From Thermoproteota archaeon (GTDB lineage Archaea; Korarchaeota; Korarchaeia; Korarchaeales; Korarchaeaceae), in contig JALSOH010000006.1 in assembly GCA_026986575.1 (NCBI GenBank), positions 96,001 through 160,000 on the forward strand: DNA of 64,000 nucleotides, given 5' to 3'. The notes under the pieces were generated by a model. It made no database searches. It had not been told where the DNA came from and saw only the letters and a list, made by a program, of their open reading frames with translations. A program made the position numbers and the translations under genes. This document shows positions 1 to 64,000 of this stretch, piece after piece (positions within the stretch are counted from its first letter, which is position 1; the number at the start of each line of letters is the position of its first letter).

Positions 1-704
1 TAACGGTCGAATGGCCTTACTCATGGGTCGACACGATTCTAAATCATATAGTCGAGCTGAATGATCTGGCCAGCTCTCACAACTCCTTTTACCTGATACA
101 CTCCCCTTGGTACTTGGAGGTAGGCCATCCCTACGATGAAGTGAGGAAGGGGGCCCTCAAGGAGGCTTTCAAGGTCTTAGATATCGCCGCCAGACTGGAA
201 TCCCCCTACGCAACCTTTCACCCTTTCACCCCCGGATGGCTAGCCGCCATCAGGGAGAAGGCTAGGGAGTTCAATGTAGTAGGTTTCAGGGAGCTGGTTG
301 CATATTCCAAGGAGAAGGGGGTTCAGGTACTGGTCGAGAACGTGGATCACGGCGCCTTCAGGTCGCCCTCCGATATAAGGTACCTAGTGGATAACGTTCC
401 AGAGCTGTTCGTCACTCTCGATATCGGACACACCTTCCTCAATGGAGGTGTGGATAAGTTGAGATCCTACATAAACAAGCTCGGCAGCGAGATCATGCAC
501 CTGCACGCCCACGACAATGATCTCAACAGAGATCTCCACCTCCCTATAGGGGCTGGCAGAATACCGTGGAACGAGGCTGTTGAGGAGATTAGGTCCTGGG
601 GATACAAGGGTACGGTGACATTGGAGCCTCACGTATCGGACATTGACTACTTAAGGATATCTAGGGACAAGCTCTCATCCCTACTTGAGGCTCCAAGCCA
701 CTAA
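1..704 (+). CDS. Sugar phosphate isomerase/epimerase family (xylose isomerase-like TIM barrel), 5'-truncated by window edge
   Basis: Motifs VENV, LDIGH, HLHAHDN...DLHLPIGAGRIPW, TLE. The frame is open upstream of 114 to the window start. Confidence 0.85.
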   Translation, partial: TVEWPYSWVDTILNHIVELNDLASSHNSFYLIHSPWYLEVGHPYDEVRKGALKEAFKVLDIAARLESPYATFHPFTPGWLAAIREKAREFNVVGFRELVAYSKEKGVQVLVENVDHGAFRSPSDIRYLVDNVPELFVTLDIGHTFLNGGVDKLRSYINKLGSEIMHLHAHDNDLNRDLHLPIGAGRIPWNEAVEEIRSWGYKGTVTLEPHVSDIDYLRISRDKLSSLLEAPSH

Positions 705-1247
705 GCATGTGGCAGAGGTTATCAGAACGGAAACCACTATGCCCAGCAGGATCTGACCAAAGGTGTGGGAGCCCGATCTCCACCTAGACCAAGCTAAAAC
801 GGGGACTAGGGCCATCAGCAACACTCCTAGAGGATAATTCCCTAAGATCATCAAGAAGGCGGCCGGACCAGCCAGACCCGCCATGTGAACACTAACCTTG
901 GTGGCGCAGTGGTTAATCACGGCTACTGCTAGGGTGACCGCCAGATAGGATAGGGAGAGAACGGCCATCGGACATGAGCCCAGTGAAGTAAGCACCACAG
1001 TGGCTACCGAATAGCAGGCTATGGCCTGAGCGAAGAAGGGGCCTCTAGCGTACCTATCCGGGACAAGGATGTCCATCTCCCCCGAGAGGGACTTCCTCAC
1101 AACATTGGCCACGGGACAGATGACGATCAACAAGAAGGACACTATAAGGCTCAAGAGATCTGGGTACATGGCATAGACTCCTAGAGACGAGATGGCTGCT
1201 ATGGTCACCGGTGACAGCAGCAGGGCTATGGCTCTGTGAGTGTCCAT
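681..1247 (-). CDS. Integral membrane protein, PAP2/phosphoesterase-like
   Basis: About six hydrophobic helices; KVSVHM and WSRWRSGSHTFGQILLG resemble PAP2 motifs 2 and 3. Confidence 0.65.
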   Translation of the reverse strand: MDTHRAIALLLSPVTIAAISSLGVYAMYPDLLSLIVSFLLIVICPVANVVRKSLSGEMDILVPDRYARGPFFAQAIACYSVATVVLTSLGSCPMAVLSLSYLAVTLAVAVINHCATKVSVHMAGLAGPAAFLMILGNYPLGVLLMALVPVLAWSRWRSGSHTFGQILLGIVVSVLITSATCLVAWSLK

Positions 1248-1298
1248 CGGTGGCCAATCCTAGGTTGATTTAAAAAAGAGTTTCCCCGCCTAAAACCT

Positions 1299-2153
1299 AT
1301 GAAAACGAAGGTTTCCCTCCTTTACTCACTGAGAGATCCAGCAGGCAGGAACATGGCCTCCAAGATAAGTGAGAGGTTGGGAGAGCAATTCGATTTAAGA
1401 GAGAAGGACATAGAGTTGGTCAGTTTCGAGAGGGAGATTCTCTATGTAAGGAGCTGTGAGGAGCTTGGAGTCTCCGATTTTGACTACGTAGTGGTCCTCT
1501 CTAGGCATAGCGGTACCCCTCACAGACCCATACTCACTGCTCACGTCCCCGGGAACTTCGGTCGGGCTAAGTACGGGGGAGAGTCCTTCAAGCTGGGCGT
1601 AGCAATACCCTCCCTCATGAAGGAGTACCTGATGGCCGCCTCTAAGAGGGTGGATGGGACGGGATATTCTGTGGGATTCGAGCCGACCCACCATGGTCCC
1701 ACCATCGAAAAGCCCATAGCCTTCTTGGAGATAGGCTGTGATGAGAAAGCTTGGAACGACCCTAATGGAATAAAAATGGCAGCGGAATCCGTAATAGAGG
1801 CGCTGGAGAACTGGACCACGGGAAAATACATCCCGACAATAGCCTTTGGTGGTCCACATGTGAACGACCACTTCACTAGGGTGGAACTCACGACTAAGTA
1901 TGCGATCGGCCACACAGCGAGGAAGCTAGATGCTGGCTGGGTTGACATCACCATGGTGAGGCAGGCGATCGAGAGGAATGGAGAATCGCCTGAAATTGCC
2001 ATAGTCGATAACAAGGGTTTGAAGGGAGAGGATCGGGAGAGGATAGAGGCGGCTTTAAGGGAGATCGGGCTGAGGACGGTCAGGGTAAAGAAGCTCCTGA
2101 GGGAGGGAGTTGAGGTCGAGGAAGCGCAGGGGGGTCAGGAGGAAGAGGTATAG
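1299..2153 (+). CDS. dtdA: Archaeal D-aminoacyl-tRNA deacylase (DTD2/GEK1 family)
   Basis: Motifs DPAGRNM, LSRHS, LTAHVPGNFG, FEPTHHGPT, FLEIG, FGGPH. Confidence 0.92.
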   Translation: MKTKVSLLYSLRDPAGRNMASKISERLGEQFDLREKDIELVSFEREILYVRSCEELGVSDFDYVVVLSRHSGTPHRPILTAHVPGNFGRAKYGGESFKLGVAIPSLMKEYLMAASKRVDGTGYSVGFEPTHHGPTIEKPIAFLEIGCDEKAWNDPNGIKMAAESVIEALENWTTGKYIPTIAFGGPHVNDHFTRVELTTKYAIGHTARKLDAGWVDITMVRQAIERNGESPEIAIVDNKGLKGEDRERIEAALREIGLRTVRVKKLLREGVEVEEAQGGQEEEV

Positions 2154-2472
2154 AACCCCCTTCTTCTTCGATAGAACGGTCCCTAGAGACCTCTATTTCT
2201 CCATACAGAGGAGACTGAACTATCTAGGATATGGAGCCGTCTGGCAGCCAAGAAGCGCGGTTAAGGGCAGGAATAGGGATATAAGGGAGATACTAGACTA
2301 CTGCGTGGCTAGGGGGATTAAACTCTACATCACGTTTTCAAGGAGAATTACCATTCCACCCGAATATGAAAATAAAATAAAAATAATTAGGCTTAAAGGT
2401 GGTAAAAAGAAAACTGTAAATAAGATTTTAGCTATATTATTTATGGAGCTTGCTTCTAGGGAAAAGAATTAA
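2110..2472 (+). CDS. Small basic protein, possible degenerate PIN-like (DUF5615/Mut7-C) fold
   Basis: FFFDR...LNYLGY...DIREILDYC...LYITF pattern resembles DUF5615. Very K/R-rich. Confidence 0.45.
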   Translation: MRSRKRRGVRRKRYRTPFFFDRTVPRDLYFSIQRRLNYLGYGAVWQPRSAVKGRNRDIREILDYCVARGIKLYITFSRRITIPPEYENKIKIIRLKGGKKKTVNKILAILFMELASREKN

Positions 2473-2512
2473 TAAACCGATGGCCCATTGAGCTTGGGGA
2501 GGATATAGGGAA

Positions 2513-2827
2513 TTGCTGAGTTTCCGGCCTTCCGAAGATGAGGAAGGTGAAAGTAGACGTATCGTAGTCAGGAGACTTGTATTGGATGTAGTAAAGCCAC
2601 ACAACCCTAACATAGTCGACATGGCCGAAGGGCTCTCCGAACTGAAGGGAGTCAAGAAGGTGGATATAGAGGTGAAGGATTACGACTCCACGATCGAGAG
2701 GCTGAAGATAATCTTGGAAGGAGACGACCTAGACTACGATGAGATAGTGAAGGTGATTAGGTACTACGGGGGGAATGTGGCGAGCCTCGATGGGGTTACG
2801 GTCGAGACCGAGTCTGGATCGGAGTGA
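2513..2827 (+). CDS. DUF211 family protein
   Basis: VRRLVLDVVKPHNP...GVKKVDIEV...LKIILEG.DLDY...GGNVASLD signature. Confidence 0.85.
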   Translation: MLSFRPSEDEEGESRRIVVRRLVLDVVKPHNPNIVDMAEGLSELKGVKKVDIEVKDYDSTIERLKIILEGDDLDYDEIVKVIRYYGGNVASLDGVTVETESGSE

Positions 2828-4142
2828 GTTCAGGTTCTATCTGGAGACCCACGGCTGCTCAATGAACAGATCAGACTCTCAAATAATGGAGAGCCTACTC
2901 AGGAGAGCGGGCTGGGCTAGAGTGGATAGACCAGAGGAAGCTGACATTCTCATTCTGAACACCTGCAACGTGAAGACGCCCACGGAGCAGAGGATGCTTC
3001 ACAGGGCCAAGGTACTATCCAAGTATGGTCCCCTCATAGCGGCGGGATGCATGGCTAAGTCTCAACCCGAGCTGCTTAGGCCTTACTCTAAGGTCTTGGT
3101 GGCACCCAGATCCATAGACAGCATTGTAGAGGCCGCACTCTTAGCTCTAGAGGGGAGAGAGGGGGAGTTCTTGGAGTGGAAGAGGCTAGATAAGGCCTCA
3201 TATGATAGGGACCCCGCGGACCTAATCGGAATAGTTCCCATCGCCGAGGGCTGCCTAGGTTCCTGCACCTACTGCATAACTGAGCTGGCTAGGGGAGGAC
3301 TGACGAGCTTTCCCAAGGAGAGCATTATCGACAGGGTCTTGGACTTCCTGAGCAAGGGTGCAGTGGAGATCTGGTTGACCGCGGAGGACACAGGAGTGTA
3401 TGGTTGGGACATAGGGACCGATCTACCGGATCTGTTGGACGGCGTCACCTCGCTTGAGGGGGAGTTCAGGATCAGGGTTGGAATGATGACCCCTAACTCC
3501 ACCCTGAGGATTGTTGATAGACTGCTTGACTCATTCGAGAGCCCTAAACTGTACAAATTCTTCCATTTACCGGTTCAGAGCGGCTCAAACAGGATCCTCA
3601 GATTGATGGGGAGGGACTATACGGTAGAGGAGTTCATCTCCCTGGTGAAGCTCATAAGGAAGCGGTACGAGGACTCTACCATAAGCACTGACATCATAGT
3701 TGGATTTCCGGGGGAGATGGAGGACGACTTCCAGCAGACTCTGAGGCTCTTGGAGGAGATAGAGCCGGACTTGGTAAACCTGAGCAGGTTCGGGCCTAGA
3801 CCCAAGACGAAGGCCGCCTCATTACCCCAACTCCCCGCTAGCGTGATCAAGAGGAGAAGCAAGGTGGCGATGAGACTGATAGAGGAGATAAAGGAGAGGA
3901 GGAACGAGAGGTTTTTGGGGAGGAATATGGTAGTACTCGCCTCAGAGATAACTCCCAAGGGGACTCAGGGCAGGACCCCTTCATACAAACCTGTGGCCTT
4001 GGGGCAGGTTGAACCCGGGTACTTCTATGAAGTCATCATCGAGGGCTTCAGGGGCAACTACCTGCAGGGACGGGTTATAAGGAGACTAGAGAGAGCAGGC
4101 CTCGACTTTAACGTCCAAGTCGAGGGGTGCCCGCATAGATAA
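2775..4142 (+). CDS. tRNA methylthiotransferase, archaeal MtaB/MiaB-like (true start probably near 2815-2830)
   Basis: ETHGCSMN, NTCNVK, AGCM (UPF0004 domain); CLGSCTYC radical SAM motif; HLPVQSGS; TDIIVGFPGE; C-terminal TRAM-like domain. Confidence 0.93.
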   Translation: MWRASMGLRSRPSLDRSEFRFYLETHGCSMNRSDSQIMESLLRRAGWARVDRPEEADILILNTCNVKTPTEQRMLHRAKVLSKYGPLIAAGCMAKSQPELLRPYSKVLVAPRSIDSIVEAALLALEGREGEFLEWKRLDKASYDRDPADLIGIVPIAEGCLGSCTYCITELARGGLTSFPKESIIDRVLDFLSKGAVEIWLTAEDTGVYGWDIGTDLPDLLDGVTSLEGEFRIRVGMMTPNSTLRIVDRLLDSFESPKLYKFFHLPVQSGSNRILRLMGRDYTVEEFISLVKLIRKRYEDSTISTDIIVGFPGEMEDDFQQTLRLLEEIEPDLVNLSRFGPRPKTKAASLPQLPASVIKRRSKVAMRLIEEIKERRNERFLGRNMVVLASEITPKGTQGRTPSYKPVALGQVEPGYFYEVIIEGFRGNYLQGRVIRRLERAGLDFNVQVEGCPHR

Positions 4143-4167
4143 GTCCCGTGAAAAAGTAGATGGAGGA

Positions 4168-4536
4168 TCAAGACCTGTCTAACCCACTCTTCACCTCCAC
4201 CGCATTTTGCTGCTTGGGCTTAAACAGCTTGACTAGGGCTTTGTACACATTCCAAGCCCACGTCTCATCTGAGAACCCTACCACATTGACGGTGGCGTAA
4301 GAGTGCTCCGGCCATGTGTGTATGGCCACGTAACCCTTCCTCATCATGAGGAAGCCGCTTACGCCGTACGGCTCGAACTCATGTACGTGCACGTGTACGC
4401 TCTCCTCTCCGACCTCCTCAGCTAACCCCCTCAGCATCTCCTCCATGAGGGAGGGGGAATCCAGTATCTCCCTATCCTCTACATCGTAGAGCTCCGCGAT
4501 CACCTGCGTCTCCTTGGGCTTCACTTCAGAGTTCAT
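4168..4536 (-). CDS. S-adenosylmethionine decarboxylase (SpeD/SpeH class 1B) homolog lacking the self-cleavage serine
   Basis: HEFEPYGVSG...AIHTWPE fold signature, but RKGY occupies the AESH position. Confidence 0.85.
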   Translation of the reverse strand: MNSEVKPKETQVIAELYDVEDREILDSPSLMEEMLRGLAEEVGEESVHVHVHEFEPYGVSGFLMMRKGYVAIHTWPEHSYATVNVVGFSDETWAWNVYKALVKLFKPKQQNAVEVKSGLDRS

Positions 4537-5197
4537 AGCTCTCTCCCGGTTTCAGAGCTATCACTTCGCAGTCCAAACCCTTCTCCCTGAGCAACTCCTT
4601 CAGTTCCTCTGGCCTGCCCTTGAGGACCGGGAATGTCTCGTAGTGCATAGGAATAACCTTCTTCACTCCTAGGAGCTCGATAGCCTTGGCTGCCTCGAGG
4701 GGTCCCATCACGAAGTGACCGCCTATGGGCAGAAGCGCCAGATCTGGCTTGTAAAGCTCACCTATCAGCTTCATGTCGTAGAAGACTCCCGTGTCGCCAG
4801 CGTGATAGATCCTCTTGCCGTCTAACTCTACCACGACCCCAGTAGGGGCTCCAACGGGACTGCTATGGATGGCGGTCGTCAGGGCGATCTTCACTCCATC
4901 CACCTCGAAGAATCCGCCTATGTTAGCTCCTACGGTCTTCTCAACCCCCTTGTTCCCGGCCTCCATAGCGATCTCGTAGATGCTCACTATCGTCCCTCCA
5001 TGGGATTTCGCCAACTTAACGGCGTCGTCTAGACCGTGATCCCCATGAGCGTGCGTCACTACGTAGATGTCAGCTCCCTTACACTGATCTATTGATATAG
5101 GGGATTGAGGATTGCCCTCTATCCACGGATCTATGAGCACCCTCTTACTGCCCTCCAGCAGGAAGGCCGAGTGCCCCAAGAATGTGACCTTGACCAT
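4526..5197 (-). CDS. Metal-dependent hydrolase, metallo-beta-lactamase fold (UPF0173)
   Basis: FLGHSAF, THAHGDH, HSS, YHAGDTG, LPIGGHFVM, IPMHY. Confidence 0.93.
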   Translation of the reverse strand: MVKVTFLGHSAFLLEGSKRVLIDPWIEGNPQSPISIDQCKGADIYVVTHAHGDHGLDDAVKLAKSHGGTIVSIYEIAMEAGNKGVEKTVGANIGGFFEVDGVKIALTTAIHSSPVGAPTGVVVELDGKRIYHAGDTGVFYDMKLIGELYKPDLALLPIGGHFVMGPLEAAKAIELLGVKKVIPMHYETFPVLKGRPEELKELLREKGLDCEVIALKPGESYEL

Positions 5198-5237
5198 CTT
5201 ACCACCCCGCTGGGAGTCCCACGGAAAGAGATAACTC

Positions 5238-5894
5238 TTACTCCCGCCAACCCATCGCGCGCTTCAGCCTCTCTAGGATGCCTCTCCTCCTCTCCCTATT
5301 AGTATCTCTCTCTACCCTCGAGAGGGCTGTGAGGATTTTCGTCCTTATGGAACTCCTCTTCTCAACCCTCAGCATCCCCGCTAGGAAGGCGAAGACGTCG
5401 TCCTTAGACGCGTTCTTTGAGAGGGAAGTTACGAGGGCCTCCCTGACCTTAGGCGATGGATCCTCCCTGAATGTCCTTAGCAGCTCTAAGGGAGCCTCAC
5501 CCTCGTCGAAAAGCTTAGACGCGCACTTGATATATGCCATCCTCACCTCAGGGTTGGGATCCTCGGCCCAGCTCTTCAACAATTCAATGGTCTTCCTGTC
5601 ACATATCTCGCGAAGAACCAGCAGAGTGAGATCCCTTAAGGCTCCATCGATGAGCTGCTCCCTCAGTATATTGAGAAGAGCTTCCTCAGTTAGCTGCTTT
5701 GTAATGTATCCTTCGAGGGCCTCAGCCAATCTGAGCATTTCGGAGACCACGCGCTCGTCACAGACACCTTCCCTCTCACATTCTCTTATAATCTTCAGAA
5801 TAACATCCATCCCATTATCTAAATCTCCGGATAACAAGCGTGAAATTGAATTATACAACACTTGAACGTAATGCTCAAACCTTTCTGAAGCCAT
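5238..5894 (-). CDS. HEAT-repeat protein
   Basis: Repeated DPNPEVR / DPSPKVR / EKRSSIR helical units. Confidence 0.7.
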   Translation of the reverse strand: MASERFEHYVQVLYNSISRLLSGDLDNGMDVILKIIRECEREGVCDERVVSEMLRLAEALEGYITKQLTEEALLNILREQLIDGALRDLTLLVLREICDRKTIELLKSWAEDPNPEVRMAYIKCASKLFDEGEAPLELLRTFREDPSPKVREALVTSLSKNASKDDVFAFLAGMLRVEKRSSIRTKILTALSRVERDTNRERRRGILERLKRAMGWRE

Positions 5895-5956
5895 CTAACC
5901 TAACTGGCGCAAGCGTTTATTATAAGTTGACTCTCACTATCCTGCGGTGATAAAAG

Positions 5957-7699
5957 GTGGTTGTGGAAATACCGGCGCCGCGGTTCATCGAAGTCGATGG
6001 TAGGAAGATTGCAATAGGCGGTCCGCGGCCGAAGCTCAGGGAAGGGGAGAAATTACTCAGACACACATCATCGGTATGTCCCGTTTGCTATAGATTACTG
6101 CCCGCGATCATATTCGAGAGAGATGGGGCCGTCTACATAAGGAAGGAGTGCCCCGAGCACGGAGAGTTCGAGGATCTCTACTGGGGAGATGCTGAGATGT
6201 TCAAGAGGGCCATGGAGTTCGAGGTCCCCGGAAGGGGGATCTATCCCCCCCACACTGAACTCCTCGCCCCATGTCCCTTCTCCTGCGGCATATGCCCAGC
6301 CCACCAGAACACGACGGCCCTAGCGAACCTAGTAGTGACCAACAGGTGTAATCTCGATTGCTGGTACTGCTTCTTCTACGCCGAGAAGGCCGGTTACGTA
6401 TACGAGCCCACCTTGGAGGAGATTGATAGGATGGTAGATCTCCTCATAAAGGAGAAGCCAGCCCATGGGAATGCCATCCAGATAACGGGCGGAGAGCCCA
6501 CCCTGAGGGAGGATCTAGTTGAGATAGTTAAGCTCCTCAGGAGAAAGGGTATCACACACATACAACTCAACACCCAGGGCATCATCTTCGTGGAGAAACC
6601 CGAGCTCATGAGGGAGCTGAGGGAAGCGGGGGTCAATACGATATACATGAGCTTTGATGGGGTCACTCCCGAGGCCAACCCCAAGAACCACTGGGAGATC
6701 CCGTACATACTAGAGGCCGCCAGGAAGGCTGGCATGACGAGTTTAGTGCTCGTTCCCACCGTGATAAAGGGAATAAACGATCACGAGGTAGGTGACATGG
6801 TCAGGTTCGCCGCCTACAATATAGATGTCGTCAGAGGAGTGAACTATCAGCCGGTCTCCCTCACCGGACAGATGCCAAAGGCCGAGAGGGAGAAGTACAG
6901 GATAACTATCCCAGATGTCATAAGGAAGATAGAGGAACAGACAGATGGACAGATATATAGGGAGGCTTGGTATCCGGTTCCGTTCACCGTGGCCGTGAGC
7001 GAGTTCATCGAAGCCGTGACCGGCGAGCCCAAACTCATGATGACCAATCATCCGGCCTGTGGAATGGCTACCTACGTCTTCCCGGTATTCGAGAGGGTCG
7101 ATGGTAAGAAGAGGGTAACCAGATTCATCCCGATAACGGACTTCGTCGATGTAGATGGCTTCTATCAGTTCCTCAAGGAGAAGGCTAGGGAGATCAAGGA
7201 GGAGCGCAAGAATAGGTGGCTCACCCTCCTCAAGGTGGTCGCTAAACTCCCAAGTTTCATTGAGAAGGACAAGCAACCCCCTGGGATAAACCTCATCGGA
7301 ATACTCAGGAAGATAATACTCCAGAGGAGCTATAAGGCGCTAGGGGAGTTTCACTACAAGTCGCTCTTCTTGGGAATGATGCACTTCATGGACCTGTACA
7401 ACTACGATGTCCAGAGGGTGATGAGGTGTGACATACACTACCTCTCTCCTGATGGCAGGGTAATACCCTTCTGCACGTATAACGTGCTCTCCGACCTCTA
7501 CAGGGACAAAATAATCAAGGAGTACTCAATGAGCTTCGAGGAATACGAGCGCAAGTACGGAAAGGGATTGATAGGCGCTGAGAGTAAGTACAGGAGGGAC
7601 ATTCCAAAGCTGGAGAACACTGAGATATACGTAAGGACCTACGAGCCTTTCTTCCACAAGTTCAGAAGGCTCCCCGCCATAGTGAAGAAATCCCAGTGA
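5957..7699 (+). CDS. tes: Tetraether lipid synthase (GDGT-MAS/Tes, MJ0619 family radical SAM)
   Basis: N-terminal CPVC...CPEHG, CPFSCGICPAH, CNLDCWYC, HPACG, FMDLYNYDVQRVMRC...IPFCTYN. Confidence 0.88.
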   Translation: MVVEIPAPRFIEVDGRKIAIGGPRPKLREGEKLLRHTSSVCPVCYRLLPAIIFERDGAVYIRKECPEHGEFEDLYWGDAEMFKRAMEFEVPGRGIYPPHTELLAPCPFSCGICPAHQNTTALANLVVTNRCNLDCWYCFFYAEKAGYVYEPTLEEIDRMVDLLIKEKPAHGNAIQITGGEPTLREDLVEIVKLLRRKGITHIQLNTQGIIFVEKPELMRELREAGVNTIYMSFDGVTPEANPKNHWEIPYILEAARKAGMTSLVLVPTVIKGINDHEVGDMVRFAAYNIDVVRGVNYQPVSLTGQMPKAEREKYRITIPDVIRKIEEQTDGQIYREAWYPVPFTVAVSEFIEAVTGEPKLMMTNHPACGMATYVFPVFERVDGKKRVTRFIPITDFVDVDGFYQFLKEKAREIKEERKNRWLTLLKVVAKLPSFIEKDKQPPGINLIGILRKIILQRSYKALGEFHYKSLFLGMMHFMDLYNYDVQRVMRCDIHYLSPDGRVIPFCTYNVLSDLYRDKIIKEYSMSFEEYERKYGKGLIGAESKYRRDIPKLENTEIYVRTYEPFFHKFRRLPAIVKKSQ

Positions 7700-7705
7700 G
7701 TCAAA

Positions 7706-8863
7706 TTGTACGACGTGGCTGTGGTGGGTGCTGGCCCTACTGGGGCCGCCCTATCTCATTTCCTGACCTCTAAAGGGCTCAAGGTACTCGTCATAGAGAA
7801 GGATCCACAGCCCGGGATTAGAACCATCTGTGGCGAGTATCTGCCCGATCCAAGTTCACTCAGGTTGGAGGGAGACATCGCCTCAGCTTATTTGGGCTTT
7901 TTCGAACCGTTTATCGTACACAGAATGGAAAGGATAGTGATGGAGATAGGGAGCAGGGAATTCGAGACCAATTATGCGGGATACTCTGTCGATAGGAGGG
8001 AGATGATCATCTCTAGGCTAGAGGAGTCCTTGGCGGAGGGAGCCGTCCTCAAAACTGGGGAGGCGTTCATCACGGCTCGGCCCGTGGATGATGTTTACGA
8101 GGTGAGGACATCCAAGGACAAGTACAGGGCGAGGTACTTGGTGGGGGCGGATGGATTCGATAGCAGAGTTGCCAAGCTGATAAACAGAAGTACAGCACTC
8201 AGGTGCGACGATCTTGCGTTAGCCTTCTCCGCTGAGGTCACGATGGAGGTGAACGAGCCTGACGTGATGAGGTTAGTGATAAGCGAGTCTTTGGCACCGG
8301 GTACTTACGCTTGGGTCATCCCTAGGTCCGAGAGTACTGCAAACGTTGGGATTGGTGTCAGGCTCAATATGATCAACGGGTTTGACCCCAAGAGAGCTCT
8401 CAAGGAGCATCTTGCTAGGCTGAATGTAACGGTCGAACCTGAGCTCAGGGGGAGATACGTCCCGGCCGGGGGCATGCTAGGCAAGGTCCAAGAAGGAGGA
8501 ATTTTCATCGCAGGAGACGCGGCCGGCATGACGATTCCCTCCAACGGCGGGGGGATGCATACGGGCATAATAGCCGCATATCTCCTTGCCAGATCGCTGG
8601 CGGATGACAAACCGGAAAACTACGTGCCCTCCGTCGACAGGATAGTTAAGCCGATGGTGGACACGGGCCTCATCCACAGGAGGGCCGCTGACTTCCTGCT
8701 GAGAACTGGTCTCCTGTGGAGGACTCTGAAGTTTCTGCCCCACTCCTTGGTCGAGGAGGTGATAAGGGTGGAGCGCGGGCCCTATTACCCCCTGCTCAAA
8801 CTCCTTTCCTCGCTCTACGGACGGATAAGGGGCAAAGTCTATAGCTATCCAGCTTGTAGATAG
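7706..8863 (+). CDS. Geranylgeranyl reductase family FAD oxidoreductase
   Basis: GAGPTG, ICGE, GADG, PGTYAWVIP, ANVGIG, GDAAG...NGGG; directly downstream of tes. Confidence 0.85.
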   Translation: MYDVAVVGAGPTGAALSHFLTSKGLKVLVIEKDPQPGIRTICGEYLPDPSSLRLEGDIASAYLGFFEPFIVHRMERIVMEIGSREFETNYAGYSVDRREMIISRLEESLAEGAVLKTGEAFITARPVDDVYEVRTSKDKYRARYLVGADGFDSRVAKLINRSTALRCDDLALAFSAEVTMEVNEPDVMRLVISESLAPGTYAWVIPRSESTANVGIGVRLNMINGFDPKRALKEHLARLNVTVEPELRGRYVPAGGMLGKVQEGGIFIAGDAAGMTIPSNGGGMHTGIIAAYLLARSLADDKPENYVPSVDRIVKPMVDTGLIHRRAADFLLRTGLLWRTLKFLPHSLVEEVIRVERGPYYPLLKLLSSLYGRIRGKVYSYPACR

Positions 8864-9914
8864 GATCCTCGCACTCATCACATACCAAGACTACATCGAA
8901 CTCGCTGGAATATACCAGAGAGTCCTCAACCGACGTGATTATCCCTCCTCCTCTCCTCAAGGAAGAGATGAGCCATCTGATCTCGTCCTTTATCTGATAT
9001 GGCGCCCTCTCCTCCGTGAGAGGGCTTAGCAAGGGAGCGATAACCACGAAATCCCTCCTCTCGTAGGTGATTGATTGGAGCAAGGTCATCAGGGAGATCG
9101 CATCCTTGCCAGCGGTCGGTAACCTTGAGACATCTATTATCAGGACCCCTGCCACTTCGGGCAGTGCCTCATGCAGCAAGGATCCATCCTCACCGAACAG
9201 CTGTTGCAGCATAGATCTCCCTGGCTCCGAAATCCTAATGTCATCTAGCAGTGAGACTTCACCTGTCTTCAGGACCTCACTTATAACGGAGGGATCCACT
9301 CCGCTCAAGTAAGAGAGGAGGAGAGATGCCGTCATGTAATAGGATGGCCCGAGACCACCAGCATGACCGAATCTGAGATCTCCTGGCCCAGCGATCTTGA
9401 TCTCGGCGTTTTTCAGCCTATCAGCAGCGTCACCGTTCCAGTCGACCAAGATCACCCTCCTATTCGTGGAGATTATGGAGGCCAGCGATATCGCTAGGGA
9501 ACCTGCTAGACCTACGGATTTGCAGACAGTTAGTACCGACTTGAACGAGAGAGACAACAGGTCCTGCCCACTCTGACGCTCGTCCTCCTCCCTCACCTCA
9601 TCCTTGGAGATAGGCATCGTGGAGATGAAGGTGAGCAGCAACAACAGGGGGAATAACAGCGATCCCAGAGCTAGAGGGATGTAGTACCTCAGATCAACGT
9701 TACCTCTGATCCTAAAACCCAAATAGAAGAGAAAACTCGCTATGGAGATGTTGATCAATCTCTGAGGCATCCTCGCAGGCCAGATCCTAACAATCTCCAC
9801 AGAAAGGAACAGGAATCCGAGTATCAGGAGTAAGAGGGATAGCACGCCTTCAGGTCCCTTGAAGATCCTCTTGAGGAGGGAGAGTAAGGAGATCACGCCC
9901 CCAACTCTCCCCAT
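8796..9914 (-). CDS. Membrane protein with possible degenerate HerA/VirB4-like P-loop domain
   Basis: Three N-terminal TM helices; RVILVDWNGD and VLIIDVSRLP motifs; no intact Walker A. Confidence 0.5.
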   Translation of the reverse strand: MGRVGGVISLLSLLKRIFKGPEGVLSLLLLILGFLFLSVEIVRIWPARMPQRLINISIASFLFYLGFRIRGNVDLRYYIPLALGSLLFPLLLLLTFISTMPISKDEVREEDERQSGQDLLSLSFKSVLTVCKSVGLAGSLAISLASIISTNRRVILVDWNGDAADRLKNAEIKIAGPGDLRFGHAGGLGPSYYMTASLLLSYLSGVDPSVISEVLKTGEVSLLDDIRISEPGRSMLQQLFGEDGSLLHEALPEVAGVLIIDVSRLPTAGKDAISLMTLLQSITYERRDFVVIAPLLSPLTEERAPYQIKDEIRWLISSLRRGGGIITSVEDSLVYSSEFDVVLVCDECEDPIYKLDSYRLCPLSVRRARKGV

Positions 9915-11557
9915 TCGGATAGGAGTAGCTCTAGGTATCTGAGTTTCTCGAGGAGATGCCTCATCTCAGCCCGGTGAATGACTCTCACTTGCTCCTCCAC
10001 AGACTCAACGCCTAGCAGGAAGCCCTCCACCCCAGCGGACAGAGCCTTGCGTATTAGATCAACTGAAGGAACTTCCTCCTTCAGATCTACCATGAGATGA
10101 TCGAAGCGGGAAGCTATAGAGAGGGATGCACTGAACCCCTCGAGATTCACTGGCAGTACGGCGCCATCGTAGATGTCAGACAGCTCATCAGACATCAGCA
10201 CCAATTCTGCCTTTCCTAGGTAGATCAAGAACTTTGAGCTCGGAGAGGACGCTGCAATGGAAGATAGCTTTTCCTTAGCTTCCTTCGGGTTATCTGCCTC
10301 CACTAACACCTTAACCTCACCCAGATCTCCTACGTTTGAGGGATCCCTTAGAATGACGATGTGGTCGCCTGGTCCTACTCTGCTCAGCTCGTCTACTTCC
10401 ACGATGCTGCCGTCCACTAACCCCCTCGGGAGTTCCACCGGGTACCTGATGTAGATCTTGGATGCAACCAATGCGACTTGGGAGACCTCAACCTCTCTCA
10501 GAGTTACCTTCTCGGGGCGAGTAGGGATCTCTACCTCCTTCACCACCTCTCTTAATTTTTCCTCCTTAATTTCCCTGACTTCTCTCCTCTCCTCCAACCA
10601 ATTCATGATCTTCCTCTCCAACGGCTTAACGGGCGGTCTTTCAGGCTCCTTGTGGGCCTGTATCACGAATAGAACGTCCGTGCCCTCCTGAATTATCCAC
10701 TCCATGAGGGTGGGGGTCCCCAAGATCAGTGAGAGATCGGAGGAGGTTCTAGCTATCTCCTCTATCTCTCCCCCACTCACCGAGGGCTCCATCCATAGAT
10801 GATGGGGGACCTCCACCTCCCGAATGCCCTGAGGGCTGGGTACGAGCTTAATCTTCTTCTCACTCAGCTCGCTCTCTACGACCTCCATGAGGTCCATGCT
10901 GATCCTGAACCTGTCCTTCGGAACTCCATTCATCGATCCCCAAGTCGACTCAACTAGGATTTCATTTCTCCTCCTAGAGGGGCAGCAGATGGCGATCCCA
11001 CTCGATCTCGGAAAGATGACCTTCTGTATCATTATCGCTAGGTCCAGATCCTCTGGATATACGCCGAGATCCATCATCCTAGCTATGGCCTTAAGTGAGA
11101 AGGAGCCGCTTAACACCCTCTGGATGGACCTCACAATCCCCTTTTTCGTTGGCTCATCGTACCACACGCCCATCCTGCCTTTGAGGTCCCCGTCGACGAG
11201 CTCGGATGCGTAGGGAGACGGTCTAGCGACTATCATTTTCTCGACATTACCGGCGATGGAATCCATTATACCATCCAACAGGTCCTCGGGAATCGGTAGA
11301 GAGTTTATCTTGGATCTGATCTCCTTCTCGAGTTCAAAGGCCTTCCCCGGGCTGTCCGAGTCCATCACTATCCTAGAGAGCTTGAAGATGTCATGCCTTA
11401 TCCCGGACCCCGACATCAACTGGGATATCACATCGCTGGGTATGATGACGGTGAAAGGAACCTTAGCACCGGTGGCCTTCACCTTGGATAGGTTCCAAGC
11501 CTTCAATCCTACCTCCATCTCGGTGTGCTTGGGAACATCGTCCAAACCGATTAGCAA
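9893..11557 (-). CDS. PEP synthase/PPDK-like protein (ATP-grasp domain plus eroded C-terminal barrel, no phospho-His domain)
   Basis: GLKAWNL, VARPS, AIMIQKV, RSSGIA, VESTWG, LMEW, VIQA align with PPDK_N. TTG start follows GGAGGTGA. Confidence 0.85.
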   Translation of the reverse strand: MLIGLDDVPKHTEMEVGLKAWNLSKVKATGAKVPFTVIIPSDVISQLMSGSGIRHDIFKLSRIVMDSDSPGKAFELEKEIRSKINSLPIPEDLLDGIMDSIAGNVEKMIVARPSPYASELVDGDLKGRMGVWYDEPTKKGIVRSIQRVLSGSFSLKAIARMMDLGVYPEDLDLAIMIQKVIFPRSSGIAICCPSRRRNEILVESTWGSMNGVPKDRFRISMDLMEVVESELSEKKIKLVPSPQGIREVEVPHHLWMEPSVSGGEIEEIARTSSDLSLILGTPTLMEWIIQEGTDVLFVIQAHKEPERPPVKPLERKIMNWLEERREVREIKEEKLREVVKEVEIPTRPEKVTLREVEVSQVALVASKIYIRYPVELPRGLVDGSIVEVDELSRVGPGDHIVILRDPSNVGDLGEVKVLVEADNPKEAKEKLSSIAASSPSSKFLIYLGKAELVLMSDELSDIYDGAVLPVNLEGFSASLSIASRFDHLMVDLKEEVPSVDLIRKALSAGVEGFLLGVESVEEQVRVIHRAEMRHLLEKLRYLELLLSEWGELGA

Positions 11558-11561
11558 GACA

Positions 11562-12332
11562 TCACCTCCACCTGAACTCAATACTGTCACCCACATCGAC
11601 CCCTAGGAAGTTGGCGGCGCTGCCCCTAGCTAACGAGAGCTCCAACAGATCAGTGCTCCCCCTAATCATCAGGAGGCCTTTACCCCCGTAATGGGTGGAT
11701 CTCATAGCCCTGGCCCACGAATGCGATGTAATCACTTCGATCTTCTCCGCGCCCACCTTACTCCATCTCACGTTAGTTATCACGTTCCCGAAGCCATCCA
11801 CGTTGAGCACTTCCCCCTTAAGGTATCTGTCTCCCTCCTCCACCTTCCACAGATCCAAAATCTCCATGGATCTCTTCCTAAATCCCAAGTCGTCGGGAGA
11901 CTTGCCGCATGCTAACATCGCGGACACAGGAGCGAAGATATCTCTCCCGTCGAAGGTGCCCGTCCTCCTCTCGGCGAGACCCGTCCCCCTCATGTCTATC
12001 TTGAAGATCTCGTACTCTCCCATTTCTTGAACCACTGGCCAAAAGAGACCGTTATCCGGACCCACAAAGGTGAGAGGACCGGCCTTCACTATTATTGGAT
12101 CCCTAGCAGTTCCCACCCCGGGATCCACGACTCCCAAGACGATGGATCCCCTTTCTATCCAACGATGCGCCTGCCAGAGGACGAATGCCCCATGCTTTAT
12201 GTTGAACTTCCTGACCCCGTGAGATATATCGACTAGATCGACCTTGGGGCACCGGGTGCGGATCACTCCTTTCATTGCCCCTACGTAATAGTCTTCGGTA
12301 CCGAAATCAGTGATGAGGTATATCGAGGTCAT
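11562..12332 (-). CDS. SAM hydroxide adenosyltransferase / SAM-dependent halogenase family (DUF62)
   Basis: LITDFG..DYYVGAMKGVI, VVDPGVGT.R, VGPDNG, TFDGRDIFAP, VDGFGNVITN. Confidence 0.93.
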   Translation of the reverse strand: MTSIYLITDFGTEDYYVGAMKGVIRTRCPKVDLVDISHGVRKFNIKHGAFVLWQAHRWIERGSIVLGVVDPGVGTARDPIIVKAGPLTFVGPDNGLFWPVVQEMGEYEIFKIDMRGTGLAERRTGTFDGRDIFAPVSAMLACGKSPDDLGFRKRSMEILDLWKVEEGDRYLKGEVLNVDGFGNVITNVRWSKVGAEKIEVITSHSWARAMRSTHYGGKGLLMIRGSTDLLELSLARGSAANFLGVDVGDSIEFRWR

Positions 12333-12385
12333 CGATTAGAAGGGATACCATCCTTTTTAATTATGATATGGATTGACGGAGTGCT

Positions 12386-12586
12386 ATGAGCCTAAAGGGT
12401 CTGCTGTTCTGGCTTGCTGGATCTCTAGCGCTCCTCCTATCCCTGTTCACGCTAGTTGCCGATGAGTCTACTCTCTTATTGATATTGAGATGTCTATCAT
12501 TCGTTTTCCTGTTAGGAGTCGGAGTTCTGCTCCTTATAATCGCTAAGAAGTTGCTTACTCTATCCCCACCTCCTCCCGCTGCCTAA
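12386..12586 (+). CDS. Small two-TM membrane protein
   Basis: Two hydrophobic helices; fills the gap between minus-strand genes; TATA-like TTTTTAAT upstream. Confidence 0.6.
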   Translation: MSLKGLLFWLAGSLALLLSLFTLVADESTLLLILRCLSFVFLLGVGVLLLIIAKKLLTLSPPPPAA

Positions 12587-13139
12587 GCTTGATGCCGTAT
12601 AGTGTCTCGTATATTGGTCCCTGCGGAGTGAGGGTGCTTTTCTTGAACCTCACCTCCTCGACATCTATGAATCCTATATCAACATCCGAGATCCTCCTAA
12701 TTATCTCAGGCAGATCGCCGGAGTAGCCTTTGACCCTAGCGATGGTTAGGTGGGGCTCGAATCCCTTGGTCTCCCTCTTAAAGCCTAACTTGGCTAAGGA
12801 CCTGTCAAGCTCCTTGGCCATCTCGATGAAGACATCTCTTCCCTCATCCACACCTATCCACACGACGTTTGGCCTGCTCACCCTAGGAAAGGCGCCAACT
12901 CCCTTGAGGTGCATGGGAAAGGGGTCAAAGGATCCGAGTACCTCTCTCATGGTGGAAACCACCAGTTCTATCCTCGATTCCTCGACATTACCCAAGAACT
13001 TCAAGGTAAAGTGGAGGTTCTGCCTCTCCACGGGTCTCAGCCTGGCGCTAGAGGAGAGGATCTCCTCCTGAACCCTGACTATCTTGGACACTATCTCGGG
13101 GTCTTCGACATCTATGGCGATGAAGCTGCGTATCCCCAC
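12555..13139 (-). CDS. thpR: RNA 2',3'-cyclic phosphodiesterase (2H phosphoesterase, LigT-like)
   Basis: RSFIAID, two HxT motifs (HFTLKFLG, PHLTIAR), KSTLTPQGPIY. Confidence 0.95.
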   Translation of the reverse strand: MGIRSFIAIDVEDPEIVSKIVRVQEEILSSSARLRPVERQNLHFTLKFLGNVEESRIELVVSTMREVLGSFDPFPMHLKGVGAFPRVSRPNVVWIGVDEGRDVFIEMAKELDRSLAKLGFKRETKGFEPHLTIARVKGYSGDLPEIIRRISDVDIGFIDVEEVRFKKSTLTPQGPIYETLYGIKLRQREEVGIE

Positions 13140-13152
13140 TATCTTCCCTCCT

Positions 13153-13509
13153 TCACCTTAGCTCAGGAGGAACGCCCTCGTTAGGTATCATGCAAAGGAA
13201 CAGAATTTCATCGTAAGCGAAATATTCGTGAGGAAGATCGGGAGGTACGTATATGGCATTTCCCTCCTTGACTTCGAATTCCTGATCCCCGATCCTTATC
13301 TTCCCCCTTCCCTTCAGTACAAGGATCTCGTGCTCCCACGGGTGGCTGTGCTCAGGTATGTGCCCTCCAGCCTCCACCCTGAATATCCTCATCGAGAAGT
13401 TGGGTGCTCCGTCCTTAGGGGAGAACACCCACTTGATGTAGGTCTTCTCAGCTTGAGGGACCGGTTTGAACGGGATGGAATCGACATCCTTGATCACGGG
13501 CCGGGACAT
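13153..13509 (-). CDS. Cupin domain protein
   Basis: GAPNFSMRIF, HSHPWEHE, PHEY cupin motifs; likely start MSRPVIK. Confidence 0.9.
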   Translation of the reverse strand: MSRPVIKDVDSIPFKPVPQAEKTYIKWVFSPKDGAPNFSMRIFRVEAGGHIPEHSHPWEHEILVLKGRGKIRIGDQEFEVKEGNAIYVPPDLPHEYFAYDEILFLCMIPNEGVPPELR

Positions 13510-13613
13510 ATGTCTCAGGGTCAGTGCAACGTATAAAGATGGGGGCTCAGTCCTAAAGCGTATAATCACCCCTCATAGATCACCTCCGACATCATCGCCC
13601 CGTCTAATGGACA

Positions 13614-14501
13614 TTAAACCGTTATTAACTCGAACTCCATCCTAGACCCCACTATGGCGAGCAGGTCCTCCATCCTCGAGGGCATTATCAACGCACCTGC
13701 GGCGTTTCTGTGGCCGCCCCCTCCCAATCTCTCAGCTACTTCCAGGGCCGAGAGCGGAGAATCTTCTCGACTCCTTAAGGAGAGCCTCAGAGCCCCATCC
13801 GATCCGGTGGTAATGGTCCCAAAGAACCTATATCTCTTAGCCACTAGTTGTATGACGGGCACTAGGTAGGATGGGAGGCTCTCTATTCTCACCAAGAGAG
13901 CTTCTCCTCCCTCCAAAGATAGTAACTCTTTCAATCGGTCCCCGTACTCCCTCCCTATGAGATCTACTTCCCTCTTCACCGCAGGAAGGTTAATCAGCTC
14001 ATCACTTGTCGTGGGAGGATGTAACAAGAGATCCCTCGCAACTTTGATGAGATCAGACCTCTTTCTCTTGAAGATCTTCCTGATGGCGGCCGTGAAGAGG
14101 GCGGAGGACAGATCTAGGTTACCCGTATCTGTCAGATCTACCAGATCGACAGTATGGGAGAGATCCTCCACTTGAGGTTCGCACTCCCTCAGTATGTCAT
14201 ACAGGAGTCTCGCCGTGGACGGATATTCCGGCCTAAGGAAGGCCGTCCCCGCCCTGTCAAGGAGGTTGAGGTTGGACTCGTGATGGTCCACGAGTATTCT
14301 AGTACCGCCCCTCGGGGGAGGCAGGTCTAGGACAATATCGAAGCTCTCCAGCGACTCCCTTATCTCGTAGGGCGCGGTGAAATGGATCACAAGGTCCTCC
14401 GGATGTATCAATGCGATGAGGGAGGCTGAGAATATACCGTCTAGGTCCTCCCCGTGGCTAGCTACCTTGAGCCTTCCACCCTTCGAGACCAGTTCGAACA
14501 T
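13614..14501 (-). CDS. DHH/DHHA1 family phosphoesterase
   Basis: HGEDLDG, DHH, SLRS, GGGGHRNAAGA. Confidence 0.9.
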   Translation of the reverse strand: MFELVSKGGRLKVASHGEDLDGIFSASLIALIHPEDLVIHFTAPYEIRESLESFDIVLDLPPPRGGTRILVDHHESNLNLLDRAGTAFLRPEYPSTARLLYDILRECEPQVEDLSHTVDLVDLTDTGNLDLSSALFTAAIRKIFKRKRSDLIKVARDLLLHPPTTSDELINLPAVKREVDLIGREYGDRLKELLSLEGGEALLVRIESLPSYLVPVIQLVAKRYRFFGTITTGSDGALRLSLRSREDSPLSALEVAERLGGGGHRNAAGALIMPSRMEDLLAIVGSRMEFELITV

Positions 14502-14575
14502 TTCACCGGCTCTCCCCTTCTCGAGTCCATCGCGCATATCGAATTTAAAACATTAACAGGGAGGATGCGTAGAGA

Positions 14576-15046
14576 GTGATGGGACGCAGGGTCTTAGTGG
14601 CCGGCACGTTCGACCTGATTCACGAGGGTCATATCAAGATGCTATGGGAAGCTAAGAAACTCGCTGGCAAAGATGGGGAGCTCGTGGTGGTCATTGCGAG
14701 AGATGATAATGTGAAGAGGTTCAAGGGAAGATTCCCTGTGATAAGAGAGTCATCTAGGGCCTACATTGTGAAAAACCTGAAACCGGTCGACCGTGTCGTT
14801 CTGGGTGAGAAAGAACCTTTAGATTCCATAGTGAAGATAAGACCGGATGTAATAGCCCTAGGATACGATCAATGGGCTGAGGAGAGATGGCTTAAGGAAG
14901 AATTGAGGAAGAGAGGTATGGAGATCGAGGTGGTGAGGCTTCCTAGGTTCGGGGACAGCTCGAGTTCCTCGATAATCGATAAGATACTGAGACTGTTCTG
15001 TTCAGACAAGGAGCCTCGAAATGGCGGAGGAGAGTCTGAGAGCTAG
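14576..15046 (+). CDS. ribL: FAD synthase (cytidylyltransferase family)
   Basis: AGTFDLIHEGH, VVIARD, PDVIALGYDQ, SSSII. Confidence 0.85.
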   Translation: MMGRRVLVAGTFDLIHEGHIKMLWEAKKLAGKDGELVVVIARDDNVKRFKGRFPVIRESSRAYIVKNLKPVDRVVLGEKEPLDSIVKIRPDVIALGYDQWAEERWLKEELRKRGMEIEVVRLPRFGDSSSSSIIDKILRLFCSDKEPRNGGGESES

Positions 15047-15466
15047 AGCCTCTGCTTCTCTTCTGTCGACCAAACCATTTTCCACATCTAGCTTGGTCCA
15101 CAGCTCCGCCCCAATTTCCTTGACCTCCTCGCTCCCCCTCCACCTCCTCATGAGGGAGAAGGCTAGATCTATGAGATCCCTAGCTATTCCACACGCGGTC
15201 TCCTGAACTCCATCCTCCGTGTCGTAACACAACCCGACTCCCAGCGGTATCAGGTAAGACAGGCCGCACACCAATGTCTTGAGGTCGCCACCTTTCCAAT
15301 CCCTCAGGTGACCTACTAGCTCGAAGAATAGGTACCTGAGATAGCCCTCGGCCCTGCTTAACTTTCTCACCCTCTCCTTCGGGTCCTCCTCCCTCAAGAG
15401 GTCCTCGACGTAGGAGAGAAATTCCTCGTTCACCTCGTAGACGCAGGAGTTCACATCTTCAACCAT
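15002..15466 (-). CDS. Hypothetical alpha-helical protein
   Basis: Codon usage typical of the genome; divergent from metG. Confidence 0.65.
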   Translation of the reverse strand: MVEDVNSCVYEVNEEFLSYVEDLLREEDPKERVRKLSRAEGYLRYLFFELVGHLRDWKGGDLKTLVCGLSYLIPLGVGLCYDTEDGVQETACGIARDLIDLAFSLMRRWRGSEEVKEIGAELWTKLDVENGLVDRREAEALALRLSSAISRLLV

Positions 15467-15530
15467 GGTGATCCATGCTGAATTGAGCACAGGCTTAAAA
15501 TTCTTGATAGCGCCATTTGCGGGAGCGGAT

Positions 15531-17210
15531 ATGAGGTGGATAGTGGCCTCGGCTTGGCCCTACATAAATGCTGTGCCCCATCTGGGCACCCTCATCCAAG
15601 TCCTCTCTTCCGATGTGTACGCTAGGTACAGGAGGAAGAAAGGGGACTCAGTGGTCTTCGTATCAGGTTCCGACGAGCACGGAACTCCCATAGAAATAGA
15701 GGCTATAAGGAAAGGAATAAGTCCGAAGGAGCTCACGGACAAGATGCACTCCTACGTCTCGGATCTCTTCAATAGGTTCGGAATAAGCTACGACAACTAC
15801 ACGAGAACGGAGAGCCCCACTCATGTGAAGTTCGTTCAGGAGTTCTACATGAGGATCTACGAGAACGGGCACATCTTCGAGAAAGAGACGGAACAGCTTT
15901 ACTGCCCCAACGACAAGATGTTCCTGCCAGACAGGTTCGTGATCGGGACATGCCCCTACTGCGGATACGAGAAAGCCCACGGCGACCAGTGCGATAAGTG
16001 CGGGAGGCTTCTGAACCCGACCGACTTGATCAACCCGAGGTGTGCCATATGCGGTGCTGAACCGGAACTTAGGAGAACGAAGCACTGGTTCTTCGATCTA
16101 CCCAAATTCTCCGATAAACTCAAGGAGTACATAGAGTCGAACGAGCAGCTTCCAGATAACGCGAGGTCCATGTCCCTCTCAATGATAGAGGACGGACTGA
16201 AACCCAGATCAATAACTAGGGACAACAAGTGGGGTATCCCAGCTCCCTTCCCAGGAGCCGAGGGAAAGACGATCTACGTGTGGATGGAGGCGGTGTTGGG
16301 CTACGTCTCAGCGGTGAAGGAGCACTTCGAGAGACTCGACAAACCGGAGGAGTTCGACGAGTTCTGGAAGGGAAAAGACACCAAATCGATCTACTTCATA
16401 GGGAAGGACAATATACCCTTCCATACCCTGATATTCCCAGCGCTGCTAATGGCCAGTGAAGGAGGGTACGTCCTGCCCTATAATGTGGCCTCCACGGAAT
16501 TCCTCCTCTTCGAAGGGGAGAAATTCTCCAAGAGGGAGAGGATAGGTATATGGCTGGACGAGGCGCTAGCCCTGCTTCCCGCTGATTACTGGCGTTTCTA
16601 CATGATATACATAAGGCCGGAGACAAAGGACGCCAACTTCTCTTGGGACGATATGGTGGCCAAGATCAACGACGAGTTGAATGATACCTTGGGCAATTTG
16701 ATCCACAGAGTACTCTCCTTCATCAAATCGAGGTACAATGGGATCGTTCCAAATGCCCAGCTCGACGAGGAGTCTGAGGAGATGCTGAAGGAAGCTAAGG
16801 AGATAGCTGGTAGGATTGAGGATAACTTAGAGAGGGTCAAGTTGAGGGACGCTCTCAAGGAATTCCTCGAGATGGCGCGGCTCGGAAACAGGTTCTTCAA
16901 CAGCAGGGAGCCTTGGAGGGATATAAAGGAGAACAAACCACGCGCTGACTCCACTGTGGTCGCCTCATTCAATCTGCTGAAGGCGATGGCCTCGTACATG
17001 CACATATTCATGCCCTTCTCGGCTGAGAAGCTATGGAGGATGATGGGTCTTGATGGTGAGCCTGCGCCCTTCTCTGATGCATTCAACATCGTAACCGAGA
17101 TACAGCTGAGAGAAGTGGAGCCATTGTTCCATAAGGTCAATAAGGAGGAGTTGCAGGAAAGGCTGGAGGAGATCCGAGAGAAGGGAGAGGTTCTCTCGGC
17201 TAGAGAATGA
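15531..17210 (+). CDS. metG: Methionyl-tRNA synthetase (short form, no C-terminal tRNA-binding domain)
   Basis: AWPYINAVPHLG, SGSDEHGTPI, Zn knuckle CPYC...CDKC, YVWMEA, GKDNIPFH, KFSKR. Confidence 0.97.
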   Translation: MRWIVASAWPYINAVPHLGTLIQVLSSDVYARYRRKKGDSVVFVSGSDEHGTPIEIEAIRKGISPKELTDKMHSYVSDLFNRFGISYDNYTRTESPTHVKFVQEFYMRIYENGHIFEKETEQLYCPNDKMFLPDRFVIGTCPYCGYEKAHGDQCDKCGRLLNPTDLINPRCAICGAEPELRRTKHWFFDLPKFSDKLKEYIESNEQLPDNARSMSLSMIEDGLKPRSITRDNKWGIPAPFPGAEGKTIYVWMEAVLGYVSAVKEHFERLDKPEEFDEFWKGKDTKSIYFIGKDNIPFHTLIFPALLMASEGGYVLPYNVASTEFLLFEGEKFSKRERIGIWLDEALALLPADYWRFYMIYIRPETKDANFSWDDMVAKINDELNDTLGNLIHRVLSFIKSRYNGIVPNAQLDEESEEMLKEAKEIAGRIEDNLERVKLRDALKEFLEMARLGNRFFNSREPWRDIKENKPRADSTVVASFNLLKAMASYMHIFMPFSAEKLWRMMGLDGEPAPFSDAFNIVTEIQLREVEPLFHKVNKEELQERLEEIREKGEVLSARE

Positions 17211-17915
17211 TCAGCTCCCCTTCTCCACCCTCACCCTTATCTTGACCTCTCCAGAGGCTATGGGATGTCCCGGCTTCATCGCCTGCACCACTACGATATA
17301 GGTAGTGTTTTCGGTCACATTGGCGCTCCAATCCAAGACGGCCCTGCCCCCGGAATCGGTGTGAGTCACGGAGGTCACTGTGGCGTTTGGGCCCATGGTG
17401 ATGGCTATGAGCTTGGCCCCCTCGACGGGTTTCCCTTCCATCGTTACGGTAGCATATACCTTACTGGAGACGGTGGCGTACTGCTTCTCAGCCGTCACAT
17501 TGATGAAGGCGGACAGGTTTTCCTCCGTCTCTAGGGTAATGTCCAAAGGAGCGCCCCCGAAAACATTGAAGTATGCATCTTCCTCGACGGTACCACCGAG
17601 ATTCGCCACCACTTTCAGTGAATAGTGGCCTATTCTGTACCTTCCTTCATCGATTGAGATGATAGCGCTCACTACTTTGCCCGGCTGCAGGCTCCTGGAC
17701 TCTATGGTCATGTTCCTCTCGAGATCCACAATGTCCACCCTGACGGATGATGGAGGACTGGGAAAAGACAACGTGAACCGTAGTTCTCCCCCTAGGGGGA
17801 CCGTATCCTCGTCAAGAGAGATCTTGAACTTGGGTGCCGTTATCACAGGCCAGGATAGGAGCAGAGCGACAAAGACGAGATTGAGCAGTAGCACTATCTT
17901 GGTCTTGGTCTCCAT
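17211..17915 (-). CDS. Exported protein with Ig-like beta-sandwich domains
   Basis: N-terminal signal/TM; GKPVEGA...TDSGGRA Ig-like pattern; several N-x-S/T sequons. Confidence 0.7.
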   Translation of the reverse strand: METKTKIVLLLNLVFVALLLSWPVITAPKFKISLDEDTVPLGGELRFTLSFPSPPSSVRVDIVDLERNMTIESRSLQPGKVVSAIISIDEGRYRIGHYSLKVVANLGGTVEEDAYFNVFGGAPLDITLETEENLSAFINVTAEKQYATVSSKVYATVTMEGKPVEGAKLIAITMGPNATVTSVTHTDSGGRAVLDWSANVTENTTYIVVVQAMKPGHPIASGEVKIRVRVEKGS

Positions 17916-18001
17916 TCTTCGGTCCCATGGTAGGGAAACCTCCCTTAATTAATGGTTATCGTTCCCACGAACTTTTATTTTCCTCCAGCCGTTTCACCCA
18001 G

Positions 18002-19099
18002 GTGCGTGGTGAACTGATCTCAGGCAAGGGACTGGAAAAGATAGAGAGCCCAAGATACATCATTTTCGGGCCGAATGCTCTGGGAAGGACAGCTGAAATA
18101 CTGAACAGCTTGGGTCTCACCGGGACGGCCGTGGTGGTCAGCGGATCCAGCGTGACGGCCGATGTGGCTAGGGACCTTATCGACATGTTGGAGGGCGACA
18201 TGAAGGTTTACCACGTCGTAGCCCGTCAGGGAGGGATAGACGACGTCCTACATGTTATCAAGGAGGCGGAAGAGAGAAACGCCGACTTCCTAATAGGGGT
18301 GGGAGGCGGTAAACCTCTGGATGTCACTAAGCTAGCAGCAGCTAAGCTGGGGGTTAGATACGCCGTGGTCCCCACCTCAGCGAGTCACGACGGAATCGCA
18401 TCGCCTGCGGTGAATTTCTCCCTGTCAAAACAGGCTGAAACCAGATTTGGTGGGGTTAGAGGGATGGAAGCACCCACAGCGGTGATTGCTGACACTCGAG
18501 TGATAAATAAGGCCCCTCCCGAGACATTCAAATCAGGATTCGGCGACTTGGTGGCCAAGTTCACGGCTGTGAGAGATTGGGAATTGGCTCATAAGCTGAA
18601 GGATGAACCATACAGCGAGTATGCTGCCTCGATGTCACTGCTCAGCGCCAAGATAGCGACAGATCACGCCTCAGAGATAAAGTCGGGATTGGAGGAGTCC
18701 ACTAGGATCTTGGTAAAAGCATTGATAGGCAGTGGCGTGGCCATAAGCATAGCCGGGAGCTCGAGGCCTGCCAGCGGCAGTGAACACATGTTCAGCCACG
18801 CCTTAGATAAGATAGCTGCCAAGGAGGGCGTCAAACCTGCGCCCCACGGGATACAGGTAGCCTTGGGAACGATAATGATGGCCTACCTCCAGGGTCAGGA
18901 CTGGAAATGGATAAGGGAAAAGCTCAGAGAGGCGAGTGTACCAACAACAGCGGAAGAAGCTGGCTTAAGACCTGATCTCGTGGTAAAAGCCCTTACAGTG
19001 GCTCACAGGATAAGGGACAGGTACACCATACTCGGGGTGACTGGGCTCACCCCAACAGCGGCCGAAAAGCTGGCTAGAGCAACTGGAGTAATACGATGA
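18002..19099 (+). CDS. egsA: sn-glycerol-1-phosphate dehydrogenase (start approximate)
   Basis: GVGGGKPLDVTK, PTSASHDGIASP, GDLVAKFTAVRDW, GSSRPASGSEHMFSHALD, HGIQV, IRDRYTIL. Confidence 0.95.
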   Translation: MRGELISGKGLEKIESPRYIIFGPNALGRTAEILNSLGLTGTAVVVSGSSVTADVARDLIDMLEGDMKVYHVVARQGGIDDVLHVIKEAEERNADFLIGVGGGKPLDVTKLAAAKLGVRYAVVPTSASHDGIASPAVNFSLSKQAETRFGGVRGMEAPTAVIADTRVINKAPPETFKSGFGDLVAKFTAVRDWELAHKLKDEPYSEYAASMSLLSAKIATDHASEIKSGLEESTRILVKALIGSGVAISIAGSSRPASGSEHMFSHALDKIAAKEGVKPAPHGIQVALGTIMMAYLQGQDWKWIREKLREASVPTTAEEAGLRPDLVVKALTVAHRIRDRYTILGVTGLTPTAAEKLARATGVIR

Positions 19100-19751
19100 T
19101 GATAGAGATCAGGACGCTTATCAGAATTATGGAACCCACGAAGGCTGAGGTGAATTTGAGCGAGTACTTGAGGGCATTCTCCCTCTCCAGTCCAATGGTC
19201 ACGGCGTGCACTCTGTAGGAGAGATAGGTGAACCAGCCAAGGGAAGCTAGGGCCAATACTAGGGAGATTATCGGCGGGAAAGACACCAAATACGAGAATA
19301 TCTCTGAAAATACGGTTAATAGGAGACTTCTCCAAGTGGAACCCTCGCATGAGATGACCCTGCCGGGCGATATCATCAGCACCAATGTATTGAGGACTCC
19401 TACAATGGTGAGCGGAAGGGAGCAGAGGGCCATCAGGTAGTGGTATTTCCTGAGCCTCATCCTAGCCCTCCTAGCTACGGAGATTCCCGTGACTACTGAA
19501 GATATCCCCCAGCTCACTGCCGTTATGATCCACATGTAGAGGAGCAGGAGCTGTTTCACATGGATGAACATCGCCACCCTCTCCGTCATGACAGAGGATG
19601 AACAGGCTATCCTCACCCCCAATGTCGATAGAGCCAGAGCATTCACAACCAAGAAGAGGAGGAGAGAGATGGTTGCTGGCAGTAAGCTGGCGTTTAATCC
19701 AAGATCCCTTAACTCCTCCCTCTTGCCTAGCAGGAACCCGAGCAGATTCAT
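19074..19751 (-). CDS. Yip1-like multi-pass membrane protein
   Basis: About five TM helices; overlaps the ABCE1 stop (ATGA coupling). Confidence 0.55.
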   Translation of the reverse strand: MNLLGFLLGKREELRDLGLNASLLPATISLLLFLVVNALALSTLGVRIACSSSVMTERVAMFIHVKQLLLLYMWIITAVSWGISSVVTGISVARRARMRLRKYHYLMALCSLPLTIVGVLNTLVLMISPGRVISCEGSTWRSLLLTVFSEIFSYLVSFPPIISLVLALASLGWFTYLSYRVHAVTIGLERENALKYSLKFTSAFVGSIILISVLISIIIVLLQLL

Positions 19752-21526
19752 GGGTAGTACCTCCCTGTTGCCCTCGCCAGCTGGTCCATCTTGGAGCCAG
19801 GCTTGTTGACCCTAGGTCTGCCTGTGTCGGGATCACGCCTGAAGGTGACATCGACATCCTTTAGGAACTCGTTAAGTCCTTCTCTTGGATCCATGGGCCT
19901 GCTGGCGTGACCCTCAACCCCAGGTTGCCCAGAGAAGACCATAATCCTATCAGCCACCGCCTCTATTGTAAGGAGGTCATGCTCCACGACGATCACAGCC
20001 TTATTCTCCCCTTGAATCCTCCTCCTGATGGACTTCGCTGCCGCGAACCTAGCTTCTACATCTAGGAAAGCACTGGGCTCGTCTATCAGGTAGATATCGG
20101 CCTCTCTACCCAAGCAAGCTGCGATGGCGACCTTCTGAAGCTCCCCACCGCTGAGCTCATCCAAGTACCTGTCCAGCAGCCTCTCTATTCCCAGCCTCTT
20201 AACCACCTCCGCTCTGAAGTACGGGCTTGAGTAGCTAGATCCAGCCACCTTGCGCAGGAGGGACTCCACGGTGCCCTCATATGTAGGCTTCACGTGCTGA
20301 GGCTTGTACGAGACCTTTATGCCCTCGGTCATTACGGTACCCTGATCCGGACTGAGCTCACCCGCTAGCATCCTCACGAAGGTGGTCTTCCCTATTCCAT
20401 TGGGGCCAACCGCCACGACCACCTCTCCGGCGTATACTTCCCCCTCCTCAACGTGGAGGCTGAATCCGTTCAACCTCTTCTCCAAATTGGTGTACACTAC
20501 AACGGGGTTCTCCGAGATCTCGGGGCTGCCTACCCTAGGCAGGAAGGAGATAGGCTCTTCCCTGAATCTGACGTTGTCGTCAGGGAGGTACCCGTCCAAG
20601 AAGATGTTTATTCCCTCCCTAGTGGAATGGGGATGGCTGACCACTCCGTAAACACCGGGTTCTCCGTAAAGTATGTGGACGTAGTCGCTGAGGTAATCCA
20701 ACACCGCCAGATCATGCTCCACCAGCATAACAGATTTACCATCTTCTTGGAGCCTCCTTATCAGCTTAGCGGCCCTCATCCTCTGATAGACATCCAAGTA
20801 GTTGGTCGGCTCGTCCAACACATAGACATCGGCATCCCTCACGTAGGCCGCCGCTAAAGCTAGTCTCTGGAGCTCACCACCGCTCAACCCTCCCACTTCC
20901 CTATCCTTGAGCTTACCCAACCCTAGAATGTCCATCGCTTCATCTAGGACCCCTCTCTCATTCACCTTCTCGAGGACTTCGATGACCCTTCCCTTCACGA
21001 CCCGAGGTATCTTATCTATCCTCTCGGGCTTGTTCACGACCCTTATCTGACCATCAGCGAGTCTCTTCAGATAGTCTTGGAGTTCGGAACCCCTGAAATG
21101 CCTTATCACCTCGTCCCAGTCAGGTTCATCGTCTACCCTGCCTAGGTTGGGCTTTATCCTACCAGATAGAATGGATATGGAGGTGGTCTTGCCCACCCCA
21201 TTCGGACCCACGAGACCCACGATCTTGCTTGGCCTCACTATAGGTAGCCTGAAGAGAGTGAACCCATTCACCCCGTACCTGTGTACTTCCTCACCCTCCA
21301 CTGGGGCAGGTAGGTTAACGACGGAGATGGCGGAGAACGGGCACTTCTTGACGCATATCCCACATCCCGTGCATAGCTCCTCATCTATAACTAGGAGACC
21401 ATCCTCCAGCCTGATGGTCTCCTCAACACCCATTCTGACCTCTGGACAGTACTTTATGCACTCCAAGCCGCACTTGCGCGGGTTACACCTGTCCCTATCT
21501 ACTACGGCTATCCTCCTAGCGGGCAA
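19748..21526 (-). CDS. rli: Ribosome recycling ATPase ABCE1/RLI
   Basis: N-terminal 2x[4Fe-4S] domain (CNPRKC...CTGCGICVKKCP), two NBDs (GPNGVGKT, GPNGIGKT, LSGGELQ), TFRRD...RPRVNK. Confidence 0.98.
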   Translation of the reverse strand: MPARRIAVVDRDRCNPRKCGLECIKYCPEVRMGVEETIRLEDGLLVIDEELCTGCGICVKKCPFSAISVVNLPAPVEGEEVHRYGVNGFTLFRLPIVRPSKIVGLVGPNGVGKTTSISILSGRIKPNLGRVDDEPDWDEVIRHFRGSELQDYLKRLADGQIRVVNKPERIDKIPRVVKGRVIEVLEKVNERGVLDEAMDILGLGKLKDREVGGLSGGELQRLALAAAYVRDADVYVLDEPTNYLDVYQRMRAAKLIRRLQEDGKSVMLVEHDLAVLDYLSDYVHILYGEPGVYGVVSHPHSTREGINIFLDGYLPDDNVRFREEPISFLPRVGSPEISENPVVVYTNLEKRLNGFSLHVEEGEVYAGEVVVAVGPNGIGKTTFVRMLAGELSPDQGTVMTEGIKVSYKPQHVKPTYEGTVESLLRKVAGSSYSSPYFRAEVVKRLGIERLLDRYLDELSGGELQKVAIAACLGREADIYLIDEPSAFLDVEARFAAAKSIRRRIQGENKAVIVVEHDLLTIEAVADRIMVFSGQPGVEGHASRPMDPREGLNEFLKDVDVTFRRDPDTGRPRVNKPGSKMDQLARATGRYYP

Positions 21527-21530
21527 AAAA

Positions 21531-22139
21531 TCACCTCGGGGGGGATACAGATTCCCTCCCGAGGTCGAAGGCTCTCAAATTTAAATCCCTATATCTGGAG
21601 GGAGAGACCTCCTCCAAGGCTTCCCTGAGGACCCCTTCCGGGAAAGGCAGCACCCCGGTGGCCTGAGCGGCTCCTAGCATCACGGTATTCGCGACTATAT
21701 AATCGCCAGCCTTTTTCGCTATGTCGTATGCATTCAGCACCATTATCTTCTTGGGATTGAGGCTCCTCATTAGCTCCAAGATCTCATCAAAGCTTGGTAT
21801 GGGAAATCTCTCCAAGTACGCCCCCACCGGGGGTATAACATGGTTGTTCATAACCACCGTGGTCCTTTCCGAGATGTATGGTGACTGCCTGAGTCCCTCG
21901 AGCGGTTCCAAGGCTATCAGCAGGTCGAGCGTTCCCTCTAGTATAAGGGGGCTGGATACGTCGCTACCAATCCTTAACTCGGTTCTTATAGACCCGTACC
22001 TCTGAGAGAGACCGTGGACCTCGCTCTGGGCGAAGTTGAGGCCTAGCTTGAGTGCGGCTCTAGCTATCACGTTGGTGGTGAACAGGATACCTTGCCCACC
22101 GACTCCAGCAACTATCACATTGAATTCTCGCACGCTCAT
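21531..22139 (-). CDS. iorB: Indolepyruvate:ferredoxin oxidoreductase beta subunit
   Basis: AGVGGQGIL, SEVHGLSQRYGS, ANTVMLGA, NLRAF. Confidence 0.95.
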   Translation of the reverse strand: MSVREFNVIVAGVGGQGILFTTNVIARAALKLGLNFAQSEVHGLSQRYGSIRTELRIGSDVSSPLILEGTLDLLIALEPLEGLRQSPYISERTTVVMNNHVIPPVGAYLERFPIPSFDEILELMRSLNPKKIMVLNAYDIAKKAGDYIVANTVMLGAAQATGVLPFPEGVLREALEEVSPSRYRDLNLRAFDLGRESVSPPR

Positions 22140-22143
22140 GCTC

Positions 22144-24039
22144 TCACACTCCTATCTTCTGCTCCCTCCAATTGAGTGACCCCTCCTGAGGTTCGAAAGC
22201 TCCGTATGGACAGACGGGAACGCAGGCTCCGCAGCCGAAGCATACTGTCGGATCTATCTCTACCAGAGAGCCAGTGTCCACGAAGGCTGGGCAGGCGAAG
22301 GTGTTTATGCAGACCCTGCAGTAAGTGCACTTGTCGGGGTTCACCCTATAAGGGACTATCTTCTGGCCCTGTCTCCTGAGCTTAGCCACTGTGAGTAGGG
22401 CGCATTCCCTCTTGGTTATCACCACAGAGACACCATCATGCTTCAGGGCCTCTCTTATCGCCTTTTCAGTGGCGGCATGATCGTATGGATCTACTACCTT
22501 GACGTAATCGACGCCTATGGATCGAACGATCTTCTCTATATCTATGGCAGGGGCCTCATCACCCACCGCATTGACCTCCGTACCCGGGTGCGGCTGATGC
22601 CCTGTCATGGCCGTTATCCTGTTGTCCATTATCACAACAGTCATCTTCCTCTTGTTGTGGACCGCATTTATCAGCGCTGGTATGCCAGCGTGGAAGAACG
22701 TGGAATCTCCTATCAGCGCGACCACATCCTGATCCGTGGCCACATCTATACCATTAGCCAAGCCTATGGAGGAGCCCATCGCGTGAGTGACGTGTTCCAC
22801 CCTGAACGGCTTCTGGAATAGCAGAGCGTAACACCCTATATCGCCCATGAACGCGGCCCTTCCCGCGGCCCTTCTGAGGGCGTACCCCGTAGACCTGTGG
22901 GGGCATGCAGGGCACAGGACTGGAGGCCTAGGAGGGACTTTCTTAAGTATTTCTGAGCTTCTCCTATCTATCTCAGCGAAGTTAACTGGGGGAGCGACTC
23001 CCAACGCCTTAGACAGTCCCTCTAGTACTGTTCTCATGGTGTACTCTCCGACCCTAGGCATGTGGCCAGTCAACTTGCCTAGGATCTCAACCTCAGGCGC
23101 GTAGTCCTTGGCTATGACCTTCACCCTCATTTCTAGGTAAGGATCCAGCTCCTCCACTATCAGTGCGGTGTTCACGGAGGATAGGAACTCTCCTATAGAC
23201 TTCTTGGGGAGAGGGAAGGTCATTCCCAGCTTCAGGATCTTGGCATCCACATTAACGAGCTTCAGCGCCTCCTTAGCGTGGGCATAGGCGACACCCGAGG
23301 TTATGACCCCGAACTCCGCATCGGAAGCTCCCTCTACTTTAGTGTAGGAGGGTGCGACATCCAAGGATATCTCCTTGAGCTTACCCAAAAGCTCTGCGTG
23401 ATGCTTCCTAGCTATGGCGCCAACTTGGAGGTACCTGTCGGGCTCTGGGGGAACGAACTTCCCCTTGGAGAAGCCAGCCTTTATCTCCCCTAAGCGAACG
23501 GGACCTCTTTGATGGCTGATCCTAGTCGTCGTCCTCACCATTACGGGTATCCTATACCTGCTGGATAGCTCGAAGGCCTCCTTCGTGAAGTCCTTAGCTT
23601 CCTGAGGGTTGGATGGCTCCAACATAGGTAAACCAACTGACTCGCTGTAATGCCTGTTGTCTTGCTCGTTCTGACTACTGTGAGCATGAGGGTCGTCCGC
23701 TGATACTATGACCATGGCGCCAGTCACTCCCGCGTAGGCTAGGGTGAATATGGCATCAGAGGCAACATTGAAGCCCACGTGCTTCATCATGGTCAAGGCC
23801 TTGAGACCGGACCATGCCGCCCCCATCGCAACCTCCGTGGCGACCTTCTCGTTGGCCGACCACTCGAAGTATATACCCACACGCTTGGCTACTTTGGCTA
23901 GGGCCTCACCTATCTCCGTGCTTGGTGTACCAGGATAGGCCGCGGCGACGTTCAGACCAGCCTCCAAGGCACCCCTTGCGACGGCTTCGTTTCCGAGTAG
24001 CACCTCTATGGTGTTGGCTGGGGCGAGCAGATCTCCCAT
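22144..24039 (-). CDS. iorA: Indolepyruvate:ferredoxin oxidoreductase alpha subunit
   Basis: LLGNEAVARG, YPGTPSTE, MKHVG, SSQNEQD, RPPVLCPACPH, GDSTFFHAG, C-terminal ferredoxin. Confidence 0.97.
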   Translation of the reverse strand: MGDLLAPANTIEVLLGNEAVARGALEAGLNVAAAYPGTPSTEIGEALAKVAKRVGIYFEWSANEKVATEVAMGAAWSGLKALTMMKHVGFNVASDAIFTLAYAGVTGAMVIVSADDPHAHSSQNEQDNRHYSESVGLPMLEPSNPQEAKDFTKEAFELSSRYRIPVMVRTTTRISHQRGPVRLGEIKAGFSKGKFVPPEPDRYLQVGAIARKHHAELLGKLKEISLDVAPSYTKVEGASDAEFGVITSGVAYAHAKEALKLVNVDAKILKLGMTFPLPKKSIGEFLSSVNTALIVEELDPYLEMRVKVIAKDYAPEVEILGKLTGHMPRVGEYTMRTVLEGLSKALGVAPPVNFAEIDRRSSEILKKVPPRPPVLCPACPHRSTGYALRRAAGRAAFMGDIGCYALLFQKPFRVEHVTHAMGSSIGLANGIDVATDQDVVALIGDSTFFHAGIPALINAVHNKRKMTVVIMDNRITAMTGHQPHPGTEVNAVGDEAPAIDIEKIVRSIGVDYVKVVDPYDHAATEKAIREALKHDGVSVVITKRECALLTVAKLRRQGQKIVPYRVNPDKCTYCRVCINTFACPAFVDTGSLVEIDPTVCFGCGACVPVCPYGAFEPQEGSLNWREQKIGV

Positions 24040-24190
24040 AAAAGCAACCCCATGCAGTAGGCGCTGAGGTAACTTATAATTGTGCGAATACCCTCACACA
24101 TCAGAGTCGGAGTGCATATAACGCTGGAATACAATCAAACTGATGACAGTTTCACGGAATATAGGAAATTGCTTTACTCAATCTAGCCGT

Positions 24191-25510
24191 TTAGGAGGTT
24201 GAAAATAGTGACCATCTTACCAGCGAGTCGGCCGATCTCAGCGCACGGCATGGGGTGGGGTAAGCGGGTATGCCTTTCCTCCTCAAGGAGAGGATAGCCT
24301 CCAAGGCCCTCTTACCACCCATTATCACCGGGATTATCGGCTTATCGTAAAGATCCCAGAGGTCGTATATCATGCTAGCGAACCTCATGGGATCGGAGAG
24401 AGCGGTCTCACAGTGTAGTGCAATGACGCCATCGACATCCCTCCTAGACAGGAGCACATCCAGCACGCCCCTGTAAACATCAGTCCCAGCTCTTCCTGTT
24501 ATGTCCACAGGGTTGGTGGAAAAATTCCCACCTTCTGGTACGAACTGCCTCATCTCCTCAATCAGATCATTGCCAGGCTCGGGTAAGTCAAGAATGGAAT
24601 CAGAAGCCATCCCCTTAAGGAGCTTTCCCGCCCCCCCGCTGTTGGTCACGGCGACGAAGGATCTCCCTCTGATCCTCTTACCGGAAAGTGCCAAGGCCAT
24701 GTCCAAGGCGGTGATCACGTCATCAGTTATCGGTAGACTACCTTGAAGCCCCTTCAACTCATCTATCACCCGATCTGAGGCTGTGAGGATAACTAGGGGC
24801 TTCCTTCGGGCCACCTCTTCGACTGTGGTCTTCAATGAACCGCTATCCTTAACACTCTCGGCATGCAGCACCAAGGACCGGGTGCTCCTATCCTCGGCTA
24901 GATAACTCAGAACTTCCCTCTCGCTGACATCCAGCTTGTCGCCCAGCCCTATCACCGCTGAGAGTCCGACACCTTGGACAGTGGCCAAGCCCATGAGTGC
25001 CATTCCTAGGGTACGGGACTCCGTGACGAGGCCAACTCCTCCCTCAAGCACCTCCATAGGACCCAGTGTGGCGTTGAGTCGGCTCTTGACGTGGAATATA
25101 CCCATAGAGGACGGGCCCAAGATCCTTATCCCGTGTTTCTGGGCTGACTCGTATATATCGTAGGAGGAGGGATCACCTCTCTTCCCAGAAATGACCACGG
25201 CGACCTTAACGCCCTTAGCGCCGAGCTCCCCCATGATCTTCGGGATCCTCTCAACGGGCGACACCAGAATTGCGAGATCTATGTCCTCCGTCACATCTAG
25301 AACCGTTTTATAGCACCTGATGTCGTGGATCTCCGCGTACTTCGGATTTACGGGGAATATGGGCCCGGGAAAACCGTACTTAACCAAGTTGGTGAGGACC
25401 TCGTAACCCATCTTGCCGGGCGTCTTAGACACGCCGATGACCGCAATGGATCTGGGCTCGAAGAGCGTCCTCAGTACATCCTCCTCTCCCAAAGAAATCA
25501 CCTCCCTCAA
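24191..25510 (-). CDS. ADP-forming acyl-CoA synthetase alpha-subunit homolog lacking the phospho-His loop
   Basis: LFEPRSIAVIG, PVNP, DLAI, RILGP, TNSGGAG, NPVDITG present; AASHTG motif absent. Confidence 0.85.
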   Translation of the reverse strand: MREVISLGEEDVLRTLFEPRSIAVIGVSKTPGKMGYEVLTNLVKYGFPGPIFPVNPKYAEIHDIRCYKTVLDVTEDIDLAILVSPVERIPKIMGELGAKGVKVAVVISGKRGDPSSYDIYESAQKHGIRILGPSSMGIFHVKSRLNATLGPMEVLEGGVGLVTESRTLGMALMGLATVQGVGLSAVIGLGDKLDVSEREVLSYLAEDRSTRSLVLHAESVKDSGSLKTTVEEVARRKPLVILTASDRVIDELKGLQGSLPITDDVITALDMALALSGKRIRGRSFVAVTNSGGAGKLLKGMASDSILDLPEPGNDLIEEMRQFVPEGGNFSTNPVDITGRAGTDVYRGVLDVLLSRRDVDGVIALHCETALSDPMRFASMIYDLWDLYDKPIIPVIMGGKRALEAILSLRRKGIPAYPTPCRALRSADSLVRWSLFSTS

Positions 25511-26031
25511 CCTGATTCAGCGGCAACTGCCCTCCAGATCGCATCTCCGGCATGATGCAGATTCCTCACGGATCTGCCTCTCTCCTTTATCTGGTCCGGC
25601 GGTCTGAGTGCCCTGCCTATGGCTATGGTTGCTCCCAACCTCTCGTCGACCACGACTACCAAGTCTCCCTCGTCGAAGTCATCCATGACCTCCTTGATGC
25701 CCGGTCCCATGACGTGGGCTCCGCTGGCTATCGGTTTAACCGCCCCCAAGTCCACTACCACCCTAGGTAAATCGAGATCGAACTTCTCTACGGCAGTGAG
25801 GAACGGAATGAGGTCATTATCCTCGGTGGGGAGCTCGACGAGCACGGGTTCCCCCTCGTAGTAATAGACTCTGGCCACCTTCCCCCTCCATGGAACCTCG
25901 AGCACTTGGAACGAGATCTTCCTCTTCCTGAAGACGTTACTCATGCCCCTTATCTCCTTGACAGCTCTGTCTATAATGGCCTTACTCTGCTTTACTGTGA
26001 TCGCGTATTTCCTCCCCGGAATTGCCCTCAC
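25507..26031 (-). CDS. PUA-domain RNA-binding protein (DUF1947 + PUA, MCT-1-like)
   Basis: PRVVVDLGAVKPIASGAHVMGPGI, IAIG, NLHHAGD. Confidence 0.9.
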   Translation of the reverse strand: MRAIPGRKYAITVKQSKAIIDRAVKEIRGMSNVFRKRKISFQVLEVPWRGKVARVYYYEGEPVLVELPTEDNDLIPFLTAVEKFDLDLPRVVVDLGAVKPIASGAHVMGPGIKEVMDDFDEGDLVVVVDERLGATIAIGRALRPPDQIKERGRSVRNLHHAGDAIWRAVAAESG

Positions 26032-26050
26032 CTTTGCGAATATAGTGAAA

Positions 26051-26127
26051 TGGCGCCCGGGCCGGGATTTGAACCCGGGTCTGGGGCTCGACAGGCCCCT
26101 ATGCTAACCGGGCTACACCACCCGGGC
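26051..26127 (-). tRNA. tRNA-Asp(GTC), intronless, CCA encoded
   Basis: Reverse complement reads GCCCGGGTGGTGTAGCCCGGTTAGCATAGGGGCCTGTCGAGCCCCAGACCCGGGTTCAAATCCCGGCCCGGGCGCCA: cloverleaf, anticodon loop CT-GTC-GA, T-loop GTTCAAATC. Confidence 0.97.
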
Positions 26128-26151
26128 ACCGGAGTAGAGGAGGCAACCATC

Positions 26152-26164
26152 ATTATAAATATTT
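26152..26164 (-). promoter_or_regulatory. TATA box of tRNA-Asp
   Basis: Minus strand AAATATTTATAAT about 25-30 nt upstream of the tRNA 5' end. Confidence 0.65.
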
Positions 26165-27006
26165 CACCGTTTCCGCCTCATGCTTTCATAGACCAGCTTC
26201 ATCTTCAAGGCGTCCCTTTCTAACAAGGGGGACTCAGAGATCACCAGCCACCGGACGTCCTTCTCCACCATGAGCTGAGCTAAGGGCTCGAATTCGGGGC
26301 CATAGCCAGAACCCAACTCGTGGTGCATCCTCTCTCCGTAACCCGACTTGGTGGGCTCCACCTCGGTGAAATGCACGACAAGGCCGTCTAATGTGCCCAA
26401 CCTGCCCTCTATCTCATCTAGGATCCTCTCATAGTCTTTCCTACCCCTGATTATGCCTCCATACCTCACGTGTATATGGGCGAAATCCACAGTCGGCACG
26501 ACACTATCAACACTCTCGGCCATGGTGAGCACGTCGTCTAGGGAACCTAGTTGCGAGGGCTTCCCCGTGGTCTCCGGGCCGAGCTCGACTTGGAGTCCTC
26601 TGCCCTTTATCACGCTGTGGAGATGCTTTAGAGCATTTATTGCCATCTTCAGAGCTTCATCTCTTCCGAACTTACCGTAGTACCCTGGATGGAATGTGAT
26701 GTGCTTCGCGCCTATTCTGTGGGCAGCCACGGCCGCGGATATGATTCTCTCAATGCTTGCTTCTCTCTTTTTGGGATCCTCAGATGCCAAGTTTATGGCA
26801 TAGGGTGCGTGAAGTGAGAGCATTACATCGTTTTCCTCCGCCTGCTCCCTTATCCATCTGAGCAGCTCCTTGCTCTTCGGAATAGATCTGACTGCTTGGT
26901 ACTCCATCCCATCCAGCCCTACGCTCCTCAGATATGTGAATGCCTCTTCCTTAGGGGCATCTAATGGGTAACCAGCTAGCCCAAATCGGGTTCTATCGAT
27001 GTCCAT
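26164..27006 (-). CDS. nfo: Endonuclease IV-like TIM barrel (archaeal AP endonuclease)
   Basis: SLHAPYAINL, FHPGYY, GPETTGKPSQLG, DFAHIH, GERMHH, ISESPLLE.DA. Confidence 0.85.
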   Translation of the reverse strand: MDIDRTRFGLAGYPLDAPKEEAFTYLRSVGLDGMEYQAVRSIPKSKELLRWIREQAEENDVMLSLHAPYAINLASEDPKKREASIERIISAAVAAHRIGAKHITFHPGYYGKFGRDEALKMAINALKHLHSVIKGRGLQVELGPETTGKPSQLGSLDDVLTMAESVDSVVPTVDFAHIHVRYGGIIRGRKDYERILDEIEGRLGTLDGLVVHFTEVEPTKSGYGERMHHELGSGYGPEFEPLAQLMVEKDVRWLVISESPLLERDALKMKLVYESMRRKR

Positions 27007-27087
27007 CCCTTCCTCGATCTCCCGTACAAGACATTATCCTTACACCCTTCGCCTCCTTTTACTGTTAAAAGTGTTTGATATAGGGTG

Positions 27088-27101
27088 GAAGGGTTATATA
27101 T
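27088..27101 (+). promoter_or_regulatory. BRE/TATA promoter of the structured RNA candidate
   Basis: GAAGGG-TTATATAT ends about 21 nt before G27122. Confidence 0.6.
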
Positions 27102-27121
27102 CCCTTCCGGTCCTATATAGT

Positions 27122-27258
27122 GGGGTCGCCCGGCCCTTGGCGGGCTTAGCCCGATGTGCGGGCTATGGCCTACCACCGAAGCGGAAGGGGCCCTAAATTG
27201 GCCCCGATCTCGGGCGTCCTCAGGACGCCTCCCTCCGGACACCGTGCCGGGCGACTCC
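27122..27258 (+). ncRNA. Unidentified structured GC-rich RNA (or structured leader of the downstream radical SAM gene)
   Basis: 13-bp terminal helix GGGGTCGCCCGGC/GCCGGGCGACTCC enclosing three hairpins; G-U pair asymmetry favours the + strand; TATA box at the expected spacing. Confidence 0.7.
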
Positions 27259-27286
27259 CCGCACCTCCACCTCCTTCGGTGATAGC

Positions 27287-28354
27287 ATGGCATGGTTCCT
27301 GAGGCCTGATGCTTTCTCGGCCTTCGAGAACGAGGAGATAAGGGACACGATACCAAGGTACATAAGGGTAGTGAGGAGGGAGGAACCTCCCCTCTTCAGA
27401 CTGACTCAGAGGATCTTCTTGGATGTGGGCGACGATCCTTGGGCCACTCACGACGAGGGACTCCAGATACTCTCTAAATGCGTGGTAGAGGGAGAATGCC
27501 CTAAGGAGAAGAGGGATGGGAGGACCTCCTTGCTCGAACTCAAGGCACTCCTGGCCAAGGATATGCTCCGAGGGTGCAGGCTGTGCGAATGGAAGTGCGG
27601 CGTGAACAGACTTGAGGGGGAGATAGGCGCCTGCAGAGTCCGAGACTCACGGGTGGCGAGCGCCTTCATTCACATGGGAGAGGAAGCCCCTATAACTCCC
27701 TCTGGAACGATATTCTTCGCCGGATGCAACTTCAGGTGCGTATTCTGTCAGAACTGGGATATATCTCAATTCCCCGAATCGGGCAGGCGGGTGGACGAAC
27801 GGGGACTTGCGTCTATTATGGATGAGCTGAGGATGCAGGGCGCCAGGAACATTAATCTGGTCGGAGGGGAGCCTACACCCAACCTCCCCCTGATAATCTC
27901 GTCCCTCAACCTCGTCAGGGAGGACTTCCCCGTTGTGTGGAATTCCAACATGTACATGAGCGAAGAGGCTATGAAGCTCCTGCTCGGTTTGGTGGATCTT
28001 TGGCTGCCTGACTTCAAGTATTGGAACGATGAGTGTGCTAGGAAGTACAGCGGGATTCTTAGTTACAGGGAGACCGTAACTAGGAACTTGAAAATGGCGT
28101 ACGACTATCCGCCCGGGGAGATGGTGCTGAGGCACTTGGTCCTCCCTGGGCACTTGAACTGCTGCACGGAACCCATCCTCAAGTGGATCTCCGATAATAT
28201 CCCCGACATCTTGGTGAACATAATGGACCAATACAGGCCCGAGTACAGAGCCAGCAAGTTCGACGAGATAAACAGAAGGGTGACCACCGAGGAGATGATG
28301 AGGGCCTACAGGCTAGCTGATGAGCTGGGCCTGAGATGGAGGTCGGTCAGCTGA
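27287..28354 (+). CDS. PflX-like radical SAM protein (pyruvate formate lyase activating enzyme family)
   Basis: CRLCEWKCGVNR, HMGEE, SGTIFFAGCNFRCVFCQNWDISQ, VWNSNMY, PDFKY, RHLVLPGH, NIMDQYRP. Confidence 0.9.
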   Translation: MAWFLRPDAFSAFENEEIRDTIPRYIRVVRREEPPLFRLTQRIFLDVGDDPWATHDEGLQILSKCVVEGECPKEKRDGRTSLLELKALLAKDMLRGCRLCEWKCGVNRLEGEIGACRVRDSRVASAFIHMGEEAPITPSGTIFFAGCNFRCVFCQNWDISQFPESGRRVDERGLASIMDELRMQGARNINLVGGEPTPNLPLIISSLNLVREDFPVVWNSNMYMSEEAMKLLLGLVDLWLPDFKYWNDECARKYSGILSYRETVTRNLKMAYDYPPGEMVLRHLVLPGHLNCCTEPILKWISDNIPDILVNIMDQYRPEYRASKFDEINRRVTTEEMMRAYRLADELGLRWRSVS

Positions 28355-28916
28355 TCGTGAGCAGGAGCCTGACGATTTTCCACCTCAAGTCCTCTAGACT
28401 CCCCTCATTCAGGATGAAGTAGTCTGCTGCCGCGATGGCGTCCCCCAGATGGAAGGCCCTTATCTCCTCCCTATCCTCACCCAAGAATTCCTCATAACTT
28501 TCCTTGTCGAAACCCATCCTCTTCCTCTTTAGTTGCCTCAGGAATCTCAGGTTCTTGGATGCCAGTATTGCTATCGTCACCACCTTGTCACCGAATCTAC
28601 GTTCGAACTCTTCTATCTCCTCCAAATTCCTTATACCATTTACTACAAATCCCTTCCCTCCCTCCGTTTCCTCTATCCTCTTTATCACCAACTTAGCGAT
28701 TGCTGAAGGCCCCATCTTACCTCTAAGCTCAATCCCCACCTTTCTCATGTTCTCCCTAGTTACGGAGAGCCCTCTTTTCCTAAGCTCGTCCAGCAATTCA
28801 TCGCTCATCCTCAAAACCTTGAATCCCAGCTCCTCCTCGATTGCCTTGGCTGCCGCGTCTTTCCCGCTTCCGGGAAGTCCCACTATCAGGACTATTCTCC
28901 CACCGATCTTTCCCAT
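28347..28916 (-). CDS. UPF0200 P-loop kinase (nucleoside monophosphate/dephospho-CoA kinase-like)
   Basis: GLPGSGK, LRMSD, GIRNLEE, ADYFILNEGSLEDL. Confidence 0.85.
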   Translation of the reverse strand: MGKIGGRIVLIVGLPGSGKDAAAKAIEEELGFKVLRMSDELLDELRKRGLSVTRENMRKVGIELRGKMGPSAIAKLVIKRIEETEGGKGFVVNGIRNLEEIEEFERRFGDKVVTIAILASKNLRFLRQLKRKRMGFDKESYEEFLGEDREEIRAFHLGDAIAAADYFILNEGSLEDLRWKIVRLLLTIS

Positions 28917-29027
28917 CTAGGGGCGAGACCTTGGCATCCATATAAAGATCAGCCCATACAGTGTCAGGGTCCATCCGGGGAGAGTGGTTTTAAAGAAGAG
29001 CATTTACGGGAAACGGGGATCTAAAAA

Positions 29028-29843
29028 ATGATCTCAGTGATAGAGATAGAGGCCGTAAGTCAGGGTGAGGGTATAGTTCCCTTCACGGGTCCCCCTCTGA
29101 GGCGTGCCCTGTTTAAAGCTCTATCATCTCAGAACCCTCTGCTGGCAAAGGCTTTAGAGATGTCTTCCAACAAGATATTCATTGAAGCCTTCCTCAGGGA
29201 CAGGAGGCAGTTACCGTGCGGCTTTCAAGATGATCTCGTGTATTCGGGATCTGAATATAGGGGATCGGTCATTATATTCGATGATAGGACTCTCGCAGAA
29301 GCTGTGAAGGGGTGGGTTTACAAGAAACCCACCATAAAGATAAGGGATGTGCCATTTAAGGTGGTGGGATACTCTTATCAGGAGATCGAGATAGAGGACT
29401 TCATACAGGATCAGCCTTGCAAGAACTTCAGGATAAGGTTCCTCACTCCCACATGCTTTAGGAGGACATCGACCCCCTATTGCTACTTATATCCGAACTC
29501 CAAGATGGTGGTCTCATCGGCATCCGCGGTCTGGAATGCGCTGTCGCCTAAGAAAGGGCCAGAGACCAGGATAATGTCCATGTGGGCCGATTTGAGTGTC
29601 GTAGAGACCGGATATGAGTTGTGCACAACGAAACCTGTCGAGATAAGTGAGGGCAGGACGTTAGTGGGCTTCATGGGCTGGGTCAATTACAAGGTGGTGG
29701 ATCATCCCGAATGGCACTCCGGCTCCCATGAGGAGATGGCCACATGGCTCAACACCTACCTGAGATTCGCGGAATTGGTGGGAGTCGGATACATGAGAAA
29801 TGCGGGATTCGGTAAGATAAGGTTCGAAGTGAAGAGGAGGTAG
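29028..29843 (+). CDS. cas6: Stand-alone CRISPR-associated endoribonuclease Cas6
   Basis: IRFLTPTCFR, GFMGWVNY, C-terminal Gly-rich loop FAELVGVGYMRNAGFGKI. Confidence 0.88.
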   Translation: MISVIEIEAVSQGEGIVPFTGPPLRRALFKALSSQNPLLAKALEMSSNKIFIEAFLRDRRQLPCGFQDDLVYSGSEYRGSVIIFDDRTLAEAVKGWVYKKPTIKIRDVPFKVVGYSYQEIEIEDFIQDQPCKNFRIRFLTPTCFRRTSTPYCYLYPNSKMVVSSASAVWNALSPKKGPETRIMSMWADLSVVETGYELCTTKPVEISEGRTLVGFMGWVNYKVVDHPEWHSGSHEEMATWLNTYLRFAELVGVGYMRNAGFGKIRFEVKRR

Positions 29844-29847
29844 CTTG

Positions 29848-30240
29848 TCAGGCGAGGGCCTCCACGGGAAGTCCCTCTATTCTCTCCATGAGCGGGATTC
29901 CGCTCCTCATCTCTATAGCCTTGTGCCTCTTAGCCCTGAAGATTCTCTTCAGCTCAATGAATACCTGCCAGGTACTCTCAGCATCCTTACAGGACGATAT
30001 AGCCACAGTGACCAGTCCACGATCGGGCCACGTGTGCACAGCTGCGTGCGATTCCCCTATGATTGCTATGCTCAGGACACCTCCCTCCAGTCTCCTCTGG
30101 CTTAACACGTCGAACAGTGTAAGACCTGATCTCAGAACTGCTTCAACCAACGCGCTCTGGACGAATTCCACGTCATCGAGCATCTCAGGTTCCACATCGA
30201 GGAGCTCACCGACCACATGGAACTCAAAGGCCTTCACCAT
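29848..30240 (-). CDS. Pyruvoyl-dependent AdoMet (or arginine) decarboxylase proenzyme, SpeD/SpeH family
   Basis: Intact cleavage site GE-SH (IIGESHAAVHTWP) and downstream Cys (ISSC). Confidence 0.88.
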   Translation of the reverse strand: MVKAFEFHVVGELLDVEPEMLDDVEFVQSALVEAVLRSGLTLFDVLSQRRLEGGVLSIAIIGESHAAVHTWPDRGLVTVAISSCKDAESTWQVFIELKRIFRAKRHKAIEMRSGIPLMERIEGLPVEALA

Positions 30241-30554
30241 TTTACCGCACCTCCACCCCCATCTCATGGTGAGACCGCTCTAGCTCTTTAAAAACATTAT
30301 GAAAATGGATCTGGCAGCTTTAGAGAATGTATAGAGCGTTTATATCTGGGTTTATAGCGTCTATAAGGGTTCTCTAATGAGCTAGGATAACTAAATCGAA
30401 AAAGATAATGTTAAACTCTCAATTTCAGGTTCTCACCTATGCTCTCAAGCTTTAAGCGGTTTTTATAACTATTTTAGTTTGCAAAGATCACTAAAAATGC
30501 CCTTTTCATACCAAAACGCTTCTCATCCAATTTATGAGGGCTTGATTGACTAGG

Positions 30555-30578
30555 AGGGGGGGAGGGGGGGAGGGGGGG
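30555..30578. repeat. (AGGGGGGG)x3 tandem G-tract repeat abutting TTTATATA
   Basis: Read directly: AGG AGGGGGGG AGGGGGGG AGGGGGGG TTTATATA. Confidence 0.9.
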
Positions 30579-30646
30579 TTTATATAGCCACAGATCTTTG
30601 TCCCCCAACCTCTCTCGGGTTCCCTCAAGCGATCCTTCAACCGTCC

Positions 30647-31690
30647 TCAGAAGAATCTCTCCAAGCTCCCGCTCACCTTGCGCTCTTCCTCCTCTGAAAA
30701 TCCCCTGACCATCCTCTCAAGAGTTGAGCTCCTGCTATCAAGTTCTGGCTCTTCGTTCAATTTGTTCGCCCTTTCTTCGACCCACTTCCTCAAGATTTCT
30801 TTGATGGCCTCCATCATAACCTCCTTCCAACGGGACATGTCCTCTGGGTCTATCCACTCATCTAGGTCCCTCTTTCCGAGCTCGTTATAGAATTCCTTAG
30901 TGTAGGCCTCACCCGTGGGTCTCCTACCTAGTGAGTAGAAGATCCATCCCAGAGATATCTTCTGGGTTATCTCAGCCCTGTCGCCTACTATGGAGAACTC
31001 CTCCTCTCTCAAAGCTACGAACTCGTCAACCCTGACAAGCTGACTGAGGTTGTCGTAGGTACTCTGAGCCTCATCCTCGATCACCCTGACGGCCTCCAAG
31101 CTCATCGAGAACTGCTTCCTGAACTCCTCCACCCCCCAGCTTCCAAGTAGAATGTTGATCTTACCCCTTATGTCCACATTCATGTCGTAGAAGTAGGGTA
31201 TCAGATCGGAGAGAATGGAGTGGATCTCCTCTAGGGGCTTCTCCCCTATGACTGATGAGTTGTCCGATGATCTAGTGAGGATCTCTGGGTATTCCGAGGA
31301 AATAGACGCGAGTTCCTTGATCTTAGGAAGCATCCTCTCAATTATGGCCAGACCTGATGATGCATCTAGCATTATTATGGGATTTTGTGCGAAAGCTGAC
31401 GCTGTACTACCGCCAGCCAGCCTGCCCAAGGTCCATAGGGAGTCCACAACCCTCCAATCTCCTCCATCCTCGATTAGGACTAGGGGATCAACCCTACCGA
31501 CCCTAGGCCTGTCGGGAGATGGGATCAGGTTTACGATGAAACCAGAACGAACGCTCTTCCCGTCCACTTCATATTCTCTAGTGGCTAGAAGGGACACGCC
31601 CGCCATCATCTCAATTATCCAAGGGGATTCCTCCTTTATGGCGCTGGCGAGGTAGTCAGCGTATTTCTCCCTTTCAAGCATGCAGGACAT
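30647..31690 (-). CDS. Hypothetical protein with C-terminal PIP-box-like motif
   Basis: 347-aa ORF with typical codon usage, ending ...SGSLERFF. Confidence 0.75.
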   Translation of the reverse strand: MSCMLEREKYADYLASAIKEESPWIIEMMAGVSLLATREYEVDGKSVRSGFIVNLIPSPDRPRVGRVDPLVLIEDGGDWRVVDSLWTLGRLAGGSTASAFAQNPIIMLDASSGLAIIERMLPKIKELASISSEYPEILTRSSDNSSVIGEKPLEEIHSILSDLIPYFYDMNVDIRGKINILLGSWGVEEFRKQFSMSLEAVRVIEDEAQSTYDNLSQLVRVDEFVALREEEFSIVGDRAEITQKISLGWIFYSLGRRPTGEAYTKEFYNELGKRDLDEWIDPEDMSRWKEVMMEAIKEILRKWVEERANKLNEEPELDSRSSTLERMVRGFSEEEERKVSGSLERFF

Positions 31691-31756
31691 TAACCACCCG
31701 GCACCTCCCGGGTCTCAACATACCTTCCGATAAGGACTATATAACCATCACTCAAG

Positions 31757-33019
31757 CTACTGGCCCTTCATTAACCTCTCTATGTACCTCGCGTGGAAAT
31801 CCATACCCTCCAGCTCGGCTATCCTGACAGACAGGTCCCCGAACTCCTTTACCAGTTCATCGCTTCCTCTAACTGTAAGAACCGACTTCATGAAGTCGAA
31901 CAGGGTTAAGGGACCTCTGAACCTGCTATACCTAGATGAGGGTAGTCTCTGAGGTACGCCAAGGGCATAATCTGCTAGAGGGGACGGGGTGTCCCAAAGC
32001 ACAGCTCCCACATTGGTGAACCTCAGCTCCTCACCCGGATCTCCGAGTACGAGCACTCTGGCCGGAGATATAACATCTACGGCCTCCTCTACTTCCCTCC
32101 AGCCATCTAGCACTAGGACGTTGGCGTCATCGACGGCAGGCATGGAGAGGCCATCCAGTATCTCCTCTGTCTCTTTCGCGATCTCATTGGCAAGGGCCTC
32201 ATCCACCGTTAGCACCATCAGGAAGGTATCAAGTCCGTGCTCGGCTTGGGACACCAACTCCCAAGCTACCCTCTCGGCATCAACCCCCCTCCCGACTACG
32301 ACCACATGTTCAACGGGAGAAGATGGGAAGTCCACCGCAACATCTGGGGAGACCATTCTCTTGGCTACCATGAAGAGCAGATCCCCAGTTCCGAATATCT
32401 TCTGGACCTCCTGTATCGTCGTGGTTCCGTACGCCATGGCGGCGACCGCCACGGGGCCCCCGACCCTATACATCCTAGTGACGCCTGAGAGCTTCGCAGC
32501 AGCTAGGAGATGGGGACTGACCTGACCGCCAGCAAGAGGTGGAGTGAATACGTAGATCTGCTGGACGCCAGCTACCTTCGCGGGTACGGCGGTGTAGATC
32601 AAGGTGGAGAAGTAAGAGTACCCTTCGCCTTCCGGAACATGAATTCCTATCCTCTCAAGAGGAATCCACCTAACGCCGTACTCGCTCTCATTTCTCCTCA
32701 CTACGAAGTCCTCCACCCTTTGCATGGAGTAGAACTCCTTAACTCTCTCCACAAGCTCCTCAATGGTGTCTAGATCCCGGCCGATCTGGGAGAGGGCCTC
32801 ATCCATAGAATCTTCACTCACTTGAAACTCCTCCGGTGAGAGTTTAACGCCGTAAAGCCTCTCAGTGAACTCGGATACGGCCTCGTCCTCCCTCAACTTG
32901 ATCTGCTCTATAATGGGCCTCACCGATTCCCTGAAAACCGCCAGATCTATCTCACGGGATTCCAGTTCGACTAGGAATTTCCACGCATCCTTACCTTTCA
33001 AAATGCGCAGGGGTATCAC
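31757..33019 (-). CDS. Divergent histidinol dehydrogenase family protein
   Basis: PLERIGIHVP, AVPAKVAGV, AAMAYGT, LVSQAEHG, LADY, ELEGMDFHA; the catalytic PEHL motif is replaced. Confidence 0.85.
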   Translation of the reverse strand: MIPLRILKGKDAWKFLVELESREIDLAVFRESVRPIIEQIKLREDEAVSEFTERLYGVKLSPEEFQVSEDSMDEALSQIGRDLDTIEELVERVKEFYSMQRVEDFVVRRNESEYGVRWIPLERIGIHVPEGEGYSYFSTLIYTAVPAKVAGVQQIYVFTPPLAGGQVSPHLLAAAKLSGVTRMYRVGGPVAVAAMAYGTTTIQEVQKIFGTGDLLFMVAKRMVSPDVAVDFPSSPVEHVVVVGRGVDAERVAWELVSQAEHGLDTFLMVLTVDEALANEIAKETEEILDGLSMPAVDDANVLVLDGWREVEEAVDVISPARVLVLGDPGEELRFTNVGAVLWDTPSPLADYALGVPQRLPSSRYSRFRGPLTLFDFMKSVLTVRGSDELVKEFGDLSVRIAELEGMDFHARYIERLMKGQ

Positions 33020-33176
33020 CCTGCCTTATGACTGGGCTATCCTTAAAATGATGGGCGCCCTCTACCTCAGGGGGGATGAGATAGCCATCCCAGAATGAGG
33101 GGACTCTAAAAATGATTTACCCAGGGGTAATCGACCCCCCACCTATGGAGCATGATATGGGCTGAAATCTCACTCA

Positions 33177-34112
33177 TCAGTATGCAAGGATCAGACCTTT
33201 CTCCCTATAGGCCCTTATGATTCTCTCCAAACCTTCTTCCAGCTCCACCTCGTACTTGAACCCTAGATCGTGCTCAGCCTTCCTCGTGTCAGCGAGCGTC
33301 CTGTAAACATAGTTCTTTATCGGGTTCTCCCTATACTCCAGCCTCAGATCGAGGCCCAACCTCCTTATCAACTCAGCTAACTCATTAAACGAGGTCTCCT
33401 TTCCGGTACCGACGTTGTAGACCTCGCAATCTTCACCTCTCTCCCAAGCCAGCAGGAAGGCCCTGACAACGTCTGTTACGTAGATGAAATCTCTAGTCTG
33501 CTTTCCATCACCGTATATGACGAAGGATCTGCCATCTAGCGCGGCCCATACCATCTGAGAGGCCACGTTTGCGAATGGACCCTTGGGCCTCTCGTTAGGC
33601 CCGTAAACGCTGAACAGCCTCAGTCCCACGCTTTCCACTCTGTGCAGCTCATAGTAGACCCTAGCCAACCTCTCTATCCAGTACCTCCCCTCTGTGTAGA
33701 AGTCTGTCGGGAAAACGGGCATATCCTCAGTGAACGGAGGATTGTTCCTGTTGTATAGGGAGGATGTTGACGCGTAAACGACCTTCGCACCTGACTCCTT
33801 GGCATATTCGAATATGGCGACGGCATCCCTCACAGCAATCGAGAGGAGATCAGGATTCTCTCGATACATCGGGCTCGAAGAGGGAATGCCTAAGTGGAAG
33901 ACTACATCGACGGGCGTCAATTCCCTGATGGAGGAAGAAGCTCCCTCCAAAAGTGTCGCACCCCTTTCCTTGAGGAGGTTGGCCACCTCCCTCGATCCGG
34001 TCATGAAGTTATCAATAACAACTACCTCTGCTCCATCCTTCAGAAGCTTCGCCGTTAAGTTGCTGCCTATAAACCCCGCTCCTCCAGTCACAACGGCTCT
34101 CAATTGAAGCAC
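33177..34112 (-). CDS. NAD-dependent epimerase/dehydratase (extended SDR)
   Basis: VTGGAGFIGS, ASTSS, YTEGR (YxxxK variant), SVYGP, GDGKQTRDFIYV. Confidence 0.9.
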   Translation of the reverse strand: MLQLRAVVTGGAGFIGSNLTAKLLKDGAEVVVIDNFMTGSREVANLLKERGATLLEGASSSIRELTPVDVVFHLGIPSSSPMYRENPDLLSIAVRDAVAIFEYAKESGAKVVYASTSSLYNRNNPPFTEDMPVFPTDFYTEGRYWIERLARVYYELHRVESVGLRLFSVYGPNERPKGPFANVASQMVWAALDGRSFVIYGDGKQTRDFIYVTDVVRAFLLAWERGEDCEVYNVGTGKETSFNELAELIRRLGLDLRLEYRENPIKNYVYRTLADTRKAEHDLGFKYEVELEEGLERIIRAYREKGLILAY

Positions 34113-34154
34113 CCGAATTCCGTCCAGCGAGAAAAATAATAATGTGGGAGGTGC

Positions 34155-35453
34155 TCAGGAGGACTTGATTATCTCAATGAGGTCGTCAGTCATCTTGTCA
34201 GCCTGATCCATGGTGACCGTGAGCGGGGGCTCGATCCTCACCACATTTCCAAACATGCCGCCAGTCCCGATTATGTATCCCCTCTTGAACATGCCCTCCT
34301 TGACCTTCTTCGTAAGCTCCGGATTCGGCTTCTTCCCGTCCTTGACGAGCTCAATACCTATGAAGAGGCCTCTCCCTCTCACCTCGCCTATAGATGGGAG
34401 AGCGGAGTCCCTGAGCTTCTTCATTATGAATTCTCCCACCTTATGGGCGTTCTCATGTAGCTTCTCCTCTAACATGACCTCTATCCCAGCGAGACCTGCC
34501 GCGCACGCCACCGGATTGCCAGAGAATGTGACGTTGTGATCTCCGGGCTCCCAAGCCCTGTCCACCTCATCCGTCGTCATGGTGCCAGCCAGTGGAAGTC
34601 CTGCTCCCAAGGCCTTGCCCATGGTCATTATATCGGCTCTGACATCCTCCCACTCGTGGGCGAAGATCTTACCGGTCCTCCCGAAACCGCTTTGCACCTC
34701 GTCCATTATGAGCAGGACGCCGTTCTCCCTAGCGATCTTCTCGAGTTCCTTCAACCAGCCATCGGGTGGGACTATTATCCCTCCCTCACCCATCACCGGC
34801 TCCATTATTATGGCGGCCACATTCTCCGATCCCAGATGGTACCTTATGTATTCGTCCACCTTCTCTAAGGTGTAGCTCTTGCAGGTCTCCACATCGCCGG
34901 GGAACCGGAAGCAGTAGGGGGAAGGAAGATGCACGACACCGGGATAGTTAGCGAAATGGCCTAAATGCCTCTTATACTTCCTCTCATGGGTGAGCGTGAG
35001 GGTCAGAGCTCCTCTACCGTGGAACGCGAAATCGAAAGCTATGACGTAGGCGCCAGTCTTACCCTGAACCTTCACCGAGTACTTCTTGGCCAGCTTTATT
35101 GCGCCTTCCACAGCCTCAGTGCCACTGTTGGCATAGTACGTCTTTTTGAGGTCCCCAGGAGCTATTTCCGCGAGCTTCTTGGCAAGCTCGAGAGCGGGAA
35201 CGTTGTAGTAGATCATACCTATGTGGGCGATCTTCTCCATCTGCTCCTTAACGGCGTTGACTATCTTGGGATGGGAATGACCGTAGTTAATAACTCCGAA
35301 TCCCGAGAAGAAGTCGAGATACTTGTTCCCATCCACATCCCAGATCTCAATTCCCTTGGCCTTTTCTAACACAATCGGGTATATTATTGGGTATGCACTC
35401 TGGAGGTAGGCCCTCCCATCCTCAACACTCAAAATACCACCTGAGAAAGCCAA
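34155..35453 (-). CDS. Class III PLP aminotransferase (GABA/ornithine aminotransferase-like)
   Basis: DVDGNKYLDF, NSGTEAVE, FHGR, EPVMGEGG, DEVQSGFGRTG, MGKALG, TFSGNP. Confidence 0.93.
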   Translation of the reverse strand: MAFSGGILSVEDGRAYLQSAYPIIYPIVLEKAKGIEIWDVDGNKYLDFFSGFGVINYGHSHPKIVNAVKEQMEKIAHIGMIYYNVPALELAKKLAEIAPGDLKKTYYANSGTEAVEGAIKLAKKYSVKVQGKTGAYVIAFDFAFHGRGALTLTLTHERKYKRHLGHFANYPGVVHLPSPYCFRFPGDVETCKSYTLEKVDEYIRYHLGSENVAAIIMEPVMGEGGIIVPPDGWLKELEKIARENGVLLIMDEVQSGFGRTGKIFAHEWEDVRADIMTMGKALGAGLPLAGTMTTDEVDRAWEPGDHNVTFSGNPVACAAGLAGIEVMLEEKLHENAHKVGEFIMKKLRDSALPSIGEVRGRGLFIGIELVKDGKKPNPELTKKVKEGMFKRGYIIGTGGMFGNVVRIEPPLTVTMDQADKMTDDLIEIIKSS

Positions 35454-35522
35454 TCGGGATTAGTGATAAACCTAACCTCTAGCCGTACGACCTCACAAAA
35501 AGATGGAGGAGGATGATCCTCA

Positions 35523-36239
35523 TCATTTGATTATGCCCAAGTACAGCTTAGCGAACTGAGGGTGCTCTAGTAGTTCTTTAGCGTTCCCTTCATATCTCAT
35601 AGTCCCGCTTACTAGAAGATATCCCCTATCCCCAACCTCCAGCGCTCTCTTTGCATGCTGCTCGACCATAACTATGGTCTGATGGTACTCATCCCTCAGC
35701 TCAACCACCTTATTGAGGACCTGCTTCACTAGGATGGGAGCTAGGTCGGTGGTCATCTCGTCCAACATGAGTACTTTGGGCCTCCTCATCAAAGCCATCC
35801 CTATCGCGAGCATTCTTCTTTCTCCACCGCTTAGGGTCCCCGCCTTCCTCTTCCTGAACTCCCTCAGCCTGGGAAACATGTCCAGAATCTCCTCTATTCT
35901 CTCAGGAACCTCTTCCCTAGGTAGAAGGTAGCCAGCTATCTTCAAGTTCTCCTCGACGCTTAATCCCGAGGCCACATTCCCCAGCTGGGGCAGGTAAGCT
36001 ATGCCCATCCTAGCCTTCTTATAGGCCGGGACCTTAGTGACATCCTGCCCCTCAAAGAGTACTTGACCCTTGTGAATGGTGGCTATCCCCATTATGCTGT
36101 TAAGGAGAGTAGTCTTACCCGCGCCGTTAGGCCCGACAACTACTGTTATCTCCCCCTCTCTCACTTCGAAGTTTATGTCGAACAGTACCTCTAGCTTTCC
36201 ATACCCAGAATACAAACCCTTCGTCTCCAGTATGGCCAT
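35523..36239 (-). CDS. livF: Branched-chain amino acid ABC transporter ATP-binding protein
   Basis: GPNGAGKTT, AGTLSGGERRMLA, VEQH, YLG. Confidence 0.92.
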   Translation of the reverse strand: MAILETKGLYSGYGKLEVLFDINFEVREGEITVVVGPNGAGKTTLLNSIMGIATIHKGQVLFEGQDVTKVPAYKKARMGIAYLPQLGNVASGLSVEENLKIAGYLLPREEVPERIEEILDMFPRLREFRKRKAGTLSGGERRMLAIGMALMRRPKVLMLDEMTTDLAPILVKQVLNKVVELRDEYHQTIVMVEQHAKRALEVGDRGYLLVSGTMRYEGNAKELLEHPQFAKLYLGIIK

Positions 36240-36254
36240 AAGATCACCCGACCT

Positions 36255-37034
36255 TCATCCTATGTATATCTCGATTACCTTGGGGTTATTCGCGACCTCA
36301 TCAGGCAGTCCCTCTGCGATTAAAGTCCCCCTATCGAGGACGTACACGTAGTCAGCGAAAGGTAGGGCTATATCTATCCTGTGCTCTATCAGGAGGAAGC
36401 TGACATCCCACTGCTTCCTGAGGTTGCTCACGTAAGTCAGGATCTCACCAGCGTAGGCAGGATCTACTCCACCTATCGGCTCATCGAGGGCTATTAGCTT
36501 AGCTCCCGTTGCAAGGGCCCTAGATACCTCTAGCATCTTAAGCTGACCCCCTCCCAAGGTGACAGCGAGCTTATCCCAGTGATCCTCTAATCCCACGTGC
36601 CTTAATATCTCAAAGGCCTTCTCCACCTTCTCCTCTTCCTCCTCTATCCACAGTGATTTTATGGGCGCCTTCAATGGGCTCTCCCCTGAGTGGCTCATAG
36701 CCGCAAGTACGTTCTCTAAAACAGTGAGCCTCAAGAAGGGAGCGGGAATCTGGAAGGTCCTAACGAAACCGGCCCTGTAAACCTTGTGCGGGGGCCAGCC
36801 CGTTATATCTATCCCATCAAATACTACCCTGCCCCCATCGGGCTTTAGCACTCCAGTACATGTGTTGACGAAGGTGGATTTACCGGCGCCGTTCGGACCC
36901 ATGAGCATGGTCATAGAATTCCTCTTGACTTTTAGGGAGACGTTGTTCACTGCTATGAGACCGCCGAACCTCTTGGTCAGGTTCTCAGTGATCAGTATGT
37001 ACTCCTCCTTACTTTCAGCCAAGAGCATCACCAC
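36255..37034 (-). CDS. livG: Branched-chain amino acid ABC transporter ATP-binding protein
   Basis: KRFGGLIAV, GPNGAGKST, RTFQ, LDEP, IEH, NPKVIEIYIG. Confidence 0.92.
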   Translation of the reverse strand: MVMLLAESKEEYILITENLTKRFGGLIAVNNVSLKVKRNSMTMLMGPNGAGKSTFVNTCTGVLKPDGGRVVFDGIDITGWPPHKVYRAGFVRTFQIPAPFLRLTVLENVLAAMSHSGESPLKAPIKSLWIEEEEEKVEKAFEILRHVGLEDHWDKLAVTLGGGQLKMLEVSRALATGAKLIALDEPIGGVDPAYAGEILTYVSNLRKQWDVSFLLIEHRIDIALPFADYVYVLDRGTLIAEGLPDEVANNPKVIEIYIG

Positions 37035-37096
37035 GCATCCCGGTCGTCTGATTAAAATAAATGCTTTACCAAGTGTAAGATGCGAGATGTTAGTCG

Positions 37097-37112
37097 TAAA
37101 AAAGAAGAAAAG
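37097..37112 (-). terminator. U-rich terminator after the solute-binding protein gene
   Basis: Minus strand TTTTCTTCTTTTTTT just after the stop codon. Confidence 0.55.
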
Positions 37113-37124
37113 GTTTGAGAGGGA

Positions 37125-38516
37125 TTAGCTCTTGCCTAAGAGCTGGAGGAACCAATCGTTCCAAGTTATCTTTCCGGAGTCAGCGTGGTAGGTACCGGCT
37201 AGCTTCCAGACCCACTTGCCGCCCTCTTGGGCCGGCATGTAGAAGAAGTAGTCGGCGCTCGCCCTGTCTCCGTTCTTGTTAAGGACAATCACGCCGGAGG
37301 CGCCGTACCAGTGCTCTCCAATGGTGGGCAGCACCTTAGCAACGGCGACGGGATCGTAGGAGTCCACCAAATCGAGTGCTACGGCGACGGTCCACAGGGC
37401 ATCGTAGGCAGCATAGGCATAGCTGTCAGGCTCCCTTCCCAAGGTCTTCAGCACGTAGTTCTTTACCTTCTCCTTGATCTTAGTAGCGGCTCCGAATATC
37501 GGGCTCACGAACTTGGTGTCATAGGCGAACTTAGCCGCGTCAGGGTTGCTAGTTATTTCACTGAGCAAAGCAGTTCCGTCAGATCCTACCCATGGCACCT
37601 TCTTGAGCGAGTCATACTGGGCAGCCACAGCAGCGAACTGCACGTACTCGTTGAATCCTATGAAGGAGACTCCCACCTTGTCAGCTCCATACTTCTGGAT
37701 GAGCTGGCTCACTATGGAATCGAGCTGCGATACCACAGCGGAGAACTCGGTGGCCTGAGGATCGTACCTTATGCCTTTACCGTTCTTGGCGCCCCATATC
37801 TCTCCAGTCTCACCATGGGCCTTCAGTATCTTATCGAACTCCTCATCTATCTTCTCAGCTAGGGCAGTTCCCCACTCATCGCCCCTCCAGACCTGAACGA
37901 GGTACCTCACTCCCAACTGGTAGAGGGCGGTAGCACTAGCCGGACCCTGTATCTCATCGGTGGGACAGTACCTGTAAATCATGTCTCCGGGTATGGCGAG
38001 TCTCGGGGATGTGGAGGACTGGGATATCAGGAGCAGTTTGTTGGAGTCGACATAGTTCTTGAGCTCCTTGACCTCGGCGCTGCTCATCGGCCCTATGAAT
38101 ATCTTGACTCCCCTAGAGTGGAGAGCCTGTACCTTGTCCAGCGCGGTCTTCGGGTCGGTCGCAGTATCTTCATAGTACACCTTTATGCGCCAGTTCTCCC
38201 CTCTGGCAGCGAGCCAGTCATTTATCTCCTTCTCAGCTAACTCAAGAGCGGCCTTACTGTTCTCTCCGTAGGAGGAGAGACCACCAGTGAGGGCCAGCAG
38301 GGCCCCTATCGGGACCTCTCCCTTGAGCCCTGCGGCAGCTGCTCCAGCCTTGGTTACCGTCTGGGTTATGGTAACAGTCTTAGCTCCAGGAGCTCCAGCG
38401 GTTACAGTCGTGGTGACGGTCTTGACGCCGCCCCCTGCTCCACCCGCGGCCCATCCTATGCCTATCCCTATAATCAGGAGTATCAACATGAGGGCGTATG
38501 CGGTCTTGTCTGACAT
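37125..38516 (-). CDS. Branched-chain amino acid ABC transporter substrate-binding protein, membrane-anchored
   Basis: N-terminal TM plus Thr-rich linker; IGALLALTG, EDTATDP, IGPMSS, SSTSP, YAAYDA, GDR. Start follows GGTGA. Confidence 0.92.
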   Translation of the reverse strand: MSDKTAYALMLILLIIGIGIGWAAGGAGGGVKTVTTTVTAGAPGAKTVTITQTVTKAGAAAAGLKGEVPIGALLALTGGLSSYGENSKAALELAEKEINDWLAARGENWRIKVYYEDTATDPKTALDKVQALHSRGVKIFIGPMSSAEVKELKNYVDSNKLLLISQSSTSPRLAIPGDMIYRYCPTDEIQGPASATALYQLGVRYLVQVWRGDEWGTALAEKIDEEFDKILKAHGETGEIWGAKNGKGIRYDPQATEFSAVVSQLDSIVSQLIQKYGADKVGVSFIGFNEYVQFAAVAAQYDSLKKVPWVGSDGTALLSEITSNPDAAKFAYDTKFVSPIFGAATKIKEKVKNYVLKTLGREPDSYAYAAYDALWTVAVALDLVDSYDPVAVAKVLPTIGEHWYGASGVIVLNKNGDRASADYFFYMPAQEGGKWVWKLAGTYHADSGKITWNDWFLQLLGKS

Positions 38517-38527
38517 ATTCATCACCT

Positions 38528-38543
38528 CGGGGTTTAAACCCCG
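38528..38543. promoter_or_regulatory. Perfect 16-bp palindrome CGGGGTTTAAACCCCG at the binding-protein gene 5' end
   Basis: Read directly; lies between the TATA box (TTTTAAAA, minus strand, about 38567-38574) and the RBS. Confidence 0.6.
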
Positions 38544-38804
38544 CTGAAGGTCATACCATCCCTTTATTTTAAAATGATTATGGCCGCATATCAGCAATAA
38601 GCTATTGGACATGGCGAATTATATTGAAGAGAGATGCTCTCTTTGACATTAGTTGTATCCAAGGAGGCTTGAAGTCATTAAGAGGAGCTCAGCTCTAATT
38701 CCCCTAATCTCCGCAAAGGGACCCGGATACACCCTCAGCGCAACTAGCAGCAATTATGTTTTTAACAATCCTGAAGGGAGTTGAGAAGAGTGGGTTAAGT
38801 TGGG

Positions 38805-39779
38805 GTGATCCTAATGCAGATTCTCGCTGGGCCGATAGTACAGATCCTTATGACAGCAATAGGCTTCTCAGGCGGGCTGGCCTTGGCTGCCGCCGGGATA
38901 ACTCTAATATATATGACCACAGGCACCTTCAATTTCGCTCATGCCTCTATGACTGCATGGGGATTCTATATCGTATTTTCACTATACAAGGTGCTGCTAG
39001 GGGGAAATCCCTACTTGTACTTTCCAGTGGCATTCATATTCTCCGGTATCCTAGGAGTCATCACCTATCTAGTAGTGAACAGGTGGCTATTGAAGAGAGG
39101 GGCTGACATGGTCACCCTAATGATGTCGACACTGGGCGTTGACCTCGCCTTCTTCGCATTCATTAACATATTTGCAGATTACCTGACGGCCACATATAAG
39201 GTCAACACTAGACTGATTGTCTTGACCACTGAGGATATAATATTAGGCAAGATTGGCACCTTCCCGTTTAAGGCAATAACGGTAATCTCGGTCGCGATAG
39301 TCGTAGGAATGGCTCTATTCTTCTACCTACTCCTGAACAGAACCAAGTTCGGAATAGCCTTCAGGATAACGGTAGAAAATCCATCTCTAGCCTCAATACT
39401 GGGGATAAATACCGAGACGATTTACCTCTTCGCATGGTTCATGGGAGGAGCGATGGCTGGGCTGGGTGGAGCTATATTGTCTCTAGTGATCAGCGGTACA
39501 CCTACCGTCGGGAACACTGTGATAGTACCAGAATTCGCCGCATCAATAGTGGGAGGTCTCTACTCAATATATGGCGGACTAGTTGGAGGATTCCTAATTG
39601 GTCTCAGCCAGAAGCTGATAATAAACTGGTTAGGAAGCGTACTGGGAGGCAACATAGTGGTTTACGAGCCCATCATACCTCTGCTCATAATGGCTGCGAC
39701 GCTTCTGCTCTACCCAGAGGGTCTCGCTGGTATAGATTGGAGGAGAATCTTCTCGAGATCGAAGTCTAGCAGGAGGTGA
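38805..39779 (+). CDS. livH: Branched-chain amino acid ABC transporter permease
   Basis: GITLIY...FNFAHA, TKFGIAFR...ENP.LA..LGIN, IVGGL.SIYG. Confidence 0.9.
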   Translation: MILMQILAGPIVQILMTAIGFSGGLALAAAGITLIYMTTGTFNFAHASMTAWGFYIVFSLYKVLLGGNPYLYFPVAFIFSGILGVITYLVVNRWLLKRGADMVTLMMSTLGVDLAFFAFINIFADYLTATYKVNTRLIVLTTEDIILGKIGTFPFKAITVISVAIVVGMALFFYLLLNRTKFGIAFRITVENPSLASILGINTETIYLFAWFMGGAMAGLGGAILSLVISGTPTVGNTVIVPEFAASIVGGLYSIYGGLVGGFLIGLSQKLIINWLGSVLGGNIVVYEPIIPLLIMAATLLLYPEGLAGIDWRRIFSRSKSSRR

Positions 39780-40864
39780 TAGTTATGATGGAGGGCATAC
39801 TTGAGTACCTCTACAATCCCCTTGTGCTGAGCATCCTAGTTAATATGGCCGTATTCCTCATAGTTACCTTAAGCCTCAACCTAGAAACTGGATTTGCGGG
39901 CATTCCACAGTTCGGTAGGGTGTTAGCAGTTATAGCTGGAGCTATAGGCGCAGGTGCGATAGCAGGAAGGATGATGGCGGCTATGATGGGATTACCTGCA
40001 GGTATCGAATATGTAGGGGATCAGAACTTCGTGATCGTAGGAGAGTTAAACAAAGCCCTGGAATCAAGTCCCCTCCTATCGATAGGAGCTCTCATTCTTA
40101 GTTTGGCTGTGGCGGCAGTAATGGGAGGTATAATGGGCTATCTAGCATCCTATCCAGCGATAAGGTTGAAGGAAGCCTACTTAGGCATCACCCTGCTAGC
40201 TTTCGGCGACGCACTCCAAATAGTGGGAATGTACTACGATCCCTTGGCAGGTGGAACAGCGGGAATAGTAGTCCCCGATGTCTTCAGGTTCGTGGGGACA
40301 GGGGAAATAAGGTTCCTCAGCAGCACATTGATAATACTGGGAATAGCTATCTTGGTATACCTGTATGTCCAAAGGCTAGCTAGATCGCCCTTCGGCAGGG
40401 CCCTCAAGGCCATGAGAGATAATGAGCTCGCTGCCAAGGTATACGGGAAGGACATTGTAAGTTTGAGGGCCAAAACCTTAATCATAGGAGGCGCGCTGGC
40501 TGGGATGGGGGGTGCTCTCTGGACCCTTTACACCGGGAGCTTCAAAGCCCTCACCTACAACAGGCTTACTTGGACCTTCTGGCCTTGGGCGTTCATGATG
40601 TTAGGAGGTACTGGAAATAACCTCGGTATAGTTCTCGGTACCTTGGTATTCTCCACCGTCAGAAGTCTGATCTATGCGTACAAGACTGAACTGACGGCAT
40701 TCATACCAATAAATCCAAATTGGCTTGAGTATCTCCTGATTGGCGTCATAATAATCGCAATTGCCTTGTTCAGACCTCAAGGAATACTTCCAGAGAAGCC
40801 AGAGCTTCCACTATCGAAGAAGAAGATCGAGAGCATAAGGGCTTCCCTAGCTAAGGGAGACTGA
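39776..40864 (+). CDS. livM: Branched-chain amino acid ABC transporter permease
   Basis: LSLNLETGFAG, RLKEAYLGITLL, SPFGRALKAMRDNE, LGGTGN, RPQGI. Confidence 0.9.
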   Translation: MIVMMEGILEYLYNPLVLSILVNMAVFLIVTLSLNLETGFAGIPQFGRVLAVIAGAIGAGAIAGRMMAAMMGLPAGIEYVGDQNFVIVGELNKALESSPLLSIGALILSLAVAAVMGGIMGYLASYPAIRLKEAYLGITLLAFGDALQIVGMYYDPLAGGTAGIVVPDVFRFVGTGEIRFLSSTLIILGIAILVYLYVQRLARSPFGRALKAMRDNELAAKVYGKDIVSLRAKTLIIGGALAGMGGALWTLYTGSFKALTYNRLTWTFWPWAFMMLGGTGNNLGIVLGTLVFSTVRSLIYAYKTELTAFIPINPNWLEYLLIGVIIIAIALFRPQGILPEKPELPLSKKKIESIRASLAKGD

Positions 40865-41891
40865 GTACTCCATCTCCACTTTTTCCTATCAATGTGGGGA
40901 TTTCATCCTTGACACCAAGTCTGGGGAGCAGGCACCTCACTAAACTACCCCTCCTATTTCCCGTTATGAATAGAGGTGATCCACTCCTTCTGACTTCACT
41001 TAGGAGAAGGTCCACCCCCTCGCAGGAGTCGGGGAGGTTCATCTCTCCGACCCTCTTGGAAAACTCGTAAGACCACTCTCCAGCCACGGCAACCTTCGAG
41101 TAGTCGACCCATCTCTCCCTAATCATTTTGAGAAAGGCCCATGTCCTCCCGGGCCTGTCCCTTCTGAGCTGAATGAAGATGAAAGGGCTTTCACCCAGCC
41201 ATCTAACCAAAAGGGTCGCGCTATCCGGATCATTAACCTTAGATGCGTCAAAGTAAACTATTCCGTTAATCTCCTTCCACCTAAGCTTCTTCTTGATTGC
41301 CTCAAGGTAAGCATCGATGTTCACACTTCCTAACCCGAGGAATTCCAAGATTTCGTTCAGAAGGACCGGGATCTCAGCACCCGGCAGGTGGGGGTGGGCA
41401 GGTCCGACCCTTACGAGCTTCTTGGCTTTTTTACTCATTATATCGTTTAAGTGATCGTTCGTCTCACCGCTGAACACTATTTCCGCTTTTCCAAAGGAAG
41501 AAGCAATGGATCTGGCTATTTTCTCCCTAGTCCTGCCCATCTCCTCCACGTGATCTAACCTCACATTGGTCACAGCAACGATTTGAGGCTTAACGAAGAG
41601 ATCGTTGAATACCCTCATCGTGTAAGGGGACACTCCCTGATTCTCTAGAACGCAATAATCCGAATGTGGAACGCTGAAGAGATTCTCGTAAAGCCTAGTG
41701 GGTCCTCTACGCCTCAAGATCTTGACGTCCTTTCCGATACAAAGAAGAGGGAGTGTACCAGTGACCTTGCAGAAAGAGGTCTTCTTCCTATAAACTACCT
41801 CACTGTGCAACGAAATGGATAAGCTTGTCTTCCCCCTAGTCCCTTGGACGGAGATCCTCGTATCGGCTATCCTCCAAGGCGGGCCCCTCAT
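40851..41891 (-). CDS. capB: Poly-gamma-glutamate synthase CapB/PgsB-like Mur-ligase family protein
   Basis: RISVQGTRGKTS, KVTGT, VLENQG, VTNVRLDHVEEMG, KVNDPDS, RRDRPGRT. Confidence 0.82.
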   Translation of the reverse strand: MRGPPWRIADTRISVQGTRGKTSLSISLHSEVVYRKKTSFCKVTGTLPLLCIGKDVKILRRRGPTRLYENLFSVPHSDYCVLENQGVSPYTMRVFNDLFVKPQIVAVTNVRLDHVEEMGRTREKIARSIASSFGKAEIVFSGETNDHLNDIMSKKAKKLVRVGPAHPHLPGAEIPVLLNEILEFLGLGSVNIDAYLEAIKKKLRWKEINGIVYFDASKVNDPDSATLLVRWLGESPFIFIQLRRDRPGRTWAFLKMIRERWVDYSKVAVAGEWSYEFSKRVGEMNLPDSCEGVDLLLSEVRRSGSPLFITGNRRGSLVRCLLPRLGVKDEIPTLIGKSGDGVLSLP

Positions 41892-41900
41892 TCAATCCCC

Positions 41901-42344
41901 TCACACTTTTAGAAAATTAACTAAAATGGAGGTCACGGACAGCTGTAACGTAAAGAATATTGCCGAAAAAGTGACCGTCAATTCCGGTTCTCGCGACGTA
42001 TGTATGTCGTAGGATAACAGTCCAGGGAGCGTGGAAATCAAGAGATACTCGATGCATAAGGAGTTGAAAGTCATAATGAGAACGGTGACGGAGCTGATGA
42101 TGCTCTGAAGAAAGAACATTCTCATTCCATAGAACAGGAATTTCCTGTACACCAGCTCCCCAGCTAAATACGACGTTATAGAACTTACGATGATTACCGG
42201 AATTGATTCAGGCATCAGCGAGGAGAAGGAAGCCAGCAAAGGAATGGACAGGGACACCGCTCTGAAGCTGAACCTTTCATATGCAACCCATACAATAGAA
42301 AGAGCAATGATCAATGATGCGTAAGCCACTATTACTCCTTCCAT
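41901..42344 (-). CDS. capC: Poly-gamma-glutamate biosynthesis membrane protein CapC/PgsC-like
   Basis: About 150-aa hydrophobic protein with FYGMRMF (cf. LYGRR.F) and PGLLSYD (cf. PGLIA), directly upstream of capB. Confidence 0.72.
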   Translation of the reverse strand: MEGVIVAYASLIIALSIVWVAYERFSFRAVSLSIPLLASFSSLMPESIPVIIVSSITSYLAGELVYRKFLFYGMRMFFLQSIISSVTVLIMTFNSLCIEYLLISTLPGLLSYDIHTSREPELTVTFSAIFFTLQLSVTSILVNFLKV

Positions 42345-42476
42345 CTCCGCTAGAGCCCTTGAATTACAAATAACGGTTTATGTCAAAAGGCGAAATTCGA
42401 ATCGTGATGTTAAAGACCTTAATATTTAATAGCTTTCGGACCTTCATATCCACGACCCTTCAAGGGGGGATATCCT

Positions 42477-43745
42477 ATGTCCACGGAACTCAATCCATGG
42501 GAAGTTGCCCTTAAGCAGCTTGATAAGGCTGCTAAGGTTATGAATCTCGATCCCGGACTACATGCGATTTTGGCCAAGCCCAAGAGGGTCCTCGAGGTGG
42601 CCCTCCCCGTCAAGATGGATGATGGATCCATAAAGGTCTTCACTGGGTGGAGGGTCCAGCACAACGACGCTAGGGGGCCCCACAAGGGAGGTATAAGGTA
42701 CCACCCCAACACCGATGTTAACGAGGTCAAGGCTCTAGCCATGTGGATGACTTGGAAGACCGCCGTCGTTGATGTGCCCTATGGTGGTGCCAAAGGAGGA
42801 ATACAGGTAGATCCTCACAAGCTCAGCCTTGCCGAGCTAGAGAGGCTCACTAGGAGATACGCCTATGCAATAGCCCCCATAATCGGTGTGGATGCCGATA
42901 TTCCTGCTCCCGACGTGTACACCTCCCCGAGGGAAATGGCTTGGATAATGGACACCTACAGCATGCTCAAGGGCTACCCCGAGCCCGGTATAATCACCGG
43001 CAAGCCGCTCGAGATAGGCGGTAGTGAGGGCAGAGTGGAGGCCACCGCTAGAGGTCTGCAATACACCGTTGAGGAGGCGCTTAAAGTCCTCGGTATAGAT
43101 CCGAAGGGAGCCACTGCTGCCGTGCAGGGATACGGTAATGCTGGTTACTTCTCCGCCAAGTTCATGCATGAGCTCGGTATGAAGGTCGTGGCAGTGAGCG
43201 ACACTAGAGGCGCCATCTACAACCCCGACGGCCTCGATCCCGATGCCGTGCTCGAGCACAAGAAGAAGACCGGCAGCGTGAAGGACTTCCCTGGCTCCAC
43301 TCCGATAGCTGCAGATCCTATAGAGGGTAACAAGAAGCTGCTCGAGCTTGATGTGGATGTGCTGATCCCTGCTGCAATTGAGAATGTAATAACTAAGGAG
43401 AACGCCGACAATGTGAAGGCAAAGATAGTGGCCGAGGCTGCCAACGGTCCGACCACGCCTGAGGCTGATGAGATACTGTTCCAGAAGGGCGTGCTTATAA
43501 TACCTGACATCCTCGCCAACGCCGGTGGTGTGACCGTCAGCTACTTCGAGTGGGTGCAGGCTAGGACTAGGGAGTGGTGGGACATAGACACCGTCAGGCA
43601 GAAGCTCAGGGCCAAGATGACCAAGGCCTTCAGGGACGTCTACAACAAGCACAAGGAAATGAACATAGACATGAGGACCGCTGCTCTGGTACTCGCTGTC
43701 GGCAGAGTGGCCAAGGCCATGGAGATCAGGGGCATTTGGCCCTGA
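42477..43745 (+). CDS. gdhA: Glutamate dehydrogenase
   Basis: [71 protein letters not shown]. Confidence 0.98.
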
Positions 43746-43747
43746 AC

Positions 43748-43767
43748 TTTCTCTTTCCTTTTTATTC
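43748..43767 (+). terminator. U-rich terminator after gdhA
   Basis: TTTCTCTTTCCTTTTTATT immediately after the stop. Confidence 0.6.
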
Positions 43768-43891
43768 AAATTTTAACTACTTTAATCTGGAAAAAGCCCA
43801 AGAAAATGTGAGGACCTTTTGTGCACTACCTAGAACCGTTAAAACAGGAGGGGAGAAGGAACATAAGTCCCGTTGGGTGATTATGACCCAG

Positions 43892-45355
43892 CTACCTCTG
43901 GAGGACCCCTACCTCATGGGCAGATTTGACTTCGGAGACCAATTCCTCCCACAGCCTCTCGTTGAACTCACAGCTGGGATCTGGTCCGAGAGGATCTCCG
44001 TAGTAGGCGTAAGCCCTCGCCCTGCACCCTCCACATATATACCTGTAGGGACAGAAGGAGCAGTAATGGGAATCCCTATCCCTCAACTTGTTGAACAGCT
44101 CGTTATTCTGCCATACGTTTAGGAAGCCATCCCTAAGGACGTTGCCCACGACAATGGGCATGAAGACGCAAGGTTGTATATCTCCATTATGCTCTATGGA
44201 GCAGTATATCCTTCCCGCACCGCATCCTCCCAGAAACTCTCCAAGAGCGAAGCCAGCCGCCATGTACTCGTCTGGTATGCTCAAGTCAGCGAAATGCGTC
44301 GGAGCGAGCTTTCCTCCCCTGTCAACTCCCTTCAAGGAGACTACGGCATATATAGGACTTGTGGAGAAGGCTTGTAGTCTCCCTGAAGACAGCTCTTCGT
44401 AAAGTAATTCAAGTACCTCATTCCTCTCCTTCGGAGATAGGTCCATCTCAACGATCTCCTTTCCCCTACCAGTCGGTATGAAGTTGAAGGCTATGAAGCG
44501 ATCGACCCTCAGCTCCTTCGCTAACTCTATCATCTCTGGGAGCTGCTTATAGTTAATTTTAGTGACAGTCGTAGCGATGCCTACCTCCAGACCCGCACTT
44601 TTCGCATTCTTGATGCCCTGCACTGCTCTCTCCCATGCTCCCCTCACCCCACGGAACCTGTCGTGCTCCTCTGGATACGGAGAATCTAGGCTCACCTCTA
44701 CATATCTTACCCCTATCTGCTTTAACCTCTCAGCGACATCCGGTCTTATCAGGGTCCCGTTTGTAGCCACACTGACGTACATCCCAGTTTCAGCCGCCTT
44801 TCTGGCCACGATCCAAAAATCAGGGCTCATAAGGGGCTCCCCTCCAGAAAAGGAAAGCGCAGCCACTCCAGCCTCGTCTAGTTGCCTGAGCACCTCGAGC
44901 TTCTGATCTAAGGTGAGCTCATCAGGTGCTGGGAAGGGTCCCGCGTTAGCGTAACAGTGCTTGCATCTGAGATTGCACCTCTTAGTAAAGTCCCACACGA
45001 CCATGAAGGGAGCGTAAAGCCTCTGGGGCCTAGTGATACCGTAGTAAGCTATTCCTAGGAGAACGTTGGCGACACCCCTCCTCATATAGGCATCTTTTAG
45101 ACCATTCCTGAGGGATTCCTCATTTACACCGAATCTAGATGCGGCCTTGGAGAGTATTAAAGTAAGCGTGGAGGAGAGAGTCCTCTCCTTCAAATTAGTC
45201 GGCTCCTCCACTCCCGCGTAGATTCCTAGAAGCTTAACGATGTTCTTAGGAGGACCTAACCTCCTTATAACCGAGCGAGTTAGTGGATTACCAAGGAGCC
45301 TCCTCAGGAAGTAGATCAGATCGTTAACCTCCACTCCACTCGCCCGCTCCTCCAT
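43892..45355 (-). CDS. Radical SAM/SPASM protein, candidate GMGT (H-shaped tetraether) synthase Gms
   Basis: N-terminal helical extension (LLGNP...YAG...RRGVANVLLGIAYYGITRPQRL.APF.VVW), CNLRCKHC, SPASM (GGCGAGR.YC, PCVF, CSFC..ICGGCRARA, DPSC). The Gms call rests on recalled family resemblance. Confidence 0.75.
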   Translation of the reverse strand: MEERASGVEVNDLIYFLRRLLGNPLTRSVIRRLGPPKNIVKLLGIYAGVEEPTNLKERTLSSTLTLILSKAASRFGVNEESLRNGLKDAYMRRGVANVLLGIAYYGITRPQRLYAPFMVVWDFTKRCNLRCKHCYANAGPFPAPDELTLDQKLEVLRQLDEAGVAALSFSGGEPLMSPDFWIVARKAAETGMYVSVATNGTLIRPDVAERLKQIGVRYVEVSLDSPYPEEHDRFRGVRGAWERAVQGIKNAKSAGLEVGIATTVTKINYKQLPEMIELAKELRVDRFIAFNFIPTGRGKEIVEMDLSPKERNEVLELLYEELSSGRLQAFSTSPIYAVVSLKGVDRGGKLAPTHFADLSIPDEYMAAGFALGEFLGGCGAGRIYCSIEHNGDIQPCVFMPIVVGNVLRDGFLNVWQNNELFNKLRDRDSHYCSFCPYRYICGGCRARAYAYYGDPLGPDPSCEFNERLWEELVSEVKSAHEVGVLQR

Positions 45356-45553
45356 ACTAGGTCCAATACAAAATATAGCACGACTCTCGAATAAAATATT
45401 TTCTATTTTTCCATGACAAGCGGTATATAAAATCCTAATAAATAAAACCCCGCATATATCAATTAATTTTTGAGAAAGGTGATGATTGCAGCTATATAAG
45501 GATTGGCGGGGCTCCGTCAATGGAAAAATTATTCCGATTAATGGAATATTGTG

Positions 45554-45581
45554 CTGATGGGAATGTTTATAAATCCATCAG
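45554..45581 (+). promoter_or_regulatory. ssb TATA box (TTTATAAA) enclosed by 7-bp inverted repeat CTGATGG/CCATCAG
   Basis: Read directly. Confidence 0.6.
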
Positions 45582-45615
45582 AGGAGCTAGGCCAACGCCT
45601 CTTGAGGCGAGTAGT

Positions 45616-46050
45616 ATGTCGACCAGCAAGAAAGTATCCGAGCTAAGACCCGGAGATAATAGCGTCAACGTTAAGGTCCGGGTCATCGAAGCGGGCGAAC
45701 CCCGCGTTGTAGAGACTAGGAAGGGCCCCCGAACTCTTTCGGAGGCCACTGTCGGGGATGAGACCGGAAGGGTCACCCTGACCTTGTGGGGAGACCACGC
45801 TGGAAAGCTGTCCGAGGGACAGGTCGTTGAGCTCCAGAACGCATTCACCACCGTCTATAGAGGAAAGGTACAACTCAACTTGGGTAATTTGGGCAGTATA
45901 GCCGAGGCAGAGGATTCCGACGTTGTTCCAGCTGATCAGATTCCAGAGGATGTTCCGGAGGCCCCCGAGGATTACAGGCCTCCTAGGAGAAGGAGGAGCT
46001 ACGGAGGGTACGGAAGGGATAACAGCTACAGGGGCAGGCCTAGGTGGTAG
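45616..46050 (+). CDS. ssb: Single-stranded DNA-binding protein, single OB fold with flexible R/G/Y tail (crenarchaeal type)
   Basis: KVSELRPG..VNVKVRVIE, VGDETGRVTLTLWG, NAFTT.YRG.VQLN. Confidence 0.92.
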   Translation: MSTSKKVSELRPGDNSVNVKVRVIEAGEPRVVETRKGPRTLSEATVGDETGRVTLTLWGDHAGKLSEGQVVELQNAFTTVYRGKVQLNLGNLGSIAEAEDSDVVPADQIPEDVPEAPEDYRPPRRRRSYGGYGRDNSYRGRPRW

Positions 46051-46277
46051 GGTCTCCACCTAATCTCAATATTTTATTACAAATCCGGTTTTTATGCTAA
46101 AATTTCTACTTCTCTTCCATATAACAGGTCATACCAATCAATATAATGTATCTCATGATTTCATTAATCATAATTAATTATTTTATTTTTCAATAGTAGG
46201 AACTTACTCGGAATTTTAACTAGATGATAATTTAAATAGGTGTTAAAGCCAAATCTAGTTGGAGCTGATGCACGCCC

Positions 46278-47654
46278 ATGAGACCTAGCTATATAATGCT
46301 GGCTTTCCTTCTAGCGTTCTTGTTCTTACTTTCTCCGTTATACGCACTTTCCTCACCTGAGGATGCAAAACTATATCTGAAACCCACGAGTGATACCTAC
46401 ATTTCCAAGGAATGTAGAGATTGCAAGATGTTCAATGAAAGCGAACTCAGAGTGGGGATGGAAGCTATTAAAGAGAGAAATCCTTTCGTTATCTCTCATG
46501 TAGAGTATAGGGTGATCCTCAGGGGCCCCTACAGCTCGCTGATAAAATTCAACTTATCCGAGATACCACCTGGGGCCGAAATAAAGCTTGCTAGACTCTG
46601 GCTTTACGTCAAGGAACCTCCTGAGGGCGGTTTGAAACTTCTACTTTACGTTTTAAGGGAGAAGTTCAATGACACGGAGACCACGTGGATTTACAGGACT
46701 AGCAGGGCTCGGTGGAAGACCTCCGGGGGGTACGCCGAACCAGACTATCTTACTAAGATCAGGGTGGACGAGACCCTCTCTGAAGGAAGGTCTGTAGGTT
46801 TCTTGGTAACAGACTATGTTAAGAGGGTCCTAAGTGGCCAAATAGAGGATTATGGACTGATAATAAGGCCAGATGTCGGCAAAGTGGAAGTCTCGGACTT
46901 CGGATCATCCTCGCACATGAATTTATATGTCGACTTCTACAGCAGCGAAGGTGCTGTTAGGGAGCACAAGAGCAAATATGTCCCCACACTTTACGTCGAG
47001 TTCGTCAAACCAACAGCTATCCTGAACATATCGAAGGACAGGGTAACTCTAGAAAGGGGAGAAAGTACCGAAGTAACTCTCATGGAAAGTGGGACCTTCC
47101 TTGGAAGTGTTGGACTTGGATACAGGATTGTAGAGGCCCCAAGTCTGAAAGTAGGCCCGCTTAAGATTACAATATCCAATTATACCAAGGAACCGGGATT
47201 CTCTGCCAATGTAAAGGTGGAAGCCAGCAAATACGCGCCCCCAGGGAAGTACGTGATAGAGTTCTATCCCGATACCTTCGGATATGGATCAGATGTAGTC
47301 GAATGGGGAAAGGTCAATCTTACCGTCACCGTTTCAGGAGAAACGGGAACCGAGGTTACATCGACTACTGAGTCCCAAACCGAAACCGGAACGCCCCCAA
47401 CGCAGACATCCGAGATCGGAACAACCACTCAGTCAACTATTGAGACATCTACCACAGAGTTCACGGGGACGGGAACTAGACCGACTAGCGGACCTCAAGG
47501 AGGTTCGTTCGCCCCTCAGTCCACAAGCAAGACAGCGATTACAGTCACTAGGACCACGACCAAGCCGCGCAGCCTAAGTCCTCTCACAGTAGCACTGGAA
47601 ATAATTGTGGTTGTACTTCTGGTGGCGGCCTTCCTGCTGATCAGGAGGAGGTAA
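46278..47654 (+). CDS. Cell-surface protein with DNRLRE/CBM96-like domain, Thr-rich stalk and C-terminal TM anchor
   Basis: Signal peptide; DTYIS, SLIKFNLSEIPPGAEIKLARLWLY, TTW...W...GG, YGLII, FYSSE, PTLYVEF; ends TM plus RRR. Confidence 0.75.
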   Translation: MRPSYIMLAFLLAFLFLLSPLYALSSPEDAKLYLKPTSDTYISKECRDCKMFNESELRVGMEAIKERNPFVISHVEYRVILRGPYSSLIKFNLSEIPPGAEIKLARLWLYVKEPPEGGLKLLLYVLREKFNDTETTWIYRTSRARWKTSGGYAEPDYLTKIRVDETLSEGRSVGFLVTDYVKRVLSGQIEDYGLIIRPDVGKVEVSDFGSSSHMNLYVDFYSSEGAVREHKSKYVPTLYVEFVKPTAILNISKDRVTLERGESTEVTLMESGTFLGSVGLGYRIVEAPSLKVGPLKITISNYTKEPGFSANVKVEASKYAPPGKYVIEFYPDTFGYGSDVVEWGKVNLTVTVSGETGTEVTSTTESQTETGTPPTQTSEIGTTTQSTIETSTTEFTGTGTRPTSGPQGGSFAPQSTSKTAITVTRTTTKPRSLSPLTVALEIIVVVLLVAAFLLIRRR

Positions 47655-47785
47655 CAAGTTCCCATCACTCTTTTTTATTGCACCTTACCTTATAGGGTAA
47701 GAAATTCAACAAATTAAATTGGATATCGAACCTATCACCCTAACAACCGTTAAATTTTCCTCTTGGGGGGAAGTAAGGTGATCAT

Positions 47786-49075
47786 TTGACTGGGCCTATG
47801 GTCGAATTCTCAGCTTGGACTAGGCTCATCCCTGAGTCAGAGATAAGGAGGTTACTGAAGTATAAGGTGAAGTACTACTTCGCTGGGGGTAAACCGGGAG
47901 TCCTACCCCTAGGTGCCTTTCCGATGATACTAAATACCCTAGCCCTCCAAGAGCTTGAGAGCATATTCTCCGGAAGGGAGGTCGAGGTGATAGAGGACTA
48001 CAACTACGGACCGACTGACGGTCTTCCAGAGGTAAGGAAGGTAATGGCCAATATGATGAGGGAGAGGGACGGTATAAATCTAGACCCTGAGGAGGGATGG
48101 AAAGAGGTCCTGATAACCACAGGTTCTCAGCAAGCCATTCACCTGATACTGGATGTCCTGCTCAATCCGGATGATCTGGTGATAGTACCGGCCCCCGTTT
48201 ACCTCGGATTCGTGAATGTGGTCACCAAGTTCAGGGGGCAGGTGATAGCCGTACCCGGGGATAAGCAGGGGATGATTCCAGAGTACGTGGATAAGGCCAT
48301 AGACAGGGCGATCAACAAGTTCGGTAGGAAACCCAAGCTCATATATGTAGTGGCTGATTCTGACAATCCGTCCGGAACTACAATGCCGGAGAACAGGAGG
48401 AGGGATCTCCTAGATGTTGCGAAGGATAAGGGGCTGTATCTGGTAGAGGACGCAGCCTACAGGGAGATACAGTTTAGGGGAGAGAGACTCAAGCCTATAC
48501 GGGCCTTCGATGATGATGGGAGCACCGTCATATACATGAGGACAACCAGCAAAGAAGTCGCGGTGCTCAGGGTCGGGTACAACCTCATGCCCCCCGAGGT
48601 AAGAGAAGAGGTCATCAAGGCCAAGGGCTACAACGACCTCTGCACCCCCACGATAACCCAGAAGATCGCCAAAGTGTACTACGAGAAGTACTTCCCACAG
48701 TTCATAGAGAAGGTGAGGGAAGGCTACAGGAAGAGGTACGAGGCCATGGCCAAGGCGATAGACGAGGACTTCCCGGATGGCGAGAGAACCGATCCCACCG
48801 GCGGGTTCTTCATATGGTGGGAGGCTCCTAGGAAAGATTTCGACTCCAAGAAGTTCTTGGAGGAGGTTGCCATACCCAATGATGTACTGTATGTCCCCGG
48901 ACAGGCCTTCTACCCACTCAAGGGATACATATTCCATCCCGAGAGCGGCGACTTGGTGGATGCATCTAACAGCCCGACCAACGCCCTTAGACTGAGCTAT
49001 TCCTACATGGAGCCTGAGGTCATTGAGGAGGGCATAAGGAAGCTGGGATCTCTTCTGAAGGAGTATCTATCCTAG
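47786..49075 (+). CDS. Class I/II PLP aminotransferase (ARO8/LysN-like)
   Basis: SEIRRLL, YGPTDG, ITTGSQQA, NPSGTT, EDAAY, TTSK, PTGGFFIW, YVPG, LRLSYS. Confidence 0.9.
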   Translation: MTGPMVEFSAWTRLIPESEIRRLLKYKVKYYFAGGKPGVLPLGAFPMILNTLALQELESIFSGREVEVIEDYNYGPTDGLPEVRKVMANMMRERDGINLDPEEGWKEVLITTGSQQAIHLILDVLLNPDDLVIVPAPVYLGFVNVVTKFRGQVIAVPGDKQGMIPEYVDKAIDRAINKFGRKPKLIYVVADSDNPSGTTMPENRRRDLLDVAKDKGLYLVEDAAYREIQFRGERLKPIRAFDDDGSTVIYMRTTSKEVAVLRVGYNLMPPEVREEVIKAKGYNDLCTPTITQKIAKVYYEKYFPQFIEKVREGYRKRYEAMAKAIDEDFPDGERTDPTGGFFIWWEAPRKDFDSKKFLEEVAIPNDVLYVPGQAFYPLKGYIFHPESGDLVDASNSPTNALRLSYSYMEPEVIEEGIRKLGSLLKEYLS

Positions 49076-49174
49076 AAAAGATTCTTCCTCACTATTTTTC
49101 CTTTGCAGGAGCATGACAGCGTTCATAAAGCGTTAAATAATTTACCTCCCGCTTCTTTGGCGGGGGTTTCCCCT

Positions 49175-50053
49175 ATGCCGGATTTGAAGGAATCCATCAA
49201 GAGTGGTATAGTGACCATGATGAGAGAGGCCGCTTTTAACGTCCCAAGGGATGTAAGGGAGGCCCTTCAGAGGGCATATGAGATTGAGGATAACCCCGTG
49301 GCCAAAGCCAACTTGAAGGCAATCCTCAGGAACATAGAGGTCTCCGGAAAGACCAAGCTACCTATGTGCCAAGATACTGGAACTCCAACCTTCTTCATCG
49401 AGCTGGGTGAGGACTTTCCGCTGAAATCTGAACTAAGATCCCTGATAGAGGAGGCGGTCAGAACCGCCACGAGTGAGATTCCCCTCAGGCCCAACGCGGT
49501 AGATCCTTGGACCTACAAGAACTCAGGCGATAACACCGGGAGGTATGTGCCGATAATTCACTTGGAGCTGGTTCCGGGCTCCGAGATGAAGGTAATTTAC
49601 CTCGCTAAGGGAGGGGGGAGTGAGAACACATCAAAGCTTTACATGCTGAGCCCTGTCTTGGGCTTAAAGGGAATAAAGAGGGCGGTCATAGATGCAATGC
49701 TCGATGCCGGTCCGAAGCCCTGTCCGCCCATAGTGGTAGGGGTTGGTGTGGGAGGCAGCGCGGACATGGCGCTGAAGCTCGCGAAGAAGGCGACCTTTAG
49801 GAGACTGGACGAGCCTAATCCAGACCCCAAGCTGGCTGAGATAGAACAGGAACTGCTGGAGAAGATAAACTCCCTCGGGCTGGGGCCCATGGGCTTGGGA
49901 GGGAAGACCTATGCTTTAGGCGTCAAGATAGAGTGGGCTCACAAGCATCCAGCCAGCCTTCCCGTTGGAATAAACACTCAATGCTGGGCATTCAGGAGGT
50001 CCGAGGCAGTGTTTGACAGCAGCGGGAACATGAAGTTGCTGGTTCCCCCATGA
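49175..50053 (+). CDS. Fe-S hydro-lyase, fumarate hydratase/tartrate dehydratase alpha subunit
   Basis: PMCQDTG, LRPNAVDP, KGGGSEN, PCPP.VVGVGVGG, IN.LG.GPMGLGG, HPASLPV, QCWA.R. Confidence 0.93.
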   Translation: MPDLKESIKSGIVTMMREAAFNVPRDVREALQRAYEIEDNPVAKANLKAILRNIEVSGKTKLPMCQDTGTPTFFIELGEDFPLKSELRSLIEEAVRTATSEIPLRPNAVDPWTYKNSGDNTGRYVPIIHLELVPGSEMKVIYLAKGGGSENTSKLYMLSPVLGLKGIKRAVIDAMLDAGPKPCPPIVVGVGVGGSADMALKLAKKATFRRLDEPNPDPKLAEIEQELLEKINSLGLGPMGLGGKTYALGVKIEWAHKHPASLPVGINTQCWAFRRSEAVFDSSGNMKLLVPP

Positions 50054-50057
50054 GGAG

Positions 50058-50666
50058 GTGAATCTTATGGCCGAGTACAGGTTGAGGACTCCTATATCTG
50101 AGGAGGATGTTAGGAAGCTCAAGGTAGGCGATATCGTCTATCTAGACGGGATAATTATAACCGGGAGGGATCAGGTACACAGGAGGGCCTTGGAGCTCGC
50201 AGCTAAGGGGGAGAAGGACAAGGTCCCTGTCAACTTGGAGGGAATGGCCCTCTATCACTGTGGCCCCATAGTCAAGAAGATAGATGATGAGTGGAAGATA
50301 TTCGGTTTTGGCCCGACGACCAGCGCTAGGATGGAGAGCGTCGAGGCGGACTTCATCAGGGAGTTCAAGGTAAGGCTGATTATAGGTAAGGGAGGGATGT
50401 TCGAGAAGACCACGCAGGGAATGAAGGAGTACGGCGCCGCCTACCTGGCCTATCCCGGTGGAACTTCGGCCGTGGCCACCAGTGCGGTGAAAAGAGTAGT
50501 TGATGTCCACTGGCTGGATCTGGGCACGCCTGAGGCGATGTGGGTCGTTGAAGTCGAGAACTTCGGTCCCACCATGGTCGCCATAGATTCCCATGGTAAT
50601 AACCTCTATACCGATGTGCTGAGCAAGGCCAAGAAGGTGGCTGAGGAGATAAAGGCCAAGTTCTGA
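50058..50666 (+). CDS. Fe-S hydro-lyase, fumarate hydratase/tartrate dehydratase beta subunit
   Basis: GRDQVH, YHCGP, GPTTSARM, IGKGGM, DLG.PEA.W, IDSHGNNLY. Confidence 0.93.
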   Translation: MNLMAEYRLRTPISEEDVRKLKVGDIVYLDGIIITGRDQVHRRALELAAKGEKDKVPVNLEGMALYHCGPIVKKIDDEWKIFGFGPTTSARMESVEADFIREFKVRLIIGKGGMFEKTTQGMKEYGAAYLAYPGGTSAVATSAVKRVVDVHWLDLGTPEAMWVVEVENFGPTMVAIDSHGNNLYTDVLSKAKKVAEEIKAKF

Positions 50667-50713
50667 ACTTCTCATGAGATAAAATCCTCTCTCCTCTTTT
50701 TTGGAACGTATTG

Positions 50714-50731
50714 AAACGTTCTAGAACGTTT
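50714..50731. promoter_or_regulatory. Perfect 18-bp palindrome AAACGTTCTAGAACGTTT (candidate operator)
   Basis: Read directly; about 12 nt upstream of TTTACATA and the 50771 ORF. Confidence 0.6.
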
Positions 50732-50770
50732 TAGATAATCATGTTTACATATCCCTCCCTCACATAATAT

Positions 50771-51076
50771 GTGGAGGTAGATATGGCCAGCTTGGTCGAA
50801 TCATCTATTTTCTCGCTCGAATCTATGGGATTCAAGGTCCTCTACTGGAGAATAGACAGGGGACGGGTGGAGGTCATACTCAGGGCACCGGAAGGAGACT
50901 TCACTAGCGCTCTTTCGAAGATGAGAAGGGATCTAAAGGCCAAAAGGGTAGCATTGGAGGTATCTATGGAAGGAGGGGAGCTCTTGGTCAGGATGAGCTT
51001 CGAGCTCGGGAAACCTCCCAAGGGACTTAAACCAAGGGGCCTGAATGACCTACTCGCTTGGGGACCTACGCTCTGA
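50771..51076 (+). CDS. Hypothetical protein (start may be ATG 50783)
   Basis: ORF with GGAGGT RBS before MASLVES. Confidence 0.65.
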   Translation: MEVDMASLVESSIFSLESMGFKVLYWRIDRGRVEVILRAPEGDFTSALSKMRRDLKAKRVALEVSMEGGELLVRMSFELGKPPKGLKPRGLNDLLAWGPTL

Positions 51077-51215
51077 CCTTAGCCCTCTTTAATGAGGTGA
51101 GAAGTTCGGCCGTCGCTAATACAGAAGCTATATCCTCTGGATCCTCGAAATTCATTTCCTCCAGCGTTCTCAAGTAGCGAATATATGCCCTTCTGAACGC
51201 CCTTTCCTCCCTCAT
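51066..51215 (-). CDS. Small hypothetical protein (49 aa)
   Basis: MREERAFRRAYIRYL...; minus-strand TTTTTATA about 25-30 nt upstream. Confidence 0.5.
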   Translation of the reverse strand: MREERAFRRAYIRYLRTLEEMNFEDPEDIASVLATAELLTSLKRAKVRA

Positions 51216-51290
51216 TCCCAGCGGCAATTTGACCCTACGATATAAAAAGAACGTATAACTAATAAACAATATCTAGGCCAGCCTATTTCT

Positions 51291-52094
51291 TCAAATTTTC
51301 CCACTAACTAACGAACCATCTGGCATAACGGCGATTTCCGGAGTTATCCTTGCCTTTCTTAACCTCTCTCTGACGCTGGGATACAAAACCACTAGTTCAG
51401 GCTCGAAATCCCTTACTAGAGTTGGATCCAGCTCCCTAAGCCTCTCCAGAAGTTGGGAGACCTCTTCCTCCTTTGAAAAGCTGATCACTGCTGATACGTG
51501 TACGCTGGCTCCGCTCTCCAACAGGTTCCTTAACCCTTCTAGTTGAAGGAAAAACCCCTCCTCTTTGGCGCCTGTCAGTTTAGAGAACTGCTCAGGGGTT
51601 GTTCCCTTCAGAGATACCCTCACATGAATGTGATCTCTCGCTAGATCTCTAGCATAATTCTTGTCTGAGAGGAGTATGGCGTTCGTCTCAAGTATGAAGA
51701 GGAGGCCGCTCCCTTCCAATTCTTCGATCAGTTCGATGAGGTGGCCCCTCCCTATGGTCGGTTCAGCACCGCTGACCCTTACCTTGGAGAACCCACGCCT
51801 CCTAGCTCCATCTATTAGAATTTTAGCCACTTCCTTGGGTGAGTAGAACCTACCCAATTCCATATTGACGACATGACGGAAGCTCCAGCAAAAGATACAT
51901 CTCAAGTTGCACCCAACGGCATCGGCGGTGAAGATGCCGCCGTAAAATCTGGTGGGGCGGAATCTATAGTATCTCCTGAGCTGCCCCTCCAACGAGGGCT
52001 TAGTGACCTTCTCCTCGACGATCCTCGAGAGGGTTAGGGGATCATACCCCCCTATTAACGCGAGAGTCTCTTGGCAATGTCCCTCCCGATCCAC
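51291..52094 (-). CDS. Radical SAM protein (uncharacterised archaeal family)
   Basis: RRYYRFR..RFYGGI.TADAVGCNLRCIFCW, RVSGAEPT, FILETN, VRVSLKG. Confidence 0.9.
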   Translation of the reverse strand: MDREGHCQETLALIGGYDPLTLSRIVEEKVTKPSLEGQLRRYYRFRPTRFYGGIFTADAVGCNLRCIFCWSFRHVVNMELGRFYSPKEVAKILIDGARRRGFSKVRVSGAEPTIGRGHLIELIEELEGSGLLFILETNAILLSDKNYARDLARDHIHVRVSLKGTTPEQFSKLTGAKEEGFFLQLEGLRNLLESGASVHVSAVISFSKEEEVSQLLERLRELDPTLVRDFEPELVVLYPSVRERLRKARITPEIAVMPDGSLVSGKI

Positions 52095-53446
52095 ACTCCC
52101 GAGGCAGATGCCTGAACTAGTCCCCTAGAGACGCCGGCGCCATCGCCACCTGCGTAAAGTCCCTCAATGGTCTTGGTCTCCAAATTCTCCTTGAGATCCA
52201 GCTTGGCCGTGTGAAGCTTCACCTCTATCCCGTAGAGCAGGGTGTGGTCCGACGCTATCCCAGGCATTATCTCGTTCATTGCCTGTAGCATCTCCAGTAT
52301 ATCTTTTAAGTAGCGATAGGGAAGGACGAAGCTCAAATCTCCGGGAACGGCCGACGGGAGCGTAGGCTTTACTATACTGCGGCCCAACCTAGAGGGAGTG
52401 GATCTCCTCCCTCTCTTGAGGTCGCCGAACCTCTGGATGATGGGCTGATTGCCCGCTATGTTGTTGGCCATCCTAGCTATGCTGAGAGCGTAGGATATCG
52501 TGTCTTTATAGGGCTCTGTGAACTTGGTCGTGACGAGAACTGCGAAGTTCGTGTTATCTGTCTTGTAATCCTCCCTAGCCACTCCATTCACGGTTACAAT
52601 TCCCCAATAGGATTCAGTGACCACCTCCCCCCCAGGGTTGACGCAGAAGACTCTCACCCTGTCATCGAAGGTCTCGCTGTAGTAGATCAGCTTCGGCTCG
52701 TACAGAACCTCAGTGAACTCCTCCATGACCTCATAGGGCACCTCTACCCTAACACCGAGATCCACCTTGCCCCCCTCCACCTTTATGCCCAATCTCTTCG
52801 CCTCTCTAACGAGCCAACTAGCGCCTACCCTGCCCGGGGCCACCACCACGTACTTGGATAGGAGCTCCTCACCGTTGGATAGCTTCACCCCCTTGACTTT
52901 GCCGTTCTCCACTAGAATGTTGTCAGCCGCGATACCGAATCTGAAGACGACCCCCATCTCCAGAAGCCTCTTCCTGAAGTTCATGAGGACTTTGTAGCCG
53001 CCATCGCTCCCCATGTGCCTTATCCTGAAGGGGATCAACAGGAGCCCGGCCCTCAGCGCCTTGCTCTTCAACATCTCAATGGCCCTCCTGTTCTCACCGT
53101 ACACCTTCTTCGGAGCCCCTAAATCTAGGAATACCTTGTCTACATAGTCTATCAGTTCCCATACAACCTTCTCGCCTATGACGCTAGCTAAATCACCACC
53201 TATGTCCTTGGTTAGGTTGAGCTTGCCATCGCTGAAGGTCCCGGCTCCTCCAAATCCCGACACTATATCGCAGACCGGGCAGGCCAAGCACTTCCCCACA
53301 CTCTTCAATGGGCACTTTCTACCCTCTAGGTCCTTACCAAGTTCGACTACAATGACTTCAGACTCTGGAGCAAGCCTCTTTATCTCCATGGCGGCGAAGA
53401 GCCCGGTGGGTCCCGCACCTACTATGACGACATCCCACTCGCTCAA
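52055..53446 (-). CDS. FAD-dependent oxidoreductase (uncharacterised family)
   Basis: GAGPTG, GFGGAGTFSDGKL, APGR.G, GVRVE, FCVNPGG.V, GDGAG..RGL..A. Confidence 0.9.
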   Translation of the reverse strand: MSEWDVVIVGAGPTGLFAAMEIKRLAPESEVIVVELGKDLEGRKCPLKSVGKCLACPVCDIVSGFGGAGTFSDGKLNLTKDIGGDLASVIGEKVVWELIDYVDKVFLDLGAPKKVYGENRRAIEMLKSKALRAGLLLIPFRIRHMGSDGGYKVLMNFRKRLLEMGVVFRFGIAADNILVENGKVKGVKLSNGEELLSKYVVVAPGRVGASWLVREAKRLGIKVEGGKVDLGVRVEVPYEVMEEFTEVLYEPKLIYYSETFDDRVRVFCVNPGGEVVTESYWGIVTVNGVAREDYKTDNTNFAVLVTTKFTEPYKDTISYALSIARMANNIAGNQPIIQRFGDLKRGRRSTPSRLGRSIVKPTLPSAVPGDLSFVLPYRYLKDILEMLQAMNEIMPGIASDHTLLYGIEVKLHTAKLDLKENLETKTIEGLYAGGDGAGVSRGLVQASASGVWIGRDIAKRLSR

Positions 53447-53467
53447 CAGTTTCCCTTTCGGTTCCCG

Positions 53468-54181
53468 TCAGGTGAGTGATAATAAACCCTTCTCTCTGGA
53501 GAGGTAGGAGAGGGTTCCCAAGTAGCTGCCTTCTAGCGTGAGCACATCTGTCGCTTCAGGGTCTATGCACTTGGGGAACACGGGACCCCTCTCCCTCATC
53601 CGGAGTAGATCTCCATAACCCAGTATGTCATTGAAAGCGGGGACCACCACCAGTGTACGTGGAAGGTAGTTGCATGTGGTCTCGGCTATCAACCAGACAG
53701 GCATCTTGCCGAGGCCCTTGATCAAGATGGCCGGGTGGACATGCCCCATCACCCCGAACTCGTACTCAGAGGATTCAGGCGGGGGAAGGGCATGACCGTG
53801 AAACACCCACACCTCATCTAGGGGGACGCCCCTAGGCCCTCTGACATCACAGGAGTCCCCTACCACGCTTACTATACCCCCATCGTGATTCCCGGCCGTG
53901 AGGACGATCCTTGGAAAGGCGGCAGAGATCTCCTTGAGGAACTTCCTCACTCTGAATCTAGAAGAGAGGCCGATAGAGTGCTTCAAATCCCCTGCTATGA
54001 TCAGACCATCAGCTGGTCCCAAGGAGAGGAGCTTCTTGGCTAGGTGTTCGGTCCTATCGGGTATGTAGACCCCCTCCTTGGCGAGCTCTAACTCGAATCC
54101 CAAGTGGAGGTCGGCTATGAGGATCCACCTTTTCCCATCAACCTTTATCTCTAGGGCCGGGCTTCCCCATATGGGTTCCAT
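53468..54181 (-). CDS. Calcineurin-like metallophosphoesterase
   Basis: ADLHLG, GDLKH, GNHD, HGH, GHVHP, VPAFN. Confidence 0.9.
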   Translation of the reverse strand: MEPIWGSPALEIKVDGKRWILIADLHLGFELELAKEGVYIPDRTEHLAKKLLSLGPADGLIIAGDLKHSIGLSSRFRVRKFLKEISAAFPRIVLTAGNHDGGIVSVVGDSCDVRGPRGVPLDEVWVFHGHALPPPESSEYEFGVMGHVHPAILIKGLGKMPVWLIAETTCNYLPRTLVVVPAFNDILGYGDLLRMRERGPVFPKCIDPEATDVLTLEGSYLGTLSYLSREKGLLSLT

Positions 54182-54221
54182 CGTGGGAGGGTGTAGTGAG
54201 GGACTTAAAAGGTATGGGACA

Positions 54222-54557
54222 CTGAGCCAGCTATCGTGGGGCAGCGCGCTCAAGGCGCTCAAGTCCGCCCTGAAGGGCGGGGTCGAGAAACACGTCTTCA
54301 AGCCCAGTGGCAGATACGTATACGTGGTCAGGGGACCAACGGGCCCCCATCTGGTTATGGGGGATCTGGCATGTTCCTGTTTGGACTACTACCTGAACGT
54401 CGTAATCAGGGGTAAGAGGAAACTGTGCTATCATATAGCTGCTGCCATCATATCGGAAGAAGAGGGAACTTTCAGGGTTATAGAGCATAGAGATCCGGAA
54501 TTCATAGGAGTAATCAAGGGAGTTATCTCAGCTGAGGGTCTGGGTCCAGATCCCTAA
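54222..54557 (+). CDS. SWIM zinc-finger protein (start uncertain)
   Basis: ACSCLDY...CYHI SWIM motif preceded by VYVVRG. Confidence 0.75.
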   Translation: MSQLSWGSALKALKSALKGGVEKHVFKPSGRYVYVVRGPTGPHLVMGDLACSCLDYYLNVVIRGKRKLCYHIAAAIISEEEGTFRVIEHRDPEFIGVIKGVISAEGLGPDP

Positions 54558-54607
54558 TCGTTGATAGGCGAAGCCTTTTTATCTCTCAATTATCCCTTTC
54601 GACGTAA

Positions 54608-55378
54608 GTGGTGATGATGGAGATCGAGGAGGAACTCGATAGGGAACTGCTTTCAACATATCACAGAAGGATCCTAAAAGAGATCGTGGCTAAGAAGATA
54701 GCCGGGGACATTCTTTTCAGCCAAAACATAGGGCTGGCCATGAGGAAGTGGAGGGAGTATTTCGGCATTAAGCAAAGCGAGTTGGCCAGGCTGCTAGGAG
54801 TATCCGCATCCGTAGTTTCGGACTACGAGTCGAGCAGGAGGAAGAGCCCGGGATCCCTCGTCCTCAGAAGATTCATAATGACCCTCCTCGATGAGGATGA
54901 GAAGAAGGGAGGGGCGGTAATCAGGACCCTAGTTAGGACGACCGGGATGATCCCGCTCCTCTCGAGTGTCATAGACATGAGCGAGTTCACACTTCCTATA
55001 GAGTTGGAGAAGTTCTTGGAGGTCATAGAGGGTAGGATAGTTGTTGAGGCCCCTCAGCCCACATACATTCACGGATATACTGTCATAGACAGCATTAAGG
55101 CCATACTCAGCCTGAGCGGATCCGACTTCATGAGGCTCTTCGGCACCTCCACCGAGAGGGCCCTCATCTTCACCAAGGTATCGGCTGGCAGGAGCCCCAT
55201 GGTGGCCCTCAAGGTCATAGACATAAGGCCCAGTCTAGTGGTCCTCCACGGACCTCAGCCGGATAACGTGGATAAGCTTGGTATGAAGCTGGCTTCCACC
55301 ATGAGAGTACCTCTGGCTGTCTCTATGATAGAAGATGTATATGAGCTCGTGGAGAGGCTCAGGGAGTTAACCGGCTGA
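54608..55378 (+). CDS. Archaeal HTH (XRE-type) transcriptional regulator, COG1709-like
   Basis: IAGDI.FS...MRKWRE.F...Q.ELA..LGVS.SVVSDYE..RRKSPG; GYTVIDS; FTKVS.GRSPMVA. Confidence 0.88.
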   Translation: MVMMEIEEELDRELLSTYHRRILKEIVAKKIAGDILFSQNIGLAMRKWREYFGIKQSELARLLGVSASVVSDYESSRRKSPGSLVLRRFIMTLLDEDEKKGGAVIRTLVRTTGMIPLLSSVIDMSEFTLPIELEKFLEVIEGRIVVEAPQPTYIHGYTVIDSIKAILSLSGSDFMRLFGTSTERALIFTKVSAGRSPMVALKVIDIRPSLVVLHGPQPDNVDKLGMKLASTMRVPLAVSMIEDVYELVERLRELTG

Positions 55379-56191
55379 TCATCCCGCCAAGATCGCGCCC
55401 GCTATTACCAAAGCAGATCCCACCAGCCCCTCTGCACCCAGATTTTCACCCGTCAGCAGACCTAGGGCTACTGCAGATGCCGGTTCCACGTTGGATACTA
55501 TACCAGCGGTTCCAGCTTCCACCTTACCCACTCCTTTAGCGTGCAGGTAGTAAGCTAAGAAGGATGTGAATATCCCCAAATAAATCACGGACGTTAAGAA
55601 CGGTGGATTCAGCTCATACCTATCTAGGAAGAGGAAAGGAGCTAGCTCAAGCGCCGACCAGGGTTGAGGCCCTAACCCGACTTCCAAGGCGGAATATCCG
55701 GAGGTCATCAATTTTCTCGCCATCAGAATTATCCCCGAGTAGGCTATACTGCTCCCCAGTCCAAAGAGGATGCCGCCTAAGTTTGGATTGCCTATATTTG
55801 GAAGCTGGGTCAGGAAGGCGCCTATGCCAGCTAGGAACAGCGCGATCACCTTCTTCTTGGTTATCCCCTCACCTAAGAACACGGAAGCGAACAAGACGAC
55901 GAGCGCTGGAGCCGTGTATAGTAGGACAGCCGCGATTCCCATACCTGAGAGCATAACGCTGAACATGTAAGTGAGGAACAAAGGCCCTGTGAACAGCAAG
56001 CCTAGGAGAATCAGATTCCTGTCAAAGACCTTTCTTCGAAGAACTACTAGGGCGAGAATCGCGCTGACAGCCGCCCTAAAAGCGCTGATAGAGGCTGGAC
56101 CCGCTCCGGCTGATAGAGCTATTTTAGTAGCGACACCTATTGTTCCCCACAGGAACGCCGCTGCTGCGACGTAGACCCTACCGTCGGCCAA
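55379..56191 (-). CDS. EamA/DMT family transporter
   Basis: About ten TMs; LWGT, AAVLLYTAP, EP..A, GE.L. Confidence 0.9.
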   Translation of the reverse strand: MADGRVYVAAAAFLWGTIGVATKIALSAGAGPASISAFRAAVSAILALVVLRRKVFDRNLILLGLLFTGPLFLTYMFSVMLSGMGIAAVLLYTAPALVVLFASVFLGEGITKKKVIALFLAGIGAFLTQLPNIGNPNLGGILFGLGSSIAYSGIILMARKLMTSGYSALEVGLGPQPWSALELAPFLFLDRYELNPPFLTSVIYLGIFTSFLAYYLHAKGVGKVEAGTAGIVSNVEPASAVALGLLTGENLGAEGLVGSALVIAGAILAG

Positions 56192-56293
56192 TGGCGGACA
56201 CCTTCATAGCCTCTAGACCGCAGCATGGAGGAGGGGCTTTTTGAGACTACTGTCGTATGGTGTTTATTACGCTTTCTCCCTATCTCGAGATCG

Positions 56294-57184
56294 ATGAGGA
56301 TAGGAGTAGCGGCTATATCCCTGATCGTGTTGCTCACCATATCTTTAGCGTCGTTGGATGCCGCCCCGATCAAGGCGAGGGTCCCAATCTATGTTCCGGC
56401 GAACCTGCCGGTCACTGGAACCGTATGCTTACCTTCAGCGCTGGCCGCCGGCCTGAAGGCCAAGCTCTACGTCGACGACGCCTTCGTTGACGAGGGATCG
56501 GCTGATGAGGTGGGATGCTACAAGGTCACCATAAAACCACTCACCCCGGGCAGGCACGAACTCTACGCCGAGATCTACAAGGGAAGCATAAAGATCGCGG
56601 AGATATCAGCGGAGGTCATAGCTATCGAGGGGATGATAACGGTCAGGCCCGATCCACTGGCCACCTTGAGGAGGGGGGAGACTAAGAAGGTCTCCCTCTT
56701 CATAGAGAACAAGTCCCCCGTCAACATGAGCAATGTTAGGGTTGAGATAGAGGCCCCGTTTCCCATTTACGCCGAGCGCATGACCAGGGTAAGGAACTTC
56801 GTGGTCAGGGGATCCATCGGAGATCTGAGAGTTAATGAGACGAGGGAGATAAGGATGGAACTCGCGATCCCCTCGAACTTCAGGCCGGGCACCTACACCC
56901 TCAAGATAAACATGACCTACGTTGTGGGCGAGTCCACCTACTCGGCTCCGCTTGGAGTGTCCGTAATAGTGTCCCAAGAGGGAGCAGAGGTCCCGCGAAC
57001 CCAGCAGGCTACATCCCAAACCACCTCTCCTGCATCCACGGTCACATTCCAGGATAGGAGCACCACCTCGCCAGAATTTGAGGTTCAGGAGGAGCCGACG
57101 CCAGCTTGGCTCTTCCTCCTAATCGCCTTCGTCGGTGCGCTGGTTGTCGGCTTGGTGCTCTGGATGGTGACCAGATCACACTGA
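56294..57184 (+). CDS. Exported Ig-like domain protein with C-terminal TM anchor
   Basis: Signal peptide; IEN..PV...NV.V, IGDL...ET, PGTYTL (COG1361/CARDB-like); S/T-rich linker and TM. Confidence 0.72.
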   Translation: MRIGVAAISLIVLLTISLASLDAAPIKARVPIYVPANLPVTGTVCLPSALAAGLKAKLYVDDAFVDEGSADEVGCYKVTIKPLTPGRHELYAEIYKGSIKIAEISAEVIAIEGMITVRPDPLATLRRGETKKVSLFIENKSPVNMSNVRVEIEAPFPIYAERMTRVRNFVVRGSIGDLRVNETREIRMELAIPSNFRPGTYTLKINMTYVVGESTYSAPLGVSVIVSQEGAEVPRTQQATSQTTSPASTVTFQDRSTTSPEFEVQEEPTPAWLFLLIAFVGALVVGLVLWMVTRSH

Positions 57185-57233
57185 ACCGATAAACGTTAAA
57201 ATCCTAAATTTTCTCTCCCCTCTGGGGGAGAAC

Positions 57234-58592
57234 ATGGTCGAGATAGAGGAGATAGGCGGAGAGCTGAGGATGGAGAGGATAGGAGCGCACAGTCACATAA
57301 AGGGACTCGGGCTGGACGAGAGCGGCAGGGCGAAACAGGTAGCGGATGGGCTGGTCGGCCAGACTAGGGCTAGGGAAGCGGCCGGTCTGGTAGTGATGAT
57401 GGCAAAGGAGGGGAAACTGAGTGGGAAGGCGGTACTGCTTGCAGGTCCTCCCGGTACCGGGAAGACCGCCATAGCCGTGGCCATGGCTAGGGAGTTGGGG
57501 GAGGACGTTCCGTTCATCCAGCTGAGCGGATCCGAGATATACAGTACTGAGAGGAAGAAGACCGAGGTCCTGATGGAGGCAATGAGGAAGGCCATAGGTG
57601 TCAAGGTCAGGGAACTGAGGAAGGTCTACGAGGGAGAGGTCAAGGAGCTGGACATCAAGATGGGGTCCAGTCCCTACAATCCCTTTGTGAAGGTCCCTCA
57701 AGAGGCCGTGATAACCCTGAAGACCACGGATGAGGAGAAGAGGATAAGGGTCGGACCGAACGTGGCTAGGCAGCTCGTGGAATTCGGGATTGCTGAAGGG
57801 GACGTGATAATGATAGACGCCAAGGACGGTAGGGTGTCCAAAGTCGGCAGATCCACCGAATCGTTCTCATACGATCTGGAGGCTGAACAGCTCGTGCCGA
57901 GGCCGGATGGACAGGTCCTCAAGGAGAAGGAGTTCGTGTACGTGCTCACATTAGACGATCTGGATAGAATGGTGGCTAGGAGGAGGAGCGGTGGTGGTCT
58001 GTTCTCCCTACTCTTTGGAGTCGAGGAGAAGGAGATAGATCCCGAGGTGAGGGCCGCCGTGGATCAGCAGGTGAAGGAATGGGTCGAGATGGGCAGGGCT
58101 GAGATAGTGCCAGGAGTGATGTTCATAGATGACGCTCACTTGATGGATATAGAGGCTCTGAGCTTCATTTCTAGGGCCATGGAAAGCGAACTTGTACCCA
58201 TCATAGTGATGGCCACCAACAGGGGGATCACCAAGATCAGGGGGACGGAGATAGAGGCTCCCTTTGGCATGCCCCTTGACCTGCTGGACAGGCTCGTGAT
58301 AATAACCACTGACAAGTACAGCAAGGAGGAAATAGGCCACATACTCAAGATAAGAGCTAAGGAGGAGGGGGTGAAGCTAAGTGATGACGCCCTCGAACTT
58401 CTAATGGAGCTAGGTACCAAGAAATCCCTCAGGTACGCCGTTCAAATACTTGGAATAGCAGGTGTAAGGATCAGGTCCAGAGGTAAGGAGGAGATAGGCA
58501 GAGAAGATGTGGAAGAGGTGGCTAGGAGATTCAGCGATGTTAGGGAGGCGGTAGATCACCTGAGGAGGTATGAGGAGGAGCTGCTCAAATAA
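57234..58592 (+). CDS. tip49: TIP49/RuvB-like AAA+ ATPase (TBP-interacting protein)
   Basis: RIGAHSHIKGLGL, GLVGQ..AREAAG, GPPGTGKT, GSEIYS.E.KKTE.L, PGV.FIDDAH, ATNRG, P.DLLDRL, SLRYA. Confidence 0.96.
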   Translation: MVEIEEIGGELRMERIGAHSHIKGLGLDESGRAKQVADGLVGQTRAREAAGLVVMMAKEGKLSGKAVLLAGPPGTGKTAIAVAMARELGEDVPFIQLSGSEIYSTERKKTEVLMEAMRKAIGVKVRELRKVYEGEVKELDIKMGSSPYNPFVKVPQEAVITLKTTDEEKRIRVGPNVARQLVEFGIAEGDVIMIDAKDGRVSKVGRSTESFSYDLEAEQLVPRPDGQVLKEKEFVYVLTLDDLDRMVARRRSGGGLFSLLFGVEEKEIDPEVRAAVDQQVKEWVEMGRAEIVPGVMFIDDAHLMDIEALSFISRAMESELVPIIVMATNRGITKIRGTEIEAPFGMPLDLLDRLVIITTDKYSKEEIGHILKIRAKEEGVKLSDDALELLMELGTKKSLRYAVQILGIAGVRIRSRGKEEIGREDVEEVARRFSDVREAVDHLRRYEEELLK

Positions 58593-58595
58593 CCC

Positions 58596-59870
58596 TCATC
58601 TCCCTCTCATTTTGAAGAGAGTGCATCTCTCCCCCTGAAACACGGGTTGGGCTCTCAACCTCCTCACGAGAGCTTCAGCCTTTGATGGAAGCGCTGAACC
58701 CTTTGCTGAAGATCCCATATGGGAGGGCTGACATACCAGCATGTAGCTGGCCCCCTCAGGCGTGGATGTCACATCGAAACTGAGGGTCTCCGCCCAGTAC
58801 CTGATCTTCACATCGGGGACGAAGATCGGAGAGCGGTACCTATCTAAGATGTACTTCATCTCATTGAATGTAGCCATGTCCACGGTGGGTCTCACCGTGG
58901 AAGCTAGTGTGAACCCTGAGGAGGCCACGAGCACCAGCGCTAGGACGGCGAGTATTCTCCCTCTCCCCACCTCGGCCTTCCCTCTAGAGAGTACGGCAGA
59001 TAGAGGTATCCCCCCTAAATTGCGAAACCTCATTACCCAACCTCTCCCGTAGACGGGGAGGCTGAACAGTAGCGAGACGAGACCTAAGGAGCCGTGCATC
59101 GGCTCCTTGTTCTTGTACCATGACCAGAGGAGAAGAAGGGAGGACACCAAGGGCACCAAATCTAAAAGACCCGAAGGTCCCACCTCTCCCTCGGCCACCT
59201 GTTCAACGAGGGCCACCCCTTTGGACACATCACCCCCGACTATCCAGGGCTGGAGAAAGGCTAAGGCGAGGAGGGCTGAACTAATTGAGGCCAAGGTCAT
59301 TGCCCTCCTGTCCCTCCTCAGTAAAGCGTAGAGGATAGAGAGGCCTACCGTGAACCCGAAATCCAAGATGTGGGTGAGCATGACCAAGAGAACCGAGATC
59401 GCCGCGCCCACCAAGTCCCTCAACTTCCCCTCTCTCCCGTACCTCAACGCGAAGAAGAGCCAAGAGAATACCCATATCAGACCGAAGGCGTTCTTCACGA
59501 AATCGGTAACCAGTCTAACAGTATAGTAAGAGGTGGTTAGTGCTAAAACCCCCAAGACGGCTGCCTCGTCATCTCCATCAACTTCCCTGAAGTACATGAA
59601 GGCCGGAATGAACATGAGCGAGGATATTATTGGGACCCCCACATTCACCGCCAAGATGTTATCTCCAGTAGCGAAGTAGAAGGGAAGCAGCAGGTAGAAG
59701 GTCAGTGGGGGATCTGGATGCCTGAGAGTCCAGTAGCTGGCTATCCAACTCACTTGGGCGGAGTAGTAGGGCCCATCTATTAGGGGAAGTAGGGGGGTCC
59801 TGAAATAGGCGTAGATGTAGAGAGCCAGTGGGACGATCAGGAATAGGAGCCACCTCATCCCTTTAACCAT
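58596..59870 (-). CDS. Polytopic membrane protein, probable GT-C-fold glycosyltransferase
   Basis: First TM followed by IDGPYY loop and DPPL, about eleven TMs, soluble C-terminal tail. Confidence 0.6.
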   Translation of the reverse strand: MVKGMRWLLFLIVPLALYIYAYFRTPLLPLIDGPYYSAQVSWIASYWTLRHPDPPLTFYLLLPFYFATGDNILAVNVGVPIISSLMFIPAFMYFREVDGDDEAAVLGVLALTTSYYTVRLVTDFVKNAFGLIWVFSWLFFALRYGREGKLRDLVGAAISVLLVMLTHILDFGFTVGLSILYALLRRDRRAMTLASISSALLALAFLQPWIVGGDVSKGVALVEQVAEGEVGPSGLLDLVPLVSSLLLLWSWYKNKEPMHGSLGLVSLLFSLPVYGRGWVMRFRNLGGIPLSAVLSRGKAEVGRGRILAVLALVLVASSGFTLASTVRPTVDMATFNEMKYILDRYRSPIFVPDVKIRYWAETLSFDVTSTPEGASYMLVCQPSHMGSSAKGSALPSKAEALVRRLRAQPVFQGERCTLFKMRGR

Positions 59871-60091
59871 TTCTCCACCTCCTCTCTCAGGAAATCAGGG
59901 AGCTCGTCGAATGGGATGATGGTTGTTCTCGCCCTAATATACGGCAGATCTTTATCTTCAAAACTACTGACGGCCAATACTCCTCCCTCGAACAGGTAGT
60001 ACGATATCTCCCCAATTACCTTGAGCGGAATAGCCTTCTCGGGGGTTACGCCCCTCAACCTCCCCTTGACCTCCCTCAGACTCAAAGCCAC
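59855..60091 (-). CDS. Small hypothetical protein
   Basis: GTG start after GAGGGGG; overlaps the next gene. Confidence 0.6.
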   Translation of the reverse strand: MALSLREVKGRLRGVTPEKAIPLKVIGEISYYLFEGGVLAVSSFEDKDLPYIRARTTIIPFDELPDFLREEVEKWLKG

Positions 60092-60173
60092 CCCCTCGCC
60101 GAATTAGCCTGCAGCATGAAGGTACTTCGCTTCCTCCTATATCAAACTTTTTCATGCTTGTGCCTGCCTGAAC

Positions 60174-61685
60174 TTGGGTGATAGCACGAAAGCTAGCTGG
60201 AAGCTACTGGCCATTGTAATCACACTCGCAGTGGTGCTCATCCCCCTGCCCCACCTGAGCGCTCAAGGTACCTTGACATGGTACGATCCCTTGGAGGAAC
60301 CGCAGCTACCTCAGCTGGATGTGAAGGCCATGCATATATCTTGGAACGGCAACATCACACTCGCGTTTGAGTTCTACGGAACCCCCTCGGTGGAGAACTT
60401 CACCGTGATAGGCAACGTGTATCTGGACAGGCTCGTGGAGGGTGAGGGCGTACCCGAGGGCGACGTTAAGGGAGCGGACTACAGGCTGGTGTTCTCCGTG
60501 AACCCCAACCGGACGGCCTGCTCAGTGCAGAGGTTCAACTCACTTAAGAATGGATGGGACACTCTTGCGGCCGCCTGCTGGGTGAGGATGGAGGGGGGGA
60601 GGGTGATACTCACCACTCCCAATGTGACGGCGGCCTTTCCCAAGGGAGAATTCGGTGTCAAGGCGTACATGTGGATGGTCGAGAGAGACGACTTCGACTG
60701 GGTGACTTACAAGCTGAAAAAGGAGGGAGCGGCGAAAATAGACGGGAAGCTAGGGGACTACGGTGCCCCTACAATACTGGACCCCGTCGGGGATGCCGAC
60801 AGGGTAGCCGATTACAAGGAACTTTACGTTAAGGACGACTTCTACAGGATTTACTTCGCGATAGTACCTGTGGACGGGCTAGGCTGCAACTTGAGAGGTT
60901 ATGGGGCGAGGCTGGAGAGGTTCTTCAACATATATGTGGATGCGGACCTTAACAGGAGCAACGGGCATGAGCTGTGGGAGAGTTACCTCTACAGGTGCAA
61001 TCTGACGGGCAGGATGTGGGAGAGGCTTCCCACTAAGGCTATATACGTGTCAAATCCCGCCCTTAGGAGGAAGGGCGTGATGGTCGGTGATGTGTTCGAG
61101 TCCTACGTGTACTTGGGTCCGGTGAGAAGGCAGATAGTTGATCACGGCAAGCAATTCGGCCTAAGGGCCAGCGTGGTGACTAGGCTTATGGACGCGATCC
61201 CAGATAGTGGGTGGCTCATCTACCGCAAGGATCACCTCTCCTCAAGCTCCTTCGAGGTGACCGGTCCTGATGTGGACATTAGTATGAGTAAGGATCTCTC
61301 AGACAGATTCAAGGCCTTCGGAAAAGCGTCAGGGCTTTACAGGATAACATTAGGAGGTCCAGCAGTCAATCCGTCCTACGGCGAGCCGGTAAAATTCGTT
61401 AAAGGAGAGAACGGCCTCTTCTATGGGGTTGAAATCGGCAACACGACCTACTGGGCGTCCTACGGACGCAGGGACTTCGCGGTAGTCGGAATCCACGAGG
61501 CTGGAGAGGGGATTTACATCACCGCAGCTGGTGTGACTAGGTTCGGGACCAGAGCCGCCTTGATCTGGCTCAGCGAGAACATGCCCTTGTTAAAAGAGGG
61601 GATATACGTCCTGAGCTGGATCGATGATGGAGACGGCAAGGTGGAGATCAGCGAGATAGGGGTGGTAACAGTTGAAGGATCCTAG
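60174..61685 (+). CDS. Exported protein with S-layer-like C-terminal module
   Basis: Signal peptide; DP.GD-type repeats; LGGPAVNP ... AGVTRFGTRAA...W; C-terminal DDGDGKVE. Confidence 0.7.
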   Translation: MGDSTKASWKLLAIVITLAVVLIPLPHLSAQGTLTWYDPLEEPQLPQLDVKAMHISWNGNITLAFEFYGTPSVENFTVIGNVYLDRLVEGEGVPEGDVKGADYRLVFSVNPNRTACSVQRFNSLKNGWDTLAAACWVRMEGGRVILTTPNVTAAFPKGEFGVKAYMWMVERDDFDWVTYKLKKEGAAKIDGKLGDYGAPTILDPVGDADRVADYKELYVKDDFYRIYFAIVPVDGLGCNLRGYGARLERFFNIYVDADLNRSNGHELWESYLYRCNLTGRMWERLPTKAIYVSNPALRRKGVMVGDVFESYVYLGPVRRQIVDHGKQFGLRASVVTRLMDAIPDSGWLIYRKDHLSSSSFEVTGPDVDISMSKDLSDRFKAFGKASGLYRITLGGPAVNPSYGEPVKFVKGENGLFYGVEIGNTTYWASYGRRDFAVVGIHEAGEGIYITAAGVTRFGTRAALIWLSENMPLLKEGIYVLSWIDDGDGKVEISEIGVVTVEGS

Positions 61686-62304
61686 GCTAGTCCCAGTCGA
61701 GATAGCTGTGATGCTCCTCCAAGAGGTCCCTCAGAAGGCGCTCCGCGGAGTAGATCTGAAGCAGATAAGGGCTGAGGCCCAAACCCTAGTCTACAGCTTC
61801 ATGTCGTTGGAGGATCTGGCCGAGCAGGGAATGCTGGATGGGTTGGTTGCTAAGGGAAAGGAGCTACACTCCGTTTGGAGGGAATTGAGGGAGAGAGCCA
61901 GATCCCCGTCCGACGCCCTGAACGCGGCCAAGGTGAGGTTCGCAGCGATAACCTTGGAGGGCCTTCCTAACCGAGTCGGTAGGGAGCAGAGGCTGTACAG
62001 TGGGGTTGATTCGCTCTGGGGAACCATTGTCTCTATTAAACCGTTCGATGGACTCAGAGCGACCGTGGTGGACGCGGGCGAGAGGTTCAATGTGGTCACC
62101 AACCTGCAAGTGAGGGAGGGGGATGTGGTGGCCTTCGCCGTACTCCCCCCAAAGAGGTTCGGTTCTTACGTCTCGGAGGGCATGTTCATAGAGGCGGAGG
62201 GGGAGGGTAGGAGCGGTCAACCGGCCGTTCCAACCGAGAAGGGTAAGGGATCAATAGAGGCCGTTCTAAGAGAGGAGGCGGCTAGGCTTAAAGTGAAAAT
62301 ATGA
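61672..62304 (+). CDS. tRNA-binding (EMAP/Trbp111-like OB fold) domain protein
   Basis: D.G...NVVTNL...GD.VAFAVLPP..FG..VSEGMF; N-terminal helical domain. Confidence 0.85.
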   Translation: MKDPRLVPVEIAVMLLQEVPQKALRGVDLKQIRAEAQTLVYSFMSLEDLAEQGMLDGLVAKGKELHSVWRELRERARSPSDALNAAKVRFAAITLEGLPNRVGREQRLYSGVDSLWGTIVSIKPFDGLRATVVDAGERFNVVTNLQVREGDVVAFAVLPPKRFGSYVSEGMFIEAEGEGRSGQPAVPTEKGKGSIEAVLREEAARLKVKI

Positions 62305-62314
62305 AGATCTAGCC

Positions 62315-63310
62315 CTAATCCTCCCCTCTCAACTCTCTCAGCAGGTTCCTCCAGAAGAGGTAGTCCTGCTCGGCTCTGTACAGTTCTGACCTACCAGTTA
62401 GGTAGGAGTCCCATCTCCTAGCGTACTCCAGAAGAAGGTCGTCGTGGTACCACCTTCCCAAGAAGTAAAGGAGCCTCACATGGAGTCTGTGGTAACGCTC
62501 ATCTGCCATTCCGTGCTTCGTGGAATAGAGGGACCAGTTCCCCGTATCATAATCTGGGAGCATCCTGTGCAGGGTCCCGAGTCCCTCCATAACGAGCTGA
62601 TAACCTCCGCTATCATTCATTAGACAGCTGTAAATGGTCAATCCCTTCAAGGACAACATGAAGCCGTTGAGCACCAAATCATCTGGGGAGTTAGAATACT
62701 CCAAGAAGAACCTTCCATAGATGGTATTCACGGAGAATCCACCCTCATTTCTCGGGATCAGGAAACTGTTCGCGAAACCCTTCGCCGCTCTCAGGTATTT
62801 AATGCCGCCAAATTTCCTGTATGCTATGGCGTAGTAGCCAGCAGCCAGCCCCTGACTCAGGGAGGAGTTCCAAGGAATCCCGGGAGCTTCCCATTGAAAG
62901 TAGTAGTTGAAGAACAACGCGTTGTCCTTCTCCTCCGCATATGAGAGCATCCAATCCATTATCTCCCTGAACTCACTCCAGTTCCTCCTGTACTGCAGGG
63001 CCTCCGTGGCTAGGTTCATCGCATTGGTGGGATGGACATTGAAACCCTGTCCTCTTATTTAGACGAGAGGGACGCCCACGCCCTCAGGTCTGTACCTCTC
63101 GAACTCCGAAGGCATTCTGACCCTCTCAAAGTACTCCAGATCCGCCTTCAAGGAGTCGATCAGCTGCTTCCTCGCGACTTCCCTGCTCCAGACGAGGTGC
63201 ATCCTTAGCAAAGTGTCTAGGACGTCAGCTAGGATGTAGTTCATCCCGCGCCTGTCTACAGTTCTGTGCTCGTGGCGGGGCGACGGAATTAGGAGAACCG
63301 CTAACAACAA
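62315..63310 (-). pseudogene. D-glucuronyl C5-epimerase family protein interrupted by in-frame TAA (63059-63061)
   Basis: The two ORFs are in one frame: ...GVPLV*IRGQGFNVHPTNAMN...; C-terminal W.SSLSQG, FLEY, VLNGFM.SL.GL, YD.G.WS.Y, YH.LH, W..Y. Confidence 0.75.
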
Positions 63311-63329
63311 GAGGGAGGCCAGGAAAATC

Positions 63330-64000
63330 TTAGTTTGCTTTCCAACCAGTTGACCTCACCTCAACCACCCTGTCCCTGTAGAACGAGAGGGGACACACAT
63401 CATTGCATACCCCGCACCTCGTGCACCTATCAGGAAGTATTCGGGCCTTTCCTTGGATTTCGATCGCCCCAAATTCGCAGTATTCCCTGCAAACTCCGCA
63501 TCCTGTGCAAGCGGATCTGGCGATCAGGCCTCTAACCCCCTCCAACTCACCCTTGTACGCGATAAGTCCCTTCTCCTTACTAACGACCTCCACCGTGAAG
63601 TCCCTGCCCGATATCTTACCATTCATGACCACCCCCAGACTGTGAGCTAACGATAGGAATGTCTCTACGTCGAAGGGATCGATGACTAGGAGCTTCCCGT
63701 GCGAATCAGGGGTCATAGTCACCAAAGCCCTTCTCCTCTCGGGACACAACTGCTCCATCCTCCGAGGTGGGTGGATCCACCTCCATACCCCGTACTTGAT
63801 CCAGCACTCGCCTAACCCTTCTTTTGATGCGTACTCCAAGAGGAACGAGTGCCACCGTTCCCATAGACTCGGATACTGTTCCTCCAACTTCTCAAACTCG
63901 GAGAGTCTGGAGGCGGAGCACAGGTAGCATCCTAACCTCTCGAACCCCCTCTGGTAGAGAGGATTGATCTTCACGGATCTCAGTCTCAGATAAAGCCAAG
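63330..64000 (-). CDS. Phosphoadenosine phosphosulfate reductase family protein with C-terminal 2x[4Fe-4S], 5'-truncated by window edge
   Basis: NPLY..GFERLGCYLC, W.WR; CTGCGVC...C and CTRCGVC...CP. Confidence 0.85.
   Translation of the reverse strand, partial: WLYLRLRSVKINPLYQRGFERLGCYLCSASRLSEFEKLEEQYPSLWERWHSFLLEYASKEGLGECWIKYGVWRWIHPPRRMEQLCPERRRALVTMTPDSHGKLLVIDPFDVETFLSLAHSLGVVMNGKISGRDFTVEVVSKEKGLIAYKGELEGVRGLIARSACTGCGVCREYCEFGAIEIQGKARILPDRCTRCGVCNDVCPLSFYRDRVVEVRSTGWKAN

What the first reader, a model, noticed from the sequence alone, without database searches (positions are those of the whole stretch)
27122..27258. Unidentified ~137-nt highly structured RNA with its own promoter
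Seen: a GC-rich island in the nfo/pflX divergent gap. P1 is a 13-bp terminal helix (27122-34 with 27246-58). P2 is a long hairpin 27138-75 with core TAGCCCG-ATGTG-CGGGCTA. P3 (CGGA/TCCG) closes a three-way junction carrying GGGGCC-CTAAATT-GGCCCC (7-nt, anticodon-sized loop) and GGGCGTCC-TCA-GGACGCCT. Four G-U pairs against one C-A mismatch favour the + strand, and TTATATAT sits at the right distance for a start at G27122. It lacks the hallmarks of tRNA, 5S, SRP, RNase P, C/D guides and the riboswitches I know. Inference: a novel ncRNA or cis-regulatory leader of the PflX-like gene 28 nt downstream, possibly that enzyme's substrate or one processed by the orphan Cas6 about 1.8 kb away. This is the best candidate for an undescribed system.
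Basis: partly seen in the sequence, partly recalled or inferred. Interest (0 to 1): 0.82.

Follow-up and report, generated by a model that had tools for sequence, protein, structure and literature searches.

The report
New conserved archaeal structured RNA gene
This is a real, previously undescribed ~137-nt folded RNA with its own promoter, kept as a single copy in every genus of one family of uncultured heat-loving archaea, and still preserved in one genome where the gene behind it has decayed.

Summary
Window 27122-27258 (+) folds into a 13-bp terminal helix and several GC-rich hairpins (MFE -82.9 kcal/mol, z -4.6). It matches no Rfam family and is single-copy.

I found homologues in 33 of 36 genomes of the window's family, covering all 5 genera. 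I found none in 115 other archaeal genomes searched. The RNA always lies between nfo (-) and a PFL-activase-like radical-SAM gene (+). A BRE/TATA box starts 27-30 nt before the first helix base.

In the genus, 10 of 36 pairs show compensatory changes. G-U pairs fix the + strand.

There is no room for a second promoter, so the RNA is physically the 5' leader of the radical-SAM mRNA. A C-rich tail pairs with its Shine-Dalgarno and AUG. In genome G003 the radical-SAM gene and nfo are pseudogenes, yet the RNA is 88.7% identical to its sister without indels, and all 6 stem changes keep pairing.

My best reading (0.45) is a stand-alone functional RNA that also heads the radical-SAM transcript. A riboswitch-like sensor is the main rival (0.25). 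The Cas6 idea has no support. Function and 3' end are unknown, and no RNA data were available.

The parts
27087..27101 (+). Promoter: purine-rich BRE-like stretch (27087-27093) plus TATA box TTATATAT (27094-27101), 28 nt before the first base of P1
   Evidence: Read. An equivalent element is at the same distance in 18 of 18 genus loci. By my reading the TATA starts at -27 to -30 in genera g2-g5. Conservation rises here: 0.66-0.78 against 0.40-0.47 further upstream. Archaeal promoter geometry is from general knowledge.
27113..27120 (+). Second A/T-rich element CTATATAG just before the start; possibly a promoter-proximal element
   Evidence: Seen. Similar ATATA stretches occur in the window's subgroup and some others. 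The role is inferred from recalled knowledge of crenarchaeal promoters and was not tested.
27122..27258 (+). Body of the structured RNA (137 nt)
   Evidence: structure, covariation. (homologues). (conservation 0.64-0.97).
27122..27134 (+). P1, 5' strand; pairs with 27246-27258
   Evidence: In one search, 5 of the 13 pairs show changes on both sides across 19 genus sequences. P1 is kept with different sequences in the other genera.
27246..27258 (+). P1, 3' strand
27133..27145 (+). Possible small hairpin GCCC-UUGGC-GGGC. It competes with the last two pairs of P1 and with a CGGGC-UUA-GCCCG alternative.
   Evidence: 16-18 of 18 sequences pair at each of its 4 positions, with C-to-U changes giving U-G. 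Predicted in the MFE of sister sequences. Tentative.
27147..27165 (+). P3 hairpin UAGCCCG-AUGUG-CGGGCUA
   Evidence: The stem is almost invariant in the genus, with one double change in L037. Analogous hairpins with other sequences occur in g2 and g5.
27173..27184 (+). Small hairpin CCAC-CGAA-GCGG (A-C mismatch in the window only). It overlaps the 5' strand of the closing helix.
   Evidence: Equivalent hairpins CCCCC/GGGGG lie directly before P4 in g2, g4 and g5.
27187..27205 (+). P4 hairpin GGGGCC-CUAAAUU-GGCCCC, the most widely conserved module: purine-rich 5' flank, G-rich stem, loop C-NNN-AUU
   Evidence: One search shows it in all 28 non-g3 sequences listed. The stem covaries: GGGGUC/GACCCC, GGGGAUC/GAUCCCC, and CGGGC/GCCCG in g3.
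27212..27230 (+). P5 hairpin GGGCGUCC-UCA-GGACGCCU
   Evidence: In one search, 3 of 7 pairs show changes on both sides (all in L037: GUCCCC/GGGGAC).
27230..27238 (+). 3' strand of the closing helix around P4+P5 (UCC-CU-C-CGG); pairs with about 27177-27185
   Evidence: The long version in the sister subgroup has 14-17 pairs, with GC/AU/GU alternation at one pair.
27259..27286 (+). Tail/spacer: CACCUCC (27263-27269) and CCUCC (27270-27274), which copy the 3' end of this genome's 16S rRNA, then SD GGUGAU (27278-27283) before the AUG
   Evidence: 16S 3' end ...GGAUCACCUCC. SD/AUG-sequestering hairpins of -14.4 to -17.2 kcal/mol in 8 sister sequences, -6.8 in the window.
27287..28354 (+). PFL-activase-like radical-SAM gene (355 aa), downstream of the RNA in every homologous locus
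   Evidence: AF2 model pLDDT 92, nearest fold PFL-activating enzyme.
26164..27006 (-). Divergent upstream neighbour, endonuclease IV-like (nfo)

Best explanation
It is the gene for a heat-stable, multi-helix RNA of about 130-150 nt, a new family confined to one archaeal family.

Transcription (inferred from geometry). It starts at the first base of the terminal helix P1, from a strong BRE/TATA promoter.

Co-transcription (inferred). In the window only 28 GC-rich bases separate the RNA from the AUG of the PFL-activase-like radical-SAM gene. The gene can therefore only be transcribed through the RNA, which makes the RNA physically the 5' leader of that mRNA.

Translation control (predicted fold, partly conserved). 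The C-rich tail after P1 copies the 16S anti-SD sequence. It folds back on the SD and start codon and holds translation down.

Main function (shown comparatively; kind of function inferred). The structured body is maintained by selection where the downstream gene has decayed, so its main job is not control of that gene. Most likely it is released or terminated after P1. It would then act in trans as a stable protein-binding or scaffold RNA, with the near-invariant P4 hairpin as the recognition element (purine flank, G-rich stem, C-NNN-AUU loop).
For: Structure:
- z = -4.63, 0 of 200 shuffles fold as well.
- In 19 genus sequences 98.5% of cells pair, and 10 of 36 pairs change on both sides. 0 of 500 shuffles reach that count, and slid controls give 0-1.
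- G-U pairs at many positions would be A-C on the other strand.

Distribution:
- Model R2 finds exactly one copy in 33 of 36 family genomes, in all 5 genera.
- All 8 family genomes left out of the R2 training set also match.
- It finds 0 of 115 genomes outside the family.
- Of the three misses, one has the locus cut by a contig end (G013) and all three are 70-72% complete (G013, G018, G034).

Promoter:
- A TATA box at a fixed distance from P1 in all genera.

Independence from the gene (genome G003):
- The syntenic radical-SAM gene has 10 stops and 35% identity, and there is no second ortholog.
- nfo is reduced to an 80-aa fragment, while PUA, CoA-ligase, AAA and Cas6 neighbours are intact.
- The RNA is 88.7% identical to its nearest relative over 133 nt with no indel.
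- The pseudogene DNA behind it is only 53-61% identical.
- All 6 substitutions in stems keep pairing, as A-U or U-G.
- The BRE/TATA is retained.

Leader role:
- No A/T-rich element lies between P1 and the AUG.
- SD/AUG hairpins occur directly after P1.
Against: - No transcript data of any kind: no RNA run holds this sequence. The start, the 3' end and the existence of a discrete ~137-nt species are all inferred.
- No oligo-T terminator follows P1 in the window. A separate short RNA would therefore need processing, which is unknown.
- The element precedes the same gene in all 33 genomes. With SD sequestration, that is the classic signature of a cis-regulator.
- The independence argument rests on one metagenome-assembled genome (G003, 92% complete).
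- Relatives are not independent samples. The alignment behind one search was fitted to the model.
- No partner protein or target is identified.
Confidence: 0.45

Rival explanations
1. Riboswitch-like cis sensor. The multi-helix body is an aptamer for a small molecule, for example a SAM-related or radical-SAM-related metabolite. Ligand-dependent folding of P1 and the junction decides whether the C-rich tail sequesters the SD/AUG of the radical-SAM mRNA.
For: - It always lies directly upstream of the same gene, in 5 genera.
- The transcription start is at P1.
- It has multi-way junctions with covarying stems.
- The peripheral architecture and the expression platform vary while the core module is kept.
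- In the sister subgroup the outer part of the SD/AUG hairpin uses the last 2 C of the P1 3' strand.
- Two places allow mutually exclusive pairings: CGGGC/GCCCG/CGGGC (by inspection of the sequences), and the small hairpin against the closing helix.
Against: - The RNA is kept under purifying selection in G003 although the gene is dead.
- One copy per genome and one gene only, whereas metabolite riboswitches usually control several loci.
- Much of the conservation is in stems rather than junctions.
- No known riboswitch family matches.
- The whole neighbourhood is syntenic, so adjacency alone is weak evidence.
- P1 is 11-13 GC-rich pairs and overlaps the platform by only 2 nt.
Confidence: 0.25
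2. Protein-binding leader tied to the radical-SAM enzyme. The RNA is either the enzyme's autoregulatory operator (a mimic of its substrate) or its actual RNA substrate or cofactor.
For: - Strict linkage with the gene.
- Invariant hairpin stems suggest sequence-specific protein recognition.
- The enzyme family has no assigned function. NCBIfam hits are all below cut-off. No paper was found with the terms 'PflX' plus 'radical SAM', or 'COG1313'.
Against: - The RNA persists without the enzyme in G003.
- The AF2 model (pLDDT 92) resembles PFL-activating enzyme, which acts on a protein, and shows no known RNA-binding module.
- Orthologues of the enzyme in 64 of the 77 loci examined have no GC-rich element upstream. 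12 of the 13 flagged loci are from this family; the 13th (L067) is borderline and I did not examine it.
Confidence: 0.12
3. Cas6-processed RNA. The nearby Cas6 cuts at the base of a hairpin and releases the RNA from the mRNA.
For: - A Cas6 gene lies about 1.8 kb away and stays in the same block in all five genera.
- Some processing step is needed if a discrete RNA exists.
Against: - It is the only Cas6 homologue found in the genome.
- CRISPR arrays exist on three contigs, with A/T-richer repeats unlike any part of the RNA.
- The only CRISPR-repeat hits from Rfam are at chance level: E 1.2 and 5.3, 18 and 16 bits against a cut-off of 35.
- The whole block, from PUA to AdoMet decarboxylase, is syntenic, so nearness is not specific.
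Confidence: 0.05
4. A known RNA in disguise (tRNA with introns, 5S, RNase P, SRP, H/ACA guide), a mobile repeat, or a chance GC-rich palindrome.
For: - ARAGORN finds no tRNA for Ala, His, Ile, Phe or Trp in this genome, so some tRNA genes are unusual.
- The window's P1 has a G3-U70-like pair.
Against: - No tRNA, 5S, RNase P or SRP score here.
- Canonical RNase P, SRP and 5S genes lie elsewhere.
- The G-U at pair 3 occurs in only 6 of 19 sequences.
- There is no T-loop, and the 7-nt loop varies at 3 positions.
- No ACA after P1.
- Single copy.
- Covariation excludes chance.
Confidence: 0.02

Closest known systems
Bacterial translational riboswitch leaders with multi-way-junction aptamers (for example SAM-I/S-box; recalled)
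   Same: Sits in the 5' leader of one gene family. Starts at the transcription start. Has a terminal P1 closing a multi-helix junction and covarying stems. A pyrimidine-rich tail can pair with the SD.
   Different: No Rfam riboswitch matches even at E up to 10. It is archaeal, has one copy per genome, and has an 11-13 bp GC-rich P1. The element survives where the gene is a pseudogene. No ligand is known.
Promoter-driven stable ncRNAs closed by a long 5'/3' terminal helix (5S rRNA, Y RNA, 6S RNA; recalled)
   Same: Size class 120-180 nt. The 5' and 3' ends are paired in a long helix. It has its own strong promoter, is a single-copy core gene of the lineage, and is conserved independently of its neighbours.
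   Different: No sequence or structure match to any of them. A canonical 5S is present elsewhere. No terminator follows it, and it runs straight into a protein gene.
Orphan GC-rich ncRNAs of hyperthermophilic archaea (HgcC, SscA families in Rfam; recalled)
   Same: GC-rich structured islands in a lower-GC genome: the RNA is 72% GC and the genome 53%. Function is unknown.
   Different: Not matched by those Rfam models. Different lineage and architecture.
5'-UTR-derived or dual-function leader RNAs
   Same: One transcript unit would give both a structured RNA and the mRNA. The RNA body has a life of its own.
   Different: Processing is hypothetical here. No archaeal example of this shape is known to me.

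Membership tests
Any Rfam 15 family (4227 models) | Covariance-model score at or above the family's gathering cut-off | tested here: not met
   the only hit in the window is tRNA-Asp at 26054-26127. (26950-27400, E up to 10): five hits of 14.8-18.4 bits against cut-offs of 35-88.
tRNA (including intron-bearing) | Cloverleaf with a 7-bp acceptor stem, a T-loop and an anticodon loop with U33/R37 | tested here: not met
   ARAGORN and Rfam find nothing here. The terminal helix is 11-13 bp. The 7-nt loop reads C-NNN-AUU with no fixed U33 or purine 37. I saw no T-loop sequence.
5S rRNA / RNase P RNA / SRP RNA | Match to the family model, and the genome otherwise lacking that RNA | tested here: not met
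   Canonical copies score 83.8, 179.1 and 162.5 bits at other places in the genome. There is no such match at this locus.
Archaeal H/ACA guide RNA | ACA box directly 3' of the lower stem, pseudouridylation pocket, K-turn or K-loop (definition recalled) | tested here: not met
   P1 is followed by CCGCACC, CACCUCC, CCAUUC or UCCGGG in the different clades, never by ACA. I found no tandem G-A motif by reading.
Riboswitch (as a kind) | Conserved structured aptamer in the 5' leader of the controlled gene | tested here: met
Riboswitch (as a kind) | Expression platform that overlaps the aptamer and can hide the SD or form a terminator | tested here: inconclusive
   SD/AUG hairpins follow P1 (-14 to -17 kcal/mol in 8 sister sequences, -6.8 in the window). 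The overlap with P1 is only 2 nt.
Riboswitch (as a kind) | Specific ligand binding | not testable with these tools
   Needs in-line probing or ITC.
Riboswitch (as a kind) | Element has no value without the controlled gene, so it should decay with it | tested here: not met
   In G003 the gene has 10 stops. The RNA is 88.7% identical to its sister with no indel, and 6 of 6 stem changes keep pairing.
MITE / dispersed repeat | Many genomic copies with target-site duplications | tested here: not met
   One copy per genome by BLAST and by two covariance models. The position is fixed and syntenic.
CRISPR repeat / Cas6 substrate | Resemblance to the genome's CRISPR repeats | tested here: not met
   Repeat seeds of the three arrays share nothing with the RNA. 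The CRISPR-DR28 hits are at chance level. Actual cleavage cannot be tested here.

The most novel reading that the evidence does not exclude
The RNA is the first member of an archaea-specific class of regulatory RNA tied to a radical-SAM enzyme of unknown function. It would be either a new riboswitch class sensing a SAM- or radical-chemistry-related metabolite, or the RNA partner (substrate or cofactor) of that enzyme. In the second case the locus would define a new RNA-protein system and give the first functional clue for the widespread PFL-activase-like 'PflX' proteins of archaea.
Probability: 0.2. Interest if true: 0.85.

Novelty: categorically new. Interest (0 to 1): 0.62.

Why it matters
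Few structured RNA families are known from archaea beyond the universal ones, and archaeal riboswitches are few (from my recall).

This is a well-defined new family. Its promoter, 5' end, five or more helices, covariation and a conserved hairpin module are all in hand. It is a single-copy core gene of a whole family of uncultured hydrothermal archaea.

It gives a concrete object for testing two things. One is whether archaea use leader RNAs with SD sequestration the way bacteria do. The other is what the unassigned radical-SAM enzyme behind it does.

The natural experiment in genome G003, where the gene is dead and the RNA alive, shows that the RNA has value of its own. That is unusual for an element that otherwise looks like a leader.

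Tried and rejected
Known families. The Rfam gathering scan of the window and the permissive scan of the locus gave nothing. ARAGORN gave nothing. I rejected tRNA-with-introns, H/ACA, K-turn and 5S readings by inspection. Canonical RNase P, SRP and 5S are elsewhere.

A ZTP/'pfl motif' resemblance that I recalled (GGGUCG...CCGGGCGG) is not borne out. No such hit appears.

Mimicry of own rRNA or tRNA. blastn-short of the RNA against the whole genome gave only chance matches of 11-18 nt.

Kissing between the P4 and P5 loops. I compared the loop triplets species by species by eye, from the sequences. They are not consistently complementary.

A long-range helix CGGG(20-23)/UCCG(113-116). RNAalifold proposed it, and it pairs in 98.7-100% of cells. 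It shows only one-sided changes, and it is incompatible with the long closing helix of the sister subgroup. I leave it as an alternative.

Model R1 (genus only). It was too narrow for the other genera: 13-25 bits and poor strand discrimination. It was replaced by R2, built on a rough MAFFT alignment with only 18 pairs.

Expression. No RNA holder was listed for this stretch.

Enzyme. The sequence search of PDB gave only PFL-AE at E 0.0075. The fold search gave PFL-AE and generic radical-SAM folds. No RNA-binding clue emerged.

Literature. 'PflX' plus 'radical SAM' gave 0 papers. 'COG1313' gave 0 papers. 'Korarchaeum' plus 'riboswitch' gave 5 listings, none relevant by title or abstract. I chose that last term on an unverified guess about the lineage. 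I opened no paper, and supplements were closed.

Not done:
- The metagenome-contig scan.
- An R-scape-type test.
- Any search for the RNA outside the 151 genomes.
- Locus L067, which was flagged as borderline GC-rich upstream and not examined.
Full report
**1. What is there**

Window 27122-27258 is a 72% GC island in a 53% GC genome. It lies in the 280-bp gap between two divergent genes.
- Upstream is an endonuclease IV-like gene (26164-27006, minus strand). It matches Pfam AP_endonuc_2, and NCBIfam nfo below cut-off.
- Downstream is a 355-aa radical-SAM gene (27287-28354, plus strand). It matches Pfam Radical_SAM and Fer4_12. All of its NCBIfam hits to glycyl-radical activases are below cut-off.

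- a 13-bp terminal helix P1;
- hairpin UAGCCCG-AUGUG-CGGGCUA (P3);
- hairpin GGGGCC-CUAAAUU-GGCCCC (P4);
- hairpin GGGCGUCC-UCA-GGACGCCU (P5).

The MFE is -82.9 kcal/mol, z = -4.63, and 0 of 200 shuffles fold as well. The minus strand folds as well as the plus strand, so energy does not choose the strand.

**2. It is not a known RNA and not a repeat**

- Rfam 15 gives only tRNA-Asp in the whole window. At the locus it gives only chance-level hits at E up to 10.
- ARAGORN finds nothing here.
- Canonical RNase P RNA, SRP RNA and 5S rRNA are present elsewhere in the genome.
- The element is single-copy by BLAST and by two covariance models.

**3. Homologues**

BLAST found the element in 17 of the 20 other genomes of the genus. 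Model R1, built from 18 sequences, added a divergent one, G002.

I then took the radical-SAM protein to the collection of named genomes (592 relatives, the best 80 kept).
- GC-rich structured elements lie directly upstream of the orthologue in loci whose protein is 56-59% identical.
- No such element is upstream in loci whose protein is 51% identical or less.
- Of 77 loci examined, 13 were flagged as GC-rich upstream. Twelve of these belong to this family. One (L067) is borderline, and I did not examine it.

Follow-up searches placed these elements in the other four genera of the window's family:
- g2: 4 of 5 genomes;
- g3: 5 of 5;
- g4: 1 of 1;
- g5: 4 of 4, by reading upstream of the orthologue.

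A second model, R2, was built from 25 sequences of all genera. It finds exactly one match in 33 of 36 family genomes.
- All 8 family genomes that were not in its training set match.
- It finds none in 7 genomes of the other families of the same phylum-level group.
- It finds none in 108 further archaeal genomes.
- The three family genomes without a match are 70-72% complete. In one of them the locus is cut by a contig end.

In the sister families the orthologous radical-SAM and nfo genes have other neighbours and no such element.

Record titles of near-identical contigs call the organism an uncultured Thermoproteota archaeon. The DNA runs that hold the stretch are labelled hydrothermal vent metagenomes.

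**4. Structure supported by comparison**

On the 19 genus sequences aligned to R1:
- 98.5% of 679 cells form standard pairs;
- 10 of 36 pairs show changes on both sides (0 of 500 column shuffles reach this; controls with the partner slid by 1-3 columns give 0-1);
- the double changes fall in P1 (5 of 13 pairs), P5 (3 of 7), P3 (1) and P4 (1).

This alignment is fitted to the model, and the sequences are related. The plain MAFFT alignment of 18 sequences points the same way, but more weakly: 5 pairs, with 20 of 500 shuffles as high.

One-sided changes are G-C to G-U or U-A to U-G throughout. These would be mismatches on the other strand, so the RNA is read from the plus strand.

Across genera each helix is kept with different sequences.

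| Clade | P1, 5' strand / 3' strand |
|---|---|
| g1 | GGGGUCGCCCGGC / GCCGGGCGACUCC |
| g2 | GGGCCGUCGGCGGCC / GGCCGCCGGCGGCCC |
| g3 | GCCGCCCGGCG / CGCCGGGCGGC |
| g5 | GGGACCGCCC / GGGCGGUCCC |
| g5 (second type) | GGGGGCCGCUGC / GCAGCGGCCCCC |

P4 appears as GGGGCC/GGCCCC, GGGGUCC/GGACCCC, GGGGAUC/GAUCCCC or CGGGC/GCCCG.

The module most widely shared is a short hairpin or G-run, then a purine linker (AA, UGAA, AGA, AUAAA), then P4 with the loop C-NNN-AUU.

The rest of the architecture varies. In g3 the RNA is a rod, with a long covarying helix around P4 (AGGGU/ACCCU becomes AAGGA/UCCUU).

Within the genus, a helix closes the junction that carries P4 and P5.
- It is 14-17 bp in eight sister sequences, with duplex energies of -13.8 to -22.1 kcal/mol. 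One pair alternates G-C, A-U and G-U.
- In the window it is short and competes with the small hairpin CCAC-CGAA-GCGG.

Two further pairings remain tentative:
- a 4-bp hairpin GCCC/GGGC after P1;
- the RNAalifold pairing CGGG/UCCG.

**5. Promoter and ends**

TTATATAT (27094-27101) starts 28 nt before G27122, and a purine-rich stretch precedes it.
- The 18 genus loci all carry (G)AAAGG or AAAA plus a T/A octamer at the same distance.
- In the other genera I read TATA boxes starting 27-30 nt before the first P1 base.
- Column conservation rises at the promoter, stays at 0.64-0.97 through the RNA, and is 0.83-0.85 in the tail.

The 5' end at the first base of P1 is thus well supported by geometry, though not by data. 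The 3' end is unknown, since no oligo-T run follows P1 in the window.

**6. Relation to the downstream gene**

Only 28 GC-rich bases separate P1 from the AUG, and they contain no A/T-rich element. In the window, therefore, the gene must be transcribed through the RNA (inference).

The spacer reads CACCUCC-A-CCUCC-UUC-GGUGAU-AGC-AUG.
- The 16S rRNA of this genome ends ...GGAUCACCUCC.
- So the spacer carries two copies of the anti-SD sequence in front of the SD.

In the eight sister sequences the tail forms a hairpin of -14.4 to -17.2 kcal/mol. This hairpin buries the SD (GGUGGAG) and the G of the AUG together with the next codon. Its outer pairs use the last two C of the P1 3' strand.

In the window the hairpin is only 4 bp (-6.8 kcal/mol). 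In g2 and g4 the spacer is about 100-120 nt. In g2 it again pairs with the SD region, in the one sequence I folded.

**7. The natural experiment**

In genome G003 (92% complete):
- The syntenic radical-SAM gene is a wreck: 10 stop codons, 35% identity over the remnant, no in-frame start, and no other orthologue in the genome.
- nfo is reduced to a fragment, residues 4-82.
- The four genes around them are intact, at 63-83% identity to the window's proteins.

The RNA and its BRE/TATA are nevertheless intact.
- Against the nearest relative, the RNA is 118 of 133 bases identical (88.7%) without a gap.
- The 750 bases behind it are 53-61% identical, and the 450 bases before it 73-75%.
- Of the 15 differences, I count 6 in stems. 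All 6 keep the pair (G-U to A-U, C-G to U-G, U-A to U-G). The other 9 lie in loops and joints.

This is the pattern of purifying selection on the folded plus-strand RNA after the gene was lost. It rests on one assembled genome.

**8. The Cas6 idea and the neighbourhood**

The block PUA protein - nfo - RNA - radical SAM - AAA/kinase-like - Cas6 - AdoMet decarboxylase is syntenic in all five genera. Nearness to Cas6 is therefore not specific.

This Cas6 is the only homologue found in the genome. The genome has CRISPR arrays on three contigs, and their repeats do not resemble the RNA.

**9. The enzyme**

An AlphaFold model from 26 orthologues (pLDDT 92) is closest to PFL-activating enzyme (Foldseek E 1e-11). 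After that come generic radical-SAM folds. There is no recognisable RNA-binding domain.

All 26 sequences share an extra N-terminal C-x2-C-x3-C motif.

I found no paper with the terms used. The name 'PflX/COG1313' is recalled and was not returned by any tool.

**10. Reading**

Shown:
- It is a new, family-restricted, single-copy, structured plus-strand RNA.
- It has a conserved promoter.
- It is physically joined to the radical-SAM gene.
- It is maintained by selection without that gene in one genome.

Inferred:
- It acts as a stable RNA in its own right, probably bound by protein at the conserved P4 module.
- It also serves as the leader whose tail damps translation of the radical-SAM gene.

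The riboswitch-like reading remains a serious rival. It fits everything except G003 and the single-locus distribution.

No expression data exist for either reading.

Noticed in passing
L017 / L147 (genome G003), about 1134-1379 and 1641-2440 in L017: Both neighbours of the RNA, nfo and the radical-SAM gene, are pseudogenes in this genome, while the four genes around them are intact. The locus is also more A/T-rich than its sister's (40% against 45.5% GC).
   Followed up: yes
window 29028-29843 (+), and L141-L147: A stand-alone Cas6 with no other cas gene beside it. Its neighbours are an AAA/kinase-like gene and AdoMet decarboxylase. It keeps the same place in all five genera. It is the only Cas6 homologue found in the genome, far from the CRISPR arrays (C6 about 439.7 kb, C7, C10).
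   Followed up: partly
whole genome G000: ARAGORN finds 34 tRNA genes but none for Ala, His, Ile, Phe or Trp. Those tRNAs are probably encoded in unusual form (introns at odd positions, or split genes), or lie in unassembled parts.
   Followed up: no
L148 and L150 (genus g7), about 300-400 nt into the printed upstream stretch: A GTPase/translation-factor-like reading frame (my reading of its GTP-binding motif) upstream of nfo runs into a stop. Directly after the stop comes a perfect GC-rich hairpin (CUGCCUGCACGC...GCAGGCAG), and coding-like sequence resumes after that. This may be an intervening element inside the gene.
   Followed up: no
window 27287-28354 (+): The radical-SAM protein carries a second invariant cysteine motif, C97-x2-C100-x3-C104, ahead of the canonical C147-x3-C151-x2-C154. 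All six cysteines are invariant in 26 of 26 orthologues. This suggests an auxiliary metal or Fe-S site.
   Followed up: partly
window 27142-27165 (+): Three consecutive segments, CGGGC / GCCCG / CGGGC, allow two mutually exclusive hairpins. In the divergent genus member (L037), three coordinated changes (C to U, G to A, C to U) keep both alternatives possible.
   Followed up: partly
L131, L132 (genus g5, second type): The radical-SAM orthologue starts differently here (MSLEEL... instead of M(A)WFLRPD...). Its AUG lies only about 10-15 nt after the RNA.
   Followed up: no
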